Assembly (NCBI GenBank): GCA_963719225.1 | Contig: CAVRAY010000002.1 | Location: forward strand, 1-64,000 | Reading direction: 5' to 3' | DNA: 64,000 nt | Source of the DNA: Thermoanaerobaculia bacterium | Lineage (GTDB): Bacteria > Acidobacteriota > Thermoanaerobaculia > UBA5066 | Shown here: positions 1 through 64,000 of the stretch, in pieces | Numbering within the stretch: position 1 is the stretch's first letter | Layout of the letters: every line of letters begins with the position of its first letter | Position numbers and translations under genes: made by a program | The notes under the pieces: generated by a model | Told to the model about the DNA's origin: nothing | The model's input: the letters and a program-made list of their open reading frames with translations, nothing else | Databases searched by the model: none

Positions 1-36
1 CGCCCGTGGGCTCTCTACACTTCTTAGGAGCACTTC

Positions 37-1691
37 ATGCGTCCTGACAGTCGTTTGACTCGTTGGATCCTGCCGAGCCTCCTCGGAGTCGCGGTCACAT
101 GGTCCGTCCAGGCCATCACACTTCCGCCCGGCTTCGGCGATGCCCTCGTCGCCACGGTGAGCGCGCCGACGGCCCTCGCCTTCACGCCCGACGGACGGCT
201 CCTGATCACGACGCAGGGCGGAACGCTGCGGGTCGTGCAGGGCGGCGTGCTCCTCGGCGACGCCCGCCCTGTCCCTCGGGTCGGCGGTCTGCTCGAACGG
301 CGAGCGCGGGCTCCTCGGCGTCGCGGTGGACCCGCAGTTCGCGACGAACCATTTCGTCTACCTCTTCTACACGTTCAACAAGAACGCGGCGGGCTGTCCG
401 ACGCTCAACACGACGAGCCCCGTGGAAAGGATCTCGCGCTTCACGCTGGACGTTCCCACCGCGAACGTGATCAATCCGGCGACGGAGCTCGTTCTCCTGG
501 ACAACGTCCTGAACTTCGCGGGGAACCACAACGGCGGGCAGCTGCGGGTCGGGCCCGACGGCTTTCTCTACGCGGGCATCGGCGACGGCGGGTGCGACTA
601 CGCGGGCGACAGCGGCTGCGCGGGCGCGAACGACGCGTCGCGCGACCGGAACATCCTGAACGGAAAGATCCTCCGCATCGCGCGGGACGGCTCCGTGCCC
701 GCCCACGAATCCGTTTCTGGGCGCGGGTACGGCGCGATGCAACACGGGTCCGTCGGCGCCGGGCACGATCTGCCAGGAGACCTTCCTCTGGGGCCTCCGC
801 AACCCGTTCCGGTTCGCGTTCCGCCCGACCGACAGCGCGCTCTTCGTGAACGACGTCGGGCAGGGCGCTTACGAGGAGATCGATCTCTCGCAGGCGGGCG
901 GCGACTACGGCTGGCCGTGCCGCGAGGGCGCGCACACGGCGCTCACCACGAACCATTGCAGCCCGACGCCCCCGAACATGATCGACCCGTTCTTCGAGTA
1001 CCTTCACGGCACGATCCCGGGCACGTCCACGACGGGCTGCGGGTCGATCACGGGAGGGGCCTGGGTGCCCGCGGGGATCTGGCCGTCCGCTTACGACGGG
1101 ACGTACCTCTTCGCGGACTTCAACTGCGGCGCCATCGCGCGCCTCACGCCCGGCGCCCCGTCGACGGCCGCCGATTTCGCGACGGGGCTCGGGGCCTCGA
1201 CCGTCGTCGAGCTGCTCTTCGGCCCGTCACCCATCGGGACCTCGCTCTACTACACGACGTACGCCGCCGGCGGACAGGTGCGCCGGATCGACTTCGCGCG
1301 CCGCCGCCGCCCGCCGCGACGTTCCGGGCGCTGACGCCGTGCCGCGCAATCGACACGCGCGGCGCCACGGGGCCCACGGGCGGGCCGGCCCTCCAGGCGA
1401 ACGGCACGCGCACGCTTTCCGATCGCGGGCGCGTGCGGCGTTCCCCCGGCCGCCGTTGCCGTGGCCGCGAACGTGACGGTGACGGGCTCGAGCGTCGCGG
1501 GGGCCGTGCGGATCGGTCCCGCCGGAACGACGCCGTCACTCGACACGTTACCGTTCCACGCGGGCGCGACGCGCGCCGACAACGCCGTCCTCGGCCTCTT
1601 CGGAACGCCCGCCGGCAGCGTGACGGTCGTCTCTGGGTTCGCTTCCGGGACCGTGCACCTCATCGTCGACGTGACGGGTTACTGGCAGTAG
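37..1691 (+). CDS. Secreted PQQ-dependent sugar dehydrogenase (glucose/sorbosone DH-like beta-propeller) with C-terminal PCRxxDTR...DVxGYF domain; split by about 4 frameshifts
   Basis: AGGAG RBS at 27-31 and a signal peptide. Motifs PTALAFTPDGRLLI, NHNGGQLRVGPDGFLYAGIGDGG, NGKILRI and NDVGQGAYEEID..GGDYGWP are spread over ORFs 37..849, 326..1705, 846..1334 and 1461..1691; the last ends HLIVDVTGYWQ*. Frame switches near 265, 715, 1310 and 1420. Confidence 0.8.
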
Positions 1692-1833
1692 GTCAGCGCA
1701 GCTAGCCCCGTAGGCACCGTAATGCCTCGGCCAGGACGCGCCACACCGTTTCGAGAGCCTCGCGAACAGCGGCGAAGCTGCTCGTACAGGCCTGGTGGTG
1801 GCGGTCGTCGGCGGATGGGTGGGCGCAGCAGCG

Positions 1834-2169
1834 CTAAGCCCCAACCCGCTCGATTTCGCGGACCAGAGAGGGCAGGTCAGACGTTACGACGGTCCAGACA
1901 ATGTCGTGATCGACCGAAGCGTAGCCGTGAACCAGGCGATTCCGCATTCCTATGATCTCGAACCAGGGAACCCCCGGAAGAATCTCCCGCGCGGCCGGAG
2001 ATACCTTGGAGGCCGCTTCACCAACGACTTCGATGAATCGTTCGAGGGCCGCGGCAAGAACATGGTCGACTTCGAGGTCCTCGCGGCGCCTGCCGGCGAC
2101 GGCGGCGATGGCCCGTCTCGCGTGATCGACCATGTCCTTGAGGAGAATCTCGTCCTCAGGCCGCTTCAT
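1834..2169 (-). CDS. HepT-like HEPN ribonuclease toxin (DUF86)
   Basis: 111 aa with EVVGEAA and the RX4H motif GMRNRLVHGY; overlaps the upstream MNT gene. Confidence 0.9.
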   Translation of the reverse strand: MKRPEDEILLKDMVDHARRAIAAVAGRRREDLEVDHVLAAALERFIEVVGEAASKVSPAAREILPGVPWFEIIGMRNRLVHGYASVDHDIVWTVVTSDLPSLVREIERVGA

Positions 2170-2461
2170 AAAGCGGAACGGCCTCCTGAACGACCCGTGG
2201 CCGGAAGTGTGGGCTGAGGAAGCCGGCCGTTACCAGATCGACCCTTCGGCCGAACAGATTCGACAGCTCAGCCTGGAGTGTGATGAATCGAAGACCGACG
2301 GCGATCCCGGGCTCGAACTCGACAAGGATGTCGAGATCGCTCTCTCGCCCCAGCGCGCCACAGAGTGCCGACCCGAACACGGCGAGTCGACGGACGTCGT
2401 AACGGCGGCAGAGACCGCGCAGGGCCGGCCGATCGAAGGAGAGGCCGAGGGGACTTTCCAC
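2156..2461 (-). CDS. MntA-like minimal nucleotidyltransferase antitoxin
   Basis: LAVFGS...ESDLDILVEF and GRRVDLVT motifs; paired with HEPN. Confidence 0.9.
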   Translation of the reverse strand: MESPLGLSFDRPALRGLCRRYDVRRLAVFGSALCGALGRESDLDILVEFEPGIAVGLRFITLQAELSNLFGRRVDLVTAGFLSPHFRPRVVQEAVPLYEAA

Positions 2462-2517
2462 AAAATCATGCTAGCACTCAACGTGGCGAAGGAGCATCAG
2501 TCCGCTGAGCTGACCGA

Positions 2518-2602
2518 GCGTGATCGACCATATCTCTGAGGAGGATCTGGTCCTCAGACCACTTCATGAAGCGGAACGGCCTCCTGGTCGCCGCGTGGGG
2601 CC
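2518..2602 (-). pseudogene. Remnant of a paralogous MNT/HEPN gene junction
   Basis: Diverged copy of ~2120-2203. Encodes QEAVPLHEVV* and MKWSEDQILLRDMVDHAR, versus QEAVPLYEAA* and MKRPEDEILLKDMVDHAR. Confidence 0.75.
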
Positions 2603-2632
2603 ACCGCCTCGACGCCGATTCGACCGAAGGCG

Positions 2633-2800
2633 TCAGGGAAGGATAACGAGCCTCCGCCCGCCCTTCAGGCGATAGATGGTGAAGTCGCGGCGGTCGACGG
2701 TGAAGACGGTTCGAAGCCCGTCGCGCTCGGCGACGCGAACCAGGGCGGCGTCGGCAAGGTCCATCGGCAGATCGCCGTACTTCTCCATCAGTTCGTTTAT
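2633..2800 (-). pseudogene. C-terminal half of a PIN-domain (VapC-like) toxin
   Basis: LMEKYGDLPMDLADAALVRVAERDGLRTVFTVDRRDFTIYR; the N-terminal PIN half is missing. Confidence 0.8.
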
Positions 2801-2919
2801 CTGATCCACTCGCGCTCGGGCTCGGGTAGATCGCGCTCGAGGCTCGCGATTGCGGCGACGCACTTTCGGATGGCGCTGACTTTCGCGAGGACAATGTCCT
2901 CGTCGGCGCGCACGCTCAT
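2797..2919 (-). pseudogene. Truncated HepT/DUF86 N-terminus
   Basis: Hand translation from ATG 2919 (ATGA overlap with the upstream stop): MSVRADEDIVLAKVSAIRKCVAAIASLERDLPEPEREWIR*. It abuts the PIN fragment. Confidence 0.6.
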
Positions 2920-3245
2920 CCGGCGGCGGCGGCCTGCATGGTTTCCTCGACGGGCCGGCGACTGATCTTCCAGTCGAAGTAGATGGCGAGGGTATACATG
3001 GCGAACTCCTGCAGGGCGTGGGAGTCCGTCACGAGGAAGGGGCGCCCGGTCTTGAGGACCTGCATCCGGACGATCGGGTCCGCGGCGTCGAGATCGACAA
3101 GGTCGACAGGCCGGCCGGCCGCCCCCTCGAGCGCGGCGCGGTGTGCGAGCTTATCGTCGAACGTCAAGGCGCGTCCGAACGAGGCCGCGACGAAGCGCAC
3201 GGCATCGGCCGCAGGTACGTCAAGATCAAGCGCTTCCTCGACTAG
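2916..3245 (-). pseudogene. Degenerate MntA-type nucleotidyltransferase
   Basis: C-terminal GRPVDLVDLDAADPIVRMQVLKTG is retained; the GS...DxD catalytic segment and a clear start are absent. Confidence 0.65.
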
Positions 3246-3252
3246 AGGTACG

Positions 3253-3480
3253 GTCCATCCGCGCTTCGTCGTGTGCGTGAGTCCGGGCTCGAGCCACGAC
3301 CTTCAATCTCGGCGCATCTATCGGGTTCTTCCCGACGCCTCGGCGGCGCGAAGCAAGTTCATCCGAGTCATCGACGACTCGGGTGAGGACTACTTGTACC
3401 CCGCGCGTCTCTTCCTTCCTCTGCAGGTCTCTTCCGCCATTCGCGAAGCGCTTCGTTCGCCAGCTGTCGCGAGCATCTGA
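3253..3480 (+). CDS. Small conserved hypothetical protein of TA-rich neighbourhoods (5' end uncertain)
   Basis: RFVVCV...RRIYRVLPDASAA...IRVIDDSGEDYLYPARLF in the C-terminal part of ORF 2983..3480. Confidence 0.55.
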   Translation, partial: VHPRFVVCVSPGSSHDLQSRRIYRVLPDASAARSKFIRVIDDSGEDYLYPARLFLPLQVSSAIREALRSPAVASI

Positions 3481-3529
3481 CCAGCGAGCCGAGCCGGGGG
3501 CGAGGTTCTCGTACGTTCCGCCTCCGGCG

Positions 3530-3611
3530 ACCTCGACGCGACACTGCCAATAACGATGAACCGGACCTTGTCTTTCTGAAGCGCCCGCAGGAGTCCCGGG
3601 AAGTCTGTCAT
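3530..3611 (-). pseudogene. N-terminal fragment of a nucleotidyltransferase
   Basis: MTDFPGLLRALQKDKVRFIVIGSVA, then the similarity is lost; ATGA-coupled to the upstream small gene. Confidence 0.6.
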
Positions 3612-3808
3612 CCGCCAAAGGTGGCGCGGCCGGCCCGCCTGAGCTCCTCCGCGAACTCCTGCAGCCTCATCAGCTTGACCAGCCTCTCCTCGACGGTCAG
3701 CTTGAAGTTCTCGCGGATGAGCGTGCGGTCGACGTCTTTCTTCAGCTCCTCGACGAGGCGGTCTACCTCGTCCGGGGAGAGAGGCGGAGCGTCGGGAACG
3801 GGCCTCAT
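3608..3808 (-). CDS. Small protein typically encoded upstream of nucleotidyltransferases (putative TA partner)
   Basis: 66 aa, VDRTLIRENFKLTVEERL; TAAGCT -10 box 6 nt before the ATG. Confidence 0.7.
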   Translation of the reverse strand: MRPVPDAPPLSPDEVDRLVEELKKDVDRTLIRENFKLTVEERLVKLMRLQEFAEELRRAGRATFGG

Positions 3809-3845
3809 GGATCTAGCTTACGCCGGCACCGCTCGTTCACGCGTC

Positions 3846-4232
3846 TCACCACACCACGCGGACGGCATATCGGGCGATCTGCTCGTCGCCGCTCACGAGA
3901 ACGAGATCCTCGGCCTGGGCCTGGGCGACGAGGATCCTGTCGAACGGATCACCGTGATGATCGGGCAACGTCGAGACGCGCAGCGCGTGGCGGAGGTGAA
4001 CCGGAAGAACCTGAAATCCGTTGACCGCGAGGTGCTCGGTCACGAATTCTTCGAGGTTCTCTGCCAGCCGCAGCCGGCCGATGCTCGTCTTGATCGCGAG
4101 CTCCCAGGCGCTCGCGGCGCTCAGGAAGACCTCGTTGCGCCCTCCGGAGATCAGTTTCCGCGCTTTCGGCGGCAGTCTCGGATCGTCGCCGATCCACCAG
4201 AGGAACGCGTGCGTGTCGAGAAGCAGCCTCAC
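3846..4232 (-). CDS. vapC: Type II TA VapC/PIN toxin
   Basis: MRLLLDTHAFLWW, SAASAWELAIK, HHGDPFDRILVAQA. Confidence 0.93.
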   Translation of the reverse strand: MRLLLDTHAFLWWIGDDPRLPPKARKLISGGRNEVFLSAASAWELAIKTSIGRLRLAENLEEFVTEHLAVNGFQVLPVHLRHALRVSTLPDHHGDPFDRILVAQAQAEDLVLVSGDEQIARYAVRVVW

Positions 4233-4465
4233 GACCCGAAGGAGCGTCGGAGCCTGGCCGGGAGCGGGGCGTCGAAGTTCTTCTCAATGGTGAACCGGCC
4301 GCGCGCGCTTCCGGGTTCCCGGCGTGCGGCGTTTTCCGAAAACGGCACGAGGCGCGCAACAGGGCGGCCCGCCTTTCCGATCACGATCTCCTCCCCCTGG
4401 CTCAAGCGGACGAGGAGCTTCGAGAAATGGGTCTTCGCCTCGTGGACGTTCACGACTTTCGCCAC
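4229..4465 (-). CDS. Phd/YefM-family antitoxin
   Basis: VNVHEAKTHFSKLL...GEEIVIGKAGRPVARLVP; GTGA overlap with vapC. Confidence 0.93.
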   Translation of the reverse strand: MAKVVNVHEAKTHFSKLLVRLSQGEEIVIGKAGRPVARLVPFSENAARREPGSARGRFTIEKNFDAPLPARLRRSFGS

Positions 4466-4472
4466 GGCCGGG

Positions 4473-4501
4473 AGTGTGGACTAAGTGATGGACTAAGTCA
4501 A
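4473..4501 (-). promoter_or_regulatory. Sigma70-type promoter with operator direct repeats for phd-vapC
   Basis: TTGACT-17nt-CACACT, 7 nt before the GTG; TGGACTAAGT repeated at 4477-4486 and 4489-4498. Confidence 0.65.
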
Positions 4502-5047
4502 GGCGAGGATCTTCTCCAGAAGGTCTCCCACACCAAGCTCGTGTGACTGCCGGCGGAGGTAATCGAGGTCGAGCGACTTGCGGTTGGCGGCAAGGACGGC
4601 CGCCGCATCGCGGAGCTGGCGGTCGGAACCTCCGCGCCGGGACCAATCCAGCTTCGACAGGATGGAGCCTTCCGGCGAAATCACGTGGACGTCGAGCCCG
4701 AAGAGTCGCGCCGGGCGCCGACGCTCGAATTCGGTCCGGTCGAACTCGCGATGGCCGACGAAAATGATGTCTGCCTTCCAACCGGATCGAGGGTCGATGA
4801 CGTTGAACATGCCTCGCGCCGCGAGCGCCTCTCGCACCTCATCGCGGCTGACGTAGAAGGTGCCGGAAAGAGATTCGGCGAAGGCCTCTATCTGGTCGGG
4901 CGTCGGATCCACGACGATGTCGAGGTCGTTCGTGGCCCGAGGCTCGCCGTAGTAAGACGATGCCGCCGAGCCGGTCAGCATCCACGGCACGCCGGCGCTG
5001 CGGAGCTTCGCGGCGAGAAGCTCGAGAAATGCCGCCGGCGCGATCAC
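4493..5047 (-). CDS. Nucleotidyltransferase family protein (DUF6036-like)
   Basis: WMLTGSAASSYYGEPRATNDLDIVV; ILSKLDW...SDRQLRD. Confidence 0.8.
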   Translation of the reverse strand: MIAPAAFLELLAAKLRSAGVPWMLTGSAASSYYGEPRATNDLDIVVDPTPDQIEAFAESLSGTFYVSRDEVREALAARGMFNVIDPRSGWKADIIFVGHREFDRTEFERRRPARLFGLDVHVISPEGSILSKLDWSRRGGSDRQLRDAAAVLAANRKSLDLDYLRRQSHELGVGDLLEKILALT

Positions 5048-5301
5048 GGTCTTTCGTCGACGCCGGGGAAGGCTTTCCGGAAGAGCTCCTCGCCGTAGAT
5101 TTGCCGGAAGAGAGCGCGGTCGACCTCGAGGTCGTTATAGCCCGGGTGACGGGCTTGAATGCCTTCGCGGGCGACGGATCGCACGAACTCCGAGGCCTCG
5201 AAGGCCGCCCGGAGACGGCCTTCCGGGCCCAGCGCTTCGTGAGCCGCGCGAGTGAGCTCCCAGGCGCTCCGGGAAGTGTCGGCCGGTCGGGATCCCGACA
5301 T
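5044..5301 (-). CDS. Small partner protein of the nucleotidyltransferase (85 aa)
   Basis: MSGSRPADTS...PEGRLRAAFEASE...GIQARHPGY; TAAGCT 7 nt upstream of ATG 5301; coupled to the NTase gene. Confidence 0.7.
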   Translation of the reverse strand: MSGSRPADTSRSAWELTRAAHEALGPEGRLRAAFEASEFVRSVAREGIQARHPGYNDLEVDRALFRQIYGEELFRKAFPGVDERP

Positions 5302-5311
5302 CCTCCCCAGC

Positions 5312-6106
5312 TTACGCCGGGCTTCCCCCCTGCGCCCACGCGTGGTACGCGGCGCAGACCGACTCGGCCGGGCCGTCCTGGACGACCTGGCCCTCGGAGA
5401 TCCAGATCGCGCGTTGGCAGGACTCGACGACGTCCGGGAGGTTGTGCGAGACGAGGAGAAACGTGCGCCCGTCCTCGCGCAGCGAAGCCATTCGGTCGCG
5501 GCACTTCGCGCGGAAGCGCTCGTCTCCCACGGCGAGGGCTTCGTCCACCAGGAGGATGTCGGGGTCGACGTCCGTCGCGACGGAGAAGGCGAGGCGCGCG
5601 GCCATGCCCGTGGAATAGGTCCTGATCGGAGCGTCGAGGAACTCCTCGAGCTCGGCAAAGCCCGCGATCCTCTCCATCCGCTCGAGCATCTGCTCCCGCG
5701 AGAAGCCCATGAGCGCGCCCTGGAGGACGACGTTCTCGCGGCCCGTGAGCTCGCCGTGGAAGCCGAGGCCCAGCTCGAGGAGAGGCGCGACGCGCCCGCG
5801 CACGACGAGGCGGCCTTCCGTCGGCCGGAGCACGCGCGCGACGAGGCGGAAGAGGCTGCTCTTGCCCGCGCCGTTCGCTCCGATGACGCCGATGCGCTCG
5901 CCCCGGGCGACCGTCATGTTGACGTCGCGCAGCGCCACGAGAGTGTTGTGCTCCATGCGGCCCCGGAGCTTCCGGAGCGCGTATTCCTTGAAGGTGACGA
6001 CGACCTCGCGCGGGATGCGGTAGCGCAAGGTAACGTGGTCGAGGAACACCGCCGGCTCCGTCGCCAGCGCGGCGGCGACGGCAGCCGCATCAGTGACGGG
6101 TGCCAT
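5312..6106 (-). CDS. wzt: Polysaccharide export ABC transporter ATPase (Wzt/TagH-like), no C-terminal carbohydrate-binding domain
   Basis: Walker A GANGAGKS; YSTGMAARLAFS; ILLVDEALAVGD. Confidence 0.9.
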   Translation of the reverse strand: MAPVTDAAAVAAALATEPAVFLDHVTLRYRIPREVVVTFKEYALRKLRGRMEHNTLVALRDVNMTVARGERIGVIGANGAGKSSLFRLVARVLRPTEGRLVVRGRVAPLLELGLGFHGELTGRENVVLQGALMGFSREQMLERMERIAGFAELEEFLDAPIRTYSTGMAARLAFSVATDVDPDILLVDEALAVGDERFRAKCRDRMASLREDGRTFLLVSHNLPDVVESCQRAIWISEGQVVQDGPAESVCAAYHAWAQGGSPA

Positions 6107-6923
6107 AGTCCTCGATCTTCCAGGCGTAGAAGAGCCATCCGAAGACGAGCGAAAGGACGCCCGCAAGGAGCGAGAAGGCGAGGGTATTCGGCCCGGGCAG
6201 CCAGCCGTCGTAGATGGGCGCGCGGAACATCTCGACGAGATACGTCATCGGGTTGAGGCGGACGACGAGCCGGTATTTCGGCGAGAGGATCGCCGGGGTG
6301 TAGACGATGGGGGTCAGGAAGAACCACGTCGAGAGGAGGACGAGGTACGTCTCTTTCACGTCCACGAAGCGCGAGGCCATCGTGAAAATCACGAGGCCGA
6401 CCCCCGACGTGAAGAGGATGCCGGCCACGATCGAAACGGGCAGGAAGAGCCAGGTCGCGTGGATCGGATGGCCCGTGGCCGCGATGATGAGGAAGAGCGG
6501 CACGAGGGTGTAGAGGAGGTTCACGAGCGCCCCGCCCACCGCCGCGGCCACGAAGACCGAGCGCGGGACGTAGACGCGTCGCGCGATCTCGGACGCGTCC
6601 GACGTGAGCGAGGCCGCGTGCGAGGTGGCCTGGGCGAAGAACGTCCAGAAGACGGATCCCGCGAGGAAGTACGCGGGATAGTTCGCGATCTGCTGCTTGA
6701 GAAGAGCCGAGAACGCGATGGTGAGCGCCACCATGGAGAGGAGCGGGCTCAGCATGCTCCACGCGACGCCGAGTACCGACCGCTTGTAGCGCACCTTCAG
6801 GTCGCGTTGGACGAGCTCGCCCACGAGGTGCCGATACTCCCAGAGGGCCTTCGCCTCCTCGATGAACAGGAAGCCGCGCCGGGCGGTGTCGTAGACGGGG
6901 GGCGCCGAGCTCACGCCGACCAT
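6090..6923 (-). CDS. wzm: Polysaccharide export ABC transporter permease (Wzm)
   Basis: RDLKVRYKRSVLGVAWSMLSPL, FFLTPIVY, LNPM; about six TM segments. Confidence 0.9.
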   Translation of the reverse strand: MVGVSSAPPVYDTARRGFLFIEEAKALWEYRHLVGELVQRDLKVRYKRSVLGVAWSMLSPLLSMVALTIAFSALLKQQIANYPAYFLAGSVFWTFFAQATSHAASLTSDASEIARRVYVPRSVFVAAAVGGALVNLLYTLVPLFLIIAATGHPIHATWLFLPVSIVAGILFTSGVGLVIFTMASRFVDVKETYLVLLSTWFFLTPIVYTPAILSPKYRLVVRLNPMTYLVEMFRAPIYDGWLPGPNTLAFSLLAGVLSLVFGWLFYAWKIEDYGTRH

Positions 6924-6975
6924 CTTAGGGCGTGTGCCCGCGCGAACCGCCACTTGCGGGGTTTACACTCGCTTC

Positions 6976-7368
6976 GTGACCGTCTACTGGATCCGCACGG
7001 ACGATGACCGCGCCGATCATGTGCTCGAAGCCATTGAGCACCAGCTGACCGAGGGTGACGTCGGAGATCCGGCGCTGGCGGAGAGCCTGAGAATCGTACG
7101 CGAAGAATGGGATGTGGATCCGGACGAGGTGCTCGAGTCCAAGCGCCCGTTTTTCGCCCCGCTCATCGTCGCTTTCCGGCGTCAGATCCAGCGCCTTCTC
7201 TGGTGGTATGGACTTCCCCAGTGGGGCAGAGTCCACCAGTACCGGCATGCCACGTCGCGCGTCGTCGAGGCCCTCCTCGCCGAGCAGGGGGCGCTCCGCA
7301 GGCGCATCGCGGCGCTCGAGTCCGAACGCGCCGGGAAGGGCTCGCAGGGAGCGCTGCCCGCCCCGTGA
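6976..7368 (+). CDS. Hypothetical amphipathic/coiled-coil protein heading the glycosyltransferase operon
   Basis: TACACT 6 nt before GTG 6976; [15 protein letters not shown] followed by a heptad-like tail; GTGA overlap with the GT4 gene. Confidence 0.65.
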
Positions 7369-8444
7369 ACGGTCCTCTCCGCGCTGTCTGGCAGTCCCGC
7401 TGGGGCCTGCCGATCGGCTACGCGATCCACTCGGAGGAGCTCGCGCTCGCGCTGCTCGAGCGTGGAGTGGACCTCACTTTCCGCAACACTCCCTGGCCCC
7501 GACAGCGGCGGATCGCGAACGAGAGACTGCGCAGGGTCGCCGACCGCCCTCCCTTCATCGACGCCCCTCAGATCAGCTACGAGCAGGCAGATCTCTTCTA
7601 CCTGGACCATCCCCACACGAAGATCGGATACACGATGCTGGAGGTCGACGGCCTGCCGGCGGATTGGGTCTTGGCCTGCAACCGCATGGACGAGATCTGG
7701 GTGCCGACACACTGGGGACGTGAGCGGTTCGCGGAGAGCGGGGTGAAACGCCCGATCAAGGTGATGCCGCTCGGATACGACCCGCGAATCTTCCACTCCG
7801 ATGGTCTGCCCGCCCGTCCCGACGGCCGCTTCACGTTTCTCTCGGTCTTCGAATGGGGCGAGAGAAAAGCGCCCGATCTCCTCCTGAGATCCTTCTGCCG
7901 CGCCTTCACCCGGAAAGACGACGTCCTCCTCGTCCTGCGCGTCAACAACTTCGATGGCCACGTCGACGTGGCCGAGCAGATCGAAGCGATGCGTCTCCCG
8001 GAAGAGTCGCCTCCGATCGCTCTTCTGTACAACACGCACATCAGGCGGCCCGACCTCGGGAAGCTCTACCGGAGCGCGGATTGCTTCGTCCTCCCCACGC
8101 GTGGCGAGGGATGGGGGATGCCGATCCTGGAGGCGATGGCATGTGGCGTGCCGGTGATCGCAACGGCCTGGAGCGGGCCGACGGAGTTCCTGACCGAACG
8201 CGTCGGCTACCCGCTGCGATCACGCGGCCTCGTGAAGGCCGAGGCGAAGTGCCCGTATTACGAAGGCCTCCGGTGGGCCGATCCCGATCCCGACCAGCTC
8301 GTCGAGCTCCTTCGCGAGGTTCGCTCGCATCCGGAGGAGGCGCGGCGCCGCGGCGCCTGCGCGACCGAGGAGGCGGCTTCACGCTGGACATGGGAGGCGG
8401 CTGCGCGCCGGATCGAGGAGCGTCTGCGGGAGATCGGCGCGTAG
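7365..8444 (+). CDS. Glycosyltransferase family 4
   Basis: [31 protein letters not shown] (EX7E motif). Confidence 0.9.
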
Positions 8445-8489
8445 CACGACGTGGGCGGCGGATGCGTCCGCTCCATCTATACTCTCGCG

Positions 8490-8753
8490 ATGTCCGTGCG
8501 GGTCCCCGACGACGCTTGGGTTTCGGCTCGCGTCGAGGAGGCTCGGCACGAGAAAGAGCTCGCCCTCGCGGCCCTCACCCGGCTCGAGGACGAGGTTCGT
8601 CGCCTGACGTACAGGGTCGCGGAGCTCGAGGCCGGCCGCGTCGCACTAAAGAACCGCACCGAGGAAGCCGAGGCTTACGTCGCGGCCGTCAGGTACTCGC
8701 TCCCATGGCGGATCATCCAGTCGTTCCGGGGTCTCGTGGGCCGGCGCTGGTGA
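8490..8753 (+). CDS. Small coiled-coil protein with a C-terminal amphipathic motif
   Basis: TATACT 6 nt before the ATG; heptads LEDEVRRLTYRVAELEAG; ends YSLPWRIIQSFRGLVGRRW. Confidence 0.7.
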   Translation: MSVRVPDDAWVSARVEEARHEKELALAALTRLEDEVRRLTYRVAELEAGRVALKNRTEEAEAYVAAVRYSLPWRIIQSFRGLVGRRW

Positions 8754-9013
8754 GCGAGGGCGCCGAGCTCGAGCTGCGGAAGGAGGCCGAGGAGCTGCGC
8801 GCCCTCGTGCGGGCGCTCTCGGCGCGCCTCGTGGCGCTCGAAGCGGTGCTCCCTCTCGAGGCCGCGCTCGCTTTGGCACGCGGCTCGGACGCTGCCGCCG
8901 AGCCGCCTCTCGCGCTCGAAAACTGGCATGAGACGACCGAGCTGACGCGCGCCGACGTCGCGACCGAGATGGCGCTTCTCTGGAAGCGGCTGCCGCGGCG
9001 GGAGCGTGCGTGA
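8750..9013 (+). CDS. Small hypothetical coiled-coil protein
   Basis: GTGA overlaps at both ends; ELRKEAEELRALVRALSARLVALE. Confidence 0.55.
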   Translation: MSEGAELELRKEAEELRALVRALSARLVALEAVLPLEAALALARGSDAAAEPPLALENWHETTELTRADVATEMALLWKRLPRRERA

Positions 9014-12011
9014 CACCGCGGCGCGTCACCATCGTCGTCCTCTGCTGGAACCGCTGGGAGCTGACGCAGAGGTGTCTCGAGACTCTGAGGGAAACAACCG
9101 AGCTCGCCGACGTCGACGTGCTGGCCGTGGACAACGGCTCGAGCGACGCCACGCCCGAGCGGCTGAAGTCGTACCCCTGGCTGAGGGTCGTGACCCTCCA
9201 CAGGAACCTCGGATTCGTGCGGGGAAACAACGCCGGGATCGCGGCGGCCGACCCTGAGAGCGATGTCGTCCTCCTGAACAACGACCTCGAGATCCACCAG
9301 CCCGGGTGGCTCGAGGCGCTGAAGCGCGCGGCATACGGAGAGCCCGACGTCGGGATCGTCGGCTGCCGCCTGGTCTTTCCTGGCGGGAAGCTTCTCCACG
9401 CCGGCACGTTCATCCTGCCCGAGACGTTCTGGGGCCAGCAGATCGGCTCCCTCGAGACTGACGTCAACCAGTACTCCCGAACGCGAGAGGTCCAGGGAAT
9501 CGTCTTCGCCGTGGCGTACATCCGGCGCGAGGTTCTGAGGGCGCTGGGCGGCCTCTCGGAAGCCTTCACCTCGTACTTCGAGGATACCGACTACTGCCTG
9601 CGCGCCGCGGAGGCCGGCTTCAAGACCATCTGCTGTGGCGGCGTCACGATCACCCACGTCCAGCATGGCTCGACCAGCGACGCGCCGGAGTCCTTCAACC
9701 AGCTCTTCGAGACCAGCCGGGCCACTTTCCGCAAGCTCTGGAAGGAGAAGCTGGAGTCGCGCTACGACCTGGAGATGCACTGGCAGTCGATCCTCAACTT
9801 TCCCACCGGCTACGCGATGAGCGCGCGCGCGCTCCTCAAGAGGCTCGACTGCGACGGAGTGAAGGTCAGCTACGAATACGTCTACGGGCCGGGCACACCC
9901 CATCCCGCCCTCGAGCCCCCGAATACCGGTGACTACTACCTGAACGTCCTCGCGGGTCGAAGGCGGCGCCGGCCGGAGGTTTCGGTCGTTTACGCCGTGG
10001 CCGACGTCTTCGACAAGAACCGCGGCCGCTACAAGGTCGGTTACACGATGCTCGAGGTGGACGGTTTTCCGGAGGAGTGGGTCAGGCTCGGGAACCGGAT
10101 GGACGAGGTGTGGGTTCCGTCCACCGCGAACCGCGACGCCTACGTCCTCTGCGGGCTGAAGCGACCGGTGCACGTGATGCCGCTCGGAGTTGATCTCGAC
10201 CACTTTCACCCCGGCATCCGGGGCTTCCCGAATCCGCACGGGCTCTTCGTCTTCCTTTCGGTCCTCGAGTGGGGGGAACGAAAGGCGCCGGGTCTCCTCC
10301 TGAAGACGTTCAACCAGGCGTTCCGGAGCGACGAGCCGGTCGTCCTCGTCTGCAAGATCATCAACGTCAACAAGACCACCGACGTTCGTCGGCAAATCGA
10401 GGCTCTTTCGCTGAGCTCGAACGGAGGGCAGATCGCGTTCCTCCACAACAAGGAGCTTCCGTACCACGAGCTCGGCGCTCTCTACCGCTCGGCCGACTGC
10501 TACGTCTCCGCGAGCCGCGGCGAGGGGTGGGACTTGCCGCTCATGGAGGCAATGGCCTGTGGCCTGCCGTCGATCGCGACCGACTGGGGAGCTCATCGCG
10601 ACTTCGTGCACGAGGGCGTCTCTTACCCGCTCGCGGCGCGCGGCACGGTGAAGGCCGAGGCGTCCTGCCCCTATTACGAGGGCTTCTCGTGGGCCGCCCC
10701 CGACCCCGAGCATCTCAGAACCCTCTTGAGACATGTCTACGAGCATCGGGAGGAAGCGGGGGCGAAGGGGCGGCGCGCCGCGATGGAGGTCGAAAGCCAG
10801 TGGAGCGTCGAGTGCGCGGCCGGGCGGATCCGCGCCCGCCTCCTCGAGGTCGGTGAGGAAAGGCGGGGCTCCCGCCCGCAACGTGCCGAGCCGATCTTCG
10901 ACGGGCGGCCGGTGGTGGCCGTGGACGTCAGCCGCGCCATCGGCGAGGAGATCAGCGGCATCGGGCGTTACACCCAGAACCTGGTGACCGGGCTTGGACG
11001 CCACGGGCCCGAGGACCTCCGGTTCCTTCTTCTCCCCGGGCTCGGCAGCTACGTCCACCCCGCCTACGACCGCGATTTCCATTACGACGCGCCGGCGGGC
11101 CGCAATCTCGACGTCTACCGCGGGGCTCTTCCGGCATATGCGCACGGACGAGTGCCGGGAGTGCGTCTTCTGCACAGCACCGCCTGGATGGTGCCGGAGG
11201 CTGACGGCGTGCCGCTCGTGGCGACCGTCCACGACCTGTCATTTCTCTCGCACCCCGAGCTCCACACGAGGGAGAACATCGAGTTCTGCCGGAGGAACCT
11301 CGAGAAGGCGCGCACCAGGGGCGCGTTCTTCGTGGCCGTCTCCGAGGCGACCAGGGAGGATCTGCTCGCGCGCCTTCAGATCACGCCTGAACGCGTCGTC
11401 GTGATCCCCAACGCGGTCGACCTCCGGGTCTTCCACCCACGCCCGGCGGAGGAGATCGCGAGAGTCCGCGGCGAATATCGGCTACCAAGCGACTTCTTTC
11501 TTTCGTAGGTTCGCTCGAGCCGCGCAAGAACCTCGGCACGCTGCTGAAGGCGATCTCGCGTCGAGACATCGGCCTGCCGCTCGTCGTCGCGGGGGCCAAG
11601 GGCTGGCATAACGCGGAGCTGAAGGATGAGATTCGCAAGGCCGGCCCCTGCGTCCACCATGTCGGCTATGTGGCCGAGAAGGACCTGGCCGCTCTCTACT
11701 GCGCGGCGCGCGCGTTCGTATACCCGTCCATCTGGGAGGGGTTCGGGCTGCCGGTGCTGGAGGCGATGGCTTGCGGCACTCCGGTCGTCGCGGCCCGCGT
11801 CTCGTCTCTGCCCGAGGTCGTCGGCGAAGCGGGCATGCTGATAGAAGACCCGCTCGACGCGGAAGCCCTCGCCTCGGCGTTGAGGCGTCTCGCGACCGAC
11901 GACGCCGAGCGCGCGCGACTTTCGGCCGAGGGACTCCGGCGCGCAGCCCTCTTCTCGCTGGAGGCGGTGACGCCGCGCCTCGTGGCGCTCTACCGCCAGC
12001 TTCTGGCGTGA
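9010..12011 (+). CDS. Three-domain glycosyltransferase GT2-GT4-GT4; frameshifts near 11500 and 11650
   Basis: GT2: VDNGSSD, LLNND, YFEDTDYC. First GT4: SRGEGWDLPLMEAMACG. Second GT4: after the shift VGSLEPRKN, then EGFGLPVLEAMACG in ORF 11670..12011. Confidence 0.85.
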
Positions 12012-12700
12012 TGAAGTCATCGTCGGGCGCCGCGCGCGACGACGCACGCGTCTGGGACCGCCACTGGGCGGCGCTCTCGGAACAACGCTCGCTCTTCGGA
12101 CGCCTCGCCTCACTCGTCCGCACCGCGCTCCTGAGCCGGGCCGTCCGCGCCTACACGGACGAGCACTTTGAGAAGGACGGCGTGTTCGTGGAGGCGGGGT
12201 GCGGGACCGCCGAGTCCTCGTCCCGGATCGACCCATCGGGGCGGACGCTCGTCGCGATGGACATCTCGCGGCTCGCGGTTCGCGCTGCGCGCCGCATTCC
12301 GGTCTTTCGCGGGCTTCTTCAGGGCGACTTGTTCCGGCTGCCGTTCCGCGACGGATCCGTGAACGGGCTCTGGAACCTCGGCGTCATGGAGCACTTCACA
12401 CCGGAGGAAGGGCGGGCCCTTCTTCGCGAGTTTGCGCGCGTCCTCGTGCCCCGAGGCGTCGCGCTCCTCTTCTGGCCGCCGGAATTCGGGTCATCGCGCC
12501 TCCTGCTCGCGCCCATCGAGGCGCTCCGGTCCCGGCCGGGCGCGCCGTTCCGCTTCTTCCCGGACGAGGTCAATCGACTTCGCTCGCGAGCGCACGCGGC
12601 CGCGATGCTCGAGGGGACGGGCCTCGAGCCCGTCACGCTGTCATTCGGGGCCCGGGACCTCTTCATCCATCTCGTCGTCGTGGCCCGCAAACCGGGATGA
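12011..12700 (+). CDS. Class I SAM-dependent methyltransferase
   Basis: VEAGCGT, GDLFRLPF, WNLGVMEHF. Confidence 0.85.
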   Translation: MKSSSGAARDDARVWDRHWAALSEQRSLFGRLASLVRTALLSRAVRAYTDEHFEKDGVFVEAGCGTAESSSRIDPSGRTLVAMDISRLAVRAARRIPVFRGLLQGDLFRLPFRDGSVNGLWNLGVMEHFTPEEGRALLREFARVLVPRGVALLFWPPEFGSSRLLLAPIEALRSRPGAPFRFFPDEVNRLRSRAHAAAMLEGTGLEPVTLSFGARDLFIHLVVVARKPG

Positions 12701-14922
12701 AGCTGTCCGTCGTCATCGCCGCCTACAACGAGCGCGAGAACGTGATCCCGCTGACGGAGCGACTCCGGAAGACACTCGACTCGCTCGCGGTCGACTGGGA
12801 GCTTCTGTACGTCGTCGAGGGGACGGACGGAACGCGCGAGGCGCTCGAGGCGATCGCCCGGGAAGTCCCCCGCATCAAGATCCTCTACCGAGCGGTGCCC
12901 TCGGGCCTCGGCGCCGCTTTCCGCCGGGGTTTCGCCGCGGCGCGCGCCGACGCGGACGTCGTCGTGACGATGGACGCGGACCTCAATCACCAGCCCGAGG
13001 AGATCCCGTTGCTGCTCGCGGCCCGAAAGGCTTCCGGTGCGGACATAGTCGTAGGCTCGCGCTTCGTCCGCGGCAGCTCCGTGACAGGCATGCCGCTCTG
13101 GAAGAGGGCGCTGAGCGGCTCGATGAACGCCGTGATGCGCTTGCTGTGGAGCCTGAAGACGCGCGACAAGACGTCGGGGTTCCGGCTCTACCGCGGGAAG
13201 GTCCTTCGGAGCCTGTCCTTCCGCAACGACAATTTCGCGTTCCTTCCCGAGCTGCTCATCGACGCGAGCCGCATGGGGTTCTCGATCGTCGAGGTGCCGA
13301 TTCGCTTCACGGTCCGAGTCCACGGCGTCTCGAAGATGCACATCCTGAGGACGAGCCGGAGCTACCTCGCGCTCCTGCGGTCGCGCTGGGACGCCTGGAG
13401 CCTCTTCGCGCTCGCGGCTCTCGCGGGAGGCGTCGCGCTCCGCACGGCATACACGTATCCCGTGCACCGTTACGCTGCCGATGCGGACTCTCTCCTGACG
13501 GGAATGCGCGCTTTCCGCATCGCGGAAGGACAGCTTCCGGTCTTTTATTCGGGCGTGAGGATCGGGGCGCTCGAGAGCTACCTGCACGCCGCGGTCTTCG
13601 CCGTGTTCGGCGCGTCGCGCGCCACGGTCTCGGTCGCCCCCTTGCTCTCGGGTGTGCTCATGCTCTTCGCGTTCTTCTTTCTCGCGAGGCGGCTCGTCGG
13701 GCGGCAGGCCGCCTGCTTTGCGCTTCTCCTCTTCGCATTTCCGCCGGCGTCGTTCCTCTTCTGGACGTACATGCCGAACGGCTATCCGGAGACGGTCCTC
13801 CTCGGGCTCGCCGCGCTCTGGGCGGCCGCCGAGTGCCGCGAGCATCCGGAGTCTTCCATGCTCCCTGCCGTCTTCGGCGTCGCCGCAGGACTCGCGTTCT
13901 GGAACTCGCTGCAGTCGCTCGCCTGCATCTTGCCGGGTATCTTCCTCGTCTGGCGGTCGCGCCGGGGACAGGCCGGCGCGGCGCGCGCGCTGGGCCTCGC
14001 CGCGGCCGGCTTCGTTCTGGGCGCGGCTCCCTGGATCGCCTACAACGTCGTGCATCCGTTGGGATCCTTCCGGTCGAACTTCGCGACCCGGCCGGTCGCA
14101 GGCTCCGGGGATCTCGCCTCGAACCTGAAGCGTTTCGCGCTCGTCCAGCTGCCGGAGCTCGTCGTCACGGGCGACGTCGAGTCGGGCGGGACGCCGCTCG
14201 CCGGCTGGCGCGGCGCCGCGGCGGCCGTGATCTTCGCGCTGAACGTCGCCGCGGTCCTCCTGGCGTTCCGGCGCCCGCCGGAGGCCCTCCGCCGCGGGCG
14301 GACGATCGCCCAGGGGCTCGGGCCCCTCGGATTCGCGGGCACTCTCGCGGTGGCCTTCTTCGTCTTTTCGGAGGCCGGCCGCACGCCGGGTCCCACCACG
14401 CGTTACCTTCTCTTCGTGCTCCCGCTCCTCTCGGCCTGCCTCGGGCTCCTCCTCGCTCGGTTGTCGCTCCGCTCGTTCCCGCTCGCGCTCGCGCTCGGAC
14501 TGGCCGTCGCGCTCTTCGACCTGTCCTCCTGCGCGCTCCTGCCCGGGCGCGCGCTCCGCCGGCACCTCGAGGCAGGTGCCGCGGCCGACGGGCGGTTCGT
14601 CTCGTTTCTCGAGAATCGCCACGTCACCTCCGTTCTCGGCGCGTACTGGACCGTCTACCCGATCAACTTCCTTTCGCACGAACGGATCCTCGGCGTTCCG
14701 ACCAGCGCCGGGGCGGACTGGTATCAATACGAGGAACGCCTCCCTGAGGGGCCTTCCGCGTGGGCGCTCGCCTCCTGGTGGCCGAACGAGCTCGAGCTGC
14801 TCGCGCGCCGCGCCCGCGCCGAAGGCGAGACGCTCGAGGCGGCGCCGGGGACGTACATCCTCGTTCCGCACGATCCGGACTCGCCTCGCGAGGCGCTCTC
14901 GCGCTTCCGGTGGGCTCCATGA
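12697..14922 (+). CDS. Fusion of polyprenol-phosphate glycosyltransferase (DPM1-like GT2) and GT-C (ArnT/PMT-like) membrane glycosyltransferase
   Basis: MKLSVVIAAYNE, TMDADLNHQPE, GSRFV, DKTSGFRLY; then a multi-TM region with acidic loop ADADS and a soluble tail. Confidence 0.8.
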   Translation: MKLSVVIAAYNERENVIPLTERLRKTLDSLAVDWELLYVVEGTDGTREALEAIAREVPRIKILYRAVPSGLGAAFRRGFAAARADADVVVTMDADLNHQPEEIPLLLAARKASGADIVVGSRFVRGSSVTGMPLWKRALSGSMNAVMRLLWSLKTRDKTSGFRLYRGKVLRSLSFRNDNFAFLPELLIDASRMGFSIVEVPIRFTVRVHGVSKMHILRTSRSYLALLRSRWDAWSLFALAALAGGVALRTAYTYPVHRYAADADSLLTGMRAFRIAEGQLPVFYSGVRIGALESYLHAAVFAVFGASRATVSVAPLLSGVLMLFAFFFLARRLVGRQAACFALLLFAFPPASFLFWTYMPNGYPETVLLGLAALWAAAECREHPESSMLPAVFGVAAGLAFWNSLQSLACILPGIFLVWRSRRGQAGAARALGLAAAGFVLGAAPWIAYNVVHPLGSFRSNFATRPVAGSGDLASNLKRFALVQLPELVVTGDVESGGTPLAGWRGAAAAVIFALNVAAVLLAFRRPPEALRRGRTIAQGLGPLGFAGTLAVAFFVFSEAGRTPGPTTRYLLFVLPLLSACLGLLLARLSLRSFPLALALGLAVALFDLSSCALLPGRALRRHLEAGAAADGRFVSFLENRHVTSVLGAYWTVYPINFLSHERILGVPTSAGADWYQYEERLPEGPSAWALASWWPNELELLARRARAEGETLEAAPGTYILVPHDPDSPREALSRFRWAP

Positions 14923-16904
14923 CGAACCGTCGGTTCGTCGCGCTCGCCTTCGTCTCGACCGCTCTTCTGGGGCTGTGGCTCTACGCGCCGACATTCGGCA
15001 ATTCCTACGCATACGACGACATCGACTACCTGAACCACGCCTCGGACGTCCTCGCCGGCCGGGCGCCATTCTGGGGCGTCCTCTTCCGGCCGCAGGGCGA
15101 GCACTTCGTCCCGGTTCTGCGGCTCCTCCTGGCCGCGTCCGCGACCCTCTTCGGGACGAATGCCACGCCGCTGCGCCTCCTCGTCTTCGCGTCGCACCTC
15201 CTCTCGGCGCTCTTCGTGGCTCTCACGGCTCGCCGGCTCCTCCGCGACGACGCGGCAGGCCTCGCCGCGGGATTCCTCTATGTTCTTCCGTGCGGCTTCT
15301 CCTCGATGTGGCTTTGGTTCCCGAGCGGGGGCTGCGTCCCGATCGGGATTGCGGGCGTTACGGGAGGCCTCGCCGCGGTCGTCCACGCCGACACGCTCGG
15401 CCGGACTCGCGCCTCTCTCCTCGCCGCCGCCGGTTGCGTCTTCGCTCTCGCCTGCGACAACGCGCTCGTCCCGCTCCTGTCCGCGCCGTTCTTTCTCTCG
15501 ATGGCCGAAAGGCGGCGCGCCGGTGACCGCCGCCTCTTCGGCCGGCTCGAAGTCTTCCTCGCCCTTCTCGCGGCGCTCGCGCTCCTCGCGACTCGTCTCG
15601 CGTTCACGCGGCTGACCGGCGTCGCGCTCCACACCGAGCCCGTCGCCGCCCTCAAACGTTTCGTCTTTCTCGCGTGCGCCTCTCCGTTCCGCTACCTGTT
15701 TCCGGGGCCGAGCGTGCTCCGGCCCCTTGGGGTCGTCGAGTGGTTCCCGAAGATGGAAGTGGCGTTCGGCATCGTCGTCGTGCTCGCGGCGGCGGCCGCT
15801 TTCCTCGTCCTCCTGACGCCCGCCACGCGCCGCGGCGCCGCCGCGGCCCTCGCGACTCTCCCCGCAGGGCTCGGGTTTCTCGCCCTCGTCGCGATCGCGC
15901 GTTGGAACTATCCCTACGAGGAGCTCTTCGACGCAGACCGCTACTTCTTCCCGCTGCTCGTCCCGGCCGCGCTCCTCGCGAGCACGGCCGTCGCCGCATT
16001 CCGAGAGCGGCTCGGCGCAGACCGCCGTTTCCGGAGCGCGCTTCTCGGGCTCGCGCTCGCCGTCGCCGGCCTCGAGGCCCTCCTCCACCGCCGGGCGATG
16101 CTGTACCGGGTTCCCTGGGACGTGTACGCCGTGCACGCGGAGCGCTTCGCTACGCTGACGCGGCTCGCGGGGATGCTCGGCGACGCCGCGCGCGCTCTCC
16201 CGCCGGACGTACCTCCCCTCGAAGTGCCCGACACGAACCTCTTCTTCCCGGACGTTCACAACGGGAGAATCTCGACCCGATTCCTCCTCACGATCTCGAA
16301 CCGCCGACCGACGCCGCGCCTCCGCCTTGCGCGCGGCCCGGTCGGCTCCCGGGACGCGTTCTTCCTGAACCGTGTCTTCGACGAGTGGGCGCGCTCGATC
16401 GGCGCCGAGCCGTGGTTCGCCGTCGAGAACGGCGAGATTCGCGACCTCCACCGCACGGGCGTCGTGGATTTCGTGATCTCCGCGCAGGAGGCGGACGTCC
16501 TTTCCGGCTTCTACGCCTGGAGCCAACCGTCGCGCTGGATGGGGGGCCGCGGCGTCGTCCGTTCCGTCCTTTCGGCGCCGACGCTCCGGGTCGAGCTCGC
16601 TTGCCCGGTCGACGCCCTCTCGGCGGCGCGGCCGCCAGCGGCCGTCCCAGTGCTCGACGTCGCCCTCGAGGACGCGGAAGGCGGCGAGCCCGTCCCGCTC
16701 GGTGCCGTCCGGCTCGAGGGATCCGCGTGGCGCGCCTACGACCTCACGGTCCCGGAGGACGTCTTCGCGCGGCGGCGAGACACGCCCGTGCGCGTCATCC
16801 TCGCGTCGCGCTCGACGTGGCGCCCCGCCGACGTCCTTCACGGGTCCGGCGACGGGAGAGACCTCTCGGTCGAGGTGTTCCGAATTGCGTTCGTGAAGAA
16901 GTGA
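14919..16904 (+). CDS. Polytopic membrane protein, GT-C-like, with a C-terminal soluble beta domain
   Basis: First TM followed by YAYDDIDY; about 11 TM segments; DRYFF; tail SRWMGGRG...RDLSVEV. Confidence 0.65.
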   Translation: MTNRRFVALAFVSTALLGLWLYAPTFGNSYAYDDIDYLNHASDVLAGRAPFWGVLFRPQGEHFVPVLRLLLAASATLFGTNATPLRLLVFASHLLSALFVALTARRLLRDDAAGLAAGFLYVLPCGFSSMWLWFPSGGCVPIGIAGVTGGLAAVVHADTLGRTRASLLAAAGCVFALACDNALVPLLSAPFFLSMAERRRAGDRRLFGRLEVFLALLAALALLATRLAFTRLTGVALHTEPVAALKRFVFLACASPFRYLFPGPSVLRPLGVVEWFPKMEVAFGIVVVLAAAAAFLVLLTPATRRGAAAALATLPAGLGFLALVAIARWNYPYEELFDADRYFFPLLVPAALLASTAVAAFRERLGADRRFRSALLGLALAVAGLEALLHRRAMLYRVPWDVYAVHAERFATLTRLAGMLGDAARALPPDVPPLEVPDTNLFFPDVHNGRISTRFLLTISNRRPTPRLRLARGPVGSRDAFFLNRVFDEWARSIGAEPWFAVENGEIRDLHRTGVVDFVISAQEADVLSGFYAWSQPSRWMGGRGVVRSVLSAPTLRVELACPVDALSAARPPAAVPVLDVALEDAEGGEPVPLGAVRLEGSAWRAYDLTVPEDVFARRRDTPVRVILASRSTWRPADVLHGSGDGRDLSVEVFRIAFVKK

Positions 16905-16947
16905 CGAGACCCGCCTCGAGCCCGTCAAGGACCGCGTCGCCGTCGAC

Positions 16948-17607
16948 GTGGCGGACATCCGCGACGCCGAGGCCATGGCCCGCGTCGTACGCAGCGTCTA
17001 CACGGGGACGCGCGGCGAATACGGCAGCGCGGACTCGCTGCCCGTGGCCGAGGACGCACCCACGAACCCGCTCGGCCTCCATGAGATCGCGAACCTCGCC
17101 GCGGCCAAGATCGTCGAGATGTACGGCCGCGTTCACCGGATCAAGGGGACGATGCTGCGCCTCTCGAACGTCTACGGGCCGCGGGCCCAGATGCGCCACT
17201 CGCGCTACGGCGTCGTGAACTGGTTCGTGCGCCTCGCGCTCGACGGATCCGTCATTCCCGTCTTCGGCGAAGGGACGATCCTGCGCGACTTCCTCTATGT
17301 CGACGACTGCGTCGAGGCCATCCTCCTCGCGGCGGGCGAGGAAGCGGCGGTCGGCGAAGCCCTGAACGTCGGCGGCGGCGAGCCAACGACCTTCCGCGAG
17401 GTCGCCGAGACGCTCTCGTCGCTCACGGGCTCGCGCTGGGAGTTCGCGCCCTTCTCCGCCGAGCGCCGGGCGCAGGAGCCCGGCGACTTCTACTCCGACA
17501 TCAGGAAGATCGGAAGGATCCTCGAGTGGCGTCCCCGGACGACGCTGCCCGAGGGCCTGAAGAGGACTCTCGACTACTACCGCTTGAACAAGCCGCATTA
17601 CTGGTAG
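16948..17607 (+). pseudogene. NAD-dependent epimerase/dehydratase, truncated and internally deleted
   Basis: LRLSNVYGP and RDFLYVDD are present. The GxxGxxG N-terminus and the segment between DIRD and the YTGTRG strand are missing; His occupies the expected catalytic Tyr position. Confidence 0.7.
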
Positions 17608-17615
17608 GGTCGACC

Positions 17616-17651
17616 GCTTTCCGCCGGCACATCCGGACGGAGGGGCTTTTT
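17616..17651 (+). terminator. Possible intrinsic terminator between convergent genes
   Basis: Imperfect GC hairpin (ctttccgccgg...ccggacggaggg) followed by ttttt. Confidence 0.4.
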
Positions 17652-17659
17652 CCCGCGAG

Positions 17660-19537
17660 TTAGCGTGCAACGGTGACGCGTGTGTCCATCGTGGCGCCGC
17701 CCTTCGCCGAGAAGCGGGCGATCCCGGCCTGCTCGAGGTCGAGGCTGAGAACGTAGTCTCCGGGCGCCTCCGGCGCGCGCAACGTGAAGGCGAGATCCGC
17801 TCCCCCGCCGGGCGGCACGCGCCGGTCCGGCGCGACGATGATCTGTTCCGCGCGCGATGCGCCGTTCCACGTGGCCACGAGCCGCACGTTGTTCATCCAG
17901 GTGCAGGGGCCCTCGTTCGTGACGCGCGCACGGGCCTGGACTTCCTCGGCGGGCCCTATCCGCGTCGGCAGGGACACCGCGCTCCACATGGGTCGGTACG
18001 CGCGAGCAGGCATCGGGAGGGCGCCGGCGGCCCGGACGAGATCCCGGACCGGCGCCGACAGGGCGTGGAAGATCGTGAAGGAGTCCGAGCGGGCCTCGGC
18101 GAACGGCTCGCCGCTCTCCGCGAGATAGCGCCGGAAGCAGTCGTCCCGCGGAGGGAGAAGGACGACGGCCGGGTCGGGAGCCGTGCGAACCGCTTGCTGG
18201 ATCGGCGCGTAGCGGTCCGAGTCCTCGCGCGGAATCGGCGCAGCCACGATCTTCTCGCCGGACTCGAACGTGATCCGATAGGCCGCCCAATAACTCGTCC
18301 ACACTCGCGCGATTCCCATCGAGCCGAGCTTGGCGATCAGAGGTCCGAGCGGGCCCGTGACCTGCGAGTCGTCGGTGTCCTGGAGATGTCGGTGCGCGTG
18401 GAACGCGCTCGAGACGTTCGAGGCGAGGAGCACCCCGAGACCCGCGCCAAACAGGAGGCGCGCGTTCCGCCCTTCGAGTCTCGCGAACGAGACCCCGAGC
18501 AGCGCCGCGAGCGGGACATAACCCGCGACCAGGAATCGCGGCTCCGAAGGAGCAAGCCGTCCCGAGGTGGCGGCGCTCACGGAAAGGACGGCGAAGACGA
18601 GGACGAGAAGGCGCACGCGGCGGTCCCGCCGCGCCGCCACGACGGCCGGCAGCACGAGGGCGAGGACGAGAAACGGCACGATCACGCGGGCGAACGGAAA
18701 GGAGGAGTGTGGATCGTCCGAGAAGTTGGGCCGCGCCGCGCCGAGGAAGACGGGGAGCGTCTCCGTCAGGAAACGAGAAACGTTCGCGAGGAGTCCCCGG
18801 CCCGCCGCCGGGGCCAGCTCGCGGGCCTTCAGACTGGCCCATCCGTGGCGCACGTTCCAGACGATCCACGGCGCCGCGCCGAGGAGCCCGCCGCACGCCC
18901 AGGCCGCCCATCCGCGCGCCGGAACCCGCCGCACGCCGTCGGCGAGAAGCCAGACGGCCGCCGCCACCGCCACCGGAAGCGTCAGGGGAGTGACCCAGAG
19001 CCCGAGGCCGGCGGCAAGCCCGAGGCCGGCGAGAACGATCACGGCGGGCCGGTCCGCCGCGAGGCGGTCGTCGGCGAGGAGCGCCAGAAACAGAGTCGCG
19101 AGACCCAGCAGGGCGACCATCTCGTAGAGCCCGTCGGACGTGAGTCCCTTGTACGGGAGAAAGAACGGCGGCAACGCGAGCCATGCGCAGGCCGCCATCG
19201 CAGGCCGCCGGCCGAAGAAGCGCCACACGAGAGCGCCGGCGCCTGCGAGATAGATCGCGTAAAGAAAAGCCATCGTCGCCCGGAAGACGCCAGGGGTCGC
19301 GCCGAAGAGCGCGAACGAGGCGGCGACGAGGTGTGGCTCGATCGTGCCGCCGTAGTTCGTGCCCCAGAAAACGAGAGGGTGGCTCCGTCCGTCCAGGATG
19401 TGTGTCGCCATGAGCGACACCACGGCCTGATCCGCGCCCCACGGGATGCGCGCGGTCCCGATCAGGAAAACGCACAAGGCGGCCGCGAGGGCCGCCAGGA
19501 GAGCGAACGGGAAGGTTTCCGGAAGCCGCGCTTTCAG
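17660..19537 (-). CDS. GT-C (ArnT/PMT-like) membrane glycosyltransferase with a C-terminal Ig-like domain
   Basis: WGADQAVVSLMATHILDG...FWGTNYGGTIE; many TM segments; tail VTNEGPCTW...APEAPGDYVLSLDL. Frame stays open upstream of TTG 19477 to CTG 19537; start uncertain. Confidence 0.75.
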   Translation of the reverse strand: MKARLPETFPFALLAALAAALCVFLIGTARIPWGADQAVVSLMATHILDGRSHPLVFWGTNYGGTIEPHLVAASFALFGATPGVFRATMAFLYAIYLAGAGALVWRFFGRRPAMAACAWLALPPFFLPYKGLTSDGLYEMVALLGLATLFLALLADDRLAADRPAVIVLAGLGLAAGLGLWVTPLTLPVAVAAAVWLLADGVRRVPARGWAAWACGGLLGAAPWIVWNVRHGWASLKARELAPAAGRGLLANVSRFLTETLPVFLGAARPNFSDDPHSSFPFARVIVPFLVLALVLPAVVAARRDRRVRLLVLVFAVLSVSAATSGRLAPSEPRFLVAGYVPLAALLGVSFARLEGRNARLLFGAGLGVLLASNVSSAFHAHRHLQDTDDSQVTGPLGPLIAKLGSMGIARVWTSYWAAYRITFESGEKIVAAPIPREDSDRYAPIQQAVRTAPDPAVVLLPPRDDCFRRYLAESGEPFAEARSDSFTIFHALSAPVRDLVRAAGALPMPARAYRPMWSAVSLPTRIGPAEEVQARARVTNEGPCTWMNNVRLVATWNGASRAEQIIVAPDRRVPPGGGADLAFTLRAPEAPGDYVLSLDLEQAGIARFSAKGGATMDTRVTVAR

Positions 19538-19576
19538 GTCTTGAACTCTAACCCGAGGGAGCGGCGTCGCTGACTC

Positions 19577-20042
19577 TTACTGGAAGTAGCCGGTGATGTC
19601 GAGGATCAGGTTCGTGGTGACCGCACCGCCGCAGCAGGTGCCGTAAGTCGCCGAAAGATCCGGGGTCGACACGGCAACGGGAATGATCGCTCCATTCGCG
19701 ATCGCCGGCTCGAAGGCGACGAAGTTCAGCGTCGAGACCAAGGGAACGGAGCCGCCCGTCGGCCAGAGGACCATGTGGCCATCGGCCTGCGGAGACACGA
19801 CCGTGGCATTCAGGGACACGGCCTTCGCGGTCCCCGGAACACCGCAGACTCCCTTGAGCGTGAAGGTCCGCAGGGTGCCCTGGGTCATCGGGCCGCCGAA
19901 CCCGCTGCGTGTGTCCGCCGCGCGGCACGGCGTGACCGCGAAGAACTGAAGGCCCTGCGCGTTCGCCGGCAGTGACCACGCTCCGGCGGCGAGAAAGGGC
20001 AAGGCGAGGAAAGCGCACGCACAAGACGACGAGTATCCTCAT
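19577..20042 (-). CDS. Small secreted protein made only of a signal peptide plus the PCRxxDTR...DITGYF domain; frameshift near 20015
   Basis: AGGAGG RBS (20049-20054) before ATG 20042. MRILVVLCV joins AFLALPFLAAGAWSLPANA in another frame; ends LILDITGYFQ*. Confidence 0.8.
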
Positions 20043-20048
20043 GGCAAG

Positions 20049-20080
20049 CCTCCTATAGGACGGTTAGTAGCGAGATTCTA
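20049..20080 (-). promoter_or_regulatory. Putative -10 box and strong Shine-Dalgarno for the stand-alone domain gene
   Basis: TAGAAT at 20080-20075 and AGGAGG at 20054-20049, in an AT-rich spacer. Confidence 0.55.
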
Positions 20081-20113
20081 TCTCAAGTAGTTTCAGAAGG
20101 AAGTGTAAAGATC

Positions 20114-22038
20114 TCACTGGAAATATCCGTTCACGTCAAGGATGAAAGTCCACTGGAGCGGCGGAATTGTTGAAAACAGAGAAGGTTGTGGTCGTCGCCG
20201 AGAGGTAGACGAGGGCATTGTTCGCCCGGGTCTTGAGGGCCGGAAGCTGATGGAGCTGGTGTTCGGCGAGAGAGACATCGGACGGGTACAGGACGAGCTC
20301 CCCCGGGGCCCCCACGTTCGTCACCGTGAGGTTCGCCGAGAGCGAGATGCCGCTCGCAGGGATCCCGCAGACACTCCCGACGTTAAAGCGACGCGGGTTG
20401 ACGGGCGAGCCCAGCGGCTGCAGGGCGGGGGCCCCGAGCGGGTTCACGGGATTTCGCGTGTCGATGACGCGACAGGGCGTGAGCGAATGGAACTTGGTCG
20501 CGACGGGGCGCGCGGCGCGCAGGTAGGCGTGCCGGGCACGACGCCCGAATGGCGTGCGTCGTGGCGGAACTGACCCCACGGCAGGACGCCGGTGGCCTTC
20601 GGGTTCCAGACGTAGACGAGAGAATTCGGGTACGACGGGAACGGCGTTCCCGCGATCGCGGCGACCTCGACGGCCGCGCCGTCCGACTCGAAGTCATCCA
20701 CCGCGACGCCTCCGACGGCGCCCGCGACATTGAAGAGAAGCCTCCCGCAGGATGACTGCCGTCGTCCGTGAGCTGGACGCCCGTGTTCGAGAAGACGCAG
20801 ATCTCGCCGTTCGTCGGGACGAGGACCTCGGGCTCAGGGCCGTTGAGGATGTCCGCGATGACGGGATCGCCGGCGTTCGTGGTCGCGTGAGTCAAGTTGA
20901 ACGAATAATCCTTCGGTTGCCGGCTCCAGAGGAGCGCACCCGTACCCTTGAACGCGTAGACGTGGAACGTCGCGCTCGGACCGGAGTTGTCGTCGCACGC
21001 GACGACGTCGGGAATGCCGTCACCGTCGAGATCGCCGAGCGCGGGCGCGTTCACGACCTGCCCGTCCACGCTCACGGGCCAGTTGAGCACGGGCGAGCCG
21101 TCGCAGTGGAACGCGTACACCTTGTGCGCGCGCCCGGCGAAGTAGTTGGCCGTGCCGATCACGATCTCCGGCTTGCCGTCGCCGTCGATGTCGCCGATCG
21201 CCGGCGAGCTGGAAATCGCCTGGTCCATGGGGATCGGAAACCCCGGAAGCTCCGTACCGTCCGGCCGGAAGGCGTGCACCCGGCCGCCGGTGCCGATCGA
21301 GTAGTCGGCTCCGATGACGATCTCGAGCTTGCCGTCGCCGTCGAGGTCGAAGAGGGCGGGAGACGAAAAGATCGTGTCCGTGTTCGCGTAGGGCCAACCC
21401 GGCTTGTCGAACCCGTTGCGCCCGTCGACGAGATAGATCCTGTAGTCCAGGCCCCCGATCGCGACTTCCACGATGCCGTCGCCGTCCACGTCGCCGATCG
21501 CGGGGCTCGACATGACGGGGTCGGTCAACCCCGCCGGCGGCTCGGTGTCGAGCGTGGCGCGATCCCAGAGCTGCGTGAAGACGGGGCTCGCCGCGGGACC
21601 GTGATTCTTGTACGCGCGGAACCCGCCGGGCTTCGAGGTGTCGAAGGTCGAGCCGTAGCCGACGACGATGTCCGGCAGCCCGTCCCCGTCGAGGTCGCCG
21701 ACGGCGGGCGTCGAGTACACGTCTGCCGGCAACACGAGCGGCATGCCCGCCGGAACCGTGCCGTCGTATTTCACGACCCAGAGCTGGCCGCCGGCGTTGC
21801 CGAACACGACGGACTTGTGTCCCGGCGTGAGGGCGAGGTCCGCGATCACGGGCTTGCCGTGCGCGGCCCCGAGCTGGCTTGCTCCGGGCCCCGGCACGGT
21901 CTTCGGGAAGCCGGCCTTCGCGGAGCCGGGGGGCGGGCAGGGCTGCCCGACCGGGACACATGCGGCAGCGCTCACCTCCGGCGACCTCGCGAGAATTGCG
22001 AGGGCGAAGGCGGCAAGCGCGACGTTTTTCGACTTCAT
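20114..22038 (-). CDS. Secreted FG-GAP/VCBS-repeat beta-propeller protein with the shared C-terminal domain; frameshifted
   Basis: Signal peptide [17 protein letters not shown]. Five repeats of type S[ST]PAxGDxDGDGxx[ED]IV. C-terminus in ORFs 20444..20701 and 20136..20579, ending ILDVNGYFQ* at 20114. Confidence 0.8.
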
Positions 22039-23421
22039 TCGAAGTACCCCGTCACGTCGATCACGAGATCGAGCGTGCCCGCGGCGTTGTTCTTCACCGT
22101 TGCACGCCCCGTGCCGTCGCGGGCGAGGAGGACGTAGGCGTTGTTCGCCCGCGTCCGGCTCGCGCGAAAGCTGATCGACGAGGCGTTCGGGATGCCCGTC
22201 CCCGCGGGATAGATTACGAGGTCGCCGGTCGCCTGCGGCGTGACGACCGTCACGTTGAGCGCGACGGACGTCGCCGCGGCCGGCACGCCGCAGGCCCCCG
22301 TGAGCGTGAACGTGCGCGTCGCGTTCGCGGCGAGCGCGGGGCCGCCGAGCGGCCCGGTGGGCCTGCGCGTGTCGACGAGCCGGCAGGGAATGACGGCGTG
22401 CAGCATCGACGTGACGGGGGGTGCTGCAGGCTGCCAGCCGAGCTGGAGCACCTCGAAATCGCTCGCGTGGATCCCGGAGAAGGCGGGATTCAGGACGCCG
22501 TTGTTCCAGCGCGTGTCGTAAGTGCCCTGCACGTAGAGGTCCGTTCCATTGTCCGCGACGATGAGGCCGTACGTCTTCATCGCCTGGAACATCTTCTGGG
22601 CGATCGCGGGGAACGTCGAGAGGTCCTTGCCCGCTTTGAGGCGCAGGCGCGTGCCCAGAGGAGGCGCGTTCGGGTTCGAGCCCGCGACGTGCGACGCCGG
22701 AAAGACGTAGCCGTTCGAGTCGCGCAGCGTGACGCGAAACGCGTGCTGGATGGGACCCGCCGCGGTGGCCTCGTCGTAACGCACGAGGCCGGGCAGGATC
22801 GCGAGGCCGGCGGCGTCGGCGCTCGTCCACCCCTGAGGCCGCCGCGCGTTGCTGTCGAGGGAGAAGACGGCGCCCGAGCCCGCGCGCCACGTGCACGAGG
22901 CGGAGCCTGCGGGCAGACAGCGCGTATTCCAGGTCTCGAAGAGGAAGCGGTGACCCGAGTCGACGATCAGCATGTGCTTGTCGCCCCGGCACGGGGACGT
23001 CGGGTACGAAGAATCGCAGTTGCCGGGATAGCCGCCTTCGATCCAGTGCGGCTGCGTTTTCGCTTCGACGGGGATCGGATAGCCTGAAGGCCGGCCGGAC
23101 GCGCCCGTGTCGCTCTCCGTCGCGTAGTCGAACGCCACGGACTCGAGCGGCTGCGTGCCGGGCACGACGATGTACGGCATGCCGTAGATCGCCGTCGCCC
23201 CCGCGTCTCCGCCGAAATCCGGATGCATCCCCTTCGTTCCGCCGATCCACGTGATGTACGTCGCGCTGTTTGTGTCCACGGGTGCCGAGGTCACGTCGGC
23301 GTTCCACCAGCTGTCCGCGGGAAGAAGCGGCAGCGGTCCCGGCAGCGGCCCGCCCTGCACCTGGCCGAGCGCCGCGCCGGCTGCGGCGAGAAACGTGACG
23401 ACGAGCGCAACGAGCGGTCGG

Positions 23422-23438
<17 letters not shown>
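22035..23438 (-). CDS. Secreted protein: uncharacterised N-terminal domain plus the shared C-terminal domain
   Basis: Signal peptide; [38 protein letters not shown]; ends VIDVTGYFE*. Confidence 0.85.
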
Positions 23439-25762
<2,324 letters not shown>

Positions 25763-25779
<17 letters not shown>

Positions 25780-27559
25780 TCACGTCGGCCACGAAGTCGA
25801 GCGCGCCGCCGGAATTGTTCCGCGCCACGATGGCGCCGTCGAGCGCGAGGTAGATCTGTACCGAGTTCGCGCGCGTCCGGCCCGCGCGGAAGCTGATCGA
25901 GGAAGCCGTGGGGGCTGACATCCCGCCGGGAAAGACGAGGAGGCCCCCCTGCGCCGCGGGATTCACGACGGTGACGTTCGCGGAGACCGCGACGGCTCCG
26001 GAGGGAACGCCGCAGTTGCCGGGCACGATGAACGTCCGCTGCCCGGCGCCGCTGATGGCGGGGCCGCCGAGAGGCCCGGCCGCGTTGCGCGTGTCGAGGA
26101 GCCGGCAGGGCGTGAGCGGATGGAACGTCGTCGCGGCCGAGACGGGCGGCGGCGGCAATCCGCCGCCCCCGCCGCCCACGACGGCGAGGCAGCCGGCTGA
26201 GGCGCCCGTGTCGAGCGTCGAGCCCACGTACCGCGAGATCGTCTCCGGATGGAACGCGTACGTCGTCCCGGAGTTGCAGGGCCCGATGTGGCAGTAGCTC
26301 ATGATCGTGCCCGCTGCGCTGTAGCCGTTGATCATCAACGGAGCCGGGCAGGAAGTCGGGCCCGTGTAACAGGACTGCCCGTTGTAACAATGATCGGGCG
26401 CCGGGGCGGCGTAGCAGTGCGTGTGCGGCGAGCCGAGGTTGTGGCCGGTCTCGTGTCCGACGATGAGGGTGTCGCCGAGAAGGTACGGCGTCTTGAAGAG
26501 CTGGCAGAAGCTGTAGTCGTAGGAATCTCCGCAGACCGAGCTCGCAAGCCAGGCGATGCCGGAGGCGGAGTTGGTGCCCGGTTGCTTCCCGGACAACATC
26601 GCGGCGACGGAACGCGGATACGTCGCGTTCGAATAGGTCGCGTTCCAATAATTCGTGAACTCGGTGAGCTCCGGCCCGTCGGCGTTCCCATTGTCGTTCA
26701 CGTTGTAGGGATCCGCGACCGTCGAGACGCGGAGGAACGTCGTGCCCTGGAGCAGGCGCAAATTCAGGTCCCGCTCGTACATCACGTTGACCGACGCGAT
26801 GAGCTGCGCGATGTAGTTCGTCGCGTTCGTCGTGTTGTTCGACCAGTACGCCATGTACTCGTTGTCGGTGTCGACCGCGAGGACCCCGCTGTGGAGAGTG
26901 GACAGGGCGTTCGAGCGGCGCGGCGGGAGAGCCTCGGCGCTCCTTGTCGGAGCGGGCTCCCACGAAACCGCGGTCTCGACGGAGTCCTCCTGGCCGCATC
27001 TCCACGCGGCTCCTTCCGGGACGCGCGGCCGTGCCAGGAGATGCCGCTCTCTCGAGTCCGCGACGTCCCGCGCGATCTCGTGCGTTCCCTCCGGCCCGTG
27101 GACGAGGCCGGAGAACGTACGGGTGGCGGGATCGAGCGCGACGAAGAGGCGGTTGCCGGCGCCCTCCAGATCCGATCCCCAGAAGAAGACGAGCTTCGAG
27201 CGCGGCACTTCGGTCCGGAACGGACCCTCGACCCGATAGATGCGCGCGCCCTCGGCGTAGATCTCGTGGCGGACGAGATGGACCCTCCGGCGTACGCCCG
27301 GCGCGGTCGGGAACGCGTCGATCTCGCGTCCCTCTTCGGGTGCCAGCGCGAGGAGCGCGGGCGCGACTTTCTCGTCGACGGAGAAGAGCTCGGCGAGTCC
27401 GCGGTCGGCCGGCAGGTCGACGATCTGGCCGGGGCCTCCGGCCCGAATGGGATTTCCCCGGGCGCCCGCCGCGCCGGCAGGATCGGAAAAGACGAAGGCG
27501 GCGACCGTCAGGCCCGCCCAAATGACGACACGTCTTCCCATACGCCAAAGTGAAGTCAT
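25763..27559 (-). CDS. Secreted M12/reprolysin-like zinc metalloprotease + shared C-terminal domain
   Basis: [11 protein letters not shown] and GTIMSYCH; Gly/Pro linker; ends VADVNGYYQ*. Start at ATG 27559 or 27541. Confidence 0.9.
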
Positions 27560-27764
27560 TCTCTTATTCACAGTCCTTGCCGCAACCCCTGCCCCGTGCC
27601 CCAAATAGGATTCTTCGCTATGAAGTGCGGAACCCTAACGTTTCGTTGATCTTACTTCTCCGGTGCAGCCCGAGGCGAGATTGTTCTTCAAGATTCGCAG
27701 GGGTTGTCCGCGGAGGGACGGTGTCAAAAATTGGTGGTCATGCGGGGGACACCCGCAGTTTTCG

Positions 27765-28283
27765 TCAGCGCCGCCGCGCGGACTTCATCTCTGCACGCGC
27801 TTCGCGATCGGCTTCGCGGCGGCGGATCGTCTCGCGCTTGTCGTGCAGCTTCTTGCCGGTCACGAGCGCGATCTCGACCTTGACCCTCGGTCCCTTGAAG
27901 TAGAGGTTGAGCGGCACGCACGTGGCGCCCGATCTCTGGATCTTCGAGGCGAGACGGACGATCTCGCGCTTGTGCAGGAGGAGCTTGCGGTTTCGCTTCG
28001 AGTCCACGTTGTTGTAGCTGCCCGCGCCGTACGGGGGGATGTGGACGTTCCAGAGCCAGGCTTCGCCTCCGGCCACCGCCACGTAGCCGTCCTGCAGGCT
28101 GGCCCTCCCTTCTCGGAGCGATTTCACCTCGGTTCCCGTCAGCGCGACGCCGGCCTCGAGCTTCTCCTCGATGTTGTACTCGTGAAAGGCGCGCCGGTTC
28201 GAGGCGATCGGCCGGTTGCCGGCGTTCTTCTGGGCGGCGCGCGCGGCCGCCTTCTCGCCCTGCCTCTCGATCCGGGACTTCAC
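27765..28283 (-). CDS. smpB: SsrA-binding protein
   Basis: NRRAFHEY, EAGVALTGTEVKSLR, RKLLLHKREI, GKKLHDKR. Confidence 0.97.
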   Translation of the reverse strand: MKSRIERQGEKAAARAAQKNAGNRPIASNRRAFHEYNIEEKLEAGVALTGTEVKSLREGRASLQDGYVAVAGGEAWLWNVHIPPYGAGSYNNVDSKRNRKLLLHKREIVRLASKIQRSGATCVPLNLYFKGPRVKVEIALVTGKKLHDKRETIRRREADREARAEMKSARRR

Positions 28284-28296
28284 GGCGGTCTCGTGG

Positions 28297-30033
28297 TCAG
28301 TCCGACGCGTCCGCGACCATCCGCTTGAACTCGGGCGTGAGCTCGGGATCGAACTGCGTGCCCGCCTTCGAATCGAGGATGTCGATCGCCTGGTAGTCCG
28401 ACAGGACGGCGCGGTACGACGTCGGCGACGTCATGGCGTCGAACGCTTCGCACAGGTGAATGAGGCGCGCGCCGAGGGGAATCTCCTCGCCCTTCAGCCC
28501 GTCGGGATAGCCTCCGCCGTCCCACCTTTCGTGGTGGTGCCGGATGAGCGGGGCGATCGGGTACGGCCATGGAATGTCCTCGACGAGGAACGCCCCCACG
28601 CGCGGGTGCTGGCGCACGAGAGCCAGCTCCTCGTCGGTCAGCGTGCGCTTGGAGTAGATGGTGTCGTAGTTGAGCTCGCGCATCCCGATGTCGTGGAGGA
28701 TGCCGGCCACCGTGATCTGCTCGACTTCCATCGGCGTCACGCCGAGCTGGGCGGCGAGCTTGCGGGCCAGGCGGCCGACGTTGAAGCAATGCGTCTTGAG
28801 GGCCGTGCGTTTCACGAGGCCCGGCTCGAGGAGCTTGTTGACGAGCCCCCGGTACGCCTCGCGGAACCGCGCTTCGCTGCGGTTGCCCGCGAGGACGTTT
28901 CTCAGGACGACGTGCGCGGCACGCAGCGCCTCGCGCACTTCCGGGTTCGGGCCGTGGCGGAAAAGGAGAGAGAACAGGACGACGCCCTCGGCCGAGCTGT
29001 CGAGAACGCTCGACTGGATGGAGACGATCTCGGCCCGGCGCACGGCGGGCGCGCCCCCGTGAGGCGTGTCGAGAGGCCGCCAGGACGGATCGGAGATGAA
29101 CGAGAACGGGACCGCCGTCTTGGCGAAGATCTTCTCGAGGTTCTCGAGGAGCGCGGGCGCGATGTCCGCGTCGAGCGGACGCCGCGCCGCGATCGTGACG
29201 GTCGCGCCGCCGGGAACGAAGGACGAGACGGCCGCGACTTCGACCTCTTCGTAGCTCAGACAGGTCGGGAGGTAGAGCGCGATGAACTCGGCCTCGCGCG
29301 GCGTGAGGCCGCCGCCCGACGCCGCGGCGACCTTCCCGGGAGCGCTGCGCGAGAGCGTCTCCTCGACGAGACGGTTCGCGCGCGCGATCGCGCTCGGGAG
29401 CGGCCCCGCGGCGTCGGTGTCTGGCTCGGTCGCAATGGTGGCGGGCCTCCGGAAGATGCCCGACGTCGAGAGCTGCGCCGTCGAAAATCCCGACGTGCGC
29501 TCGGGCGCGGGCCCTGTTACGGCGGTCATTCGGTCGAGCGAACGCTCGATCTGCGGGGGCGGCTCGGCGAAGATCACGTTCCCTGCCCCGCGCGCGTCCG
29601 CGATGCGGCGCAGCTCGATCGCGAAGCGGCGCAGAAGGTCGGAGATCTCGAGCACGTCGTCCTGGGAAAAGCCCTGACGGCCGGCCTTTTCGCGCACGTC
29701 GACGAGTCCCATGATCCGTCCGTCGAGATAGAGAGGCGCGAGAAGCATGCGCGTGGACGTCGCCTGCACCATCACGTCCGTCAGCTTTCCCGCGAGATTC
29801 ACGTTGTTGACGAACGTGGGCTCGCGGTGCTCGTAGATGTGGTTCACGAGCGTGTCGTTGCGGCCGAGCCGTTCGGCGAGGTGGTCCGTGCGGCCGAAGC
29901 CGAACTGAGCCTTCAGCCGGAACGTGCCGCTCGCCGGATCGAGCGTGTAGAACGCCGCCTTGGCCGGCCGCCATTTCTGGCCGAGCACGGCGAGAAAGTC
30001 CTGATAGTACTTCTCCTCAGAGGGCGCGAGCAC
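28297..30033 (-). CDS. GAF-like + HD-GYP cyclic-dinucleotide phosphodiesterase
   Basis: ILHDIG; HHERWDGGGYPDGLKGEEIPLGAR; GTQFDP. Confidence 0.88.
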   Translation of the reverse strand: MLAPSEEKYYQDFLAVLGQKWRPAKAAFYTLDPASGTFRLKAQFGFGRTDHLAERLGRNDTLVNHIYEHREPTFVNNVNLAGKLTDVMVQATSTRMLLAPLYLDGRIMGLVDVREKAGRQGFSQDDVLEISDLLRRFAIELRRIADARGAGNVIFAEPPPQIERSLDRMTAVTGPAPERTSGFSTAQLSTSGIFRRPATIATEPDTDAAGPLPSAIARANRLVEETLSRSAPGKVAAASGGGLTPREAEFIALYLPTCLSYEEVEVAAVSSFVPGGATVTIAARRPLDADIAPALLENLEKIFAKTAVPFSFISDPSWRPLDTPHGGAPAVRRAEIVSIQSSVLDSSAEGVVLFSLLFRHGPNPEVREALRAAHVVLRNVLAGNRSEARFREAYRGLVNKLLEPGLVKRTALKTHCFNVGRLARKLAAQLGVTPMEVEQITVAGILHDIGMRELNYDTIYSKRTLTDEELALVRQHPRVGAFLVEDIPWPYPIAPLIRHHHERWDGGGYPDGLKGEEIPLGARLIHLCEAFDAMTSPTSYRAVLSDYQAIDILDSKAGTQFDPELTPEFKRMVADASD

Positions 30034-30198
30034 GGCAGCCTCCCGGACGCTACGAGGATATCAGCCGTCATTTTGCACGAAGCGCTCCCGCGCCGGCAGT
30101 GTGACGGAAAAGCCGCAGGTGAGGGGTTTCCGCCACACACGGCGTCTCCGGGCGAGGCCGCGACGATCGAAATCCCGAGGAAAAGGGCGGTTGTGCCG

Positions 30199-30214
30199 TG
30201 GCATCCGCCGTGCA
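30199..30214 (+). promoter_or_regulatory. Putative sigma54 -24/-12 promoter for lpxC
   Basis: TGGCATCCGCCGTGCA = GG-N10-GC, ending 13 nt before ATG 30228. Confidence 0.55.
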
Positions 30215-30227
30215 AATCCTGCTTCGA

Positions 30228-31100
30228 ATGCGCGCGCAGAGCACACTGGTCCGGCGCGTCCGGCTGGCCGGCATCGGCCTGCACACGGGCCGGCACGTCC
30301 GGGTAGTGCTGCATCCGGCGCGCGCGGACCACGGGATCGTCTTCTACCGTTCGGACGTCGACGCGTTCGTTCCGGCCGTCGCCGAGGCGGCGGGACGCTT
30401 CGATCACGCGACGTCGCTCGGCGAGCGCGGCCGCGAGGTCGCGACCGTCGAGCACTTCCTGTCCGCGGCCCTGGGCGCGGGCCTCGACAACGTCCTCGTG
30501 GAGCTCGACGGTCCCGAGGTGCCCATCCTCGACGGCAGCGCGCTCCCCTGGCTCGACGCTTTCCAAACCGCCGGCCTGGTCGCGCTGAACGCGCGCGCCG
30601 CCCCGTTCGTTCCCTCGCGCGTCCTCGCCGTTTCCGACGGCGCCCGGAAGGTCGAGATTCGCCCCGCTCGGGACCTGCGCGTGACCTACACGATCGATTT
30701 CCCGAACCCGGCCGTCGGGCGGCAGTCCATGACCGTGGTTCTCACGCCCGAGTCGTACGCCGCGCACATCGCGCCCGCTCGCACGTTCGGGTTTCTCGCC
30801 GAATACGAGATGCTCAAGGCGCACGGACTCGCCCGCGGAGCCCGGGAGGACAACTGCATCGTGGTGGGCAACGACCGCGTCGAGAACGGCGAGCTGCGCT
30901 TCGCGGACGAGTTCGTGCGGCACAAGGCCCTCGACCTGCTCGGCGACCTCGCGCTCGTCGGGCGTCCGCTTCTCGGTCACGTGGTCGCGCACAAGGCCGG
31001 CCACAGGATGCATGCGGCGCTTGCGAGCCTTCTGCGCGAGGAGAGCCGCGCGGCATTCGGGACGCCCGAGCGCGCCGCGGCTCGCAACTCTCGAAACTGA
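30228..31100 (+). CDS. lpxC: UDP-3-O-acyl-N-acetylglucosamine deacetylase
   Basis: GIGLHTG, TVEH, EVPILDGSA, ARTFGF, HKALDLLGDL, KAGH. Confidence 0.96.
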   Translation: MRAQSTLVRRVRLAGIGLHTGRHVRVVLHPARADHGIVFYRSDVDAFVPAVAEAAGRFDHATSLGERGREVATVEHFLSAALGAGLDNVLVELDGPEVPILDGSALPWLDAFQTAGLVALNARAAPFVPSRVLAVSDGARKVEIRPARDLRVTYTIDFPNPAVGRQSMTVVLTPESYAAHIAPARTFGFLAEYEMLKAHGLARGAREDNCIVVGNDRVENGELRFADEFVRHKALDLLGDLALVGRPLLGHVVAHKAGHRMHAALASLLREESRAAFGTPERAAARNSRN

Positions 31101-31131
31101 CCGAATCCCGCCGACCCGCTAAAGTCGGGGG

Positions 31132-31704
31132 GTGCGCATCCCGACCGCCGCAGCTCTCCTGGCCGCGTTTCTCGCCGGAGCGGGCCCGGCCCGGGCGATC
31201 GTCTCCGACCAGGGCCCCGTGATCCCGGGCGTCTCGACCTGGGTCACGGGGCGTGATCTCCACGTCGACACGCGCCTTTCGCCCGCTCTCCCCGAGTACG
31301 TCCTGCAGCGCCTCGCCTCGGGACTCCCGACGACCGTCACGTGGGAGCTGCGCCTCTTTTCGTTCCGCAACCTCTGGTTCGACGGCCTCAAGGACGAGAG
31401 GCGCTATGCCGTGACGGCCACGTTCCGGCCCGTCTCGTCGGACTACGCCGTCGAGCGCCGCCTCGACGCGCGTCTCATCGACACGAGAGTCGTGCCGACG
31501 CGCGAGGAGGCCGCGTCCGCGCTCGCGAAAGTGCCGGGCCTGGCGTTCTTCACGATGGGCGACCACCTGCTCGGCAAGAAGCTGCTGGTCCGCGTGCGCT
31601 GTCTCTACGGCAGCGGCGTGGCCCTGGGCGTGGTGCCCACGAGCGCCGAGACCTCCTGGGTGCGGTCGGGGATCTTCGTGTGGACGGCGACCGGCGCGCG
31701 CTGA
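31132..31704 (+). CDS. DUF4390-like periplasmic protein
   Basis: Signal peptide; LASGLPTTVTWELRL; typical position upstream of an NtrY-like kinase. Confidence 0.7.
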   Translation: MRIPTAAALLAAFLAGAGPARAIVSDQGPVIPGVSTWVTGRDLHVDTRLSPALPEYVLQRLASGLPTTVTWELRLFSFRNLWFDGLKDERRYAVTATFRPVSSDYAVERRLDARLIDTRVVPTREEAASALAKVPGLAFFTMGDHLLGKKLLVRVRCLYGSGVALGVVPTSAETSWVRSGIFVWTATGAR

Positions 31705-33872
31705 ACGACTCGTCCCCGCCGGTTCCGCCGGCGAGGCGCTGGGCGCGGGACAACCGCATCCTCGTCGCGATCGCGCTCGCCCTCGGCGCGGCTCTGGCCG
31801 GCGGTTACGCGCTCGTCCTCCGCACGCGAAACCTCGCGCCGATCGCCGCCACGAATCGCGTGCTTCTCTTCGTCCTCTTCTACATCGTCGTGGTCCTCAT
31901 CCTCGCGCTCGTCTTCGTGCTCGTGAGGAGCGCGGCGAAGCTCGTCGTCGAGTCCCGCCGCGGCGTCTTCGGATCGCGCTTTCGTGTGCGTGTCGTCGCC
32001 TCGTACGTCGGCCTCGCGCTTCTGCCGATCACTCTCCTCGTTCTGCCGACCACCGGCCTCCTGCAGAAGAGCGTCGAGCGCTGGTTCGCGCCGCCGGTCG
32101 ACGAGACGGTGCGTGCGGGGCGCGAGGTCGCCGACCTTTTTCGCGCGCGCACGGCAGCTCTGGAGCGCCGCACCGCGGAGCGCCTCGAGCGCCGGCTCGC
32201 CGCGACCTCCGAGAACGGCCTCGTCGCCCTCCTGTCGGCCGCGCGCGAGGAGTCGGGGGTCGACCTCATCGAATGGAGACGGCCCGGCCGGCCGGCGGCG
32301 GCCGTCAGCGCCCCGAGGTGGCCTCTGCGCGACATGAACGAGCCGGGCGCCGAATGGCTCGCGGACGCGAAGGACCGCGGCCTCTCGCGCCGGATCGAGC
32401 AGACGCGCGACGGCGGGCAGGCGGGACGCACGGTGGTCTCCCTGCCTTCCGGCTTCCTCGTCGTCGGCACGTTCGACCCGCCCGCCGAAGCCGAGCCCCT
32501 CCGCCAGCTCTCGCGCGCGACGTCGGCGTACGCGATGTTGAAGGCCGAGCGCGCCCAGCTCGAGGCCGTTCAGGTGCTTTTCTTCCTCCTCCTCGCGTTC
32601 CTCGTTCTCCTCGCGGCCGTGTGGGTCGGTCTCCTCCTCGCGCGGCGTGTGACGCGTCCCATCGCGGCGCTCGCGGCTTCGGCCCGGCGCGTGGGCGCGG
32701 GCGACTTCGACGCTCTCGTCGAGGTGGAAGGAGGCGACGAGATCTCCGCGCTTTCGCGCGCCTTCAACGCGATGACGTCCGAGCTGCGCAAGAGCCGGAC
32801 CGAGCTCGTCGCCGCGAACGCGGAGCTCGGCGCGACGAACGAGCGCGTCGACGAGGAGCGCCGCCGCGTGCGTACGATCCTCGCGCGGCTCGACGCCGGC
32901 GTCGTCGCGTTCGGTGACGACGATACGCTGTACTTCCTCAACGAGACCGCGCGGCGCCTGCTCGGACGCGACGAAGACGCCCATTTCCCCCGCGCGCAGG
33001 ACCTTCTCGCCTCCGAAGCCCTCGCCCCGCTGGCCGAATTCCTCGGACGCGCGCGCGCGGCGGCCGCCCCGCGGGAGGCGACGCTGAAGATCGGCTCCCG
33101 CGTTCTCGAGGCCCGCGTGACCCGCATTCCCGCCGGGGCCACCGACGCGGGCGCGTGGGTCGTGACGCTCGAGGACACGACCGCCCTCGTCGCGGCCGAG
33201 CGCGCCGCGGCGTGGGAGGAAGCCGCGCGACGCATGGCGCACGAGATCAAGAATCCCCTGACGCCGATCCGCCTCGCGGCCGAGCGCATGCGACGGCGCG
33301 CTCTCGGCATGAACGACGAGCCCGAAGGTCTCGCCTCCGTCGTGCGCGAGGGCGCTTCCACGATCATCGAGGAGGTCACGACGCTCGCCTCGCTCGTCGA
33401 CACGTTCGGTCGTTTCGCCCGACTGCCGGCCGCGGATCTCGCCCCGACGGACCTCGGCGCGGTCGTCCAGCAGGTCACGAACCTGTATTCGAACGTGAAG
33501 AGGGGCGTGACGGTCTCGGCCGACGTTCCGGAATCCCTTCCGCTCGTCAAAGCCGATGCCGAGCAGGTGAAACGTGCGCTCATCAACCTCGTGGACAACG
33601 CCGTGGCGGCGACTCCGGGCGGCGGTCACGTGAGGATCGTGGCGGGCGTGGAGGCGGGACGCGCGCGGCTCGCCGTCGAGGACGACGGGGCCGGCATCCC
33701 CGAGGCGGAGCGCGAGCGCGTCTTCGACCCCGCCTATTCGACGAAGGCGCGGGGCTCGGGCCTCGGCCTCGCGATCGTCGCGCGCATCGCCGCCGAGCAC
33801 GCGGGGCGCGTCCGCGTGGAGGAGAATGTCCCCCACGGATGCCGCTTCCTCCTCGAATGGCCGGCCGCGTGA
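31701..33872 (+). CDS. NtrY-like sensor histidine kinase (TM, HAMP, PAS, HisKA, HATPase)
   Basis: ARRMAHEIKNPLTPIRL, NLVDNA, EDDGAG, GSGLGLAIV; probable CTG start overlapping the upstream TGA. Confidence 0.9.
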   Translation: MNDSSPPVPPARRWARDNRILVAIALALGAALAGGYALVLRTRNLAPIAATNRVLLFVLFYIVVVLILALVFVLVRSAAKLVVESRRGVFGSRFRVRVVASYVGLALLPITLLVLPTTGLLQKSVERWFAPPVDETVRAGREVADLFRARTAALERRTAERLERRLAATSENGLVALLSAAREESGVDLIEWRRPGRPAAAVSAPRWPLRDMNEPGAEWLADAKDRGLSRRIEQTRDGGQAGRTVVSLPSGFLVVGTFDPPAEAEPLRQLSRATSAYAMLKAERAQLEAVQVLFFLLLAFLVLLAAVWVGLLLARRVTRPIAALAASARRVGAGDFDALVEVEGGDEISALSRAFNAMTSELRKSRTELVAANAELGATNERVDEERRRVRTILARLDAGVVAFGDDDTLYFLNETARRLLGRDEDAHFPRAQDLLASEALAPLAEFLGRARAAAAPREATLKIGSRVLEARVTRIPAGATDAGAWVVTLEDTTALVAAERAAAWEEAARRMAHEIKNPLTPIRLAAERMRRRALGMNDEPEGLASVVREGASTIIEEVTTLASLVDTFGRFARLPAADLAPTDLGAVVQQVTNLYSNVKRGVTVSADVPESLPLVKADAEQVKRALINLVDNAVAATPGGGHVRIVAGVEAGRARLAVEDDGAGIPEAERERVFDPAYSTKARGSGLGLAIVARIAAEHAGRVRVEENVPHGCRFLLEWPAA

Positions 33873-33896
33873 GGCCCGCGTGCGGGTGAGCGCCCC

Positions 33897-35303
<1,407 letters not shown>

Positions 35304-35306
35304 GCG

Positions 35307-35648
35307 TCAGGTCGGGAACAAATCGAGCGTGATCTGAACGGCGTTCTCCACGCTTGCCAGTTCTTCTCTCGTCAGGCTTCCGATCCTCGAACGGAGGCGC
35401 GCCTTGTCAATCGATCGGATCTGATCGCCGAGGACCCGGGCAGGGGCCCCGCGAACCTCGATCCGAGCCTCCCCGGGAAAGAGTGACTCGACATTGCTCG
35501 TGATCGGGAGCACGACGACGCGGGATCCGTACCGGTTGCAGGAGTCGTTCGAAATGACGACCGCCGGTCGCGTCTTCCGGATCTCCGTCCCGAGCGTAGG
35601 GTCGAGGGCGACCCAATAGACGTCGCCGCGACGCGGCGCGCGTTTCAC
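35307..35648 (-). CDS. mazF: MazF/PemK-family toxin
   Basis: RRGDVYWVALDPTLGTEIRKTRPAVVIS; DQIRSIDKARL. Confidence 0.9.
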   Translation of the reverse strand: MKRAPRRGDVYWVALDPTLGTEIRKTRPAVVISNDSCNRYGSRVVVLPITSNVESLFPGEARIEVRGAPARVLGDQIRSIDKARLRSRIGSLTREELASVENAVQITLDLFPT

Positions 35649-35872
35649 GCCGGCCAATCCTCGGCCTCGGTCGTGGACCATTCGGAAGTAAGCCTCCGGC
35701 GCCATGGCTCGCGCGCGGCCGCCTTGTAGGCGGCATCCAGTTTCGCCTGATCCGGATGGATCCGGGAGCGGACCGCCGCCTCGATGAAAGCGCTGATTCG
35801 CTTCGGAGGCAGCTCTTTTTTCAGCCTCTTGTAGAGCGCTTCGTCCATCGTGATGTTCAGGCGAACCGACAT
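35645..35872 (-). CDS. Putative RHH-type antitoxin
   Basis: MSVRLNITMDE...ISAFIEAAV; GTGA overlap with the toxin; TGTAT-tat-ATACA palindrome at 35891-35903. Confidence 0.8.
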   Translation of the reverse strand: MSVRLNITMDEALYKRLKKELPPKRISAFIEAAVRSRIHPDQAKLDAAYKAAAREPWRRRLTSEWSTTEAEDWPA

Positions 35873-35927
35873 GGTTCCTCTCCTGAATTCTGTATTATAT
35901 ACATCATCTACGTCTCGGCCTCTTGTC

Positions 35928-37355
35928 TCAGCGCTCGCGCCGCGGCGTGGCGCGCTCGGCCTCGGGGATGCGCTCGAGAGGCGCCTCGGATTCGGCCAGC
36001 GCGAAGGCGAGAGCGGCGATCGTCGCGACTCCGGAGTTCAGCTCCTCGCGGTCGATCTTGTCGAACGTGTCGTCGGCCGAATGATGGATGTCGAAATATC
36101 GCGAGGTGTCCTGGATCGGCGAGAAGAGCGGCACGCCGGCGGCGCGGAGCGTGCCCACGTCCGCGCCTCCGCCGCCCTTCTTCACGTTCCCGACGCCGAA
36201 GGGCTTCAGGATCTCCGCGACGTTCGCGAGAATTGGCTCCGCGGAGGGGCCCGCCGTCCAGCCGAATCCGGACACGCGACCCGCGCCGCTGTCGGTTTCG
36301 ATCGCGGCGACGTGCGCCGCCAGCTCGGCCGCATGGGCCTTCGCGTAGGCACGCCCGCCCGCGAGCCCGTTCTCCTCGTTCGCAAATGCGACGACGCGAA
36401 GCGTGCGGCGCGGCCGTCTCGGGAGCCGCCCGACGAGGCGTGCCGCCTCGATCGCGATGCCGAGGCCCGCCGCATCGTCCACGGCCCCCTGCCCGAGGTC
36501 CCACGAATCGAGGTGCCCGCCGAGGACGACGATCTCATTCGGCTTCTCGCGACCCGGGATCTCGCCGACGACGTTCGCCGAGAGCGCGTCCGGGAGCGTA
36601 CGGGCCGAGAGCGCGAAGCGGACGCGGACGGTCTTGCCGTCGGCCAGGAGACGGTGGACGAGGTCCGCGTCGGGATTCGCGAGGGCCGCGGCCGGGATCT
36701 TCGGGACCCCCTCCTCGTAACGGACCGAGCCCGTGTGCGGAAGTCGGGCGTTCGACGTGCCCACGGAACGAATGAGGGCGCCCACGGCGCCCAGCTTCGC
36801 GGCGCGCGATGCGGCGCCCCCGCGGATGGGAACCGTCGCGCCGTAGCCGGATCCGTCGGACCGGCGCTCCATGACTTTCCAGACGAAGACGATCTTGCCT
36901 TTCGCCTTCTCCTTGAGCGCGTCCACGCCCTCGAGGGACTGGGCCTCGACGAGATCGGCCTCGATCCCGCCCGCGGGCGTTCCGACGCTGCCGCCGAGCG
37001 CGCAGAGCGACAGCCGGAACGGAGCGGGAGAGACGATCTCCCCGCTCTCCTCCCCGCGCTCCCAGTGCGTCACGGTGACGGGTTCGGCATGGACGTTCGA
37101 GAATCCCTGCGCCTTGAGCGTGGCCTCGGCCCACGCGACCGCACGCGCGTCGCCCGGCGACCCGGCCAGCCGCGGACCGACGGTATCGGTGAGGCTGCGG
37201 ACCGTGTCGTACGCGCCGTTCGTCGCCTGGGCCGCGCGCACGAGGCGCTCGAGCGTTCCCCTCAGATCGGAATCCGCCCCGGGGCCGGCCGCGGAGAGAG
37301 CGAGGGCCGCGACGCCGAGGAAAGACGCCACGGGGACGAGACGCGCGCCTTTCAC
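35928..37355 (-). CDS. M28 family secreted peptidase (carboxypeptidase Q-like)
   Basis: VGPRLAGS, GGHLDSWD, GAVDD, ANEENG, YFDIHHS. Confidence 0.9.
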   Translation of the reverse strand: MKGARLVPVASFLGVAALALSAAGPGADSDLRGTLERLVRAAQATNGAYDTVRSLTDTVGPRLAGSPGDARAVAWAEATLKAQGFSNVHAEPVTVTHWERGEESGEIVSPAPFRLSLCALGGSVGTPAGGIEADLVEAQSLEGVDALKEKAKGKIVFVWKVMERRSDGSGYGATVPIRGGAASRAAKLGAVGALIRSVGTSNARLPHTGSVRYEEGVPKIPAAALANPDADLVHRLLADGKTVRVRFALSARTLPDALSANVVGEIPGREKPNEIVVLGGHLDSWDLGQGAVDDAAGLGIAIEAARLVGRLPRRPRRTLRVVAFANEENGLAGGRAYAKAHAAELAAHVAAIETDSGAGRVSGFGWTAGPSAEPILANVAEILKPFGVGNVKKGGGGADVGTLRAAGVPLFSPIQDTSRYFDIHHSADDTFDKIDREELNSGVATIAALAFALAESEAPLERIPEAERATPRRER

Positions 37356-38260
37356 GAGAGCCTTTCGAGCAGCTTGTTCTCGAGAACCTGCGGGCCCGGG
37401 TCGGCCTCGAGCCTCAGGTAGTGTTCCGCCGCCGCCAGGAGCGCGGCCTGCGGGACGAGGCCCACGATCTCCGAGCCCACGACGGCGACGCCGTGGCGGG
37501 AGGCTTCGGATTTCACGGTCTCGAAGACGCGGTGGAGCGGCGTCTTCTCGAAGTTAGTCATGTTGATCGAAACCTGGACCTGCCCGCGCGCGTCGAGCTT
37601 CACGCCCATCGCCTTCACGAAGCGAAACCCGCCCGAGAGGTGCCGGATGGCCTTCGCGATGCGGTCGGCGATCGCGAGGTCCGGCGTTCCCAGGTTGATG
37701 TTGTACGCGACGAGCGGCGCACGCGCCCCCACGACGGTCGCGCCGCCCGTGGGGTGGGGGACCGGGGGGCCGAAGTCGGGGATCCAGGCCGGATCCGTCA
37801 TCTTCGCCGGGAGGCCCTCGAACTCTCCCTTGCGGATGTTCGCGAGGTTCTGCCGTTCCGCCGATGTCGCGGCGTCCTCGTACAGGTAGACCGGCAGGCC
37901 GTAACGGTCGGCGAGACCTTTTCCGAGCGTCTTCGCAAGGACCACGCAGTCGGCTGCCGTTGCGCCCCGCAGGGGGACGAACGGGATCACGTCCACGGCT
38001 CCGACGCGCGGGTGGGCGCCTTGGTGCGTCCTGAGATCGATCGCCTCGAGCGCGGCGCCCACGAGGGCCGTCATCGCCGTCACGAGGGCATCCCCGTCTC
38101 CGAGGAACGTCAGGACCGAGCGGTTGTGGTCGGCGTCGGAGGTCCTGTCGAGGAGGACGACTCCCTCGGCCGCGTTCACGGCGGCATTCGCCAGGGCCGA
38201 CACGACGTCCGGCCGGCGCCCCTCGCTCACGTTCGGAATGCACTCGATCAATGCGGCCAT
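37352..38260 (-). CDS. ftcD: Glutamate formimidoyltransferase
   Basis: LIECIPNVSEGR, DHNRSV, HPRVGAVDVIPFVP, GSEIVGLVP. Confidence 0.93.
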   Translation of the reverse strand: MAALIECIPNVSEGRRPDVVSALANAAVNAAEGVVLLDRTSDADHNRSVLTFLGDGDALVTAMTALVGAALEAIDLRTHQGAHPRVGAVDVIPFVPLRGATAADCVVLAKTLGKGLADRYGLPVYLYEDAATSAERQNLANIRKGEFEGLPAKMTDPAWIPDFGPPVPHPTGGATVVGARAPLVAYNINLGTPDLAIADRIAKAIRHLSGGFRFVKAMGVKLDARGQVQVSINMTNFEKTPLHRVFETVKSEASRHGVAVVGSEIVGLVPQAALLAAAEHYLRLEADPGPQVLENKLLERLS

Positions 38261-38329
38261 CGCGCCTCCGGCGGGCGATCGTATCCGACGCCACGCCACG
38301 CCGCGCTGTTCTTGCTAGCATTCAATCCA

Positions 38330-40264
38330 ATGAGCTCCTATGCCGGAAGCCCCGCCCTCGCCCCCGAGGCGCGGGAGAAGGTCCTCCAGACGTTTCGGCA
38401 CACGCTCGTGCTCGCGCAGGAAGGCAAGAACGAGGAGGCGCTCCTCGGGTGCGACTTCCTTCTCAAGATGGACGCCCGCTTCGCCCCGGCCCGCAGTCTG
38501 CTCGAGGTCTTGCGGGGCGTCGCTCCGGGCTCGAAGGTCGACGTCGGACGATTCGCCGACTACCTCGGCCCCGAAAGCGCGGGCGAGGCGCTGCCGGAGT
38601 CCGCTCACGAGCTGCCGGAGGCGTTCCCGGGCGGCCCTGCCTCTCCCGTTCCTCCCTCGGCGGTGTCCGCGACCGGCCTGGACGACCTCGTTTTCGGGGA
38701 CGAGGGGGGTGGGGAGGCTCCGCGCGCCGGACCCTCGCTCGCGCCGCCGCCCGCCGCCGACCCGTTCGGCGGCCTCGACGACCTGCGCCTGAGCATGCCT
38801 GGCGGGGGGCCGGGCGCGGTCGGGACGATTCCGCCGCCGGAGTCGGCGCCGCCGCTCGACTCTCCGTCCTCGGGGCCGCCGCTCGGGCAGCCCGCGCCTG
38901 CCGCGGCTCCCCCGCGCCCCGTGTCCGGCGTCCAGGCCGATCCGCGCATCACGCAGTTTCTCAAGCAGGGTGACGAGGCGCTCTCGCGCGGCAACGCGCA
39001 GGAGGCGATCGACCTCTGGTCCCGGGTCTTCCTCATCGACCTCTCGAACGAGGAGGCGAGCCGCCGGATCGACGCGGCACGCGAGTCGCAGGCGGAATCG
39101 GCGCGCAAGATCGACATCCTCCTGACCGAGGGCGTGACCCAGTACGAAAACGGCGACCTCGCAGGCGCGCGCAACAAGTTCCTCGACGTGCTCGCCGTCT
39201 CCGAGCACGATGCCACGGCACGCGGCTACCTCAACCAGATCGAGGCGGCCCTGGCGTCCTCGTCGTCGCAAAGCCAAGCCCCCGTCTCGGCCAGCGAGGG
39301 CGATTCCGACTTCATGAAGCACGAGATCGAGGCGCCGGCACCTCCCTCGTTCGCAGACGACTCCGGCATCGGTCGTTCGCTCAAAGGGGACGCGAGCGGC
39401 TCCGGCCTCGAGTCCGGCATGGCCAGCTCCCAGAAGGTCCCCCGGCCGGGCGCCAAGGGCCGGATCGACGTGCGCGTCCTCCTCGCGGCGGCCGCCGTCG
39501 TCCTCGCCCTGGTCGCGGGCGGCGCGTACTTTTTCCTGCGCGGCAAGTCGGCCGCCCGGCCCGCGACCGCGGGCGGGCCCGGCACGAAGGTCCTGCCTGG
39601 CGGGCGCACGACGCCTTCCGAGGATCCGTTCCCGAAAGCCCAGGCCCTCTTCGAGGCCGGAAAGATCGACGAGGCGATCGCCGTCCTCGCGAAGCTGCCC
39701 GAGACGGACCCGAGGCACAACGAGGCGCTCGTGCGCATCGAGAAGATGAAATCTTCGGCGGCTCCGACGCCAGGGCCCGCCGCTCCGAGCTCCGCGCAGC
39801 TCGATGAGATGCGCATCGCCGGCCTCACCGCGATGTCCTCGAGCCGGTACATCGACGCGCTGAAGAACCTGGATCCGGTCGTGAAAGCCCGTCCGCAGGA
39901 CTCCGAGGCGGCGGCCGCGGCGCAGCGCGCTCACGAGCAGGTCGAGGCGCTGAGGAACGCCTCGAAGTCGTACAACGAGGGCGACTACGAGAGCGCGATC
40001 AAGCTTCTCTGGGACCTTCGCAAGGGCGACGCGAAGAATCAGGACGTCGAGGAGTACCTCGTCAACGCGTATTACAACTCCGCGGTGCAGAGCCTGCAGG
40101 CCGGGAACATGGCGAAGGCCACGATCGCCGTCAAGGAGGCCACGGACCTCAGACCGGGAGACGCCGAAGCGCAGCGGCTTCTGCGCTTTGCGCGCAAATA
40201 CCCGAAAGGCGCGAACGACCTGCTCTCCCGCATCCTCATCAAGCATCTGACCCTCAGGCCCTGA
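38330..40264 (+). CDS. Bitopic TPR-containing protein with Pro-rich linkers
   Basis: TPR-like helices (AIDLWSRVFLID; GDYESAIKLL); one TM, VLLAAAAVVLALVAGGAYFFL. Confidence 0.75.
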   Translation: MSSYAGSPALAPEAREKVLQTFRHTLVLAQEGKNEEALLGCDFLLKMDARFAPARSLLEVLRGVAPGSKVDVGRFADYLGPESAGEALPESAHELPEAFPGGPASPVPPSAVSATGLDDLVFGDEGGGEAPRAGPSLAPPPAADPFGGLDDLRLSMPGGGPGAVGTIPPPESAPPLDSPSSGPPLGQPAPAAAPPRPVSGVQADPRITQFLKQGDEALSRGNAQEAIDLWSRVFLIDLSNEEASRRIDAARESQAESARKIDILLTEGVTQYENGDLAGARNKFLDVLAVSEHDATARGYLNQIEAALASSSSQSQAPVSASEGDSDFMKHEIEAPAPPSFADDSGIGRSLKGDASGSGLESGMASSQKVPRPGAKGRIDVRVLLAAAAVVLALVAGGAYFFLRGKSAARPATAGGPGTKVLPGGRTTPSEDPFPKAQALFEAGKIDEAIAVLAKLPETDPRHNEALVRIEKMKSSAAPTPGPAAPSSAQLDEMRIAGLTAMSSSRYIDALKNLDPVVKARPQDSEAAAAAQRAHEQVEALRNASKSYNEGDYESAIKLLWDLRKGDAKNQDVEEYLVNAYYNSAVQSLQAGNMAKATIAVKEATDLRPGDAEAQRLLRFARKYPKGANDLLSRILIKHLTLRP

Positions 40265-40277
40265 GGCCGGACCCGCC

Positions 40278-40970
40278 ATGTCCGAGCCCCCGCGCGACCC
40301 GCTCGCCGAACATCCGCTCCTTCCGGATCCGCCGCGACGGCGATCCTCGTCGCGCTCGACTCTCGAGCTCTTCCCCGATGCCGCCGAGAAACCCCTCGGA
40401 CCCAGGGAGGACGATGCCGCGCCGGAGCCCTCCCGGGAGCCGCCCCCTTCGAAATCGGCGCCGTCGCCTCCGGAACGATCCACGGCCGGTGCGCCGATGT
40501 TTTCCGCGCCCGAGCCCGAAGAAACGGAACCCGAGGCGCCGCGGGCGGTGGCGTTCGCGCGGCGCGTGGCGGCCGGTCTCGCCGACCTCCTCATCCTCGC
40601 CCTCGTCGGCGCGGTCGAGCTCGCCGCCGGCGCGCTCCTCCTCGACCTGCGCTTTCCGCCCCCGGCCTTCCTTCCCCTCGCCGCGTTCCTCCTGCTCGCC
40701 GCCCTCGTCCTCCTCGTCCTCGCGCCGTTCGTCTGGGGCACGACACCCGGCATGGCCCTCGCCGACCTGAGGATCTGCGCCGAGGACGGCGGCTCCCCCA
40801 CGCTCTCGGCCGCGCTGCTGCGCTTCGTGGGCTTTCTCGTGACCTTCGCGCTCGCGGGCGTGCCCCTGCTCGTCGCCGCCTTCGACCGCCGCGGCCGAAC
40901 GCTCGCGGACCTCGTCTCGCGAACGACGATCGAGCCCGTGGAGGCCGCCGAGCCCTCCGGCCTCTCGTAA
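40278..40970 (+). CDS. RDD family membrane protein
   Basis: RRVAAGLADL, GTTPGM, RTLADLVSRT. Confidence 0.85.
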   Translation: MSEPPRDPLAEHPLLPDPPRRRSSSRSTLELFPDAAEKPLGPREDDAAPEPSREPPPSKSAPSPPERSTAGAPMFSAPEPEETEPEAPRAVAFARRVAAGLADLLILALVGAVELAAGALLLDLRFPPPAFLPLAAFLLLAALVLLVLAPFVWGTTPGMALADLRICAEDGGSPTLSAALLRFVGFLVTFALAGVPLLVAAFDRRGRTLADLVSRTTIEPVEAAEPSGLS

Positions 40971-40978
40971 GGAGACCC

Positions 40979-42673
40979 GTGCGCCTCGCGCTTTGCCAGA
41001 TCGACACGACGGTCGGCGACATCGCGGGCAACACGTCCCGCATCCTCGAGGCCCTGACCCGTGCCGAGAAGGCGCGCGCCGACCTGGCCGTGTTTCCCGA
41101 GCTCGCGATTTGCGGCTATCCGCCCCTGGACCTTCTCGAGCGGCCGTCGTTCGTGCGCGAGGCCGCGCGCGCTCTCTCGTCCCTCGCGCGGCGCGCGCGC
41201 CGCACCGCGCTTCTCGTCGGAACGTTCGTCCCGAACCGGAACCGCGTCGGAAAGCCGTTCCACAACGTTTCGGCCCTGCTCGAGGGCGGCCGCGCGAAGG
41301 TCCTCGCCAGGAAGACGCTCCTTCCCACGTACGACGTCTTCGACGAAGGCCGCTGGTTCGAACCGGGCGACGGATGCGTCATCGTCCCGTTCCGCGGAGA
41401 GCGGGTCGGCCTTCCCGTCTGCGAGGATCTGTGGAACGACAAGGACTTCTGGCGACAGAGGCGCCTTTATCACGAGGACCCCGGCGAGGCCCTCGTGAGG
41501 CGGGGCGCGACGCTCGTGGTCGCGATCAACGCGTCGCCGTTCTCGGAAGGGAAGCCCCGGCTGAGGCGACGGATGCTGGCCCGCTACGCGCGCGACGGGC
41601 GCATCCCGGTGGTGTCTCTCAATCTCGTGGGCGGAAACGACGAGCTCGTCTTCGACGGCGACTCGATGGTGATCGACGGCCGCGGCAACGTCATCGCGCG
41701 TGCCGCGAAGTTCGAGGAGGACTTCCTGGTCGTGGACGTCCTGCGCGAGAAGCGGGGACTCGCGCGTGTCGTCGCGCCTTCGGAAAGCCGGGCACCCGAG
41801 GACACCGATGACGCCGGCGGAGACCCTCTCGAGTCGCTCCGGCGCGCGCTCGTCCTCGGTATCCGGGATTACGCGAAGAAGTGCGGCTTTTCGACCGCGA
41901 TTCTCGGCCTTTCGGGAGGAATCGATTCCGCGCTCGTCGCGGCGCTCGCGGTCGAGGCCCTCGGAAAGGAGAACGTCACGGGCCTGGGGATGCCGTCGCC
42001 ATATTCGTCCGAGGGGTCGATCGCGGACGCGCGCGCCCTCGCCCAGAACCTCGGCATCCGTTTCGACATCCTGCGGATCGACGCGCTCTTCGACGAAGCG
42101 CGCCGGACGCTCGCCGGGCTGTTCCAGGGACTCGAGGAGGACGTCACCGAGGAGAACATCCAGTCGCGCCTCCGCGGCCTCCTCGTGATGGCCGTCTCGA
42201 ACAAGAAAGGGCCCCTGGTCCTCACGACCGGCAACAAGAGCGAGCTCGCCGTGGGGTACTGCACGCTCTACGGCGACATGTGCGGCGGTCTCGCGCCGAT
42301 CTCCGACCTGCCGAAGATGCGGGTTTATGCGCTCGCGCGGCACCTCAACGCCCGCACGAAAGGCGCTCTCATCCCGGAGGCCTCGCTCGTGAAGGCGGCT
42401 TCCGCCGAGCTGCGGCCCAATCAGTGCGACCAGGATTCTCTTCCGCCCTATCCGCTTCTCGACGCGATTCTCGAAGGTCTCGTGGAGCGAAACCTTTCCG
42501 TCGAGGCCGTCGCGCGACGCGCGCACGCTCCGCTCACACTCGTGAAGAAGATCGCGCGCCAGGTGGACCGGGCCGAGTACAAGCGCTGGCAGATGGCGCC
42601 CGGCCTGAAGGTCTCCGCGAAAGCGTTCGGCAGCGGCCGCCGGATTCCGATCGCGCAGAGGGCGCCGCTCTGA
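40979..42673 (+). CDS. nadE: Glutamine-dependent NAD+ synthetase
   Basis: Nitrilase domain (FPEL, VCEDLW); GLSGGIDS; TTGNKSE. Confidence 0.95.
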   Translation: MRLALCQIDTTVGDIAGNTSRILEALTRAEKARADLAVFPELAICGYPPLDLLERPSFVREAARALSSLARRARRTALLVGTFVPNRNRVGKPFHNVSALLEGGRAKVLARKTLLPTYDVFDEGRWFEPGDGCVIVPFRGERVGLPVCEDLWNDKDFWRQRRLYHEDPGEALVRRGATLVVAINASPFSEGKPRLRRRMLARYARDGRIPVVSLNLVGGNDELVFDGDSMVIDGRGNVIARAAKFEEDFLVVDVLREKRGLARVVAPSESRAPEDTDDAGGDPLESLRRALVLGIRDYAKKCGFSTAILGLSGGIDSALVAALAVEALGKENVTGLGMPSPYSSEGSIADARALAQNLGIRFDILRIDALFDEARRTLAGLFQGLEEDVTEENIQSRLRGLLVMAVSNKKGPLVLTTGNKSELAVGYCTLYGDMCGGLAPISDLPKMRVYALARHLNARTKGALIPEASLVKAASAELRPNQCDQDSLPPYPLLDAILEGLVERNLSVEAVARRAHAPLTLVKKIARQVDRAEYKRWQMAPGLKVSAKAFGSGRRIPIAQRAPL

Positions 42674-43371
42674 AGTACACCGCGTCCCTCGAGGCCCAGC
42701 GCTACCCGTGGAAGGAGATCCCGGGATCCTCGCACGTGCTCCTCCTCGAGAAGGTCCTCGCGCGCGGGAAGGACCTCGCCGTTCTCGACCTCGGGTTCGG
42801 TGCGGGACTGCTCGCGAGGCGCATCCGTCCGGTCTGCCGGTATCTGGCCGGCGTCGAGCTCGACCCCGAGGCGGCGAAGGAGGGCGCTCCGTTTTTCGAC
42901 GATCCCGTGACGGGGGATCTCCTCGAGGGAATCTCGGGGCCGTGGAAAGAGCGGTTCGACGTGATCGTGGCGGGAGACGTGCTGGAGCATCTGCCGCGCC
43001 CCGGCGTGCTCCTGGATTCTCTGAAACCCCTCCTGAAGGCGGACGGAATCCTCCTGCTCTCTCTCCCGAACGTCGCGAACGTCACCGTGCGGCTCGGCCT
43101 TCTCTTCGGCCGCTTCCCCTACGGACCCCGCGGCATCCTCGACCGTACGCATCTGCGGTTCTTCACACGAGCCACGGGCCGCGCGCTCCTCGAGCAGAAC
43201 GGGTTTCACGTCCTTTCGGTCGACGCGACCGCGATGCCGATCGAGCTCGCCTTCCCCGCGCTCGCCCGGCCGCCTCTGGCGGGCCTCGTGCGCGTGGCCG
43301 CGCTCTTCGCGACACGCGTTCTCCCCACGCTTTTCGGATACCAGTTCGTCTACGAGGCGAGGCCGTCGTGA
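42670..43371 (+). CDS. Class I SAM-dependent methyltransferase
   Basis: VLDLGFGAG, GDVLEHL, GILDRTHLRFFT; probable CTG start. Confidence 0.85.
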   Translation: MKYTASLEAQRYPWKEIPGSSHVLLLEKVLARGKDLAVLDLGFGAGLLARRIRPVCRYLAGVELDPEAAKEGAPFFDDPVTGDLLEGISGPWKERFDVIVAGDVLEHLPRPGVLLDSLKPLLKADGILLLSLPNVANVTVRLGLLFGRFPYGPRGILDRTHLRFFTRATGRALLEQNGFHVLSVDATAMPIELAFPALARPPLAGLVRVAALFATRVLPTLFGYQFVYEARPS

Positions 43372-44177
43372 CGCCGACGCGCGAGATCCCCGCGCTCGGG
43401 ACCCAGCCCGCCCCCGCCCGGACGGAATCGACGCGCGGCATCGACCTGTCGATCGTCATCCCCGCATTCAACGAGGAGGAGCGGCTGCCTGCCTCTCTCG
43501 GGGCGGTTTCGGCCTATCTCGCCGCCAGGCCCTCGGCTCCCCGTGTCGAGGTGCTCGTCGTGGACGACGGCTCGTCCGATGCGACGGCCTCGCGCGCCGA
43601 GGACGCGGGCCGCCGCCACGGCCTCGACCTGCGCGTCCTGCGCCTGCCGAAGAACCGCGGCAAGGGCTTCGCGGTCCGCACCGGCTGCCTCGAGGCCGCG
43701 GGCCGCCTCATCCTCGTGTCGGACGCGGACTTTTCGACGCCCATCTACGAGTGGGAGAAGCTCGCGTCGGCCAAAGCGCCGGTCGCGATCGGCTCGCGCG
43801 CCGTGGACGAATCCCTCGTGAAGGAGCGCCAGTCGATCGGCCGGATCGCCATGGGCAAGCTCTTCAACAGGATCGTGCGTCTGCTGCTCGTGCCCGGCAT
43901 CCACGACACGCAGTGCGGCTTCAAGCTCTTTTCGCGCGACGCGGCCCGCGAGATCTTTTCGCGGGCGAAAGTGGATCGCTTCGCTTACGACGTCGAGGCG
44001 CTCGCCCTTTCCCGCGGCCTCGGTTACACGATTGCGGAGGTCCCCGTCCTCTGGTTCAACTCTCCGGACTCGCGCGTGACGCTTTTCGGCGGCGCACAGG
44101 CGTACATGGAGCTCTTTCGCATCCGGCTGCGGCTGCGCGCCGGCATTCCTCCGGGTGCGGAGAGCCAGGGGCAATAG
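43368..44177 (+). CDS. GT2 dolichyl-phosphate glucosyltransferase-like enzyme
   Basis: IVIPAFNEE, VDDGSSD, SDADFS, DTQCGFKLF. Confidence 0.9.
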   Translation: MTPTREIPALGTQPAPARTESTRGIDLSIVIPAFNEEERLPASLGAVSAYLAARPSAPRVEVLVVDDGSSDATASRAEDAGRRHGLDLRVLRLPKNRGKGFAVRTGCLEAAGRLILVSDADFSTPIYEWEKLASAKAPVAIGSRAVDESLVKERQSIGRIAMGKLFNRIVRLLLVPGIHDTQCGFKLFSRDAAREIFSRAKVDRFAYDVEALALSRGLGYTIAEVPVLWFNSPDSRVTLFGGAQAYMELFRIRLRLRAGIPPGAESQGQ

Positions 44178-44203
44178 ACCATGGTCAATGACCATGGTAC
44201 GAT
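44175..44203 (+). promoter_or_regulatory. Promoter with tandem palindromic operators for phd-vapC
   Basis: TAGACC-17nt-TACGAT; GACCATGGTC at 44177-44186 and GACCATGGTA at 44190-44199. Confidence 0.7.
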
Positions 44204-44209
44204 TCGGCC

Positions 44210-44461
44210 ATGTCCACTGAGCCCACCCTCGCCATCTCAAAATTCAAGGCCACCTGCCTCGCCGTTCTCGAGGACGTGCGGCGCACGGGCCGACCCGTCA
44301 CCGTGACGCGCTTCGGCAAGCCCGTGGCGCGCGTGGTGCCGCCGACGTCGACTCGTCCGAAGAAGCGCGTCCTCGGCGCCTACGCGGGCCAGGCCGAGAT
44401 CCTCGGCGACATCATCGGACCTGTTCTGCCTCCGGAGGCGTGGGAAGTTCTTCGAAAGTGA
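44210..44461 (+). CDS. Phd/YefM-family antitoxin
   Basis: ISKFKATCLAVLEDV...VTRFGKPVARVVP. Confidence 0.9.
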   Translation: MSTEPTLAISKFKATCLAVLEDVRRTGRPVTVTRFGKPVARVVPPTSTRPKKRVLGAYAGQAEILGDIIGPVLPPEAWEVLRK

Positions 44462-44853
44462 AGCTCCTCCTCGACACGCACATCTGGATCTGGACGCTTC
44501 TCTTTCCGAAGAAGGTGGGTGCGCGCATCGCACGTGAGCTCGTCTCGATGAGAAACGAGATCTGGCTTTCTCCCATTTCGATTTGGGAGGCGCTGCTTCT
44601 AGCCGCGAGCGGCCGCGTGAGATTCCGGCAAGATGCCTCCCGATTCCTCGAGACTGCCCTCGCCGAACAGAAGTATCACGAGGCCCCGCTGACGCACGAT
44701 GTCGCATTCGAGAGCCGCCGGCTGTCCCTTTCGACAGAAGACCCTGCCGACCGTTTCCTCGCTGCGACAGCACGGGTTTACGACCTCACCCTTGTCACCG
44801 CTGACGAGCGGCTGCTTGCTCTCCGCGAGATCAGAGTCCTGCCCAACCGATAG
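44458..44853 (+). CDS. vapC: VapC/PIN toxin
   Basis: LLLDTHIWIW, SPISIWE, DPADRFLAATA, LVTADERL. Confidence 0.92.
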   Translation: MKLLLDTHIWIWTLLFPKKVGARIARELVSMRNEIWLSPISIWEALLLAASGRVRFRQDASRFLETALAEQKYHEAPLTHDVAFESRRLSLSTEDPADRFLAATARVYDLTLVTADERLLALREIRVLPNR

Positions 44854-44858
44854 AGCGG

Positions 44859-46139
44859 CTAGTAGAGCGGGAACGCCGCCGTCAGCTCCTTGACCTTGCC
44901 CTTGACGCGCGCCCGGATGCCGGCGTCCTCCGGTGCGTCGAGGACTTCGCCGATCCAGCCGGCGATCGTCTTCATCTCGGCCGCGCCCATGCCGCGCGTC
45001 GTGACGGCCGGGGTTCCGATGCGCAGGCCCGACGTGACGAGAGGCGGATTCGGGTCGAAGGGAATGGTGTTCTTGTTCACGGTGATCCCGGCGGCGTCGA
45101 GAGCCTTCTCGCAGACCTTACCCGTGAGCCCCTTCTTGCCGACGTCGACGAGAAAGAGGTGGTTGTCGGTCCCGCCCGAGACGATCCGGAAGCCCTTCGC
45201 GGCCACGGCTTCCGAGAGAACGCGCGTGTTCTCGAGGACCTGCTTCTGGTACCTCGCGAAGTCCGGCTCCATCGCTTCCTTCAGCGCGACCGCCTTGGCC
45301 GCGATGACGTGCTCGAGCGGGCCTCCCTGCTGGCCCGGAAAAACGGCCCTGTCGACCTCCTTCGCCCACTCGGGCACGCAGAGGATGAGGCCCGCGCGCG
45401 GCCCGCGCAGAGTCTTGTGCGTCGTCGTCGTCACGAAGTGCGCGTGGCCGACGGGCGAAGGGTGCAGGCCCGTCGCCACGAGGCCCGCGATGTGCGCCAT
45501 GTCGACCATGAGGAGCGCGCCGACGGCATCGGCGATCTCGCGGAATTTCGGGAAGTCGAGCGTGCGCGGGTACGCCGAGGCGCCCGCCACGATGAGCTTC
45601 GGCTTCTCGCGCTCGGCGATGTCGCGAAGCTCGTCGAAGTCGATGACCTCCGTGTCCTTCCTGACGCCGTAGGCCACGACGCGGTAGAGCTTTCCGGAGA
45701 CGTTGAGGGGGTGTCCGTGCGTGAGATGGCCGCCGTGGGCGAGCGACATGCCGAGGAGCGTGTCGCCGGGTTTCAGGCAGGCCATGTAAACGGCCGTGTT
45801 CGCCTGGGCGCCGGCGTGCGGCTGGGCGTTCACGTGGACCGCGTCGGGATTGCCCGGAGAGAAAAGCGCCTTGGCGCGCGAGATGACGAGGGACTCGGAC
45901 TGGTCCACGAACTCGCAGCCGCCGTAATAGCGCCTTCCCGGATAGCCCTCGGCGTACTTGTTCGTGAGGACCGAGCCGACGGCCTCGAGGACGGCGCGCG
46001 ACGTGAAGTTCTCGGAGGCGATGAGCTCGATCCCTTCGCGCTGCCGATTGAGCTCCGCGGCGATGATGCCGGCGATCTCGGGATCGGTTTCGGCGAGAGA
46101 CCGGTTGATGAGCGTGGCGCGGCTGGCGGTCGTCGACAT
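44859..46139 (-). CDS. glyA: Serine hydroxymethyltransferase
   Basis: [35 protein letters not shown]. Confidence 0.97.
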
Positions 46140-46186
46140 GGCTCCTCCAGAGCTCTGGATCGTATCGCGGCGGCGGGCCTCGCGCG

Positions 46187-47551
46187 TCAGGGACCTTCCG
46201 GTGCGTGACGCGGATAGGCCGACACCATCGAGTCGTACTCGGCGAGTGCGTAGCTGTCCGTCATCCCGGCCAGGTGGTCCGCGATCGCGCGCAGGAAGAG
46301 AGGCTTCTTCGTGTAGTTCGAGGCGATCTCCGCGTCGAGGCGCTTGAGCGGGATGTCGCGCAGGTACGGGACGCCCGCGAGGTCGCGGTAGCGCAGGAGC
46401 ACGTAGTCGGGCAGGAGGCGCGGGTTCTTGTACCAGGCCGAGAACAACGTCGTGACGACGAGCTGTGCCCGCCCGTCGTGCCGCGCGACGCGGTAGCTGT
46501 GGATGACGTTCTGGTAGATGAACTCCTTGAGCTCCTGGTAGAAGCGGTCGCCCGTTTTCGAAGGGGCGACGAGCGAAGCCGGAAGCTTGCGCCGCTGAGC
46601 GTAGAACTCGTCGGACGTCGCGATTTTCCTCGCCTCGAGCCACTTTCCGATCGAGGCGCGCGAGGCCGTGATGAGGTCCGTGACGAGGAGGTGGATCATG
46701 CCGCGGATGAGCATCGCCTGCCGCACCGTGTTGTCCTTCGTCGCCGTGTAGGCGGGGCCGAGCGCCTCCACGACCGCGCGCGACACGGAGAGCGCGAGCA
46801 CCTTGTCGAAGTCCACGAGCTTGAGGCCGTCCTCGAGGTCGTGCGCCTGCTGCGCGAACTCGTCGGCCCATCCCACGGCCTGGCACTCGAGGTGCCCGCC
46901 GGACGAGAGGTTCAGCCCCTCGGCATCGACGTCGGGAAACGGGAAGTCGCGGCGCCACGTCGTGTGCTTGAGGATGCCCTCGCGCGTGTCGTTCGTGAGG
47001 TTGAGGCCCGGGTGCTCGTAGCGCTTCTCGAGCACGTCGACGACGCGCACGGACTGGTAGTTGTGCTTGAACGCTCCCACGTGAGCGGCGACCTTCGGGT
47101 CGATCGGGATCGAAGGCTCGCCCCCGGTGAGGATGCGGTTCAGCACCTTTTCGCCCGAATGCCCGAACGGCGTGTGGCCGAGGTCGTGGCCGAGCGCGCA
47201 CGCCTCGGCGAGGTCTTCGTTCAGCGCGAGCGCCCGGGCCATCGTGCGCGCGATCTGGGTGACCTCGAGCGTGTGCGTGAGTCGCGTGCGGTAGTGATCG
47301 CCCTCGAACGGGATGAATACCTGCGTCTTGTGCTTGAGCCTTCGAAAGGAGCGCGAGTGGATGATGCGATCGCGGTCGCGCTGGTACTCCGTCCGGTAGT
47401 CGTACGCCTTCCCCTCCTCGGCGACCGGATACCGCCGCACGGCGCGCGAGGCACGCGAGGCGTAGATCGCGAGCCGCGCGTCTTCCTGGGCCTCGAGGTC
47501 CCTCTTCGTGAGCGTGGGAACGAGAGCCGCGACGGGAGGAGGAGCGGTCAC
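46187..47551 (-). CDS. dgt: dNTP triphosphohydrolase (dGTPase-like)
   Basis: [47 protein letters not shown]. Confidence 0.92.
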
Positions 47552-48774
47552 GTTCTCGATCTTAGCCGCAGCACTTCGCCGACGAGATAGAGCGAACCCG
47601 CCACGAGAACCGGGCCGTCCCCGATCGTCTCCTCGAGCCGCAGGAGGCCTTCGGCCACGGATGAGGCGGTCTCGAGATCCGGACGCCCCAGACGCGCGCG
47701 CAGCGCCTCGGGCTTCTCGGCCCGTGGCGACTCGGGTGCTACGAGGACGATCCGCCGCGCGCGCGCGGCGAGCGGCGCGAAAACTCCGGGAAGATCCTTG
47801 TCCGCAAGGCCGCCGAAGAGAAGATCGATCCGGCCCGCCAGGCCCGTCGCGTCGAGATGTTCCGCGAGAGCGGAAGCTCCCGGCGGGTTGTGCGCGCCGT
47901 CGAGAAGGAGCGGCCTCGCTCCAGGGCATTCGAGCTTCTGCAGGCGCCCGGGCCACCGAACGGCGGCGAGGCCGCGCGCGACCGTCGCCTCGTCGAGCGG
48001 AACGATGGCGCGTGCGGCGGCGAGCGCGAGGGCGAGGTTCTGTCTCTGGTGCGCTCCGGGCAGCGAGAAGGGTACGTCCTCGGCCGGCGGGATCTCCAGG
48101 AGGCGTGCCCCGATCCGCCGCGCCTCGGCGTGAAGCGCCGCGCGCGGACCGCCGGCGGTGCCCGAAGCCCCGACGAGGACCGGCTGGCCCTTCCGGAAGA
48201 TCCCCGCCTTCTCGCGCGCGACGTCCTCGAGCGCGGGGCCGAGCACGTCGAGGTGGTCCGCCGCGACGTTCGTCACGATCGAGATCTCGGGGGAAAGGAC
48301 GTTCGTCGCATCGAGGCGTCCCCCGATCCCGACTTCCACGATCGCGACCGCGACACGTGCGCGCCGAAACAGCTCGAAGGCCGCGACCGTGAGGGCCTCG
48401 AAGTACGACGGTCCGCGGAGGCCGGGCGCCCCGACGGGGGAAACGAGCAGGAGGACTTCATCGAGCGCAGCGGTCGAGACGTCGCGGTCCCGGAGCCGCA
48501 CACGCTCCGTCACGGAGATGAGGTGCGGCGAGGTGTAGAGCCCGCAAGGGACGCCCGCGGCGGTGAGGATCGCGGAGATCGTCGCGGCGGTCGACCCCTT
48601 GCCGTTCGTCCCTCCGATGAGGATCGAAGAAAAGGAGGATTGGGGGTTTCCTAGAGAGGCCAGGAGGGCACGTGTCCGGCTCAGGCCCGGGCGAATTTTC
48701 TGCGGGCCCAAGGCCTCCAGCCACGCCAGACCGGAAACAGCGTCGAGCGCGCTCAAGCCACGTCCGCTATTCAC
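47548..48774 (-). CDS. folC: Folylpolyglutamate synthase/dihydrofolate synthase
   Basis: [34 protein letters not shown]. Confidence 0.95.
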
Positions 48775-48816
48775 CCTCTAGGAAAATCCGAAAACTGCGT
48801 TTCCCGGGCCGGACCA

Positions 48817-49665
48817 TCAACCGGTCTGGAGCAGCCGCAGCACGCGCGCGACCGTCGCGCGCATGTCGGCGCGCTGCACGACGATGTCCACGAAGCCGTG
48901 GTCCTGCAGGAACTCGGCCCGCTGGAAACCTTCCGGAAGCGTCTGGCGGATCGTCTGCTCGATGACGCGGGGACCCGCGAAGCCGATGAGCGACTTCGGC
49001 TCGGCGAGCGTGACGTCCCCGAGCATCGCAAAGGAGGCTGTGACGCCGCCCGTCGTCGGGTCCGTGAGGACCGCGACGTACGGCACGCGCGCGGCGCCGA
49101 GGCGCGCGAGCGCCGCCGAAACCTTTCCCATCTGCATCAGCGAGAGGATCCCCTCCTGCATGCGCGCTCCGCCCGACGCCGTCACGATCACGAGCGCGAC
49201 GCGCTCCGTGAGCGCCTGCTCGACCGCGCGCGTCAGGACCTCTCCCACGGCCGAGCCCATCGAGCCGCCCATGAAGGCATAATCGAGGATCGCGACGATC
49301 GCCGGAACGTCCTCGATCATGCCCTTTTCCGTGAGGATCGCGTCCGGCCGCCCCGTTTTCGCCTCGGACTCCTTCAGGCGGTCGCGATAGCGCTTGCTGT
49401 CCTTGAACTTGAGCGGATCGGTCGGCCGGACGTCGCCGAAGAGGGCCTGTCCGCCCGTGTCCCCCAGGAGGAGCCGCATGCGCTCGGCCGCCGGCATCCG
49501 GAAATGAAATCCGCACTTCGGGCACACGCGGAGGTTTCGCTCCACCTCCTTCACGTAGAGCGCCTCGCGGCACCCGTCGCATTTCAGGAACAGGCCCTCT
49601 CCCAGCGAAGAGCTCGTCTTCGGGTCGCGTGGAGCGCGCGGAATTTTGTCCTTTCGGAACCACAT
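48817..49665 (-). CDS. accD: Acetyl-CoA carboxylase carboxyltransferase beta subunit
   Basis: C4 zinc finger, GGSMG, SGGARMQEG, PTTGGV, GFAGPRVI. Confidence 0.97.
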   Translation of the reverse strand: MWFRKDKIPRAPRDPKTSSSLGEGLFLKCDGCREALYVKEVERNLRVCPKCGFHFRMPAAERMRLLLGDTGGQALFGDVRPTDPLKFKDSKRYRDRLKESEAKTGRPDAILTEKGMIEDVPAIVAILDYAFMGGSMGSAVGEVLTRAVEQALTERVALVIVTASGGARMQEGILSLMQMGKVSAALARLGAARVPYVAVLTDPTTGGVTASFAMLGDVTLAEPKSLIGFAGPRVIEQTIRQTLPEGFQRAEFLQDHGFVDIVVQRADMRATVARVLRLLQTG

Positions 49666-49683
49666 GGCCAGGAATCGGGGATC

Positions 49684-50469
49684 TTAGCGCGCCCGCGCGG
49701 GGCCGAGAGAAACGATCGGCCGTCCGCCCGCGCCGGGAGTGATGCACGCCTCGACTCCGAAGAGAGCCGACAGCAGCGGCTCGGTGAGCGTTTCGACGAG
49801 CGGGCCGGCCGCGAGGACGCGCCCTGAAGAAAGGAGCAGCGCGTCGTCGGCGCCCGACGAGGCGACGTCGAGCTCGTGCGTGGAGAAGAGGACCGTGCCC
49901 CCGCGTTCCGCATGGCGCCGCATCGCATCGATCACGAGGAATCGGTGGCGCGGATCGAGGTTCGCGGACGGCTCGTCGAGGAGCAGGACCTCGGGCTCGC
50001 CCGCCAGGACGCGCGCGAGAAGGACGCGCTGGCGCTCGCCGCCGCTCATCGCGCCCAGATCGGTCTCGGCGAGCGCGAGGGCGTCCATCGCGGCGAGCGA
50101 GGCCTCGACCGCCGTGTGGTCCCGTGCCGAAGGCGCGCCGAACGACGTCCGCCAGGGCGTTCGGCCCAGGAGGACGAGATCGCGCGCGCGAATCGGGAAA
50201 AGGGGCTCGTATCCCTGCGGAAGGTAGCCGAGCGCGCGCGCCGCCTCGCGGCGCGAAACGTCCGGGAGAGGGCGCCCGCCGAGACGGACGATTCCGCGCC
50301 GCGCGGGCAGGATCCCCGAGAGCGCCTTCAGGAGCGTCGACTTGCCCGCGCCGTTTTCGCCGAGGAGGGCCGTGACCCTTCCGGCCTCGAACGCCCACGT
50401 CACGTCCGCGAGGATGTCGAGGTTTCCGTATCCCGCGGCCAGCGCTTCCACGGCGAGCGGCGCACTCAC
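49684..50469 (-). CDS. Fe-siderophore/cobalamin ABC transporter ATPase
   Basis: GENGAGKS, MSGGERQR, LLLDEP. Confidence 0.9.
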   Translation of the reverse strand: MSAPLAVEALAAGYGNLDILADVTWAFEAGRVTALLGENGAGKSTLLKALSGILPARRGIVRLGGRPLPDVSRREAARALGYLPQGYEPLFPIRARDLVLLGRTPWRTSFGAPSARDHTAVEASLAAMDALALAETDLGAMSGGERQRVLLARVLAGEPEVLLLDEPSANLDPRHRFLVIDAMRRHAERGGTVLFSTHELDVASSGADDALLLSSGRVLAAGPLVETLTEPLLSALFGVEACITPGAGGRPIVSLGPARAR

Positions 50470-51479
50470 GGCCGCGCCCTCAGGAGGAGGAGAAATGCCG
50501 GAGCCCCCAGAAGGGCCGTGATGGCGCCCACGGAGATTTCCGCAGGAGCGAAGAGCGACCGCGCGGCGACGTCCGAAAGGACCAGGAGGAGCGCGCCCCC
50601 CAGGAAGGAGAGGAGAAGCAGCCCGCGGTGCGAGCGTGTGACGCGGCGCACCGCGTGCGGAACGAGAAGGCCTACGAACCCGATGATTCCCGCGTAGGCC
50701 ACGGCCGCCGCGGCGAGAAGCGATGCGGCCAGATACGCCGTCCGCTTGGCCGTCTCGACGCGAATTCCGAGAGTCGCGGCGGTCTCCTCGCCCAGGGTGA
50801 GAGCGTCGAAAGCGCGGGCGAGCGGCAGGAGAAGCGCGAGGCCGACGGCCGCGTAGACCGACAGCGCGAGGACCGCGCCCGGAGAGGCCCCCGCGAGCGA
50901 GCCGAGCATCCAGAAGACGAACGTCCGCGAGCGCGACGCGTCGCCGAAGGAGAGCAGGAACAGCAGGACTGCCGAGGCGAGCGCGTTCACGACGACGCCC
51001 GAAAGCAGGAGGCGCCCGCGATCCAGCCGGCCTCCCGAGGAGGCGCCGAGCCCCACGACGAGAACCGCCGCGAGGGCGCCGAGGAACGCGGCGAGCGGCA
51101 ACGCGAGGGAGCCGAGGACGCCGGAGTGCGCTCCCGCCGAGACGCCGAGACCGAGAAGGGATCCCACGAGCGTTCCGCAGGCGGCGCCGCCGGAGACGCC
51201 GAGGAGGTAAGGGTCCGCGAGCGGGTTTCCGAGGAGAGCCTGCAGGGCTGCGCCGGAAAGCGCGAGAGAGCCGCCCACGAGCACGGCGAGAAGCGCCCGC
51301 GGAAGCCGGAGGTCGCGCACGATGGAGATCGTCTGCGCGTCGCCTTCTCCGAGAAGCGCGTGGAGCACGGCGCCGGGCTCGAGCGGGACGCTTCCGAAAA
51401 GGAGGGACGCGCCCAGCGCTGCGGCGAGCACGCCGAGGAGAGCGATCCCCCAGACGAGCGCCGGACGGCGGGACGTCAC
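50466..51479 (-). CDS. FecCD/BtuC-family ABC permease
   Basis: LRLPR, NPLADPYLLGVSGGA, GIIGFVGLLVPH. Confidence 0.92.
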   Translation of the reverse strand: MTSRRPALVWGIALLGVLAAALGASLLFGSVPLEPGAVLHALLGEGDAQTISIVRDLRLPRALLAVLVGGSLALSGAALQALLGNPLADPYLLGVSGGAACGTLVGSLLGLGVSAGAHSGVLGSLALPLAAFLGALAAVLVVGLGASSGGRLDRGRLLLSGVVVNALASAVLLFLLSFGDASRSRTFVFWMLGSLAGASPGAVLALSVYAAVGLALLLPLARAFDALTLGEETAATLGIRVETAKRTAYLAASLLAAAAVAYAGIIGFVGLLVPHAVRRVTRSHRGLLLLSFLGGALLLVLSDVAARSLFAPAEISVGAITALLGAPAFLLLLRARP

Positions 51480-52309
51480 GGCACGTGGACCGCCGCGAGG
51501 CGCTCGAGCGCCTCGACGAGACGCGGGCCCGGCCGCTCCAGAAGGCTGCCGGGCAAAACCACGATACGGCCGGTGCTCACGGCCTTGACGAGTCGCCAGC
51601 GCCCATCCGAGAACGCGCGCGCGAACGCCTGCGCATTCTCGGGAGTCTCGGGGCGAATGACGAAGTCCGGATTCCACGCCGCGAGCGTCTCGAAGGAGAC
51701 GCGCGGCCATTCGCCGGCGGATTCCGGCACGACGTTCGTGAACCCCGCCCGCCGGACGACGTCGCCGACGAACGTGCCCGCGCCGGCCGCCACGGGCGGA
51801 TCGGGCCAGATGAGGACGAGCGCCCGCGCGCGCGGATGGGCGCGGCCGAGAGCCTCCGCGGCGGCGATGCGTCTCGTGAGGGACTGAACGAGAGCGGAGG
51901 CGCGCTCGTCCTCACCGAGCGCGTGCCCGACGCGGCTCAAGTCTTCGAGAACGCCGCCGAGCGTCGTTCCGCTCGTCACGACGACGGTCAGCCCCAGCGC
52001 TTCGAGCTTCTCGTACGCCGCGCGGTCGGTGCCGTCTCTCGAGACGACGACGAGGTCCGGAGCCAGAGCGACGACGCGCTCGAGATCCGGCGTGAATCCT
52101 CCGACGCGCGCTTTTCCTCTCGCCTCGGGAAGATCGTCCGCGAAATCGGGAACGCCCACGACGCGCGGCGCGGCCCCGAGCGCAAAGAGAATCTCGGCCG
52201 CGGAAGGCGCCAGCGCGACGACGCGAAGGGGATGGGCCGGGGGACGGGTCGGGACCGGAGAAGCGAGAAGCGCGAGCCCGAGAGGGAGAAGACCGAAGAC
52301 GCGGCTCAG
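51476..52309 (-). CDS. BtuF-like periplasmic binding protein
   Basis: RVVALAPSAAEILFALG, PDLERVVALAPDLV, RPGPRL; start uncertain. Confidence 0.85.
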   Translation of the reverse strand: MSRVFGLLPLGLALLASPVPTRPPAHPLRVVALAPSAAEILFALGAAPRVVGVPDFADDLPEARGKARVGGFTPDLERVVALAPDLVVVSRDGTDRAAYEKLEALGLTVVVTSGTTLGGVLEDLSRVGHALGEDERASALVQSLTRRIAAAEALGRAHPRARALVLIWPDPPVAAGAGTFVGDVVRRAGFTNVVPESAGEWPRVSFETLAAWNPDFVIRPETPENAQAFARAFSDGRWRLVKAVSTGRIVVLPGSLLERPGPRLVEALERLAAVHVP

Positions 52310-52527
52310 GGTTCCTCGGCTTCCTCGAGGTCGTTCGTGATTCCGAGCCTGAGGCATGCCGCGCCGTACATCTGGCGCGCGGCCTTTTGCGCGTTCTGGA
52401 GGTCCGCGAGCCGTTCCTTGACCTTCGCGAGCTCGGCCTGGATCTCCGACTCGAGCTGGTCGATCTCGACCTTCGTCACCTTGAGCGTGTTCTCGTAGAA
52501 CTTTCTCTGTTCGTCGGAAAGGCTCAT
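52306..52527 (-). CDS. Small coiled-coil hypothetical protein (73 aa)
   Basis: GAGGAG RBS; heptads EIDQLESEIQAELAKVKERLADLQ; coupled to the downstream gene. Confidence 0.75.
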   Translation of the reverse strand: MSLSDEQRKFYENTLKVTKVEIDQLESEIQAELAKVKERLADLQNAQKAARQMYGAACLRLGITNDLEEAEEP

Positions 52528-52558
52528 GCGTTCTCCTCGAAAATCCCTTTCGACGGGA

Positions 52559-55500
52559 TCAGGGCTTTACTTCGATGGGGAAGGTCTTCCACATCTTCAC
52601 CTTCACGCCATCCTTCGTCGCGGGCTGGATTGTCGCACCCTTCAGCGAGCGCACGGCGGCCTCGTCGACGAACCGGTAGCTCGAAGGCCTGAGGATCCGG
52701 ACCTCCACGATTTTCCCGCGTTCGTCCACGAGGGCCATGAGGAAGGGCGTCCCGATGGAGCCGTCGGCCGCACGCTTGATCTGCCGGGCCTGGGGCGGGA
52801 GATTGCCCATGCTGCCGAGCCGCACGAGCTTCGGCTCCAAGACCCCGTCGCCGGGCCCGACGAGGTCGCCTTCGGCGACCGGAGCGCTCGACGCGGACGG
52901 GACCACGGGCGTCCTTTCGGGAACGGAGGCCTCGACGGGCGGAGCCGGGGTGGGTTTCGGGGCCGCTTCGGGAGCGGCCTCGGACGGCCGCGACTCCGGG
53001 GCGCGCACGACCGTCACGGTGGAAGGCTCGACGTTCTTCGGCACCGGGACCGACGCGGTGCCGGCGTCCGACGCGCGCGGAGGCTCCGCGGGCTGGACGG
53101 GCACGAGTCCGAGCGCGCCCGGGGGTTGCGCGGGAGCGGTCGCGGGCTTCCCGGCCGCGAGCTGCTTGGCCGCTGCATCGCGTGCCGCCTTCTCGCGTTC
53201 TGCCGCGAGACGCCGCGCCTCCGCCTCGACCGCCTTCGGGTCGAGGATCTTCGCCGGCTCGGGCTGGGGAAGAGCGGCCGAGGGAGCCAGGGGAGCAGCG
53301 GGAGACACGGTCGCCGCGGGCGCCTCCGTCTTTGGCGTGGGCGCCGCGGCGGGTGGCTTCGTGCCCATCCAGCGGTCCTTCGTCACGAAGAGCGCGCCGA
53401 GAACGAGGACTGCCGCCACGATGCCGATTCCGGCGACGAGGCCCGCGCGGCTCTTCTTCGACTCCCCCGCCGTCGGGAGCGCGGACGCGGTTTCACCGAG
53501 GGCGCGGCGTGCCGGCGGCGCCGGAGGCGGCGCGGGTGCCGGAAAGGACGGGCGCGTGACCTCGCCGGAAGCCTTCGCGATGACGAGGCCCTTGCCTTTC
53601 TTCGGAAGAGCGTCGGGGGCGGGAGCCGGCGGCGGGACTGGGTGTGGCATGTCACGGGCCGCGTCGAAAGCGGCATCGATCTCGTCGTCGGACGCCTGGT
53701 GCGCCTCGAGAAGGCGGTGCATGTAGATCGCGAGGTCGGCGGGGCCGGGAGAGGGCTGATACGTGTAAAGCACCGCGTGAAGGTCCTTCTCGAACTCCGA
53801 CGCGTTCTGATATCGCTCCTGGGGGTTCTTCGCGAGCGCCTTCAGAACGATCTGATCGACGCGCTTGGGGACCTCGGCACCGCGCGACGTGGGCGGCGCG
53901 ACCTCGCCTTCACGGACGCTCTCGAGAACGGACATGTCGGTGTCCCCCTCGAAGAGCGGCACGCCCGTCAACATCTCGTAGAGCACAGAGCCGAGGGAGA
54001 AGATGTCGCTCCGGCGGTCGAGTCTTTTGCCCCAGGCCTGCTCGGGCGACATGTACTGCAGCTTCCCCTTGAGCGCGCCCGACATCGTCGTCGAGACCTT
54101 GCTCGCAGCCTTCGCGATGCCGAAGTCGCAGAGCTTGATGTCGCCTTCGTCGCTGATGAGGATGTTCTGCGGCGAGACGTCGCGGTGCACGAGGTTGAGC
54201 TCGCTGCCGTCGGGAGCCGGCCGGCGATGCGCGTAATCGAGGGCGTTCGCGATTTTCGCGGCGATGAAAAGCGCGAGCTCGGCCGGCAGCGGAAAGCCCC
54301 TCTCCCTTCCGAGCTTCAGGAGCGTGCGCAGGTCCTTCCCCTCGACGTACTCCATGGCGATGTAGTGCCAGGCGTCGACTTTCCCGAGGTCGTAGATGTG
54401 CGTGATGTTGTTGTGGTTGAGCTGGGCCGCGAGCTTCGCCTCGTCGACGAACATCGTGACGAAATCGGCGTTCGTCGCCATGTGCGGCACGATGCGCTTG
54501 ATCGCGACGATCTTCTCGAAGCCCTGCTCGCCCCTCATCCGCGCCTTGTAGACCTCGGCCATGCCGCCGGCGCCGATCTTCTCGAGGAGCTGGTAGCGCC
54601 CGAAGGCGCCCGGCGAAGAGGCGGGACGCGCGATCGGGACCGGACGCGTCGCTTCGACCGGCCGCTTCAGCGGCGGAGGAGCGGGCGGAATGGGAGGCGG
54701 GATCGGCGCCACCTTGGTCCGGACCTTCTCGCCCGAGACTTCGCGGGAAATTTCCCTCGGGCGCGCAGGCGGCGCCGCGGCGGTCGTCTTCGGCGGGGGC
54801 ATCAGTCCCGAGAGCGTGTCGCTGAGAAGCTTGTCGACGGAGGAGACCTTTCGGGCGGGCGCCTCCCCGGAGCGGGTCGCGGGCTGCGCGCGCGCGGCGA
54901 GGCTCGCCATCGCCTCGGCGACGTTAACGCGCGCCGTCCGCTCCACGGGCCTTCCCGCCGGTTCGACCGCGGGAAAAGGCGGGGAGGGCCCGCTCACCGT
55001 CTTCTTCGGCGGCAGCAGACCCGAAAGCGTGTCGTGGAGCCGCTTGTCGACCGCGGCCGGGACCTCGCGGGAAACGAATTTCGGCGGCGGCGGGGCTTCG
55101 CCGAGCCCCGTCAGGACGTCCGAAAAGATGTCGTCAGCCGAGAGGAGGGGTGTTCCCGGATCGCTCGGAGGTCCCGGGGACGGCGGCATTTCGATTCCGG
55201 GCCTCAGGCCCAGCGCCATCGCGATCTCCGCCTGGAAGACGTCCTCGGAGAACGGCTTCTCGAGAATGCTCGTCGCGCCCACGCGCTGGGCGTCCGCGCG
55301 CTTGTTGCGTCCCTTGTAGCCGGACATCATGAGGAGGATCGGCGGGGTCGGGCCCGTCGACTGCATGCCCTTGATGACGTCGGGCGTACGGATCTTCGGG
55401 AGCACGGAGGAGATGAGCACGAGGTCCGGGCGCGATTTCCGGTACAGCTCGAGCCCCTCCTCGCCATCGCGTGCGATCACGAGCTCGACGGTCTGCGACT

Positions 55501-55567
55501 GACTCGCCAGGTATTGGCGAATCCTCTCGAGATAACGAGGCTCGTATTCGATCAGGAGGAATTTCAT
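52559..55567 (-). CDS. Receiver-like domain + Ser/Thr protein kinase + TM + TonB C-terminal domain
   Basis: REC fold (MKFLLIE...EKPF); kinase GAGGMAEV, VAIK, HRDVSPQN, DFG, YMSPE; one TM; Pro-rich linker; VDERGKIVEVRIL...AAVRSLK...PATKDG. Confidence 0.88.
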   Translation of the reverse strand: MKFLLIEYEPRYLERIRQYLASQSQTVELVIARDGEEGLELYRKSRPDLVLISSVLPKIRTPDVIKGMQSTGPTPPILLMMSGYKGRNKRADAQRVGATSILEKPFSEDVFQAEIAMALGLRPGIEMPPSPGPPSDPGTPLLSADDIFSDVLTGLGEAPPPPKFVSREVPAAVDKRLHDTLSGLLPPKKTVSGPSPPFPAVEPAGRPVERTARVNVAEAMASLAARAQPATRSGEAPARKVSSVDKLLSDTLSGLMPPPKTTAAAPPARPREISREVSGEKVRTKVAPIPPPIPPAPPPLKRPVEATRPVPIARPASSPGAFGRYQLLEKIGAGGMAEVYKARMRGEQGFEKIVAIKRIVPHMATNADFVTMFVDEAKLAAQLNHNNITHIYDLGKVDAWHYIAMEYVEGKDLRTLLKLGRERGFPLPAELALFIAAKIANALDYAHRRPAPDGSELNLVHRDVSPQNILISDEGDIKLCDFGIAKAASKVSTTMSGALKGKLQYMSPEQAWGKRLDRRSDIFSLGSVLYEMLTGVPLFEGDTDMSVLESVREGEVAPPTSRGAEVPKRVDQIVLKALAKNPQERYQNASEFEKDLHAVLYTYQPSPGPADLAIYMHRLLEAHQASDDEIDAAFDAARDMPHPVPPPAPAPDALPKKGKGLVIAKASGEVTRPSFPAPAPPPAPPARRALGETASALPTAGESKKSRAGLVAGIGIVAAVLVLGALFVTKDRWMGTKPPAAAPTPKTEAPAATVSPAAPLAPSAALPQPEPAKILDPKAVEAEARRLAAEREKAARDAAAKQLAAGKPATAPAQPPGALGLVPVQPAEPPRASDAGTASVPVPKNVEPSTVTVVRAPESRPSEAAPEAAPKPTPAPPVEASVPERTPVVPSASSAPVAEGDLVGPGDGVLEPKLVRLGSMGNLPPQARQIKRAADGSIGTPFLMALVDERGKIVEVRILRPSSYRFVDEAAVRSLKGATIQPATKDGVKVKMWKTFPIEVKP

Positions 55568-55641
55568 GCCGGACTCGAGAGCGGCGGCGAGGCCTCCGCA
55601 CGCGTGTACAACTCCTTTCGGAAGAATCTATTATCGTCCGG

Positions 55642-57000
55642 GTGACGGCGGTGTCAACGAACCGGAGCGAACGCGGCGGCGTACGACGTGTCTTCAGCGC
55701 GCCGCTCGGCTGCAAGGTCAGCCGGATCGACGCTGCTCAGGCCGCGCGTCTCGCCGGAGCTTCCGGCGACGACGTCCAGGCGGGAGGAGCCGCCGGCGCC
55801 GACGTGGTCCTCGTCCACGGCTGTGCGGTCACCGACCGCGCCGAGCGCGACGGCCGGCGTCTCGTCCGGCGTCTCAGGCGGGAGAATCCCGGCGCGACGC
55901 TCGTCGTCTCCGGGTGCTTCGCCGAGAAGGGCGGCGAATCGCTCTCACGGATGCCGGAAGTGGACCTCGTCGTCTCTCTCGCCGCGCGGGACGCGCTGTC
56001 CGAGATCCTCGACGCCCACGAGGCCGGCCTTCTGCCCGAGCGGATCGTCACGACCGGCGCGTCGGCCCGCGCCGCGCTCTTTGCGATGCCCGCACAGGAC
56101 CGACCGCCGGAGGCACTTCTCGATCCGGACCGAACGCGCGCGTTCCTCAAGATTCAGGACGGTTGCGAACGGCGCTGCGCCTTCTGCGTCGTGCCTTCCC
56201 TGCGCGGGGAGGAGCGCAGTGCCCGGATCGAGGACGTCGCCGACGCCGTCCGCCGCCTCGGCGATGCCGGCGTCCCCGAGGTCGTCCTGGCGGGCATCCA
56301 CCTCGCCGCGTTCGGCCACGACCGCGGGACCGCGCTCGTCGATCTTCTCCGGCGGCTCGACGAGGATCCGCCCGCGTGCCGCATCCGGCTTTCCTCGCTC
56401 GAGCCCATGGAAGCGGGCGAAGCCCTCGTCGACCTCGTCGCGACGTCGCGAGTCGTCGTCCCCCACCTCCATCTGCCGCTGCAGTCGGGCTCGTTCGGTG
56501 TCCTCAAGCGGATGCGCCGCGGCATCGTGCCGGCGCGCTACCGCGCGCTCGTCTCGCGCGCGGTGCGTTCGAACGCGCGGCTCCACCTCGCGACGGACCT
56601 CATCGCCGGCTTTCCCGGCGAGACGGACGCGGAGTTCGAAGAGACGCTGCGCTTCGTGGAAGAGCTTCCCTTCGCCTCGCTCCACGTCTTCCCGTTCTCC
56701 CCGCGCTCTCACACCGACGCCGCGGCCTGGCACGAGGCGAATCCCCTGCCGCCACGGGTCGTCACCCAGCGGACGCGTGCGCTGCGCCAGCTCGGCGATG
56801 ACAAGGCCCGGGCCTTCGCTCGCCGCGCCTCCGGGACGACGGCGGACGTCGTCACGCTGCGTGGAAACCGGGGTCTCACCGATCACTATCTCGACGTGGG
56901 ACTTCGCCTTGCCGCGGGCGAGAACGCCCCGGGCCGGCGCCTCGTCGCACGACTGATGGAGAGCGGACGGGACGGCCGCCTGGAAGCACATCCCTGCTAG
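55642..57000 (+). CDS. mtaB: Radical SAM methylthiotransferase (MtaB/MiaB family)
   Basis: LGCKV, CAVT, KIQDGCERRCAFC, HLHLPLQSG, GFPGET; start uncertain. Confidence 0.8.
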   Translation: MTAVSTNRSERGGVRRVFSAPLGCKVSRIDAAQAARLAGASGDDVQAGGAAGADVVLVHGCAVTDRAERDGRRLVRRLRRENPGATLVVSGCFAEKGGESLSRMPEVDLVVSLAARDALSEILDAHEAGLLPERIVTTGASARAALFAMPAQDRPPEALLDPDRTRAFLKIQDGCERRCAFCVVPSLRGEERSARIEDVADAVRRLGDAGVPEVVLAGIHLAAFGHDRGTALVDLLRRLDEDPPACRIRLSSLEPMEAGEALVDLVATSRVVVPHLHLPLQSGSFGVLKRMRRGIVPARYRALVSRAVRSNARLHLATDLIAGFPGETDAEFEETLRFVEELPFASLHVFPFSPRSHTDAAAWHEANPLPPRVVTQRTRALRQLGDDKARAFARRASGTTADVVTLRGNRGLTDHYLDVGLRLAAGENAPGRRLVARLMESGRDGRLEAHPC

Positions 57001-57032
57001 ACTTCGCGGCCCGAAGACCCCAGAGGTGAGCC

Positions 57033-57773
57033 ATGTCCGGTCACAGTAAGTGGAGCACGATCAAGCACAAGAAGGGTGCCGCCGATGCGAAGCGTGGGAA
57101 CCTCTTCACGAAGCTGATCAAGGAAATCACGATGTCCGCCAAGGTCGGGGGCGGCATCATCGAGTCGAATCCGCGTCTCCGCTCGGCGGTCCTCGCAGCG
57201 AAAAAGGCGTCGATGCCGTCGGACAACATCGACAGAGCGATCAAGCGCGGCACCGGCGAGCTCGAAGGCGTGACGTACGAGGAAGTCACCTACGAAGGCT
57301 ACGGGCCGGGCGGCGCCGCGATCCTCATCGAAGCGATGACGGACAACAAGAACCGCACGACCGCCGAGATCCGCCACCTGCTCACGAAGTACGGCGGAAA
57401 CCTGGCCGCGGCCGGCGCCGTGGCATTCCAGTTCTCGAAAAAAGGGGTCATCGCCGTCGAGAAGGGCGCGGCGAAGGAAGACGTCCTCATGGAGCTCGCG
57501 CTCGAGTCGGGCGCCGAGGATTTCAAGGCGGAGGATGCGGACGTCTTCGAGATCGTCACGGACCCTGCGACGTTCGAATCCGTGAAGGCCGTCGTCGAGG
57601 GCAAGCACCTTCCGATCCAGACGGCGGAGGTTCAGATGGTTCCGCAGAACACGATCGAAGTCGGTGAAAAGGCCCCCGCGCTCCTGAAGCTCCTCGAAAT
57701 GATCGAAGACAACGACGACGTCCAGAAAGTCTGGTCGAACGGCGACATCGACGAGAAGTACCTGGCGGAGTAG
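57033..57773 (+). CDS. yebC: YebC/PmpR family protein
   Basis: MSGHSKWSTIKHKKG, YEGYGPGG, TDNKNRT. Confidence 0.96.
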   Translation: MSGHSKWSTIKHKKGAADAKRGNLFTKLIKEITMSAKVGGGIIESNPRLRSAVLAAKKASMPSDNIDRAIKRGTGELEGVTYEEVTYEGYGPGGAAILIEAMTDNKNRTTAEIRHLLTKYGGNLAAAGAVAFQFSKKGVIAVEKGAAKEDVLMELALESGAEDFKAEDADVFEIVTDPATFESVKAVVEGKHLPIQTAEVQMVPQNTIEVGEKAPALLKLLEMIEDNDDVQKVWSNGDIDEKYLAE

Positions 57774-57788
57774 ATCCCGAAGAACGCG

Positions 57789-58325
57789 ATGAAAATCCTC
57801 GGGGTCGACCCCGGAAGCCGGGCGGCGGGCTGGGCCGTCGTCGACTTCACTCCCGCGCCCGCCCTCGTCGATGCCGGGGTCATCCGACCGCCTCGGATCG
57901 GCACGTTCGCCGAGCGCCTCTCGTACCTCCACGCCGCCCTCGCGAAAGTGATCGCGGCAGACCGCCCGGACGCGGCCGCCGTGGAGCGCGTCTTCTCCGG
58001 CGTGAATCCCCAGAGCCTCATCGCCCTCGGCGAGGCGCGCGGCGTTCTTCTTCTCGCCCTCGCCCAGGCCGGCATCCCGACCGCTGAGGTGACGCCCGCC
58101 GAGATCAAGCGCTCCGTCGCAGGGTCCGGCGGCGCCGAGAAGGAGCAGGTGCGCCGTATGGTCGGCGCTCTCCTCGGAAAGCGCCTTGCCCTCGACGCCG
58201 CCGACGCCGCGGCCGCCGCTCTCGCTCACGGCTTCGTCGCCGCGAGGCGCGGCGCGAGCTTCGCGCCGGCCTCCCCCGCGCCCGCCCATCTGTCGGGAGA
58301 AGTCAGGAGACGACCGGCCGGGTGA
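57789..58325 (+). CDS. ruvC: Holliday junction resolvase
   Basis: ILGVDPG, AVERVF, GEARG, KEQV, DAADA. Confidence 0.93.
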   Translation: MKILGVDPGSRAAGWAVVDFTPAPALVDAGVIRPPRIGTFAERLSYLHAALAKVIAADRPDAAAVERVFSGVNPQSLIALGEARGVLLLALAQAGIPTAEVTPAEIKRSVAGSGGAEKEQVRRMVGALLGKRLALDAADAAAAALAHGFVAARRGASFAPASPAPAHLSGEVRRRPAG

Positions 58326-58374
58326 GCCTCCTGTTGAGCGGATCCGGCACGGGCTGCTATCGTGAAAGCGTCCG

Positions 58375-59280
58375 ATGTCGTTTCAAGGCTCCCTCAATGA
58401 GCTCCCGCTCTCCGATATCGTCCAGCTCGTGGCCGTCTCCGGAAAGACGGGCATGTTCTCGATGACGCGTGCCTCCGAGAAGGGCTACGTCTATCTCCAG
58501 AACGGTCAGATCACGCACGCCAAGCTCGGCGAAGTCGAGGGCGAAGACGCGATCTATGCGCTCGCGCTGTGGAGCCAGGGGTCCTTCCAGTTCTCGCCGG
58601 GCGTCGAGAGCGAAGCTCGGACGATCAGCCGTTCGAACACGAACCTCCTTCTCGAAGCGGCCCGCCGGAGCGACGAGTGGAAGATCCTCTCGAAAAAGAT
58701 CCCCGGGACCGATTCGGTTCCCGTCCTCGTGGCCCGCGAGGGCGCGAACGGCCCCGTGACGCTCACGCCGCTCGAATGGAGGGTCGTGACGAAAACGGAC
58801 GGGAACCGTTCGATCGAGGAGATCGCGCGGGCCCTCCGGACCTCGGCATTCGACGTCGCCAAGACGCTTTACGGCCTCGTCACGGCCGAGCTCGTCGAGA
58901 TCGGCAAGACGCGGGGGCCGAAGTCCGCGCCCCAGGCCCCGGCTCCCGCGCCCCTTCAGGCGATTCCGGCCCCCACGGGCCAGTCGATCCCGAACGTCTC
59001 GACGCACAGCGGCGCTTTTCAGGCTCTGTCGAAGGGCGACGAGAAACGAAGCCTTCAGATCCTCTGCACGAAAGTGAAGCAGGAAGCCGAAGCGGCGGCG
59101 GCCGCGCCGGGGGACTCGACGATCGACCGTCCCTACCGAATCGCTCTCCTGGAGCTCGACCGGGGCCGCGGACTCGACGTCGTCCGCGACCTGATCCGAA
59201 CGCTCGAGGAGATGGTCGAAAAGCTCAGGGGTCCAGCCGCCGCACGTGGGTTCCGGGAGAAGATGAACCCGCTGCTTTGA
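58375..59280 (+). CDS. DUF4388 domain protein
   Basis: MSFQGSLNELPLSDIVQL...KTG; LLLEAARRSDEW; DGNRSIEEI. Confidence 0.85.
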   Translation: MSFQGSLNELPLSDIVQLVAVSGKTGMFSMTRASEKGYVYLQNGQITHAKLGEVEGEDAIYALALWSQGSFQFSPGVESEARTISRSNTNLLLEAARRSDEWKILSKKIPGTDSVPVLVAREGANGPVTLTPLEWRVVTKTDGNRSIEEIARALRTSAFDVAKTLYGLVTAELVEIGKTRGPKSAPQAPAPAPLQAIPAPTGQSIPNVSTHSGAFQALSKGDEKRSLQILCTKVKQEAEAAAAAPGDSTIDRPYRIALLELDRGRGLDVVRDLIRTLEEMVEKLRGPAAARGFREKMNPLL

Positions 59281-59300
59281 ACGTAACTCCTTGACTTCGT

Positions 59301-59329
59301 TTGCTTGCGGGCGGGGGACGGGCTAGAAT
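59301..59329 (+). promoter_or_regulatory. Sigma70-type promoter of the OmpA-family gene
   Basis: TTGCTT-17nt-TAGAAT; AAGGAG RBS before ATG 59428. Confidence 0.6.
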
Positions 59330-59427
59330 CTGGCAGCGATTCCTGTCTTTTTGAACAACGACTCGAGGCACTTTCCCGCGCTGGCCAAGAACGAGCCCTG
59401 CGGCCAGAGCGGACCAAAGGAGATTCG

Positions 59428-60816
59428 ATGCGACGGATGCGGACCCGACTCCTCCTCGGCGCGATGGCGTGCGTGGTCTTCGCGGCTCCTCTCGCGGCAC
59501 AGGTAGCCCCCACGGTCACGGGCGAGACGGGTCTCTTCCAGGTCATGAACGCCGACATGCTGCCTCAGGGGCGCTTCTCTCTCGGGCTGTCCTGGGGCCT
59601 GTGGGACCGGACCGCGGCGTCCGTCCCCAACTCGTCCCCGTTCCTGGACGATCCTCTCCGCTACGACCTGCAGCGCTTCGGAATCTCCGTCGGCTACGGC
59701 CTTCTGCCGAACTGGGAGGCGTCGATCAGCGCGGGCGCCAACCGTTACCACGCCTCCAATTTCACCTGGCAGGGGATCGTGAACGGGCGCTACCGCTTCG
59801 GCGGCTTCACGCACAGCGAGACGGACAAGGTCCGAATCGGAACGAAGATCCGCCTCAATTCCAAGGATCCGGTTCTCGTCGCGCTCTTCGGCGGCATTTC
59901 GATTCCGACTCAGTCGTCGAACGACGTCAACGCGATCGGCTCCTCCCGCGCGGACTACGACTTCGGCCTGTCGTTCAACGTCGGCTGGGTGACTTTTCAG
60001 ACGGCCTATCAGCTCAACGGCGACATCGGCACGCCCACGTCGTTCCAGAACACGGGGCCGGTCGGCTACGACCTGTCGAACACGTGGGTGAACGCCGTCG
60101 GCGTCGCCGTGCCCGTGGTGCCGAACTTCTTCAAGGCGATCGGCGAGATCAACCGCGTTCACTACGACGGCGGCGATACGCAGCCGCCAGACTTCTCCGA
60201 GGTGACGCTCGGGGGACGCTTCTCGTTCGGAGACTCCGGCTTCACGGCCTCCGGCGCCGTGCGCGTGAACATCGACCGCTGGACGAGATACGGAAGCACC
60301 CCCTCGAACATCGGCGGCCTCGTCCAGGTCGCCTACCTGCCCCCCGCTCCCGTCGTGGTCAGGCCCCGCGCGGCCCTGCCCCGCGAAGCCGAGCCTGTTC
60401 CTCCGCCCCCGACCGAACCCGTGCCTCCGCCGCCCGCCCCGGAACCCGTTCCCGCTCCGGGCGAGCCGGGAACCCCGCCCGTCGCCCGGCCCTCCACCTC
60501 GACGACCGACGAGATCCTCTTCGACGCCGCCAAGAGCCGGCTCACGAACATCGCCAAGGCCATCCTGGACGGCGTCGCCCTCCGCCTGAAGAACAACCTC
60601 GCCGCCACGTGCACGATCTCGGCCTCCACCGACCCGAAGGAGAAGGGCGGGGATCACGCTGCGCTCGCCCGGGCCCGTGCCGAAGCGGCCCGCGACTACC
60701 TCATGAAGCGTCACGGCATCGACGGGTCGCGCATCACGAGCGAGGTCAAGGGGGACGGCGATTCGCCCGACGCCACGCGCAACCGGCGCGCCGTCGTCAC
60801 CGTCACGTTCCCCTGA
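59428..60816 (+). CDS. Outer-membrane beta-barrel protein with a Pro linker and OmpA-like C-terminal domain
   Basis: Signal peptide; GETGLF; alternating beta strands; ILFDAAKSRL...STD...RAEAARDYL...NRRAVV. Confidence 0.85.
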   Translation: MRRMRTRLLLGAMACVVFAAPLAAQVAPTVTGETGLFQVMNADMLPQGRFSLGLSWGLWDRTAASVPNSSPFLDDPLRYDLQRFGISVGYGLLPNWEASISAGANRYHASNFTWQGIVNGRYRFGGFTHSETDKVRIGTKIRLNSKDPVLVALFGGISIPTQSSNDVNAIGSSRADYDFGLSFNVGWVTFQTAYQLNGDIGTPTSFQNTGPVGYDLSNTWVNAVGVAVPVVPNFFKAIGEINRVHYDGGDTQPPDFSEVTLGGRFSFGDSGFTASGAVRVNIDRWTRYGSTPSNIGGLVQVAYLPPAPVVVRPRAALPREAEPVPPPPTEPVPPPPAPEPVPAPGEPGTPPVARPSTSTTDEILFDAAKSRLTNIAKAILDGVALRLKNNLAATCTISASTDPKEKGGDHAALARARAEAARDYLMKRHGIDGSRITSEVKGDGDSPDATRNRRAVVTVTFP

Positions 60817-60857
60817 TTCGACGAGCTCGCCCGCGGCGGCGTTAGACTGACGCCGCC

Positions 60858-62027
60858 GTGGATTCGAGCTCGGGCGGAGTGTTTTCGACTGGAACGTTCT
60901 CCACCGGGACGAACCCCGCTCAAGGCGGCGTGTTCCGTTCGCGGGCGCTCGTCGTCCTCGCGACCGCCGCTCTCGTGGGCATGCTGTGGGCGGGCAAGGT
61001 CCTGTTCGTCATGTTCTTCTTCGCCCTCTTCCTGTCCTTCGCGCTCCAGCCGTTCGTGACCCTCCTCGAGAAGATCCGCTTCCCGCGCTCTCTCGCCGTC
61101 CTCACCGTCATCCTGTTCCTCTCGGCGCTCGTCATTTTCTTCGTCGTCAACGCCATGTCCCAGATCGAGGCCTTCGCGCGGGACCTGCCCCTCTACGAGA
61201 CGCGGATCCGGGCCTTCACCTCGAAAGCCCAGGGCCTGTTCGCGCAGATCGAGGAGCGCACGCGCTCGCTCCTCCCCGAAGGCGACCGGACGACCCGCTC
61301 CGTGCGGCTCGAGTCGGACGCGTTCGACTCGCTGTCGAAAGTCGCGCTCCAGGTCAAGACGATCGTCTCCCTGCTCCTCTACACGGCCGCGGTCCCGATG
61401 CTCTCGTTCTTCATGCTCAAGGATCGCGAGAGGTACGGCGGGGCTGTCGTGAAGATTCTTCGCATCAAGGGCGGCCGCGCCGCGCAGGACTTCGCCGTCG
61501 GGGTCGCGCGCGTCCTTTCCGGCTACGTTCTCGGCGAGCTCTTCGTCGTCCTGATCACGGCCTGCATCACGACGGCGGGACTCCTCGTCCTCCGTGTGCC
61601 GTACGGCTACATCCTCGGCCCGCTGGCGGGCGTGTGCGTTCTCGTTCCGTACGTCGGCGTCATCTTCTCGACGACGCCCGCTTTCCTCGTCGCTCTTCTC
61701 GCTTCGAACGACGCGGCGCTGCCCGTGAAAGTCCTCGTCTTCTATTCCGTCGTCCAGTTCCTCGAGGGCAACGTGCTGACGCCCTTCATCGTCGGCAGCC
61801 GCGTCCGGCTCCACCCGCTCGCGGTCCTGTTCGCTTTTCTCTTCTGGGGAATTCTCTGGGGCGTGCCGGGCGCGATTCTCGCCGTTCCTCTGACGGCGAT
61901 GATCAAGGTAGTGACCGAGCGCTTCGAGCGTTTCGCGCCGTGGGCCGCGCTGCTCGGCGACCGGACTCCCGATCCCGCCCCGCCCGAAGAGCCCGAGGCT
62001 CTCCTCGCCGGCCATCGCGGGGCGTAG
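60858..62027 (+). CDS. AI-2E family transporter
   Basis: VPYVG, QFLEGNVLTP, LHPL, GAILAVPL. Confidence 0.9.
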   Translation: MDSSSGGVFSTGTFSTGTNPAQGGVFRSRALVVLATAALVGMLWAGKVLFVMFFFALFLSFALQPFVTLLEKIRFPRSLAVLTVILFLSALVIFFVVNAMSQIEAFARDLPLYETRIRAFTSKAQGLFAQIEERTRSLLPEGDRTTRSVRLESDAFDSLSKVALQVKTIVSLLLYTAAVPMLSFFMLKDRERYGGAVVKILRIKGGRAAQDFAVGVARVLSGYVLGELFVVLITACITTAGLLVLRVPYGYILGPLAGVCVLVPYVGVIFSTTPAFLVALLASNDAALPVKVLVFYSVVQFLEGNVLTPFIVGSRVRLHPLAVLFAFLFWGILWGVPGAILAVPLTAMIKVVTERFERFAPWAALLGDRTPDPAPPEEPEALLAGHRGA

Positions 62028-62124
62028 GACCAAGCTGGCTCGAGCGGAGCGAAACCCCCGCAACGGGGGGCCGCGGCTGATGTGCTCCTGCCTAGAGGGT
62101 CCGTTTGAGCAGAGCTCGTTCGCC

Positions 62125-62464
62125 AGACCGGTCCCGTCCAGTTCTCGGAGTGTGAATGCCGGGCGAGCATCCGAAAGCCGGACCCTTCGAGTGCGGCCCG
62201 AGGGACGCTCTCGTAGCTCTTCACGGCGACGTCGATGTCGAGCGTCGTCCGCGGCTCGCTGCGCCACAGCTGCACCGCGACCCCGCCGATCATCGCGTAT
62301 TCGAGTCCGCTCGCCTCGAGGATCCGAAAGAGCTCACGAAAGGCTCGATCTTTGCTGGTAACCACGGCGTCTCCCTTCAGCTCGTGAAAACGCACGTCCA
62401 GCTCGGCGCTGAGCCTCAGCGCATGCTCCACGGAGTCCGGCCGCAGCGTCCGCCCAGCGCACAT
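62125..62464 (-). pseudogene. Truncated nucleotidyltransferase (TA-like remnant)
   Basis: YAMIGGVAVQLWRSEPRTTLDIDVAV; similarity is lost after about 62130 and the frame runs antisense into AI-2E. Confidence 0.6.
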
Positions 62465-63076
62465 CGAGAGAATCTTACGCGCTCTCCGGCCGGTGCTCCT
62501 TCATCGAAACACGGGCAGCTCGACGCCGGAACCGCTCTATGGAGACGGGGCGCCTTTCAGAATCGCCTCGAGCCTCCGCTCCTCGGGGACAGCGGCTTTT
62601 TCGACGAGCCGGACGCGACCCTCCTTGTCGAGCAGGAACGCCGTTCGCGCGGCGAACCCGAACTCCGGGAGGTACACGCCGTACTGTTGGGCGACCGCCC
62701 CACGCGGCTGGAAATCGGAAAGGAGCGGGTACCCAATGTGGTAGGCGTTTGCAAAGGCACGGTGGCTCCAGATCGAGTCGACGGAGATGCCGAGAACCTG
62801 GACGCGGGTGGCGTATGTCGGGAACATCGCCACGCATTTGGCGTGCTCGGCAGAGCACACGGGCGACCAGTCGAGCGGGTAGAACAGCAGCAAGACATCG
62901 ATGCTCCCCCGATACTGGGAAAGGGTGATCGTCCGACCGGCCGGACCGTCGACGTCGCCCTCTCGCCGGTGCGCGTCGCTCGTGACGGCTGGAAGGGAAA
63001 AATCCGGGGCGATGTCGCCGACGTCCATCATGGCTCACCTCGCTCGTCCCGCGCTCGACGAGAGAATCTTACGCGC
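62465..63076. repeat. Perfect 18-bp direct repeat CGAGAGAATCTTACGCGC flanking the redoxin gene
   Basis: Copies at 62465-62482 and 63059-63076; contains TAAGAT on the minus strand. Confidence 0.85.
62537..63031 (-). CDS. Peroxiredoxin/redoxin (AhpE-like)
   Basis: VGDIAPDFSLP, FYPLDWSPVC, GISVDS, LLSDF; GAGGTG RBS. Confidence 0.88.
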   Translation of the reverse strand: MMDVGDIAPDFSLPAVTSDAHRREGDVDGPAGRTITLSQYRGSIDVLLLFYPLDWSPVCSAEHAKCVAMFPTYATRVQVLGISVDSIWSHRAFANAYHIGYPLLSDFQPRGAVAQQYGVYLPEFGFAARTAFLLDKEGRVRLVEKAAVPEERRLEAILKGAPSP

Positions 63077-63155
63077 CCGCTGGCGGGGCGGCGACGAGAA
63101 GGAGAGCCGCGACGACGGCGAGGGCCAGCACACCGAGGATGACGATGCGTTTCAT
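63069..63155 (-). pseudogene. 28-codon ORF consisting only of a signal peptide
   Basis: Hand translation: MKRIVILGVLALAVVAALLLVAAPPAGA*; starts 10 nt after the ftsX stop. Confidence 0.55.
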
Positions 63156-63164
63156 CAAACGCCG

Positions 63165-64000
63165 TCAGCCGGCGAGGTTCCCGCGCCGCACGGCGAGCAA
63201 TCCCCCGAGCAGCCCGGCCGCGAGGCCGAACCCGACGAGAAGGAGGCATGCCGACATCGGGAGGAAGCGCACGGCGAAAACCCCGAGGAGCGCGTTCTTC
63301 GTCGCGGCGACCCAGCCAAGGACGGCGCGCGTGACGACCCACAGGAGCCCGAGGGCCAACAGCGCGCCGAGAAAGCCCTGGACGAGGCCTCCGAGCAGAT
63401 AGGGGCCGCGGATCAGGAATTCCGGCGCGCCCACGAGGCGCAGGATCTCGATCTCGTCGCGGTGGAGGAGGATCGTGAGCCGCACCACGTTCGCGATCGT
63501 GAACGCCGCCCCGAGCGTCAGGAAGACCGCGAGGACGAGGCCCGTGAGGCGCGCGAGGGAGACGGCCCCGCGCAGGCGGCGGATCCACTCCACGTCGAAC
63601 TGGACCTCCTCCGCGGCGCGATGGGAGGCGAGGAGCTTGAGGAAAGGCGGAAGGGCGTCGGAAATGACCGCCGAGGGCTCGAGCTCCATCTCGAGAGAGG
63701 CCGGAAACGGATTTCCCGGCAGGGAACGCGCTGCCGGACCGAGGGATTTCCACCACGTCGAGAAGCGGGCGCGCGCCTCGTCGGGCGAGACGCGCCGCAT
63801 CCGCGCGACGAGACGGGTCTCTTTCGCGAGGCGCTCGAGATCGGCCGTGTCGGCTTCCGTCGCCGAGGATTTCAGGAAGACGGTCACCGTCGACTCGTCG
63901 CGCACCGTCTCGACGAGGCTCTTCAGGTTCTCGGCCACGAGGAAAAACGCGCCGACGAGGCCGATCGAGATCGCGATGAGGACCACGGACAGGCTCGTCA
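63165..64000 (-). CDS. ftsX: Cell division permease FtsX (5' end outside the window)
   Basis: VTVFLK, NPFPASLE, IANVVRLTI, EIEILRLVGA, IRGPYL. Confidence 0.9.
   Translation of the reverse strand, partial: TSLSVVLIAISIGLVGAFFLVAENLKSLVETVRDESTVTVFLKSSATEADTADLERLAKETRLVARMRRVSPDEARARFSTWWKSLGPAARSLPGNPFPASLEMELEPSAVISDALPPFLKLLASHRAAEEVQFDVEWIRRLRGAVSLARLTGLVLAVFLTLGAAFTIANVVRLTILLHRDEIEILRLVGAPEFLIRGPYLLGGLVQGFLGALLALGLLWVVTRAVLGWVAATKNALLGVFAVRFLPMSACLLLVGFGLAAGLLGGLLAVRRGNLAG

Follow-up and report, generated by a model that had tools for sequence, protein, structure and literature searches.

A stand-alone jelly-roll protein of Thermoanaerobaculia probably acts as filler subunit for a split trimeric domain on secreted proteins

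Results

The stand-alone gene and its cluster

The window, that is, the whole 64,000-nt stretch of DNA analysed here, contains five consecutive domain-bearing genes between 27604 and 19577, the last of which is the stand-alone gene (Table 1). It reads from an ATG at 20042-20040 to a TAA stop at 19579-19577 on the reverse strand, and its frames and the lengths of its homologues confirmed what a sequence-only reading of the locus had stated, namely that it codes for a signal peptide and the domain only. The signal peptide ends in A-x-A followed by Gln and has no lipobox Cys; anchoring as a lipoprotein was rejected on the signal peptides listed, which lack this residue.

Table 1. Coordinates of the stand-alone gene, its upstream elements and its neighbours in the window.
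Feature	Position	Strand	Remarks
M12B metallopeptidase with C-terminal tag	25763..27604	-	
M12B metallopeptidase, IPT/TIG domain, Thr-Pro linker, C-terminal tag	23422..25779	-	
469-aa protein, signal peptide, without Pfam family	22035..23444	-	C-terminal tag at 22038-22403, used as partner in the complex model
FG-GAP repeat protein with C-terminal tag	20114..22038	-	five one-base indels, in-frame stop absent
ACACT(A/T)CC motif	20099..20106	-	conserved in close relatives; between the upstream stop and the -10 hexamer
-10-like hexamer TAGAAT	20075..20080	-	32 nt 5' of the ATG
Shine-Dalgarno AGGAGG	20049..20054	-	6 nt 5' of the ATG
Stand-alone gene	19577..20042	-	Sec-type signal peptide and one domain; about 155 codons
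Signal peptide	19958..20042	-	three frames, two one-base losses in short runs (near 20035 and 20009)
Mature jelly-roll domain (126 residues), stand-alone subtype	19580..19957	-	uninterrupted by stops or shifts
EPAIANG segment, residues 84-90	19691..19711	-	distinguishes stand-alones from tags; within the predicted trimer interface
GT-C/PMT-like membrane protein	17660..19477	-	directly downstream of the stand-alone; start possibly further up
Sixth window copy, tag subtype	1350..1688	+	broken, frameshifted upstream

For comparison we used reference sets defined by architecture, comprising 98 tags and 71 stand-alones from 77 loci, which were gathered through stand-alone patterns and are thus not blind to the motif. 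A tag-ending gene lies directly upstream in 44 of the 64 stand-alones with room to look and a domain-bearing gene directly downstream in 18 of 52, while 65 of the 71 stand-alone loci contain another copy of the domain. The orthologue of the GT-C gene follows the stand-alone in 14 close loci and in a paralogous cluster of the same genome. In 9 further loci of 48, at least one of the two genes next downstream is a GT2, GT4, epimerase or MurJ gene, a raw count taken without background control. Next to the cluster, between 5312 and 19477, the window itself reads as a glycan locus, whose open reading frames resemble an ABC-2 exporter pair, several glycosyltransferases, an epimerase, a methyltransferase and membrane proteins of GT-C type (read by eye, two of them scanned).

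The upstream region contains, as had been pointed out before, a Shine-Dalgarno sequence; AGGAGG pairs with the anti-Shine-Dalgarno in the tail of the genome's single 16S (GGATCACCTCC). A Shine-Dalgarno word of at least five letters was seen in 48 of the 71 stand-alones, with a choice of starts that favoured it. The hexamer TAGAAT occurs at 218 sites genome-wide and the ATGs downstream of these peak at 6-9 nt, which shows that leaderless starts behind it are common in this genome, where many genes had been said to look leaderless. Judged from this pattern, TAGAAT behaves as a putative -10 element. At the equivalent place, TAnnnT is present in 12 of 15 aligned upstream regions of stand-alones and missing from two, among them that of the paralogue in this genome; the remaining row is too short in the alignment, and its longer sequence has TAGAAT. 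The claim of an own promoter could be upheld for close relatives, in which the TAnnnT hexamer is conserved, but not for distant homologues: among the 47 stand-alones with a tagged upstream neighbour (more distant homologues), 19 start at most 18 nt from the upstream stop, which leaves no intergenic room for a promoter, and a separate promoter is therefore not universal. A consensus promoter scan of 17000-28500 returned no full sigma-70 site, and the same scan found no terminator 3' of the stand-alone gene. The ACACT(A/T)CC motif is a possible promoter or regulator site.

The proposal that the gene is highly expressed is weakly favoured by its stop codon and not by its codon usage. TAA closes 27 of the 71 stand-alones vs. 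11 of the 98 tags (Fisher p 6e-5, with kin that are not independent), and in this genome 9 of 21 translation genes vs. 126 of 1828 background genes. The codon-adaptation score, a poor discriminator, was moderate, at the 60th percentile for the window stand-alone and the 85th for its paralogue.

Integrity of the gene and its paralogue

A frameshift had been noted near 20015. The reading frame is indeed shifted there, but by two one-base losses rather than one (Table 1), and the five further one-base indels in the FG-GAP neighbour lie within 20141-20735. Each of the seven affects one base of a short run, together they span about 730 nt, and in-frame stops are absent. No indels were found in the two flanking genes tested, and the stand-alone protein is identical to its closest homologue in 130 of 150 aligned residues. 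The frameshifts are very probably assembly errors in a poorly polished patch of the two-contig assembly.

An intact paralogue, 68% identical, stands last in a parallel cluster at C2:777-785 kb. The genes there are ordered as in the window (tagged peptidase-like genes, FG-GAP gene, stand-alone), and the same GT-C gene follows. Over G000:C2:775000-788000 (L001) this cluster shows about 75% DNA identity, and several of its genes are frameshifted too. Elsewhere in the genome (G000:C1:38566-39282) a peptidase-like N-terminus is joined in frame to a tag that lacks its first third, by deletion or misassembly.

It is improbable that the window copy is a recent pseudogene, redundant beside the intact paralogue at C2:785 kb; even so, the reading of the family would be unaffected. 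The two shifts in the signal peptide and the five in the neighbour would fit decay, as would the presence of the paralogue and the translation-gene operons on C1, almost all of which look intact. The clustering of single-base indels in short runs without any in-frame stop, the indel-free flanking genes and the high identity to the closest homologue speak against it, and so does the greater density of frameshift sites on C2 (10 in about 50 kb vs. 1 in 44 kb on C1), although this noisy comparison gives a hint only. The genome-wide frameshift count produced false stops from wrong-frame queries and missed the known shifts of this cluster. We conclude that the stand-alone gene is real and conserved, and most likely intact in life.

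Stand-alones form a subtype distinct from tags

Both AIANGA and YGTCCGG, described earlier as marks of the stand-alone, are present in the protein. The first proved to be a family trait, as residue 90 is Gly in 99% of the 71 stand-alones vs. Asn in 93% of tags, while the CC of the second occurs in only 6 of 113 aligned rows. Residue 87 is Leu or Ile in stand-alones vs. Arg (84%) in tags, and Pro85 is extra in stand-alones. The additional CC was also considered as a cross-linking site and rejected; any extra late Cys was seen in 22 of the 113 rows. The stand-alone had further been called the most divergent copy of the window. Its identity to the other window copies is 34-43%, compared with 53-63% among the complete tags, but the fragment at 1350 is equally distant (32-46%).

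Two HMMs, one from each of the reference sets of tags and stand-alones, split the copies of this genome cleanly, with +59 and +67 bits for the two stand-alones and -25 to -63 for 29 tag-type copies. We also built a quick IQ-TREE tree of 241 rows, taken from 45 of the 98 tags, 45 of the 71 stand-alones, 37 triples, 12 ANAA triples and 4 window copies. One branch (SH-aLRT 93, not starred, in an alignment of 146 columns) unites all 45 stand-alones with the ANAA clade and, from the 37 triples, all third copies and all second copies but one (36); by subtraction, its opposite side takes in 44 of the 45 tags and 34 of the 37 first copies.

Two variations of this scheme were observed. In a divergent lineage (G120; L113, L121), three stand-alones each stand directly behind a tagged gene; the two subtypes of this lineage are told apart by QRSNAG vs. 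QRGNAG and possibly represent a separate origin of the split. Five loci (L020 in G067:C87, L066, L079, L103 and L108) hold two stand-alone genes each, in tandem in L020. Together with the distinct copy-2 and copy-3 clades of the fused triples, this suggests that two different fillers may occupy the second and third positions.

The stand-alone accompanies C-terminal tags across genomes

Genomes were scored for 25 candidates each, with a blank taken as not found. The domain was detected in 44 of 151 genomes of the class and the stand-alone in 36 of these 44, so that its conservation in related genomes, on which the earlier reading depended, is borne out for a subfamily of its own. One unpublished genome (G004) is among the 44 and the 36, and no claim depends on it alone. 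Thirty-one genomes gave a strong stand-alone match, in every case confirmed as signal peptide plus domain, and the 13 weaker ones were searched again in full or inspected. Five of the 13 do have the stand-alone, in split, extended or divergent form or truncated at a contig end; another five have fibre-type N-terminal copies only and no stand-alone (in G030, one of two matches was read); the rest are one genome with a divergent N-terminal piece, one with a triple only, and G019.

Where single C-terminal tags or a stand-alone are present, 36 of 37 class genomes have the stand-alone. In G019 (99% complete, 180 contigs), which has three C-terminal copies, one of them checked and tag-type, the stand-alone was not found, and this genome counts against reading the stand-alone as a filler of tags unless its assembly has a gap. 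Among about 224 genomes from other classes or phyla, 3 match: G363 contains triples and two further copies at or near contig ends, G377 one fibre-type copy, and G344 seven single internal copies, with no stand-alone found. In each of the seven G344 proteins (L147-L151), a single internal copy of the ANG type separates a conserved upstream domain from a C-terminal head; these copies constitute a subfamily of their own and are probably homotrimeric.

A widespread domain that comes in threes

The genome itself yielded 33 matches: 28 C-terminal tags on large and likely secreted proteins, two stand-alones, one N-terminal copy on a DUF1800 protein and one on a collagen protein (two matches). Passengers were scanned for 18 C-terminally tagged proteins outside both clusters and five other proteins. 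They include peptidases M11 and M12B, propellers of the Vgb-like, SBBP, PD40 and FG-GAP types, and beta-helix, BACON, DUF11 and Ig-like proteins. N-terminal copies generally head collagen or other fibre-like repeats, and two of them (L122, L124) stand on collagen proteins; collagen fibres must trimerise. The L124 protein (G000:C1:2745000-2748500) is a BclA-like fibre of N-terminal domain, collagen repeats and C-terminal head, with a frameshift inside the domain. On the DUF1800 protein (L125:1406-3439, G000:C1) the N-terminal domain is of tag type; in L066 and L076, stand-alones have DUF1501 genes nearby.

In wider searches, 159 homologues of 77-247 aa were found, most of the 120 listed being 150-161 aa long, and the named relatives are Thermoanaerobaculia or Acidobacteriota metagenome-assembled genomes. 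The profile matches 34,201 representatives (clusters at 50% identity). The ESM Atlas gave 30 close clusters without a common Pfam family, and look-alikes are commonest in Actinomycetota and Acidobacteriota. Pfam did not match the stand-alone or, at E 0.1, the 98 tags, save for BclA_C in 2 of the 98 at E 0.003. NCBIfam has no family for the domain, its sole weak match being PGF-pre-PGF for one tag (E 0.15); PHROGs did not match it, a profile-sequence search of the PDB with the domain gave nothing, and tblastn against 50,697 phage records found no match.

Among the best 150 of the 34,201 matches, copy numbers were 3 in 131 proteins, 6 in 14, 9 in 2, 5 in 2 and 2 in 1, so that 147 of 150 hold a multiple of three. 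A narrower profile counted 131 with three copies, 13 with six, one with nine and 5 others in its best 150. The ranking favours many copies and leaves singles and doubles unsampled; the near-absence of fours, fives and sevens is nevertheless meaningful, since the ranking should place them above threes. One exception to the threes, with two ANAA-type copies before an RHS-like region, was seen at L144 (G014:C35).

In the 131 triples the copies adjoin (median gap 0), and 122 of them form the end of the chain. The uniform ANAA type accounts for 94 of the 150 and forms its own clade without a positional pattern. Among the 37 three-copy proteins outside this type, the first copy is tag-like in 36 and the third stand-alone-like in 34, and the order tag, stand-alone, stand-alone (T-S-S) appears in 31, which are mostly kin rather than independent events and were picked with a stand-alone profile. 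Of the six-copy proteins, three read T-S-S-T-S-S and six without cysteines read all T; the ANAA and no-Cys triples are possibly Bryobacteraceae-like and actinobacterial. A separate search of G002 found one N-terminal T-S-S triple and no free copy. Given the T-S-S scores, the tree and G002, a fused triple looks like one tag with two joined fillers. One T-S-S triple-bearing protein folded with a pTM of 0.88. The domain is very probably a trimer module.

Predicted fold and complex

The AlphaFold2 monomer of the stand-alone is all-beta, with a pLDDT of 94.9. Among solved structures, the Bd2133 fibre tip comes closest (VIA Z 9.5, rmsd 2.8 over 108, 15% identity; next row 7.5). Foldseek against the PDB also placed this tip first for the single domain, with E about 1e-3 and no match reaching 0.001, and returned PKD/CBM pieces only for the triple. 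Structural viral matches include phage tail-fibre proteins.

We next consider the complex of two stand-alones with the tag of the 469-aa protein. It scored 0.91 vs. 0.02 for the best control, with at least 97% contact agreement between runs and a partner pLDDT of at least 93. The pairing of the stand-alone with another window copy suggested earlier is thus supported by the model. Of 157 solved complexes, 116 reach the score mark applied, as do 2 of 215 mismatched pairs, figures that are roughly valid for a 2+1 job; the test passes close cousins of true partners and, as one job, cannot separate a heterotrimer from a homotrimer. In the model the tag contacts the two stand-alone copies through two different faces, which gives a closed, side-by-side ring of three chains. 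The invariant residues P11, N51 and D121 pack against the S-x-x-F strand of the next chain. Residues 89-90 are seen on both faces, so they would lie near the axis, as inferred from the contact list only. D16, R18 and R31, invariant and outside the predicted interface, could form a ligand site.

Donor-strand complementation through the terminal strand, which had been put forward, was not borne out: residues 115-126 remain inside their own domain in the monomer model (pLDDT above 90), and in the modelled complex the strand gives contacts and is not donated. The lattice or filament proposed along with it does not agree with the contacts either, as these form a closed ring. What stands of that interpretation is the co-assembly with tagged enzymes or an adaptor role; it is the best reading because the stand-alones are conserved, the frameshifts look like errors and the model joins stand-alone and tag.

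Proposed function and alternatives

We propose that the stand-alone is a cargo-free filler which completes a 1:2 heterotrimer with each single-tagged passenger, as a surface anchor, and consider this reading as a whole probable. As to its parts, the heterotrimer of one tag and two stand-alones is likely, while surface anchoring as the purpose of the trimer, an argument by analogy, has about an even chance. Both the tagged passenger and the stand-alone would be exported by Sec and assembled after export, with two stand-alones joining the single terminal tag of the passenger into a three-subunit knob. Arg87 and Asn90 in tags, set against Leu or Ile and Gly in stand-alones near the axis, would favour the combination of one tag and two fillers and spare unrelated passengers from trimerising with one another. 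Two filler genes for about 29 passengers would have to reach a high output, which fits the strong Shine-Dalgarno sequence, the promoter and the TAA stop. The finished trimer may bind a surface glycan or another envelope component, as SLH/CWB2 pseudo-trimers do.

The 1:2 trimer could instead be a composite export signal read by an outer-membrane secretion system, or the stand-alone a folding chaperone that is later released. The complex model fits this equally well, and one C-terminal domain common to unrelated passengers recalls type IX signals. We still hold it unlikely, as the look-alikes are commonest in Actinomycetota and Acidobacteriota, whose envelopes differ, the domain is also N-terminal on fibres and on the DUF1800 protein, and none of 77 downstream neighbours stood out as a translocon gene. 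The T-S-S fusions are covalent, which favours a permanent complex over a released chaperone.

There is also little to recommend a lattice or filament, in which stand-alone homotrimers would polymerise into an S-layer-like sheet or an Ena-like pilus with tagged enzymes built in at a low rate. The own promoter with a strong Shine-Dalgarno sequence in close relatives, the TAA enrichment and a fold that weakly resembles Ena pili (7a02, Z 7.3) and capsid cement proteins would agree with such a structure. Yet the same module occurs as a closed triple ending single chains, the modelled contacts close a ring of three, an N-terminal connector is absent and the extra Cys pair is rare (6/113 rows); the codon scores (60th and 85th percentile) and the 19 of 47 stand-alones starting close behind a tagged gene (at most 18 nt from its stop) do not point to it either. 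Least likely are independent homotrimers, with self-trimerising tagged proteins and the stand-alone as a separate small trimeric lectin or adhesin of the same fold: the uniform fibre-type and ANAA-type copies, the homotrimeric Bd2133 tip and the genomes G019 and G344 without a detected stand-alone would suit them, but they do not account for fusions that read T-S-S, for the close linkage with tagged genes (another copy in 65 of 71 loci) or for the absence of the stand-alone where only fibre-type or triple copies exist.

Beyond the cluster, the heterotrimeric filler may belong to a very widespread display system, a beta-sandwich trimer anchor that Thermoanaerobaculia would have split into single tags on dozens of unrelated secreted enzymes and adhesins and a mass-produced filler for the other two positions, with the 1:2 ratio governed by an Asn/Arg vs. 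Gly/Leu switch near the threefold axis, and that exists elsewhere as fused triples or collagen-fibre homotrimers; we put this broader picture forward tentatively, at somewhat less than an even chance. No published description of the domain or the filler was found in the literature searched, in which subscription journals are thinly covered, so a protein-display system with such a split trimer is undescribed as far as searched, and a family model is absent. The domain is found in 34,201 clusters and is carried by a large part of the secreted proteins in an abundant class with few cultured members. Should the proposal be true, it would explain how proteases, beta-propellers and adhesins are retained at the surface of these bacteria, and would give SLH/CWB2 anchors an all-beta counterpart in which, unusually, passengers share a filler and an Asn/Gly difference governs 1:2 assembly. 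Protein display might also profit from such a small, defined heterotrimer.

Comparison with known systems

Shared terminal tags and small dedicated partners that complete a composite module are familiar from secretion. Type IX secretion uses a common C-terminal domain as signal on many secreted proteins, and type VII substrates have small partner proteins. The present domain differs from both in its threefold architecture and its N-terminal copies, and neither Pfam nor NCBIfam linked it to such families.

Small jelly-roll subunits with cysteines are also found in the Ena1/Ena3 pilins (Z 7.3 for 7a02 and 6.2 for 8pdz), although at an rmsd of 4.7-5.3. Ena pilins carry an N-terminal connector, which is missing here, the mature chain of the stand-alone beginning at the first strand; the extra cysteines are not conserved. 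The C1q/TNF-like heads, including the C-terminal domain of BclA, are jelly-roll trimers tied to collagen and offer heterotrimers (C1q; APRIL-BAFF-BAFF, 4zch). They reached a middling Z of 6.0-6.5, and the triple model could not be superposed on single-chain C1q (TM 0.20) or on APRIL-BAFF-BAFF (TM 0.16); the BclA_C match was confined to the two tags given above (E 0.003).

The nearest structural match is the tip of the Bdellovibrio MAT fibre Bd2133 (PDB 8OND/8OK3), a C-terminal beta-sandwich of about 120 residues that forms a trimer and has a pocket at its interface (PMC10769870). Identity to it is 14-15%. Bd2133 bears its homotrimeric tip on a beta-helical fibre, whereas the present domain occurs singly as a tag of unrelated passengers, in fused triples and as a cargo-free subunit. 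The long trimeric beta-helical fibre that precedes the domain in MAT fibres is absent from the stand-alone gene. The domain appears to share the fold of the Bd2133 tip but is not a MAT fibre.

SLH and CWB2 are three-copy modules that bind wall polysaccharides (PMC8559796). Three repeats stand at either end of diverse surface proteins, and in our case genes of glycan synthesis often adjoin. Neither profile matched the stand-alone (Pfam) or the 98 tags (E 0.1). SLH and CWB2 are mainly alpha-helical with their repeats on one chain, while the domain described here is all-beta in the model and, in Thermoanaerobaculia, apparently split 1 + 2 between two genes. Three copies per unit would nonetheless be common to both, judging from the 147 of 150 proteins with copies in threes and from the predicted triple (pTM 0.88). 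By this analogy, the domain would work like a pseudo-trimeric anchor without being a member of the SLH or CWB2 families.
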